20,000 nt of DNA from an uncultured virus (IMG/VR IMGVR_UViG_3300022934_002389). Taxonomy: Duplodnaviria > Heunggongvirae > Uroviricota > Caudoviricetes. Shown piece by piece: positions 1-20,000 of this stretch. The DNA is taken from the IMG/VR virus record IMGVR_UViG_3300022934_002389, positions 115,462-135,461 of that record. The stretch is one strand, 5' to 3'. A program made the position numbers and the translations under genes. The notes under the pieces were generated by a model. It saw nothing but the letters and a program-made list of their open reading frames with translations, did no database searches and was not told the DNA's origin. Numbering within the stretch: the stretch's first letter is position 1; the number at the start of each line of letters is the position of its first letter.

Positions 1-699
1 ACCTTTTCCAGATATACTTAATATAGTACCTGGGTTTGTTCCTGCAGGGATATTCAATCTAACCATGCCTCCTTCTAGAGTTGGAATGTTTTTAGTTGTA
101 CCTGCTATAAATTCCAATAAATTGACCTTTTCTTCAATATGTAAGTGTGCATTATCCCTTCTAAACCTAGGATGTTTAACAATGGCTATTTGCATAATCA
201 AGTCACCTCTAGGTAAACTATGTGCAGAGTGATCTCCTAATCCTCTGTATCTCATTAATTGACCATCCATTACACCAGGAGCAATTCTAATACTTGCACT
301 TGTTTCTACACCATTCAACATATTATAAGTTGCAAGAAAATCTTTACCTCGTAAAACATCTTCTAGTGTGAGACTTACCCGCAACCTAATATCTTTGTTT
401 CTGACTGCACGATGTTGTTGTGCAAAACCTTGTCCAAACATACTGCCAAAAATATCATTAAAATTACCGAAGTTATCAGTAAACGCATTACCTTGAAAAT
501 TATTATTAGTTGCAGGATTGTCATACAACGATCTTTTTTCAGGATCTTTTAACGTATCATATGCTTCGTTAATTTGAGCGAACTTTTTGCCATCACCACC
601 CTTGTCAGGATGGTGTTGCATTGCAAGTTTTCTATATGCTTTCTTTAATTCGTCTGACGTGGCGTCTTTGTTTACACCCAGTACGCTGTAATAGTCCAT
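1..699 (-). CDS. dnaJ: DnaJ/CbpA-like J-domain co-chaperone (3' end runs off the window; not in ORF track)
   Basis: Manual translation from ATG at 699: [60 protein letters not shown]. This is a canonical J-domain with the HPD motif, followed by a G/F-rich linker and a DnaJ_C-like region (GDLIMQI). No CxxCxGxG zinc-finger repeats seen, so class II. Confidence 0.93.
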
Positions 700-708
700 A
701 CTATTACT

Positions 709-714
709 TATTTA
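709..714 (-). promoter_or_regulatory. T4-late-like promoter core TAAATA upstream of dnaJ
   Basis: TAAATA 9 nt upstream of the ATG in a short intergenic gap; the same motif recurs before other genes. Confidence 0.55.
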
Positions 715-722
715 CTACTTTG

Positions 723-1118
723 TTATTTTTTGCTAGTTCCGGTGTATAGTCCAAACCATGCTGCGCCAGCACCTACAATTACGGAAATTAGTGCAGACTG
801 ATTCATGCTAGGATCAGGTAGTTCCATATACCATAAAACTGTTTTGTAAAGCAAAAAGATATAAACTGTTAGGAATGCTCTTGGAAAAATCCTCCATGCA
901 TCTACTGCTTTTGCTAAATGTATAAGTTTAGCATAAGGATTTGGTCCTAGATCTTTTACAGTTGTATCAACTTCCAAATCAAGTTTTACTTTCTTTGTTG
1001 CTCCTTCAGAACTTGCTGGAACTGCTACTGTAGAATCATATGTAGGCATTTCAGTCATTTGTTCTGCTTTTGCTTTAGGTGCTGCTGGTTTTAAATCTTC
1101 TGGTTTTTTACGCGGCAT
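723..1118 (-). CDS. Hypothetical membrane protein with 2 C-terminal TM helices (holin-like candidate)
   Basis: Charged low-complexity N-terminus, then two hydrophobic segments (IFPRAFLTVYIFLLYKTVLWY; ALISVIVGAGAAWFGLY). GGAGGG RBS upstream. Confidence 0.6.
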   Translation of the reverse strand: MPRKKPEDLKPAAPKAKAEQMTEMPTYDSTVAVPASSEGATKKVKLDLEVDTTVKDLGPNPYAKLIHLAKAVDAWRIFPRAFLTVYIFLLYKTVLWYMELPDPSMNQSALISVIVGAGAAWFGLYTGTSKK

Positions 1119-1851
1119 TCTTAAGCCCTCCTTTTAAGTAATCAAACATTTGTTCCGCTATACGTTTATGTCCTTGAGGACTAGGGTGCGGATCTTGTTT
1201 TCCTATTATATCATAACTCATCGTTGGCATGATGTCTATGTCTTTATATAATTCTCGGTATTCTGGTGGATATTGTTTTGGTACAGATCCGAACTGCATC
1301 CACCAATAAGTTTTAACATTAAAACTTTTAAATATCCTATCTAATGATAAAACATGGCTGATACTTTCGTACATTCCTTGCACTTCGGTAAATGATCTTG
1401 TTCTGGCTTCGTGTATTGTTTTATTTGATGGAGGTAACGACTTATGAAAATCGTTACCCCATACGTTTACCCTAACCCATTTTTTATCATCGTGTGTATA
1501 AGTATAATCTTTTCTTTTCCAAAAACGTCCATCTTCAAACGGTACTTTAGTTTCTACATATTCATCCTTGCCTGTGTAATATTCCATCCTGAATGCTTCT
1601 GTAGTCTGTAAAACTGCAATTGTATTATCTAAGATTACTTGAGGTGTATTGACTAACCAGTCTATACTTGTCCTTACCATCCTTTGATTACTACCACAAC
1701 CTTTAGCATGTTGAATCGGAGTTCTGTCTAACAATTGTGCTAGATAGTAAGGCCAAACTAGTTTTTCTCTATCGGCTTCTTTGTATCCGTGGTCTTCGTT
1801 AATACCGCCTCCCCATGTAAAACTACATCCGTTAGTGTAAAGATATTTCAA
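1108..1851 (-). CDS. SGNH/GDSL-like hydrolase fold protein (paralogue 1)
   Basis: N-terminal GCSFT (block I-like), GCGSN (block II-like), C-terminal DPHPSPQGH (DxH block V-like). TTG start overlaps the lipase stop. Confidence 0.65.
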   Translation of the reverse strand: MKYLYTNGCSFTWGGGINEDHGYKEADREKLVWPYYLAQLLDRTPIQHAKGCGSNQRMVRTSIDWLVNTPQVILDNTIAVLQTTEAFRMEYYTGKDEYVETKVPFEDGRFWKRKDYTYTHDDKKWVRVNVWGNDFHKSLPPSNKTIHEARTRSFTEVQGMYESISHVLSLDRIFKSFNVKTYWWMQFGSVPKQYPPEYRELYKDIDIMPTMSYDIIGKQDPHPSPQGHKRIAEQMFDYLKGGLKNAA

Positions 1852-2597
1852 TCCATGTTTCCTATGTGTTTAATATATTCAGTCATTGAATGATCGCCAA
1901 AGTTGTCAATTTTGCCCTGTTTGAGTCCCATCCACATACCGCGCCAACGATCTTTAGTACGTTGCCAAGGTGTTAATGGACGAAACTTGCCATATGCGTT
2001 TATGTAATGTTCTGTACCGTGATGTTTGTAAGCCATAACTGCTAATGGAACTCTTGTTACAATATCGTTATTATTAACAAATCTATGATGCTCTACACAT
2101 AAACTTTTACAATAACCTTTCCAACCCACACGTGGAGAACCGAATGTGTAAAGTTCTTCTACTGGATTAATGCCTTCGTACAAATGGCATCTGCTTGCCA
2201 TAATAGTTGCCATTGCTGCACCTAAACTATGTCCACAGAACCATAATTTTTTCTTTTCATTTGCTTTGCGATCAATATCTTCTAGTACCATTGGCCAAAG
2301 TTCGTCAACTTCTGCTTTAAAGCCTCTGTGTACTCTTGATACTGTTTCTGCCATTACAGGCATTGCTTTTAAATCTGCCTTAATATCATTAAATTCGCTC
2401 GGCTGTGTTCCCCGGCAAGCAATAACTAAATCTTCTTTATTCATGAAGCGCCAAGCTTGTGCGCCATCTTTATTATAAAACTCTGTTGTTGTAAAGCCTA
2501 GTTTTTTGGCTTCTTTCGTTGCATCATCTAAATATGCTATACTTGCTAAACGTGCAAAAAGGAGACTGCGCTCCTTAAAATTCATTTCACTTATCAT
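1848..2597 (-). CDS. Class 3 lipase (alpha/beta hydrolase)
   Basis: IACRGT, VHRGF, nucleophile elbow GHSLGAA, YTFGSPRVG, NNNDIVTRVP and C-terminal DHSM: a complete Ser-Asp-His set of the Lipase_3 family. Confidence 0.93.
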   Translation of the reverse strand: MISEMNFKERSLLFARLASIAYLDDATKEAKKLGFTTTEFYNKDGAQAWRFMNKEDLVIACRGTQPSEFNDIKADLKAMPVMAETVSRVHRGFKAEVDELWPMVLEDIDRKANEKKKLWFCGHSLGAAMATIMASRCHLYEGINPVEELYTFGSPRVGWKGYCKSLCVEHHRFVNNNDIVTRVPLAVMAYKHHGTEHYINAYGKFRPLTPWQRTKDRWRGMWMGLKQGKIDNFGDHSMTEYIKHIGNMD

Positions 2598-2874
2598 TTT
2601 TGCCCTCCAAATCTGCTAAACGTTTTTCAATGCTATCAATTTTTGCAGTTATTTTTGGATATTTTTTACGCCAAGCATCTTCCGGTTGTTCTAACCAAGT
2701 AAGGCCCCACCGTTCTACCAGATAATCTATTGCTCTATCTACTTGAGCATATCCCCATAACCCTATACGAGTTGTGCTTATGTATGCAACAAAAATTGCA
2801 CCAAAAACTGACCCTGCTAGTGCTGTGTATATCCACAGCCTATCACTGGCCATCCTTTCTATCATTTCCCACAT
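2587..2874 (-). CDS. Small membrane protein, holin candidate
   Basis: One strong TM segment (LWIYTALAGSVFGAIFVAYI) and a basic/coiled-coil C-terminus. ATG at 2874 follows a GAGGG RBS; located in the lysis cluster. Confidence 0.5.
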   Translation of the reverse strand: MWEMIERMASDRLWIYTALAGSVFGAIFVAYISTTRIGLWGYAQVDRAIDYLVERWGLTWLEQPEDAWRKKYPKITAKIDSIEKRLADLEGKNDK

Positions 2875-3418
2875 CGTTAACACCCTCTATTAACTGTGTG
2901 TATTTATACCTACGTATACCTAAAGCATGTTTAGGATTGTATAAATCATATCTAACTTCGTTTTTTTGATTTCCGCCTAGTATTACCCAATACGTTTGTC
3001 CGTTTACTGTCTGTGTTTCAGTGTAAAAACCTACATGTCCTTGCCAACCTCTATCGCCTCTAGGAAATATTACAACGTCACCACGTTGAATATTTTCAGG
3101 TTCTACTGGATCGCCCCAAGTTAAAAAACTTCGTGCCATTAGAGGAACATCACTTACGCTTTCGCTGCCAGGTATACCGTCTAGTTCAAGTACAGCATTT
3201 ACAAATGCCGCACACCATTCTGTACGAACAGGATCAACACCTACAAATTCTTTGATTTGTTTCCTATCTTGACGTTCTTCTAAACCTATGAAAGGCTGTG
3301 CTGATACTACTGGATCCGGTTGAGATGCATTACATCCTGCTAAGACGCTCGTAAAACTAATCGTCCACAATAACTGCTTTATCAAGTGCCTGTTCTGCCT
3401 CTTTATAATAACCTTCAT
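2843..3418 (-). CDS. NlpC/P60/CHAP-superfamily peptidase (TIGR02594-like), predicted lipoprotein
   Basis: Catalytic WCAAFV and GHVGF motifs, GDVVIF, ILGGNQ; N-terminal signal ending in lipobox LAGC. Exact start uncertain. Confidence 0.85.
   Translation of the reverse strand: MKVIIKRQNRHLIKQLLWTISFTSVLAGCNASQPDPVVSAQPFIGLEERQDRKQIKEFVGVDPVRTEWCAAFVNAVLELDGIPGSESVSDVPLMARSFLTWGDPVEPENIQRGDVVIFPRGDRGWQGHVGFYTETQTVNGQTYWVILGGNQKNEVRYDLYNPKHALGIRRYKYTQLIEGVNDVGNDRKDGQ
2901..2908 (-). promoter_or_regulatory. Perfect T4 late promoter consensus TATAAATA
   Basis: Plus strand tatttata at 2901-2908, 26 nt upstream of the 2874 ATG and inside the 3' end of the NlpC/P60 gene. Confidence 0.6.
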
Positions 3419-3749
3419 AGGCTGCTATAATTGCTTGTTGTTGTTGAACCAACGCCCGTATATCTGAGAAGTTCAATCCTAGGTTACCGTAGCCTTCGCC
3501 CGTAAGTGCATACAGAGCAAATGCTTTGCCTTCGCTGTTTAGTTTGGCAATTACTGCGTCTACATTATTTTCATTGAGGACAATCCATTCAACATTCCGC
3601 ATATTGAGTTCGTCAACAGGAGGAAGTTCCAGTGTTGGTTTTTCAACTGGTGATGTGGTTATTTCAATCTGCTGTGGTTTCGTTGAGCAGGCCGCGAGAC
3701 TTATAAGTATCGTAAAGCCAAGGACACTCTTTGTTAAAAGCGATGCCAT
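3357..3749 (-). CDS. Outer-membrane spanin (Rz1-like o-spanin) lipoprotein
   Basis: Signal peptide with lipobox LAAC. ATG at 3749 preceded by AAAGGA. Overlaps the 3' end of the upstream TM/coiled-coil gene, downstream of an endolysin. Confidence 0.7.
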   Translation of the reverse strand: MASLLTKSVLGFTILISLAACSTKPQQIEITTSPVEKPTLELPPVDELNMRNVEWIVLNENNVDAVIAKLNSEGKAFALYALTGEGYGNLGLNFSDIRALVQQQQAIIAAYEGYYKEAEQALDKAVIVDD

Positions 3750-4152
3750 TTTCAGCGTTCCTTTCTTTGTCATTCAATTCTGCCCCCGAAAGCAATTCAA
3801 AACATCTGCCAGCATTTACAGTTCCTCTATTTACAGCACGTTCAATACTTTCAGCATTTGCTATTGCTGCTGCTGTTAAATCAATTTCCTGTAATTTGTC
3901 TGCTAGTCTTTGGTTTTGTCTACGTATAGCAGTGTATGCTTCGTTTAAACTAGCAAGTTCACTAGATGCTTTTTCATAGTCTTGTTCTAGTGAACTTATA
4001 GTTTGTTCATTTAATTCAACTGCGGTGTTAAGTTTAGCATTGTTTTCTTGTAGGATAGCCATACGTTCTTGTGTATCGTTATAATACCAATAACCTATAC
4101 CGCCTGCTCCTAAGAGCAACATGAACATAACAATAGCTAATTTAGCACCCAT
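3664..4152 (-). CDS. Inner-membrane spanin (Rz-like i-spanin)
   Basis: N-terminal TM anchor, long heptad coiled coil and two C-terminal Cys; immediately follows the endolysin. Confidence 0.72.
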   Translation of the reverse strand: MGAKLAIVMFMLLLGAGGIGYWYYNDTQERMAILQENNAKLNTAVELNEQTISSLEQDYEKASSELASLNEAYTAIRRQNQRLADKLQEIDLTAAAIANAESIERAVNRGTVNAGRCFELLSGAELNDKERNAENGIAFNKECPWLYDTYKSRGLLNETTAD

Positions 4153-4157
4153 ACCAC

Positions 4158-5015
4158 CTACCCTAGTAATTTTCCCAATGTTTTGGGTCCTACTATGCCA
4201 TCAGCAACAAGTCCATTTGCACTTTGCCATTTTTTTATAATGCGCTCTGTACCAGGACCAAAAATACCGTCTGCTGGAGAAATATCAAGTTTTTCTTGTA
4301 CTTCTGCAACTAGTGGTCCTCTGCTGCCTTTACGTATAGTTTGATTTAGATTTAATTCTTTTTCTTCAGGCTCTTCAAAATCACCACCTAACACATCCAT
4401 TGCATGTAGATAATGTTTTTTACGATCGTCTAAACCAATTGTACCACCGTTGATACGTTTTGTAGCGCCTACTACATCCATATCGTCACAATATTTGTTA
4501 ATGTTGTTTGTATCCCAAAACCAGCAAGCACTATCTAATGCACCTTTTTTAGTGCGTACATAGTCGACTGCTTCTTCTGGTGACATGTCTACTTCTTTAC
4601 CAAATTTTGTGTAGTTGTAACGTCCAGTAAGCTGAAGTATGCCGCCTCCGCGAAAACGCCAGCCATCACCGCTTTCTGGACTTCCGTTATCCATACGATT
4701 TGCATAAATGACGTTAGCAATCTTTTCAGGCTGTCTATGATAATCATTTGCATCTCTTCCTGCTCTTTTAAAATACTTTGGGAAAATTGTGTTTAATGCT
4801 TTTGCACTATAATTTAAGTTTTCGCTTAACACTCTAAAGCCGCCACTTTCGTGTCCACATTGAGCAACAAACATTGCTACACGTTCAATAGTGTCTACTT
4901 CCCATAAAGGAAGAATTTCACACATTGCTTCGTACCATTCTTCCCAGTCATCTCGGTGGATCAGTTCTTCTGCCATCCACGGTTCAAAATCAAATTTAAA
5001 ATTTTCAGCGCCCAT
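4158..5015 (-). CDS. Modular endolysin: GH19 catalytic domain plus C-terminal peptidoglycan-binding domain
   Basis: AMFVAQCGHESGGF, ENLNYS, GDGWRFRGGGILQLTGRYNY, TKRINGGTIGLDDR; C-terminal ADGIFGPGTE...GLVADGIVGPKT (PG_binding_1). Confidence 0.95.
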   Translation of the reverse strand: MGAENFKFDFEPWMAEELIHRDDWEEWYEAMCEILPLWEVDTIERVAMFVAQCGHESGGFRVLSENLNYSAKALNTIFPKYFKRAGRDANDYHRQPEKIANVIYANRMDNGSPESGDGWRFRGGGILQLTGRYNYTKFGKEVDMSPEEAVDYVRTKKGALDSACWFWDTNNINKYCDDMDVVGATKRINGGTIGLDDRKKHYLHAMDVLGGDFEEPEEKELNLNQTIRKGSRGPLVAEVQEKLDISPADGIFGPGTERIIKKWQSANGLVADGIVGPKTLGKLLG

Positions 5016-5161
5016 TACTTTTCCTTATTTGGCTGGCAATCATTGCAGCGACAACAATCACAGACTTTTATAGCGTAAATTCTATTATCGTAATCTTTTT
5101 CATCACGATAGAGGGGAGTGTTACAATGTGCAGTATGTCCACAATTTTGACAATAGGTCAT
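5015..5161 (-). CDS. 48-aa Cys/His-rich putative metal-binding miniprotein (not in ORF track)
   Basis: MTYCQNCGHTAHCNTPLYRDEKDYDNRIYAIKVCDCCRCNDCQPNKEK; fills the gap exactly, with TAATG stop/start overlaps at both ends. Confidence 0.8.
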   Translation of the reverse strand: MTYCQNCGHTAHCNTPLYRDEKDYDNRIYAIKVCDCCRCNDCQPNKEK

Positions 5162-5877
5162 TATAATCTTTCTACTACTAGTGTATGTCCCTCGTTTTCA
5201 AAAGTTAAAGTTTTAGATCCATATTTCATAATATTATAATCACCGATATATTTTGTTAAAAACAAAATTTCTGCATAATCATTCATATTTACTTTTTCGT
5301 TAATACTTTCTTGTATTTGCTGACTTGGACCAAAGTCTTTGATAGCAAAACCTATTGGATCTGCATATGCTTTTTTGAGAATTAGATCTTCGTATTCATC
5401 TAAGTCACATTCTTCTAAATAACTTTTGTTAAAAAAGTTTTTAAAATTATTCATATTTGCTTCATTAACAGTTGCTTCGTATGCTTCATTATCTGCTGGA
5501 ATAGTTGCTGCCAAACTTTCTAGTGTTGCAGGCTCGCTTTGAAATCCTTTGTAGTATCTATATCTAAAATTTGTTCCTGTAAGTTTGCCTACACCATCTA
5601 GCATCTCAACAATCTGTTCAGGTACATCTGAGTTTCTTTCCATCTCTACATATACTCTGTACATTCCGTCGCTTTGCTCGCCTGCTGTAACATCTGCATC
5701 TAATACAAAGCCGTAACCTTTTTCAATAAAATTAACTAAGTCTTCACCGATTGCTTTTTCATTTACTGAAAAACTTACTACAACGATCTCCGAATCACTG
5801 CCCATTTTACTTTTGTAAGCATCTACTTCAAATACTGGATAAATCATATCTTTTAAATCATTTGCTTCTAATGTCAT
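5161..5877 (-). CDS. Hypothetical phage protein (acidic)
   Basis: 238-aa ORF, ATGA overlap with the upstream gene; no recognised motif. Confidence 0.75.
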   Translation of the reverse strand: MTLEANDLKDMIYPVFEVDAYKSKMGSDSEIVVVSFSVNEKAIGEDLVNFIEKGYGFVLDADVTAGEQSDGMYRVYVEMERNSDVPEQIVEMLDGVGKLTGTNFRYRYYKGFQSEPATLESLAATIPADNEAYEATVNEANMNNFKNFFNKSYLEECDLDEYEDLILKKAYADPIGFAIKDFGPSQQIQESINEKVNMNDYAEILFLTKYIGDYNIMKYGSKTLTFENEGHTLVVERL

Positions 5878-6407
5878 ACTTCTGTATCCAATGTCTCATC
5901 TGGCGCAGGTGCTGCGGCTTGTTGTACTTGTGCTTGTTGTTGCTGTAATTGTTCATCTGGTTGTGCTTCTGGTTCTAAATTTTCAGCACTTGCAGCATAA
6001 AAATCCATTAACATTTTTTTAGGTACTGCAATCTCTACAACCCAAATAGGGTTTCTATCTAATTTACCAAATTTTGTGCCAGGACGTAAATCTTCTTTCT
6101 TTGTAACTTTGCGTGGTTTTAGCAAAGACATTTTTTGATAGTTAACTTTGCAATCATAATCAAGAAGTCTCTTTGCACCCATTGGATCTGGCATTGTTTC
6201 TCTTGGCCACATAAACTTTGCAGTCACCCAATGCCTGTCAATATTAGGTCCTTCAGCAAGTTCACCGTCGCTCCAATTTTTGTAAACATATAGATCTAGT
6301 TCGTCTATAATACGCTCAAAGTCTTTTAGCACATTGAATGCTGTGTTACTTTCGTACATGTTTTCAATGTTCTTAATTACATCAATTTCATCTAGGATAT
6401 TGGCCAT
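5874..6407 (-). CDS. Hypothetical phage protein with Q/A/P-rich tail
   Basis: 177-aa ORF with AAGGA RBS and upstream promoter motifs. Confidence 0.75.
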   Translation of the reverse strand: MANILDEIDVIKNIENMYESNTAFNVLKDFERIIDELDLYVYKNWSDGELAEGPNIDRHWVTAKFMWPRETMPDPMGAKRLLDYDCKVNYQKMSLLKPRKVTKKEDLRPGTKFGKLDRNPIWVVEIAVPKKMLMDFYAASAENLEPEAQPDEQLQQQQAQVQQAAAPAPDETLDTEV

Positions 6408-6428
6408 TAAAAAAATCCTTTTTTGTTA

Positions 6429-6467
6429 ATAGTATTTAGTCGATTTCGATTGTCAAAAGGTTAAATA
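6429..6467. promoter_or_regulatory. Divergent promoter region: TAAATA on both strands plus a minus-strand sigma70-like promoter
   Basis: Minus TAAATA at 6433-6438 and plus TAAATA at 6462-6467; minus TTGACA(6451-6456)-N16-TACTAT(6429-6434). Confidence 0.55.
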
Positions 6468-6527
6468 CTGTTGCAGGGAATGCTTCCTGCGTTGGAACAT
6501 TCCCATTATCCATACAAGGAGGACTAC

Positions 6528-7250
6528 ATGGGTGCTAAAAGGGCCAAACGGCACAACATTTCAAACGGCAATAATATTGTAAAACTTAATTCATTCCTTC
6601 CAAAAAAACAAAAAACAGTAAATATTCTACCTAGAAATTACAATCAAGAAAATTACGTTATCAAACTACTTGACTCTGATAAGAGTATTGTATTTGGTAT
6701 TGGACCTGCAGGTACAGGTAAAACTCTACTTGCTTGTCAAGTAGCAGTTAAGAAATTTCTTGAAGGAGAAGTAGAAAAAATTATTGTTACTCGTCCAGCA
6801 GTAAGTGCAGATGAAGATATTGGATTCTTACCAGGTACACTAGAACAAAAAATGGCACCTTGGACAAGACCTATTTTTGATGTATTTAGAGACTATTTTT
6901 ATGCTAACGAGATCGAAGGCATGATTGCAGAAGGTGTGATTGAAATTTCTCCATTAGCATATATGCGTGGTAGAACTTTCAAGGACAGTTTCATCATTGC
7001 TGATGAAATGCAAAACGCAACCCCAAACCAGATGAAAATGCTACTAACAAGAATTGGTACTGGTAGCAAAATGGTGGTAACTGGAGATCTTAATCAAGCA
7101 GATAGGTTAAAAGAAAATGGATTAATTGAATTTACTAAATTACTATCCAAGCATAACAGTCATAGGATAGACATTGTAAATTTTGTCAGCAAGGACATCG
7201 AACGGCATCAAGCGGTAAAAGAAGTTTTACAAGTATACGGCGAAGTCTAA
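6528..7250 (+). CDS. phoH: PhoH-family ATPase
   Basis: GPAGTGKT Walker A, TRPAV, GFLPG, AYMRGRTF, ADEMQN, VTGDLNQ. Start moved to ATG 6528, which follows the AAGGAGG RBS. Confidence 0.97.
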   Translation: MGAKRAKRHNISNGNNIVKLNSFLPKKQKTVNILPRNYNQENYVIKLLDSDKSIVFGIGPAGTGKTLLACQVAVKKFLEGEVEKIIVTRPAVSADEDIGFLPGTLEQKMAPWTRPIFDVFRDYFYANEIEGMIAEGVIEISPLAYMRGRTFKDSFIIADEMQNATPNQMKMLLTRIGTGSKMVVTGDLNQADRLKENGLIEFTKLLSKHNSHRIDIVNFVSKDIERHQAVKEVLQVYGEV

Positions 7251-7257
7251 ACATTCA

Positions 7258-7279
7258 GTAAGGGCTATTGAGCCCTTAC
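7258..7279. terminator. Hairpin between convergent genes, likely intrinsic (possibly bidirectional) terminator
   Basis: GTAAGGGCT-attg-AGCCCTTAC perfect 9-bp stem just after the phoH stop, followed by acTTTT. Confidence 0.65.
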
Positions 7280-7537
7280 ACTTTTAAATACAGGTGCTCC
7301 TAAGGGGTGCTGGTACTTATTTTCGTCTTGTTTTAACAAGTACATTAGATACTCATTTTCAGTATAAATGAGTTTCCAACTTTTCTCTTTGATTGGCGGT
7401 CGACCCATTGCGTCATAATAAATTTCACCAACGTGATACTTTTTAAACCATATACGTTTTTTACTCCAACTACTGCGTACAGGCCACCATGCGTAGTATT
7501 CATTCCACTCTATGTCTACTTCAATTGTTGCTGGCAT
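7265..7537 (-). CDS. Hypothetical aromatic/Trp-rich protein
   Basis: 90-aa ORF coupled to the upstream gene by a TAATG overlap. Confidence 0.7.
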   Translation of the reverse strand: MPATIEVDIEWNEYYAWWPVRSSWSKKRIWFKKYHVGEIYYDAMGRPPIKEKSWKLIYTENEYLMYLLKQDENKYQHPLGAPVFKSVRAQ

Positions 7538-8400
7538 TATATTATTTCACCCGCCCTTTGTCCTTTCGGCCCAATTATTTCATTTTGATGCCAATGTAAA
7601 TTTTGATTTATTTTTCCTGGATCTATATCCATATACTTTTTTACCAGTCCTATGGTTTTATCATGCACGCCTTTTACATATTCTTTTGTGGTTTCTTTCA
7701 TTTGGTAGTCAAAAGTTTCTGTTAAAAATTTATAATGCTCACCAGGCAAAGGGTGAGTATCCCAAAATAAATCATGAATATGTTTTTTATTCCAATTCAC
7801 TTTCCAAGTAAGATTATCTCTCCACAATGTATCGTAAAAACTTTTTCTCATCTCTTGTAATGCTGGTTTATAAAATCTAAGAAATTTATTATCGACTTTA
7901 AGTCTTTGGTCCATTCCAAGATGTGCTGTTTCATGCTGTTGATCAAACCATCTAGACAAATCTAACATTTGCAAAAAATGTACATTTGTTTTTAACTTTA
8001 ACATTTCATGAACAGGTTGAATATATGCCATGTCACGTAGTAATAAATCTGTTTGATCAATTTTCTTCAAATATTTGCGACTGTAATTTTCGTTGTTAAA
8101 AATATTACCATTTAAATGCCACCTATCTTCTGTTGAATCATATCTATCTATTCTTGCAACATTAGTCCAACACACTATTACTAAATCATTTTTTGTAAAT
8201 TTATGTTTTACATCGGCCATACCAACTCTAGTGGCAATAAATCTATTGCCAGCTCCGGATGCAGCATAATTATAAAAAGGAACTTGTAGGTCTAGGGCAA
8301 GAATATTTGCCCAAGTCATCCAGCAGTATTCTGTGAAACTACAACCAAATACAAAAAGTCTTTCTGGTTTATTTTTGTATAACTTAATTCTCTTCGCCAT
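7537..8400 (-). CDS. SGNH/GDSL-like hydrolase fold protein (paralogue 2)
   Basis: FVFGCSFT, NYAASGAGN, VIVCWT..R.D, C-terminal WDTHPLPGEH. Confidence 0.65.
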   Translation of the reverse strand: MAKRIKLYKNKPERLFVFGCSFTEYCWMTWANILALDLQVPFYNYAASGAGNRFIATRVGMADVKHKFTKNDLVIVCWTNVARIDRYDSTEDRWHLNGNIFNNENYSRKYLKKIDQTDLLLRDMAYIQPVHEMLKLKTNVHFLQMLDLSRWFDQQHETAHLGMDQRLKVDNKFLRFYKPALQEMRKSFYDTLWRDNLTWKVNWNKKHIHDLFWDTHPLPGEHYKFLTETFDYQMKETTKEYVKGVHDKTIGLVKKYMDIDPGKINQNLHWHQNEIIGPKGQRAGEII

Positions 8401-9079
8401 ATGTTACTGCTAGTGGAAAAATTTCTGCTATAACTTTTGCACATTCATGTGCAATATCCATGTGTTCTTTTTGTGTACCATTTGCACCACGTAATTCAAT
8501 GTAGTGTACCCAACTACGTAAAGTACCGTTCATATATAAACGTGTTTTGGTAAGTCCTTCTGGCAACACTTTGCGAGCAACTTCTTTAGCAATACCTTGT
8601 TTAATTGCCCAGTCATATGCTTTACCTGCTGTAAAACAAACATCTTGCTGTAGTTCTTCCCATTTTGTAACAAGTTCAGCAGCACCTTCTTGCCCTAGAT
8701 CGATTTCAATAGAGTTTTGCCTATTTTTATGATCCTGTAAACGGGCTTCACTTGTAATAAAAATCTCGCCCATTTCACCCGGCTCGGCATAACGTTGTGA
8801 GAACTCTTGGAATGCAAAACTACGATGACGCACAATTTGATGTGCAATATCACGTGTAGTATCAATCTCCATACACACGTTTACCATTTCGAGCGGGCTC
8901 CAGTGTGCATGTTTAATAAGATATTTTACAAGTTTTTCACTTGTTTCTGAATTCATTTGATTAGCAGGATTTGAAACCCTTGCACAAAATGCTACAAGAT
9001 CTAATAAATCATTGTCAGCAATGCCTTCGTTTACAAATTCTTCTGTTGGTTTAGTGTAACTTACTAAGCGAACGGCCAT
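8384..9079 (-). CDS. thyX: Flavin-dependent thymidylate synthase
   Basis: HWSPLE, signature RHRSFAFQEFSQRY (RHRx7S), AKEVARKVLP, GTLRSWVHYIELR, TQKEH. Confidence 0.97.
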   Translation of the reverse strand: MAVRLVSYTKPTEEFVNEGIADNDLLDLVAFCARVSNPANQMNSETSEKLVKYLIKHAHWSPLEMVNVCMEIDTTRDIAHQIVRHRSFAFQEFSQRYAEPGEMGEIFITSEARLQDHKNRQNSIEIDLGQEGAAELVTKWEELQQDVCFTAGKAYDWAIKQGIAKEVARKVLPEGLTKTRLYMNGTLRSWVHYIELRGANGTQKEHMDIAHECAKVIAEIFPLAVTYGEEN

Positions 9080-9249
9080 CCCGTTATTTCTCCTTTTAAA
9101 TTAGAAAGTCTTTGACTCAAGAAACTTATTGTTGTGTTAATGTGTCCTGTGTCATGGGGTTGTAGTAATGTTTTGTAATATTCTATTTCTTCTTCTAGTA
9201 CGTTTATACGTACAATATCATTTATCAGTTTTTTATTTTTAGTCACCAC
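9064..9249 (-). CDS. Small hypothetical protein
   Basis: 61-aa ORF filling the gap between the ferredoxin and thyX genes and overlapping both. Confidence 0.6.
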
Positions 9250-9580
9250 GGCCGGGCTCCTCTGAAAAATATTGCATTTTATTTTCTACGCCTTCCCATT
9301 CCTTTGCATCTGATGGAACATCTTCTGGACGCATTTCTGTAATATTTGGCCACACTTCACTCCATTTTCTATTGAAGTCTACCCACTGTTCTGTGCCCTC
9401 TACTGTGTCTGGTAAAATTGCATCAGCAGGACACTCTGGTTCGCATACACCACAGTCAATGCATTCATCAGGGTGAATAACCAACATGTTCTCACCTTCA
9501 TAAAAACAATCCACAGGACACACTTCTACACAATCCATGTGTTTACACCTAATACAGGCGTCATTTACAATATAAGTCAT
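9239..9580 (-). CDS. fdxA: 7Fe ([3Fe-4S]+[4Fe-4S]) ferredoxin, FdxA type
   Basis: [21 protein letters not shown]...[12 protein letters not shown] with a WPNIT C-terminal extension typical of proteobacterial FdxA. Confidence 0.93.
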
Positions 9581-10491
9581 AATGATCCTAATCTGATTAA
9601 TGTTGCTGCAAGGTTAATTTCTGGATCAACAACTAGCGTATGATCTACTAAACCTTGCTTAATAATTAGCACTGCTTTGTCTTGTTGTTCCTCATCTCCG
9701 AACAATTCTATATTGTCATAAAGCCAACGATAGATTTCTTCCATTTCTTCTGCTCGCACAGTACCACATAATAATTTACGTGCATCTTGAATCTTACCTG
9801 CTTTGAACAGTTCTACCATATCCAGTTTCCAGTCTGCTTCACCTGAGTCACCTTCTGTTGGCGAAACAAGTTTACCGTCTACACTATTCATTTGCACCAT
9901 GTTGATACATTTGCGCAAGTCTGGATATGTTGCTTTTACATATGTATCAAGTGTATCCAAGTCTGGAGTTACGCCTTCAGTAATTAGAATTTGGGCAACT
10001 CTTGCTGTAAACTCAGTTTGATCAATTTTTGCAATATGAAAACCTTGACATCTACTATGTATTGCTGGAATGATCCTATTTGGATAATTACAAGTAAGAA
10101 TAAAACGTGCAGTTGTATGATATTCTTCCATAACGCCACGTAATGCTGCTTGTGCGTTTGGCGACAAGTAATCAGCCTCATCTAGTAACACAACCTTGAA
10201 GTCACCAAATGGAATCATTTGCACAAACGCAACAATCTTGTCTCGCACATCATCTACTGAGTTTGTGCGACTTGCGTTGATTTCTAATATGTCTAATGGA
10301 TTTACATCAAGTTCATTAAAAAGTAATTTAGCAAGAGTAGTTTTACCAATGCCAGCATTGCCACTAAAAAGCAAATGCGGAATAGTTTTATCTTTGATCC
10401 ATGTTTTAACTTGGTTTCTTTGTGCGTCATCTCTAAATACATAACCGTCCACTGTGTTTGGACGATACTTCTCTACCCATAGTTCTTTCAT
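9577..10491 (-). CDS. Sliding-clamp loader AAA+ subunit (T4 gp44 / RFC small subunit-like)
   Basis: [17 protein letters not shown] Walker A, INAS, LLDEAD Walker B, SRC arginine finger. Start at ATG 10491 via ATGA overlap. Confidence 0.95.
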
Positions 10492-10670
10492 TCTTCTTCC
10501 TGTTCCCAATAGCGACTATACTTACTTGCTACATCTAACATACTATCTGGATATCCATTTTCTGTCAAGTATTTTCTAAATTCCATATCATTGCCTATAC
10601 ACTTTTTCGGAATAGGTTTAGGAAAGCCGTAGCGCCAACCGCTAGGTGGATCAAACATTATAACTTTCAT
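10488..10670 (-). CDS. Small hypothetical phage protein (DPPSGWRYGFPK motif)
   Basis: 60 aa from ATG 10670, with ATGA overlaps at both ends. Confidence 0.7.
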   Translation of the reverse strand: MKVIMFDPPSGWRYGFPKPIPKKCIGNDMEFRKYLTENGYPDSMLDVASKYSRYWEQEEE

Positions 10671-11461
10671 TTTGTTAACCATCCTGCGTCTTCCAATCCA
10701 GGTATCAACCATTCTTTTACAAGATGTTCGTAACATTCATCAGACAAATGGTCGCCATCACTTAAAGCTTTATTACCATATTCTCTTATGTAATATTCTT
10801 GTGCTCCTTGTGGAATATCTAAATAATGTGCAGATTCCATTCCTCCTAAACTTTCTTTAAGAGATGTATCTTTCAGCCTTCTGTACTCCCAAAGCAAAAC
10901 ATTAATATCTAACTGCTCTGCTAGTTCTAATGTCCAATATATTTTTTCTAGTGTCCAAAAGTTCCAACTATGCATGTCTTCCATAACTTTGAATTTAACA
11001 TAAGGCATTAGCCAATCTTTTTTAATACCAGGTATAGTTATATCCCAAACAGGATCTGTTTCTGATGGATCTCTATAACATGCAATGCTTTTTGTAATTT
11101 TCCTTAGTTCATGAGGATCGGTTGCAATCTTGTATAGATCTTCTGTATCTAAACAATCATATTTCAACAAGTCATCATAAACGTCTTCATTATCTGGCAT
11201 TCTTGATATAATTTGACTACGGTCACTACACATTTCAAGCACAACTGTATCAATACCAAGTTTGGCTGCTCGTATAATCGATTTGTGATATTCTTCGCTG
11301 CCTCTTCCTGGTATAGCAAAGTTATGCACTTCTACATCTGCATGTTTTTCAAACCATTTATCGATAGGCTGACAATGCTCTCCAACATTGTCTAGTAACG
11401 GATTTGTAATTTTATGACTTCCGCTACTATAACTGCTACCAATGATTCCTAATCTTAACAT
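10667..11461 (-). CDS. SGNH/GDSL-like hydrolase fold protein (paralogue 3, more divergent)
   Basis: GIIGSSYS, NFAIPGRGS, C-terminal DGDHLS. Confidence 0.55.
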   Translation of the reverse strand: MLRLGIIGSSYSSGSHKITNPLLDNVGEHCQPIDKWFEKHADVEVHNFAIPGRGSEEYHKSIIRAAKLGIDTVVLEMCSDRSQIISRMPDNEDVYDDLLKYDCLDTEDLYKIATDPHELRKITKSIACYRDPSETDPVWDITIPGIKKDWLMPYVKFKVMEDMHSWNFWTLEKIYWTLELAEQLDINVLLWEYRRLKDTSLKESLGGMESAHYLDIPQGAQEYYIREYGNKALSDGDHLSDECYEHLVKEWLIPGLEDAGWLTK

Positions 11462-11976
11462 AGTCCAAGTTCCTTGTATGCCATTTGCACACCTTTTGCT
11501 TGAAAATATGCATCTGCAAGTGCATTGTGTAAATCACTTTGCATTGCTTTGCGTGGATCTACTTTACAACAAGCAAACAATGTTCTGCTGTCACGCACTT
11601 GCCAAAATTGCCATGGAATAGGCTTGCCACGCTGTCGTAACATATCTTCAATAATAGTAATGTCAAAGCCATAACCATGACCCCAAAGCACATCAACACC
11701 TACCATCCATTTGGGCAAACTGTCTAAGAATACGTCAACATGTTCACGCCCTTCTGCACCGAACGCTTCTTCTTGTACTTTAGGATCTTGTTGTCCCCAC
11801 CATGCGATTGTATCATCGCTTACTGCACGATCTTGCGTATCTAAATCTAGTTTATAGTAAAACTCTCCATAAGGTTCGCTATTGCTTTTTGGATCGAACT
11901 TTACACCCCCGACTGTAAGGACTGCTGCTTGAGGTGTAGTGTGCAGTGTTTCTAAGTCGATCATTGCATGGATCAT
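11455..11976 (-). CDS. DEDD-family 3'-5' exo(ribo)nuclease (Rv2179c/RNase T-like)
   Basis: MIDLETL (Exo I), GYGFDI (Exo II), RDSRT, HNALADA (Exo III, DEDDh). ATG 11976 follows a GAGGA RBS. Confidence 0.88.
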   Translation of the reverse strand: MIHAMIDLETLHTTPQAAVLTVGGVKFDPKSNSEPYGEFYYKLDLDTQDRAVSDDTIAWWGQQDPKVQEEAFGAEGREHVDVFLDSLPKWMVGVDVLWGHGYGFDITIIEDMLRQRGKPIPWQFWQVRDSRTLFACCKVDPRKAMQSDLHNALADAYFQAKGVQMAYKELGLC

Positions 11977-11977
11977 T

Positions 11978-12568
11978 TTATTCCTCGCTGTTAGTAATAA
12001 GATTATAAATTTGCTGCCAGTTTTCAACCACAGTCACATCTGCTTCGACAAAGTCTAGATTATAGTCGTGTTGTATCAAAATAGGCTTGTGTCCTGCATA
12101 AAGTCCTGCCATTGCATTTTCAGGCTTATCTTCAATCCACCAATGACTATGTTCATAGGCTTTTAAATACTCATCTTTGTCTGCACCAGTTGCTATACAT
12201 TGCACTCTACGCATTGCGCCTCTGCCAAACCAATGTTCTAAGTTCATTTCTCGTAATCGTGCAGCATAAGGATCATCTGACAAACTAGTGATACATTCAA
12301 AATGCCAACCTTCTGATACTAGTTTATGTACCCAATCTACAGCATCACGCAAAGGATTTAAATATCCAATCCATGCACTGTTATTAAAAATTCCTACTAG
12401 ATGATCAGCAGTGTGTTGTTCAATACCATATTTGATTGACATTTTATATTGGGCTGGTGCTGCAATTTCATATCCTCGTGCAGACATCCAACGTTCAAAT
12501 GCTTCTTCCCAATTAAGAAAAACACCATCAACATCTGCTAGGATCTTGCGATCCTTGTTATAATTCAT
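11978..12568 (-). CDS. HAD-superfamily phosphatase / 5'(3')-nucleotidase-like (T4 30.2-like)
   Basis: DVDGV motif I, ITS motif II, K motif III, WIEDK motif IV, HDYN. Confidence 0.85.
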   Translation of the reverse strand: MNYNKDRKILADVDGVFLNWEEAFERWMSARGYEIAAPAQYKMSIKYGIEQHTADHLVGIFNNSAWIGYLNPLRDAVDWVHKLVSEGWHFECITSLSDDPYAARLREMNLEHWFGRGAMRRVQCIATGADKDEYLKAYEHSHWWIEDKPENAMAGLYAGHKPILIQHDYNLDFVEADVTVVENWQQIYNLITNSEE

Positions 12569-12596
12569 AGTTGAACCTCGTTGTTAATTATGCTTA

Positions 12597-12625
12597 AACA
12601 TAACACAAAACGTACACGATGTCAA
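12597..12625 (-). promoter_or_regulatory. Sigma70-type promoter for the HAD-exonuclease-clamp loader-ferredoxin-thyX run
   Basis: TTGACA(12620-12625)-N17-TATGTT(12597-12602) with a TGn extended -10; GAGG RBS before ATG 12568. Confidence 0.7.
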
Positions 12626-12630
12626 GTAAA

Positions 12631-13314
12631 TTATTCTCTATTACCTAATAGTGCTAATAAGAATTGGAACAAGTTCACAAAGTCAAGATATAAACTCAAT
12701 GCCATTTGGACACCATATTTGTCTGCAACTTCCATATTAGGAGCAGAAAGAAATAAATTTTTTGCTGTTTGCGTATCCCATGCTGTCATACCGACAAAAA
12801 TTAGTACACCGATAATACTAATTGCAAATGCAAATGCTGAACTTGCTAGAAAGATGTTTACAATACTAGCAATAATAATGCCAATTAATCCTACAATAAG
12901 AAAACTACCCATTGCGGTTAGATCACGTTTAGTTGTATATCCATATAAACTTGCTGCTGCAAATGTTGCACTTGTAATAAAAAATACCTGTGCAATACTT
13001 GTCATTGTATATACAACAAATATTGTACTCATACTAATTCCCATTACTGCTGTAAATGCGTAATAGAATCTTGTGATGCCTTGTAGTGTCCAATTGCCGC
13101 CTGCAAAACTATAATATAAAATCATACCTAGCGGCGCAAACATAACCACAAGACCTAATAATCCAGTTGGAATAAATCCTGTTGTGTAACATAGATATGC
13201 AACAAATCCACTTACTGCTAATCCTAGAGCAGTGTGATTGTACATATTAATCATAAATTTACGCAAGCCTTCATCATAAGCTCGACTTGCAACATTAGCA
13301 GTTCTTGCTACCAT
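12631..13314 (-). CDS. yccA: BAX inhibitor-1 / YccA (TMBIM) family membrane protein
   Basis: About 7 hydrophobic segments; DEGLRKFM..MYN, YGYTTKRDL, TAWDTQ, ALSLYLDFVNLF. Confidence 0.93.
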   Translation of the reverse strand: MVARTANVASRAYDEGLRKFMINMYNHTALGLAVSGFVAYLCYTTGFIPTGLLGLVVMFAPLGMILYYSFAGGNWTLQGITRFYYAFTAVMGISMSTIFVVYTMTSIAQVFFITSATFAAASLYGYTTKRDLTAMGSFLIVGLIGIIIASIVNIFLASSAFAFAISIIGVLIFVGMTAWDTQTAKNLFLSAPNMEVADKYGVQMALSLYLDFVNLFQFLLALLGNRE

Positions 13315-13315
13315 A

Positions 13316-13675
13316 TTAGTCTCCTATAAACTGTGCAAGTTCTGGAGCCTTCCAACCTTCTGGCTTCAGTACCTTGCCATCTTCACGTTTACGAACTTTG
13401 CCAGTGTCTGGATCGATCTTAGCAAAGTTTGTATCCATTACTTCTTTCCAAGCACCTTCTCCGTCCCAACCTGCGGCACGGATAGCACCCATAGTAACAA
13501 CTAGAATATCAACTAGTGCGTCAAGTTGTTCTACCTTATCGTTGTCTATAATGGCTTCTTCCAGTTCGTCTGTTTCTTCTCGAATTAGATCAAGATACAT
13601 TTTGTAGTTTGCTTCATTAGGCTCTTGATCACACGCTGAGCCAAAGCGTTCAATATCTGCGAATGGGTTTGTCAT
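13316..13675 (-). CDS. MazG-like / PRA-PH all-alpha NTP pyrophosphohydrolase (possible dUTPase)
   Basis: LIREETDEL..A, DALVDILVV, EV..TNFAK, REDGKVLKPEGW. Confidence 0.88.
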   Translation of the reverse strand: MTNPFADIERFGSACDQEPNEANYKMYLDLIREETDELEEAIIDNDKVEQLDALVDILVVTMGAIRAAGWDGEGAWKEVMDTNFAKIDPDTGKVRKREDGKVLKPEGWKAPELAQFIGD

Positions 13676-14082
13676 TATGCCCCCACAAAATTTGATGGGT
13701 CTATAGTTGTTGATTCGCCATTCGCATATTCGTCACCAATGTAAACATCATTTGGCTTTTCATTACTATACCCTATAATACATTCTTGATCAATCATTCT
13801 TAGTTCTATTGCGCCATTGCCATCATCAACATTAAATGCTCTTGTCCAACGACCATGTTCAATTAAAATCCAGTCACCTACTTGGTAATCATCTTTGTTG
13901 TCTGGACCTTTTGCATGTACTTTACCCCAGCGAGGATAAATGCCTCTAGTATTTCCATCATCATTAGTAATAATTAATCCACTTTTTGTTTTTTGTTCAC
14001 CAAAATACATATCAGTGACAAGAACTCTATCTTTAATAGGAGTTAAAGTTCCTTTAAAAACTTTTCCAAAATTTACAGCCAT
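13675..14082 (-). CDS. groES: GroES/Cpn10-like co-chaperonin
   Basis: LTPIKDRVLV, KTKSGLII mobile loop, GKVHAKGP, VGDWIL. Confidence 0.8.
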   Translation of the reverse strand: MAVNFGKVFKGTLTPIKDRVLVTDMYFGEQKTKSGLIITNDDGNTRGIYPRWGKVHAKGPDNKDDYQVGDWILIEHGRWTRAFNVDDGNGAIELRMIDQECIIGYSNEKPNDVYIGDEYANGESTTIDPSNFVGA

Positions 14083-14465
14083 TATTCACCTTTTCTAATA
14101 AAATTGCCGTCTTCGTCTTCAATCCATTCGTCTAATGTTTGTGTTTTTGATTTTTTTGTTTCAACAGGCTTTTCAGGCACTGGTTCATTATCAAACTCAT
14201 CAAACATTTCTTCTTCTAACTCAGTGATAGGTTTTGGTCTAACAACGGTTTCTTCTACAACACCTTTTGTGTTATAATATTCTTTAAGAACTTGTTCACG
14301 CTTGCGAACAATTTTACCACCTGGTCCTAGTTCATCTCCTCGTGCATTAACTCTTGCATTGCCTACAGCAGGAGTTAATTCATTTCTACTGATCAGAAGA
14401 TCAAGATCGATATTTTTACCTTGGGCTGTTTTATAAATTTTACGCCCTGATTGTTGTCTTGCCAT
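14082..14465 (-). CDS. Hypothetical phage protein with acidic tail
   Basis: 127-aa ORF, AAGGAG RBS, TAAGTA motif at 14490-14495 upstream; TAATG overlap with the groES-like gene. Confidence 0.75.
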   Translation of the reverse strand: MARQQSGRKIYKTAQGKNIDLDLLISRNELTPAVGNARVNARGDELGPGGKIVRKREQVLKEYYNTKGVVEETVVRPKPITELEEEMFDEFDNEPVPEKPVETKKSKTQTLDEWIEDEDGNFIRKGE

Positions 14466-14492
14466 ATTATTGATCTCCTTAATATGTACTAC

Positions 14493-15023
14493 TTATCTCA
14501 AGAACTCTCTCCAATCCAGGCCATACTGGATTGAATCTATACGATGCACACCTATCAAATACAGCACATAACTTGCTACACTTGATCCACGTCCTACACC
14601 CCATACAATGTCATTCTCACGCATAAAGTCTACAAGATAAATCATATAGCGTAGTAGATCGTGCATACCACGTTTTTTAAATTCGTCTAGTTCTTCCCAA
14701 ATACGATCTTGTACGTGTTGCGGGCAAGGTGTTTCTGCTTTACCTAGAACATATTCATATACGCTAATCGCTTTATATTCTTCAGGCATAAACCATTCGC
14801 TTTGACATACTCCGTCAAAAGTCTTTTGATCTACATCTAATGGAATATACTTTTGCAATGGATCCATACCTTGTTCTTCCATTGCAGTATTAAACTTGTC
14901 TATTTCGTCTGTAGGTGTACATAATACCACATGCACTTTATCCGCATGACCTGAATAGATCATATCGATTAAATCGCGATTTGTAAATCGAGGTATACCT
15001 AGGTCGTCTGTTCTCATAAGCAT
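14493..15023 (-). CDS. Stand-alone fragment of DNA polymerase III alpha (DnaE-like)
   Basis: R...EL..F, Y....VDFMRENDIVWGVGRGSSVASYVLYLIGVHRIDSIQYGLDWREFLR matches the DnaE GxGRGSxxxSLVxYxLGITxxDPxxxxLxFERFL segment; the ORF stops before PDxDxD. Confidence 0.88.
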   Translation of the reverse strand: MLMRTDDLGIPRFTNRDLIDMIYSGHADKVHVVLCTPTDEIDKFNTAMEEQGMDPLQKYIPLDVDQKTFDGVCQSEWFMPEEYKAISVYEYVLGKAETPCPQHVQDRIWEELDEFKKRGMHDLLRYMIYLVDFMRENDIVWGVGRGSSVASYVLYLIGVHRIDSIQYGLDWREFLR

Positions 15024-15029
15024 AAATGT

Positions 15030-15058
15030 ATTTTACGATACATTGATAAGATTGTCAA
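15030..15058 (-). promoter_or_regulatory. Near-consensus sigma70 promoter, probably producing a leaderless mRNA for the dnaE fragment
   Basis: TTGACA(15053-15058)-N17-TAAAAT(15030-15035)-6 nt-ATG(15023); no SD sequence. Confidence 0.72.
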
Positions 15059-15263
15059 GATCTGAATTAGTGTCTTCTTGTTCTTTTTTCTGTTGCTTAC
15101 GTCTTTCTTCTATTTCTACTTTGTAAGAATCAATAAGCAAAATCATTTGGTGACGTACATTTTCATCCTGCGTCATGAAATACATAGAATTAAGTTTTAG
15201 AACTTTTTGTTCTAATTCATTCATTGTAAATTCTGATAAATCGCCTAGATTAGGATGTATCAA
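15033..15263 (-). CDS. Small hypothetical helical protein
   Basis: 76-aa ORF; TTG start overlaps the upstream TGA. Confidence 0.7.
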   Translation of the reverse strand: MIHPNLGDLSEFTMNELEQKVLKLNSMYFMTQDENVRHQMILLIDSYKVEIEERRKQQKKEQEDTNSDLDNLINVS

Positions 15264-15841
15264 CTGTAAGTACCTACATGTGTTAGATAATATGTAACAC
15301 CATCTGTTGTAAAAACATCTACAATCATTGTTTGTGTATTAGTAACTTCTAGTGCTGTAGATGTCCATGCAGCATTTCCGTCTGTCTTTAGTGTTTGACC
15401 TAATCCTGCATTAAATGTAAATGTTGTGTTAGAAGTATTTGCTGTACTTATTACTACTCTTGCACTGCCTGCGTTTGTAGTAGGGAAATTTGTTAAAGTT
15501 ATACCAATCGCACCTGCACTTGCATTACCTGAAACATTATATACTGCACCGTCACTCCAGTCAACTGCTGCTGAGTCACCGCCGTCACTATTTACATTAG
15601 TGTTATTAATATCGAGTGTATTTGCTACAAGATTTGCATTTGAAATTTTGTTTTCACCAAAGTCATTATCTACATTTAATTTTGCAGTTCCAGTTTTCAA
15701 TGAATTTAATTCAGTATTAGCAACTGATAATCCTGTTTTAACCACACTAAAGTTATCACGAAAGCCTTGGCTATCGTTATCTTGTCCTGCGACTGGAAAG
15801 TCTGCATCAATTGTTGTATAAACTATTACTTCATCTGCCAT
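15260..15841 (-). CDS. Putative virion/tail structural protein
   Basis: N-terminal ID..FPVAGQDNDSQGFRDNF plus short coiled coil, then a T/N/G-rich beta region. AAAGGA RBS and TAAATA at 15861-15866. Confidence 0.6.
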   Translation of the reverse strand: MADEVIVYTTIDADFPVAGQDNDSQGFRDNFSVVKTGLSVANTELNSLKTGTAKLNVDNDFGENKISNANLVANTLDINNTNVNSDGGDSAAVDWSDGAVYNVSGNASAGAIGITLTNFPTTNAGSARVVISTANTSNTTFTFNAGLGQTLKTDGNAAWTSTALEVTNTQTMIVDVFTTDGVTYYLTHVGTYS

Positions 15842-15863
15842 TGTTATTTCCTTTACATACTAT

Positions 15864-18800
15864 TTATGCAATGTTGTGTTTGTAATCTCCGAATAAGATA
15901 AATGTTTCTTGACTTGACCCTGTTACAGCATCGGCAATATATCTATCTATGTCATATTCAATTTGATCAAAATCAAATTCTGTTGTCTTTATATGGTTTT
16001 CTACGTTTTGTAGTATTCTAGTAGACTCACCCGGAAGTGTATATGCCAAAGGCACACAAAGCACATATCCTAGTTCTGCTAGGCTTGTTCCTTGTGCTGT
16101 ACGCATCCATAACGGTAAAAAGTCTAGGGATGTTGAACCTAGTTCAGAAATTTTATCTCTCATATTATCAATATTAGAAATATAAAATCTACTGTGCCCA
16201 CTTTGACTGATTTGTATTGCGTCTGTATCAGCAGTTACAGTTTGTCCATTTGGCCTAAATCTAAATGGTTCGTCTAATCTTCCAGTGCTATCCTGTGCCG
16301 ATTCTAATTTAATACTGTCTACAGTAATTTTACTGCCGTTGTTTATTGTGTTAAACACTTGTCTTGTTTTGCCTGCGGCAGGTAATGCTTTATCAACAAG
16401 TTCTACGTATACTACTTCATATACTATATCGTTAGTCCCTGGAACTTTGGCTACTGCATTTTTAACATTTCCGAAGTAATATTTTCTTCTAGTATGATTT
16501 TTTGCAACAGCAATATAAAAATCATCTATTGATTGAGTTTGAATACCTGCGTATGCTAGAGATCTAAGTTGGCGAGGTACACCAAAGTTTGTATCACTTT
16601 GTCTGTAAAGTTTAGTTGGTTCAAATACTTTTGTATTACCTATAAATTCATTCCAAATAGATCTTTGTGTAGATTTCAAGAAAGGTTGGAAATATAAGTT
16701 ACTGTAGAATAATTGATCTACATCATCTATACTAAGTGTAAATGTTCTAGATGTTGCACTAAAGCCAAATCTATCTCTTGCTAGTATTTCGAATGTATAA
16801 TTTCTATCGTTTGTAGTTGTACCACCGTCGAAAGTTGTTGTTCCGCTGTCAAAGAATGTCAATCCCTTGCGCTCAGGTGTTCCAAAAATTGGTACTTCAC
16901 CAATTATATTACCGTCATTCTTTAATGCTAGTCCGGGAGGTAATGATCCGCTGATTAGATTGTATTTTAACAGTGCATCTGGAATGGATGTTTCTGCTTC
17001 TACTTTAAGTGTACTAATTCTATTTGCTTTTAGTGTACCTAGGTCTGCCGGTGTTTTCCAAGTAATTGTACTTTCAACATCTCCTAGTATACTAACTGTA
17101 AAAGTTTTTGCCTTTTCTAATGTTTCGTTGTCGGCACTGTTGAATGTCTTACTAAAACTATCTTTGACAACGGCTGCAAATGTTATGTGTCTACCTTCTG
17201 ATAGTGTATTTTTTAAATTGCTGTCTAGTTGTACTCTTTGATATTGTGCGATTTGTGTAGCAGTAACAGTATCGCTATCTGTGGTATGAAACAAACTTTC
17301 TATAAAGTTTTTGTTTCTTGATTCAGCAGTACTAGGAATAATTAACTTTACTTTAGTAATACCGTATCCACTTACTTCTGTTTGTATTGTAGCAGGTGCA
17401 TTTGTTCTACTAAAATATGCCTCTAGTCCTTGTTCAATATCACTACTTCCGTCTATAGTGCCTGTAACATCTGTAACTAATTGCATAGCAGAAGTGCTAT
17501 CGCTTGTGTCTACATCCCATTCTATATAGTCTACAACATCATTTATTACATGACTTGCATCTGTAAAGTTAATTGTTTTGTTTTTATAGAATGCTGTATC
17601 ATTTGAAGAAAGTTGATTAATCCATAGATAGTTTTTTCCACCTGTTGACGTACTTCTTAACACAATTGGATTAACAGTTCTTAATGATAATAATGCACTT
17701 TCAAATGTAATTTCGTCATAGTCTTTATTTGTTCCATCAACACTTTCTATTTTATATGAGCGTCCATTAAGTTGTATAGTTTGACCTACTAGACTGTTTA
17801 GGTCTTCTATACCATCAGCAGTACCTGTCGGAAGTTTACCTACTCTTAGTGTTCTACCTCCAATTAATGTATCTTGAGAAACAGTTGCAAAAACTGTAAC
17901 TACATCAATGTCTGTGGTAAAACGTATAGCATTAACAGTAAATTTATATTCTTTTGTAACAGCAGGTTGATATGGTACAACACCTGCAATTTCACCTGTA
18001 GTTTCATCTAGTGCCATGCCTGGCGGTAACTCGCTATCACTACCGTCGTCGTTTACACCTTCTAGTGCATATCTTACAAAACCTTCTACGAAATTTTGCT
18101 CTAGGATTTCTAGATAAAATGTTTGATAGTTTTGTGCTCTACGTCTACCTAAGTCTGCTGGTGTTAACCAAACAGGAATTCTTCTAAATGTTGCATCTGC
18201 GGTAAACACACCATCTGCTGCTTGCATTAGTGTGTTGTCTGCTCTAACATAATCATCACCTACAACATAAATTATAAATCTACGTCTTACACTAGTAACA
18301 TTATCTGCTACTGTAACAAAAAATTCGTAATAACGATTAAGTTTTCTAGGAGTTCTTACAGGACTACTGTAATCATATGTTGTGATATCGTAAAAATAAC
18401 TATCCCAACCGTTGTCTGCTCTTACATTAAAATCAAATGGATACTTAGAAAAGTTTGTAGTGTCATATCCGTCATCTACAACGTTGACATCTAATGCTAG
18501 TAAAGGATCAACTACTCCTTGCAATTTACCACCTGTTGTAAGTTTAATCCCCGGAGGCAGTTCTCCGTCTCCGTCAGCAATATAATATTCTAATATTTCA
18601 CCTGCTGGTAAGTCTGTATCAGTTGCTTCTAGTTGATAATCAATAATGCTGCTATCTAGTATAAACAATACATTGTTTGGACCTACACCTAGTCTACCTT
18701 CGGGTGTAACCCAATTAGGATTATCAGGTCCTATAACTGTTAAAGAAAATGTTCTATCTCTTTTGCCAAAACTGTTTGTTGCTCTAATAACAAATCTACT

Positions 18801-19004
18801 TTGTGTGTCTCTTGCTACTTCAAATGGTGTTCCAACAATATTATTACCTTCTAGTCGCAAGCCACCTGGAAGACTTCCGCTAATAACTTCTGTTGTCAAA
18901 TCTGTAGATGTGGTTATCGGAAGAGAAATTAAAACAGTTTCTCTTTCATTTATTGTACCTAAGTTATAATTTGTTTCTACATTCCATACCGGCAGTAAAG
19001 ACAT
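15864..19004 (-). CDS. Large virion (baseplate/tail) protein with four Ig-like (He_PIG-type) repeats
   Basis: Repeats GSLPGGLRLEGNNIVGTP, GELPPGIKLTTGGKLQGVV, SELPPGMALDETTGEIAGVVP and GSLPPGLALKNDGNIIGEVP, each preceded by a W.T...LG-type motif; structural gene context. Confidence 0.75.
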   Translation of the reverse strand: MSLLPVWNVETNYNLGTINERETVLISLPITTSTDLTTEVISGSLPGGLRLEGNNIVGTPFEVARDTQSRFVIRATNSFGKRDRTFSLTVIGPDNPNWVTPEGRLGVGPNNVLFILDSSIIDYQLEATDTDLPAGEILEYYIADGDGELPPGIKLTTGGKLQGVVDPLLALDVNVVDDGYDTTNFSKYPFDFNVRADNGWDSYFYDITTYDYSSPVRTPRKLNRYYEFFVTVADNVTSVRRRFIIYVVGDDYVRADNTLMQAADGVFTADATFRRIPVWLTPADLGRRRAQNYQTFYLEILEQNFVEGFVRYALEGVNDDGSDSELPPGMALDETTGEIAGVVPYQPAVTKEYKFTVNAIRFTTDIDVVTVFATVSQDTLIGGRTLRVGKLPTGTADGIEDLNSLVGQTIQLNGRSYKIESVDGTNKDYDEITFESALLSLRTVNPIVLRSTSTGGKNYLWINQLSSNDTAFYKNKTINFTDASHVINDVVDYIEWDVDTSDSTSAMQLVTDVTGTIDGSSDIEQGLEAYFSRTNAPATIQTEVSGYGITKVKLIIPSTAESRNKNFIESLFHTTDSDTVTATQIAQYQRVQLDSNLKNTLSEGRHITFAAVVKDSFSKTFNSADNETLEKAKTFTVSILGDVESTITWKTPADLGTLKANRISTLKVEAETSIPDALLKYNLISGSLPPGLALKNDGNIIGEVPIFGTPERKGLTFFDSGTTTFDGGTTTNDRNYTFEILARDRFGFSATSRTFTLSIDDVDQLFYSNLYFQPFLKSTQRSIWNEFIGNTKVFEPTKLYRQSDTNFGVPRQLRSLAYAGIQTQSIDDFYIAVAKNHTRRKYYFGNVKNAVAKVPGTNDIVYEVVYVELVDKALPAAGKTRQVFNTINNGSKITVDSIKLESAQDSTGRLDEPFRFRPNGQTVTADTDAIQISQSGHSRFYISNIDNMRDKISELGSTSLDFLPLWMRTAQGTSLAELGYVLCVPLAYTLPGESTRILQNVENHIKTTEFDFDQIEYDIDRYIADAVTGSSQETFILFGDYKHNIA

Positions 19005-19013
19005 TCATTCTTC

Positions 19014-19730
19014 CTATATATTCCCAAGATCCATTGTAGCATCTAAAGGATTTAAGAAAGTTCCAAGATCAATTGGAGAACTATACATTACCCAATCAAG
19101 TTGGCTAGTAAGGACTTGCTGAATGCCGCCCATATCAAATCCCTCAATGTATCTACCTAGTGCATCGTAATATTCTACAGTATCAACACCTGTGATGTTT
19201 GTTGGTACAAGATTAGTTGTAGTTACCTTATTTCCTAAAATACTATTAGCACTAAAATTATTTACTGCGGTAATATCGTTACTACGAGCATCTAAACTTG
19301 CTTCTAATGCCGGTGTAGGATCTCTTGATAACCCGGCATTAAATGTAATTGTTTTTGTGTTTTCATCACCTGTGATTTCCACACCTTGACCGTCAAAAAA
19401 GTTGAGGTTAATATCTGTACCACCAATAACTGTTCCTTGAGGTGTTGTAATAGTAAAGTTAGCTGATGCAACAGTGTTTGTAATAACAACAGTATTGTCC
19501 AAAGTTGTTAAACTAATGCCTGTGCCTCCTGCTAGTGTTCTAAAATATAAAACATTATCAGCAGTTTCTTTATATACGCTGCCTGAGGCAGCACCTACGT
19601 TAGCACCACTTTGTTCTGCTATGCTTTCTAGTGTTTGGAAGTTTTGATTTACTTTGATAAATGCTTCACGTAGATCGTCGCCCTGTCCATCGTTTGCTGC
19701 GTTACCAATGTTAATTTGTGCTAATGCCAT
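19014..19730 (-). CDS. Baseplate/tail-fibre-associated protein with T4 gp9/gp10-like N-terminus
   Basis: INIGNAANDGQGDDLREAFIKVNQNF N-terminal motif; FRTLAGGTGISL beta repeats. Confidence 0.75.
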   Translation of the reverse strand: MALAQINIGNAANDGQGDDLREAFIKVNQNFQTLESIAEQSGANVGAASGSVYKETADNVLYFRTLAGGTGISLTTLDNTVVITNTVASANFTITTPQGTVIGGTDINLNFFDGQGVEITGDENTKTITFNAGLSRDPTPALEASLDARSNDITAVNNFSANSILGNKVTTTNLVPTNITGVDTVEYYDALGRYIEGFDMGGIQQVLTSQLDWVMYSSPIDLGTFLNPLDATMDLGNI

Positions 19731-19753
19731 TGTTTACATCCTGTTCTTTTTAA

Positions 19754-19760
19754 TATTTAT
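19754..19760 (-). promoter_or_regulatory. T4-late-like promoter motif ATAAATA
   Basis: Intergenic, 23 nt upstream of the ATG at 19730, followed by an AGGA RBS. Confidence 0.55.
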
Positions 19761-19761
19761 C

Positions 19762-20000
19762 TTATCCGCGTCTGCGTGTCCTTACACGAGGATACATCAA
19801 TCCCGTTGTAGGACGAGTGTTTACGTCTTTGTTGTAGGTGTTAAACGCCATATTACCTGATGTTTGCCTGTGATTTTTCCACAGCACAATCCTATCAATG
19901 TCTGAACCATCAAGACTGACTTTGGTGTCGGTATTCACCAATACAGCATTTTGTTTTGGTGCTGAACTCTTGTAAGGATGATCTGAAGGTAAACTGCCTG
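19762..20000 (-). CDS. C-terminal part of a probable virion structural protein (5' end outside the window)
   Basis: Open frame ...GSLPSDHPYKSSAPKQNAVLVNTDTKVSLDGSDIDRIVLWKNHRQTSGNMAFNTYNKDVNTRPTTGLMYPRVRTRRRG* ending in TAA at 19762. Confidence 0.6.
   Translation of the reverse strand, partial: GSLPSDHPYKSSAPKQNAVLVNTDTKVSLDGSDIDRIVLWKNHRQTSGNMAFNTYNKDVNTRPTTGLMYPRVRTRRRG

What the first reader, a model, noticed from the sequence alone, without database searches (positions are those of the whole stretch)
14493..15023. DnaE fragment ending just before the catalytic PDxDxD motif: candidate intein-free split C-family polymerase
Seen: a 176-aa ORF with the GRGS motif that ends at WREFLR*. The downstream gene is unrelated, no N-intein sequence is appended, there is no full PHP domain, and it has its own promoter. 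Known: in DnaE, FERFL is followed by NPER..PDxDxD carrying two catalytic aspartates. Inference: the rest of the palm is encoded elsewhere and assembles non-covalently into a minimal polymerase, or the fragment is a repurposed nucleotide-binding or host-replisome-interfering protein.
Basis: partly seen in the sequence, partly recalled or inferred. Interest (0 to 1): 0.7.

Follow-up and report, generated by a model that had tools for sequence, protein, structure and literature searches.

The report
Front half of split phage polymerase
This jumbo-phage gene encodes the front half of a stripped-down bacterial-type DNA polymerase, and a distant gene of the same phage encodes the catalytic back half; the two likely assemble without an intein, an arrangement already described from sequence in 2021 and still untested in the lab.

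Summary
Confirmed but already described. The 176-aa ORF matches E. coli DnaE 319-392 and stops six residues before the catalytic DxD strand. The window's contig is only 38% complete. A 257-kb record containing it at 99.97% identity encodes the missing half far away: a 185-aa ORF starting MPDIDIDF, near primase and DnaB. It keeps the three catalytic aspartates, K553, R639-P640 and the Y754/H760 nucleotide-selection motif. Both halves are under purifying selection (median dN/dS 0.12 and 0.16). The stop position holds in 151 of 151 viral loci. All 13 near-complete records with the front half also have the back half. No intein, fused form, PHP or HhH domain was found, and the phage also has a family B polymerase. 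This matches the split minimal Pol III alpha of group 2.2 (RaK2/PA5oct-like) jumbo phages described by Iyer et al. 2021 (PMC7824862); this scan noted it twice before on other genomes. Added here: dNTP-binding Arg390 is replaced by an acidic residue throughout the family, the thumb and most of the index finger are missing, and the gene has a conserved, likely leaderless sigma-70-type promoter. Assembly and activity are untested; co-folding was unavailable.

The parts
14493..15023 (-). Front (N-terminal, GS-motif) half of a split minimal Pol III alpha, 176 aa. R145-G146-S147 correspond to E. coli R362-G363-S364, and E173 sits in the R390 column. The partner lies outside the window, at G001:C1:19593-20150 (-), 185 aa (L088:1348-1905).
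   Evidence: partner
15030..15058 (-). Sigma-70-type promoter-like site (TTGACA-17-TAAAAT) inside the last codons and stop of the upstream gene. Six bases separate the -10 hexamer from the ATG and there is no Shine-Dalgarno-like word, so the mRNA is likely leaderless (inferred).
   Evidence: 80 of 80 loci; codons CTT, GAC and TAA in 40 of 40 distinct upstream sequences; no SD-like word in 40 of 40
15033..15263 (-). Upstream 76-aa gene of unknown function (phrog_15348, weak); a gene of similar size lies upstream in PA5oct and RaK2
14082..14465 (-). Downstream 127-aa gene of unknown function (phrog_14844), unrelated to DnaE; a clear homolog follows the front half in PA5oct
13675..14082 (-). GroES-like co-chaperonin (PF00166), conserved second downstream neighbour
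9577..10509 (-). RFC/gp44-type clamp-loader AAA+ subunit, in the same gene block as in PA5oct and RaK2

Best explanation
The 176-aa protein is the front half of a two-gene minimal C-family polymerase core and likely binds, without an intein, the 185-aa back half encoded far away in the same phage, which would give a roughly 360-residue, low-processivity DNA polymerase working beside the phage's family B replicase. Shown by sequence: the front half carries the GS motif; the back half carries D401/D403/D555, K553, R639-P640 and the Y754-F756-K758-H760 motif (E. coli numbering); both are conserved, co-occurring genes. Inferred: the halves form a heterodimer that completes the palm sheet; it adds dNTPs (the His steric gate is kept) to a primed template; with no PHP, thumb, distal fingers or HhH it would add only a few bases per binding. 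Its most likely job is short-patch synthesis, either extending primase-made primers or filling gaps in recombination and repair. That role is the weakest step (about 0.4).
For: The back half is in G001, which holds the window's contig with 35 mismatches in 135,464 aligned bases. It starts at the catalytic strand: of 80 loci, 64 have ATG and 12 TTG at the MPDID position, and the in-frame open stretch upstream is 45 codons or fewer in all 80. The catalytic residues D3, D5, K63, D65, R132, P133, K163 and H165 are invariant in 74 of 74 aligned back halves at 34-100% identity, mapped to Pol III and to function by the E. coli structure paper. The front half stops after EFLR(D) in 80 of 80 close loci and 33-35 residues after GRGS in 71 of 71 distant loci. 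Median dN/dS is 0.124 (1195 of 1225 pairs usable) and 0.155 (618 of 2701 pairs usable). The back half is present in 13 of 13 records at least 90% complete and in 19 of 29 overall. Pairwise identities of the two halves track each other over 22 genomes (Spearman 0.86). Folded alone, the back half's palm (residues 1-70) has pLDDT 50-67 and no strands while its fingers score mostly above 85, as expected if it needs a partner. In E. coli the segment 271-393 stays fixed while the part with D401/D403 moves on DNA binding, so the break falls on a natural hinge. The back half lies beside primase, DnaB and UvsW in G001, PA5oct and RaK2.
Against: Binding and activity were not shown by any search. The dNTP-contacting Arg390 is Glu in 69 of 69 aligned front halves and E or D in 134 of 137 representatives with the GS motif; R390A lowers E. 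coli catalytic efficiency 27-fold. The six-residue loop with Arg396 is absent from both halves in this lineage, and the index-finger stretch with R709/R710/K714/K715 is deleted (27 residues between R132 and Y159, against 115 in E. coli). The thumb, a main DNA grip, is missing. Sequence hits of the back half to solved Pol III are individually weak (profile E 0.01-0.1; PF17657 in only 16 of 74 members). The identity correlation is expected for any two core genes and is not evidence of contact. The two genes sit in different operons with different upstream signals.
Confidence: 0.65

Rival explanations
1. The halves do pair, but the rebuilt nucleotide pocket has changed the chemistry. The enzyme would be a specialised nucleotidyltransferase, for example template-independent end addition, unblocking of chain-terminated 3' ends by pyrophosphorolysis, or use of a modified dNTP, and not an ordinary gap-filling polymerase.
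For: Family-wide acidic residue at the Arg390 column, loss of the Arg396 loop, the thumb and most of the index finger, and new conserved basic residues (front K/R176 in 69 of 69; back K135 in 74 of 74, R136 and K162 in 73 of 74). A family B replicase is already present.
Against: The template-contacting R639-P640, the primer-binding K553, the base-stacking Y754 (67 of 74) and the rNTP steric gate H760 are all kept, which fits templated dNTP addition. The new basic residues could simply replace the lost ones.
Confidence: 0.2
2. The front half acts alone, as a decoy that interferes with the host replisome or as a nucleotide-binding protein.
For: It has its own conserved promoter, folds with good confidence alone (pLDDT 84.5), and has a 95-residue N-terminal part with no family match.
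Against: An exactly complementary back half is present in 13 of 13 near-complete records and starts where the front half ends. The front half has none of the clamp-, tau- or epsilon-binding regions of alpha (regions known).
Confidence: 0.06
3. The halves are joined covalently after all, by protein trans-splicing or by RNA-level joining.
For: The break lies right next to the catalytic strand, and split inteins occur in fractured phage genes (search listing only).
Against: No intein family matched 69 front or 74 back halves. The front half ends 0-2 residues after EFL[KR] and the back half starts at the catalytic strand, leaving no room for one. No joints were seen in contigs of four RNA runs laid on the front half (contigs are weak evidence).
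Confidence: 0.02
4. Pseudogene or assembly error.
For: The contig is an incomplete metagenomic record.
Against: At least 8000 homologs of near length (the 120 listed are 174-177 aa). The same stop is seen in cultured phages. dN/dS is 0.12. No full-length or fused relative was found.
Confidence: 0.01

Closest known systems
Split minimal DNA polymerase III alpha of group 2.2 jumbo phages (Iyer et al. 2021, PMC7824862; PHROG 11127 front half, PHROG 11778 back half)
   Same: [quoted passage not shown]
   Different: An uncultured phage whose back half begins at Met-Pro-Asp with no N-terminal extension (RaK2-type halves carry a basic extension). The acidic residue at Arg390, the deletion map and the leaderless-type promoter are not mentioned in the passages I read; figure 3b and the supplement were not seen.
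Bacterial DnaE (E. coli Pol III alpha, M. tuberculosis DnaE1)
   Same: GS motif, three catalytic aspartates, K553, R639-P640 and the Y754/F756/K758/H760 motif; the 17 best-ranked Foldseek rows for the front-half model are all DnaE or PolC, though none reached E 0.001.
   Different: About 361 residues in two chains against 1160 in one; no PHP, thumb, most of the index finger, distal fingers or HhH; Arg390 is acidic and the Arg396 loop is absent.
Split-intein DnaE of cyanobacteria (recalled; fractured phage genes with split inteins seen as a search listing only)
   Same: DnaE sequence encoded by two separate genes.
   Different: No intein halves here; the protein is a minimal core and not a full replicase.

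Membership tests
Group 2.2 jumbo phage split minimal Pol III alpha | Stand-alone N-terminal NTP-binding (GS motif) subdomain | tested here: met
   (phrog_11127, E 1.2e-41, profile 11-171 of 171)
Group 2.2 jumbo phage split minimal Pol III alpha | Stand-alone C-terminal Mg/template-binding subdomain in a distant gene | tested here: met
   G001:19593-20150, about 230 kb from the front half along the record; absent from the 38%-complete G000 itself (phrog_11778, E 2.1e-59)
Group 2.2 jumbo phage split minimal Pol III alpha | No other Pol III alpha domains in the genome | tested here: met
   PHP (PF02811) and HhH (PF14579) found in 0 of 5 records including G001 (72% complete), G004 (complete), PA5oct and RaK2. 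OB and C-terminal domains were not searched.
Group 2.2 jumbo phage split minimal Pol III alpha | Family B polymerase and T4-like replication set in the same genome | tested here: met
   PF00136 E 1e-24 in the 898-aa ORF at G000:97843-100539; DnaB, Toprim primase and SF2 helicase in G001; clamp loader in the window
Group 2.2 jumbo phage split minimal Pol III alpha | gp23-type major capsid protein and phage sigma factor of group 2 | not tested
   not searched
Group 2.2 jumbo phage split minimal Pol III alpha | Identity with the accessions listed by the authors | not testable with these tools
   supplement not readable; figure not held
C-family DNA polymerase (DnaE) | Three catalytic aspartates, GS motif, K553, and Y754/H760 motif | tested here: met
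   across the two halves:
C-family DNA polymerase (DnaE) | dNTP-contacting basic residues R390, R396, R709/R710 | tested here: not met
   E at R390 in 69 of 69, E or D in 134 of 137; loop and index-finger stretch deleted
C-family DNA polymerase (DnaE) | PHP, thumb, full fingers and HhH in one chain | tested here: not met
C-family DNA polymerase (DnaE) | Template-directed dNTP incorporation | not testable with these tools
   needs biochemistry
Split-intein DnaE | N- and C-intein domains on the halves | tested here: not met
   no intein family in 69 front or 74 back halves; no spare sequence at either junction

The most novel reading that the evidence does not exclude
The two 180-residue proteins form the smallest C-family polymerase core, with a rebuilt triphosphate pocket (acidic residue at Arg390, new basic residues at the front half's C-terminus and at N757), and carry out a dedicated, essential step that T4-like replisomes lack, such as Pol-alpha-like extension of primase primers before hand-off to the family B enzyme, or unblocking of chain-terminated ends.
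Probability: 0.25. Interest if true: 0.7.

Novelty: new member of a known kind. Interest (0 to 1): 0.27.

Why it matters
The arrangement itself is in print. The value lies in testability: the pair is a conserved core feature of a very common phage group (1232 clusters at 50% identity matched, a figure that includes any full-length DnaE hits), and my literature searches found no experimental test. If active, two small soluble proteins would define the minimal Pol III catalytic core and show how it works without a thumb or the canonical dNTP arginines. They would also explain why phages with a family B replicase keep a second polymerase.

Full report
Observation. The ORF is as described: 14493-15023 on the minus strand, 176 aa, with GRGS at 144-147 and ending WREFLR*. 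Residues 95-175 match only positions 14-94 of the 260-position Pfam family PF07733. A profile of the family aligns without gaps to E. coli alpha 319-392. Against M. tuberculosis DnaE1 the match ends at residue 406, and the catalytic strand MPDIDIDF begins at 413, so six residues are skipped. The next gene is unrelated.

Genome. The window lies at the end of a 135,461-base linear virus record estimated 38% complete. It encodes a family B polymerase (898 aa; PF00136 E 1e-24 on the identical stretch of G001) and a clamp loader. The closest cultured relatives of the ORF are PA5oct-like (44% identity), RaK2-like, XacN1 and Atu_ph07 jumbo phages (60 of 185 records listed). The order of small gene, this ORF, a 113-127-aa gene, GroES and clamp loader recurs in PA5oct and RaK2.

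The partner. No second DnaE piece is in the contig. Record G001 (256,558 bases, 72% complete) contains the contig with 35 mismatches in 135,464 aligned bases. A weak finger-domain hit there (E 0.0014) led to a 185-aa ORF at G001:19593-20150 whose ATG overlaps the previous gene's end and reads MPDIDIDF. It matches PHROG 11778 at E 2e-59, and the front half matches PHROG 11127 at E 1e-41; both are labelled DNA polymerase. The two genes are about 230 kb apart along this record, 43 kb apart in PA5oct and 33 kb in RaK2. In all three the back half sits between a UvsW-type helicase and the primase-DnaB pair.

Conservation. All 80 close viral loci stop after EFLR or EFLRD. All 71 distant loci stop 33-35 residues after the GRGS glycine; some of these were found with a pattern from the C-terminus, which favours that motif. 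In the unbiased scan of 1.84 billion representatives, the best 150 are 72-222 aa. Of these, 137 have the GS motif; 126 of the 137 end 33-35 residues after it, and none has a DxDxD after it. The 13 without the motif lack the C-terminal part. Median dN/dS is 0.124 for the front half (50 distinct sequences, 1195 of 1225 pairs with dS 0.05-1.5) and 0.155 for the back half (74 distinct, 618 of 2701 pairs, 874 saturated). Of 29 large records carrying the front half, 19 have the back half, including 13 of 13 at least 90% complete; the 10 misses are 28-66% complete. Conversely, 3 of 5 records picked by the back half have the front half; the 2 misses are 73% and 46% complete. No fused form, no intein and no PHP or HhH gene (0 of 5 records) was found.

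Active site. I took residue roles from passages of a 2026 E. coli Pol III structure preprint (10.64898/2026.06.29.735100). The front half supplies R362-G363-S364 (R145-G146-S147, invariant in 69 of 69). The back half supplies D401 and D403 (D3, D5), K553 and D555 (K63, D65), R639-P640 (R132-P133), K758 and H760 (K163, H165), all invariant in 74 of 74, plus Y754 (67 of 74) and F756 (73 of 74). The D401/D403 and K553/D555 numbering is carried over from the M. tuberculosis alignment and is an inference. What is lost: about 90 residues between the DxD strand and K553 (the thumb), about 88 between R639 and Y754 (most of the index finger, with R709, R710, K714, K715), the Arg396 loop, and everything after the helix that follows H760. 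Arg390 is Glu in 69 of 69 and E or D in 134 of 137 (one further row is E on inspection, one is truncated, one has Tyr). New conserved basic residues, K/R176 in the front half and K135, R136 and K162 in the back half, could replace the lost ones; this is inferred. The preprint reports that residues 271-393 stay fixed while the D401/D403 part moves on DNA binding, so the break coincides with a rigid-body boundary.

Models. The front half folds alone at pLDDT 84.5. Its best Foldseek rows are all DnaE or PolC, but none reaches E 0.001 (best 0.0044). The back half folds at pLDDT 80 overall; residues 1-70 score only 50-67 and form no strands, consistent with a palm that needs its partner. A model of the complex could not be obtained.

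Promoter. TTGACA-17-TAAAAT (11 of 12) lies at 15058-15030. The region has no more such sites than shuffles, but TTGAC[A/G] keeps the same spacing in 80 of 80 close loci. In 40 of 40 distinct upstream sequences the overlapping codons are CTT, GAC and TAA, which make up 21% of Leu codons, 28% of Asp codons and 52% of stops in this genome. These loci are related, so they are not 40 independent trials. Six bases separate the -10 hexamer from the ATG and no SD-like word occurs (40 of 40), so a leaderless mRNA is likely. Several distant relatives have a similar site; RaK2-type ones do not show one in the 40 bases examined. Contigs from four metatranscriptome runs cover parts of the gene and show no joints, which is weak evidence only.

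Prior art. Iyer et al. [quoted passage not shown] The Atu_ph07 and Sharanji papers (PMC6102473, PMC11895373; passages) simply annotate one Pol III alpha gene. Searches found no experimental study; the library lacks most subscription papers. Two earlier notes of this scan reach the same reading on other genomes; I saw them after finding the paper and the partner.

Verdict. A real, conserved feature, and a new member of a described kind. The most likely mechanism is non-covalent assembly into a distributive, template-directed minimal polymerase for short-patch synthesis (0.65). The main rival is altered chemistry from the rebuilt nucleotide pocket (0.2). Interest 0.27.

Noticed in passing
window 15024-15058 (-): The promoter of the front-half gene is embedded in the upstream gene's last codons and stop and points to a leaderless start; some back-half loci (L137, L140) also have a TTGAC-type site directly before their start codon.
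   Followed up: partly
window 14490-14496 (-): The front half's stop codon is part of TAAGTA or TAAATA in most close loci, possibly a late-promoter-like word serving the downstream gene and GroES; not tested.
   Followed up: no
L283 (G006), L284 (G007): Front halves with a longer open frame (188 aa); G006 has an insertion of about 9 residues just before the first conserved helix and ends at the same WREFLR.
   Followed up: partly
L183-L196 (RaK2-like records): RaK2-type back halves have a basic N-terminal extension ending YRKART or YKKART before the catalytic strand, which could stand in for the lost Arg396 loop; this lineage starts directly at MPDIDID.
   Followed up: no
window 1848-5015 (-): Likely lysis block: class 3 lipase (PF01764), a GH19 endolysin with a peptidoglycan-binding domain, and small membrane or lipoprotein-like genes.
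   Followed up: partly
window 6471-13675: Auxiliary genes: PhoH, ThyX, ferredoxin (Fer4 with DUF3470), Rv2179c-like exonuclease, NT5C, Bax-inhibitor-1 family membrane protein, MazG/PRA-PH-like protein.
   Followed up: partly
G000:C1:16000-71000: A roughly 55-kb run of about 55 co-oriented genes; many N-termini have Cys-rich motifs resembling radical-SAM proteins or sugar-modifying enzymes (read by eye, not searched).
   Followed up: no
P0126: A 360-aa protein with about 190 unrelated residues ahead of a front half; it may be a read-through or fusion with an upstream gene.
   Followed up: partly
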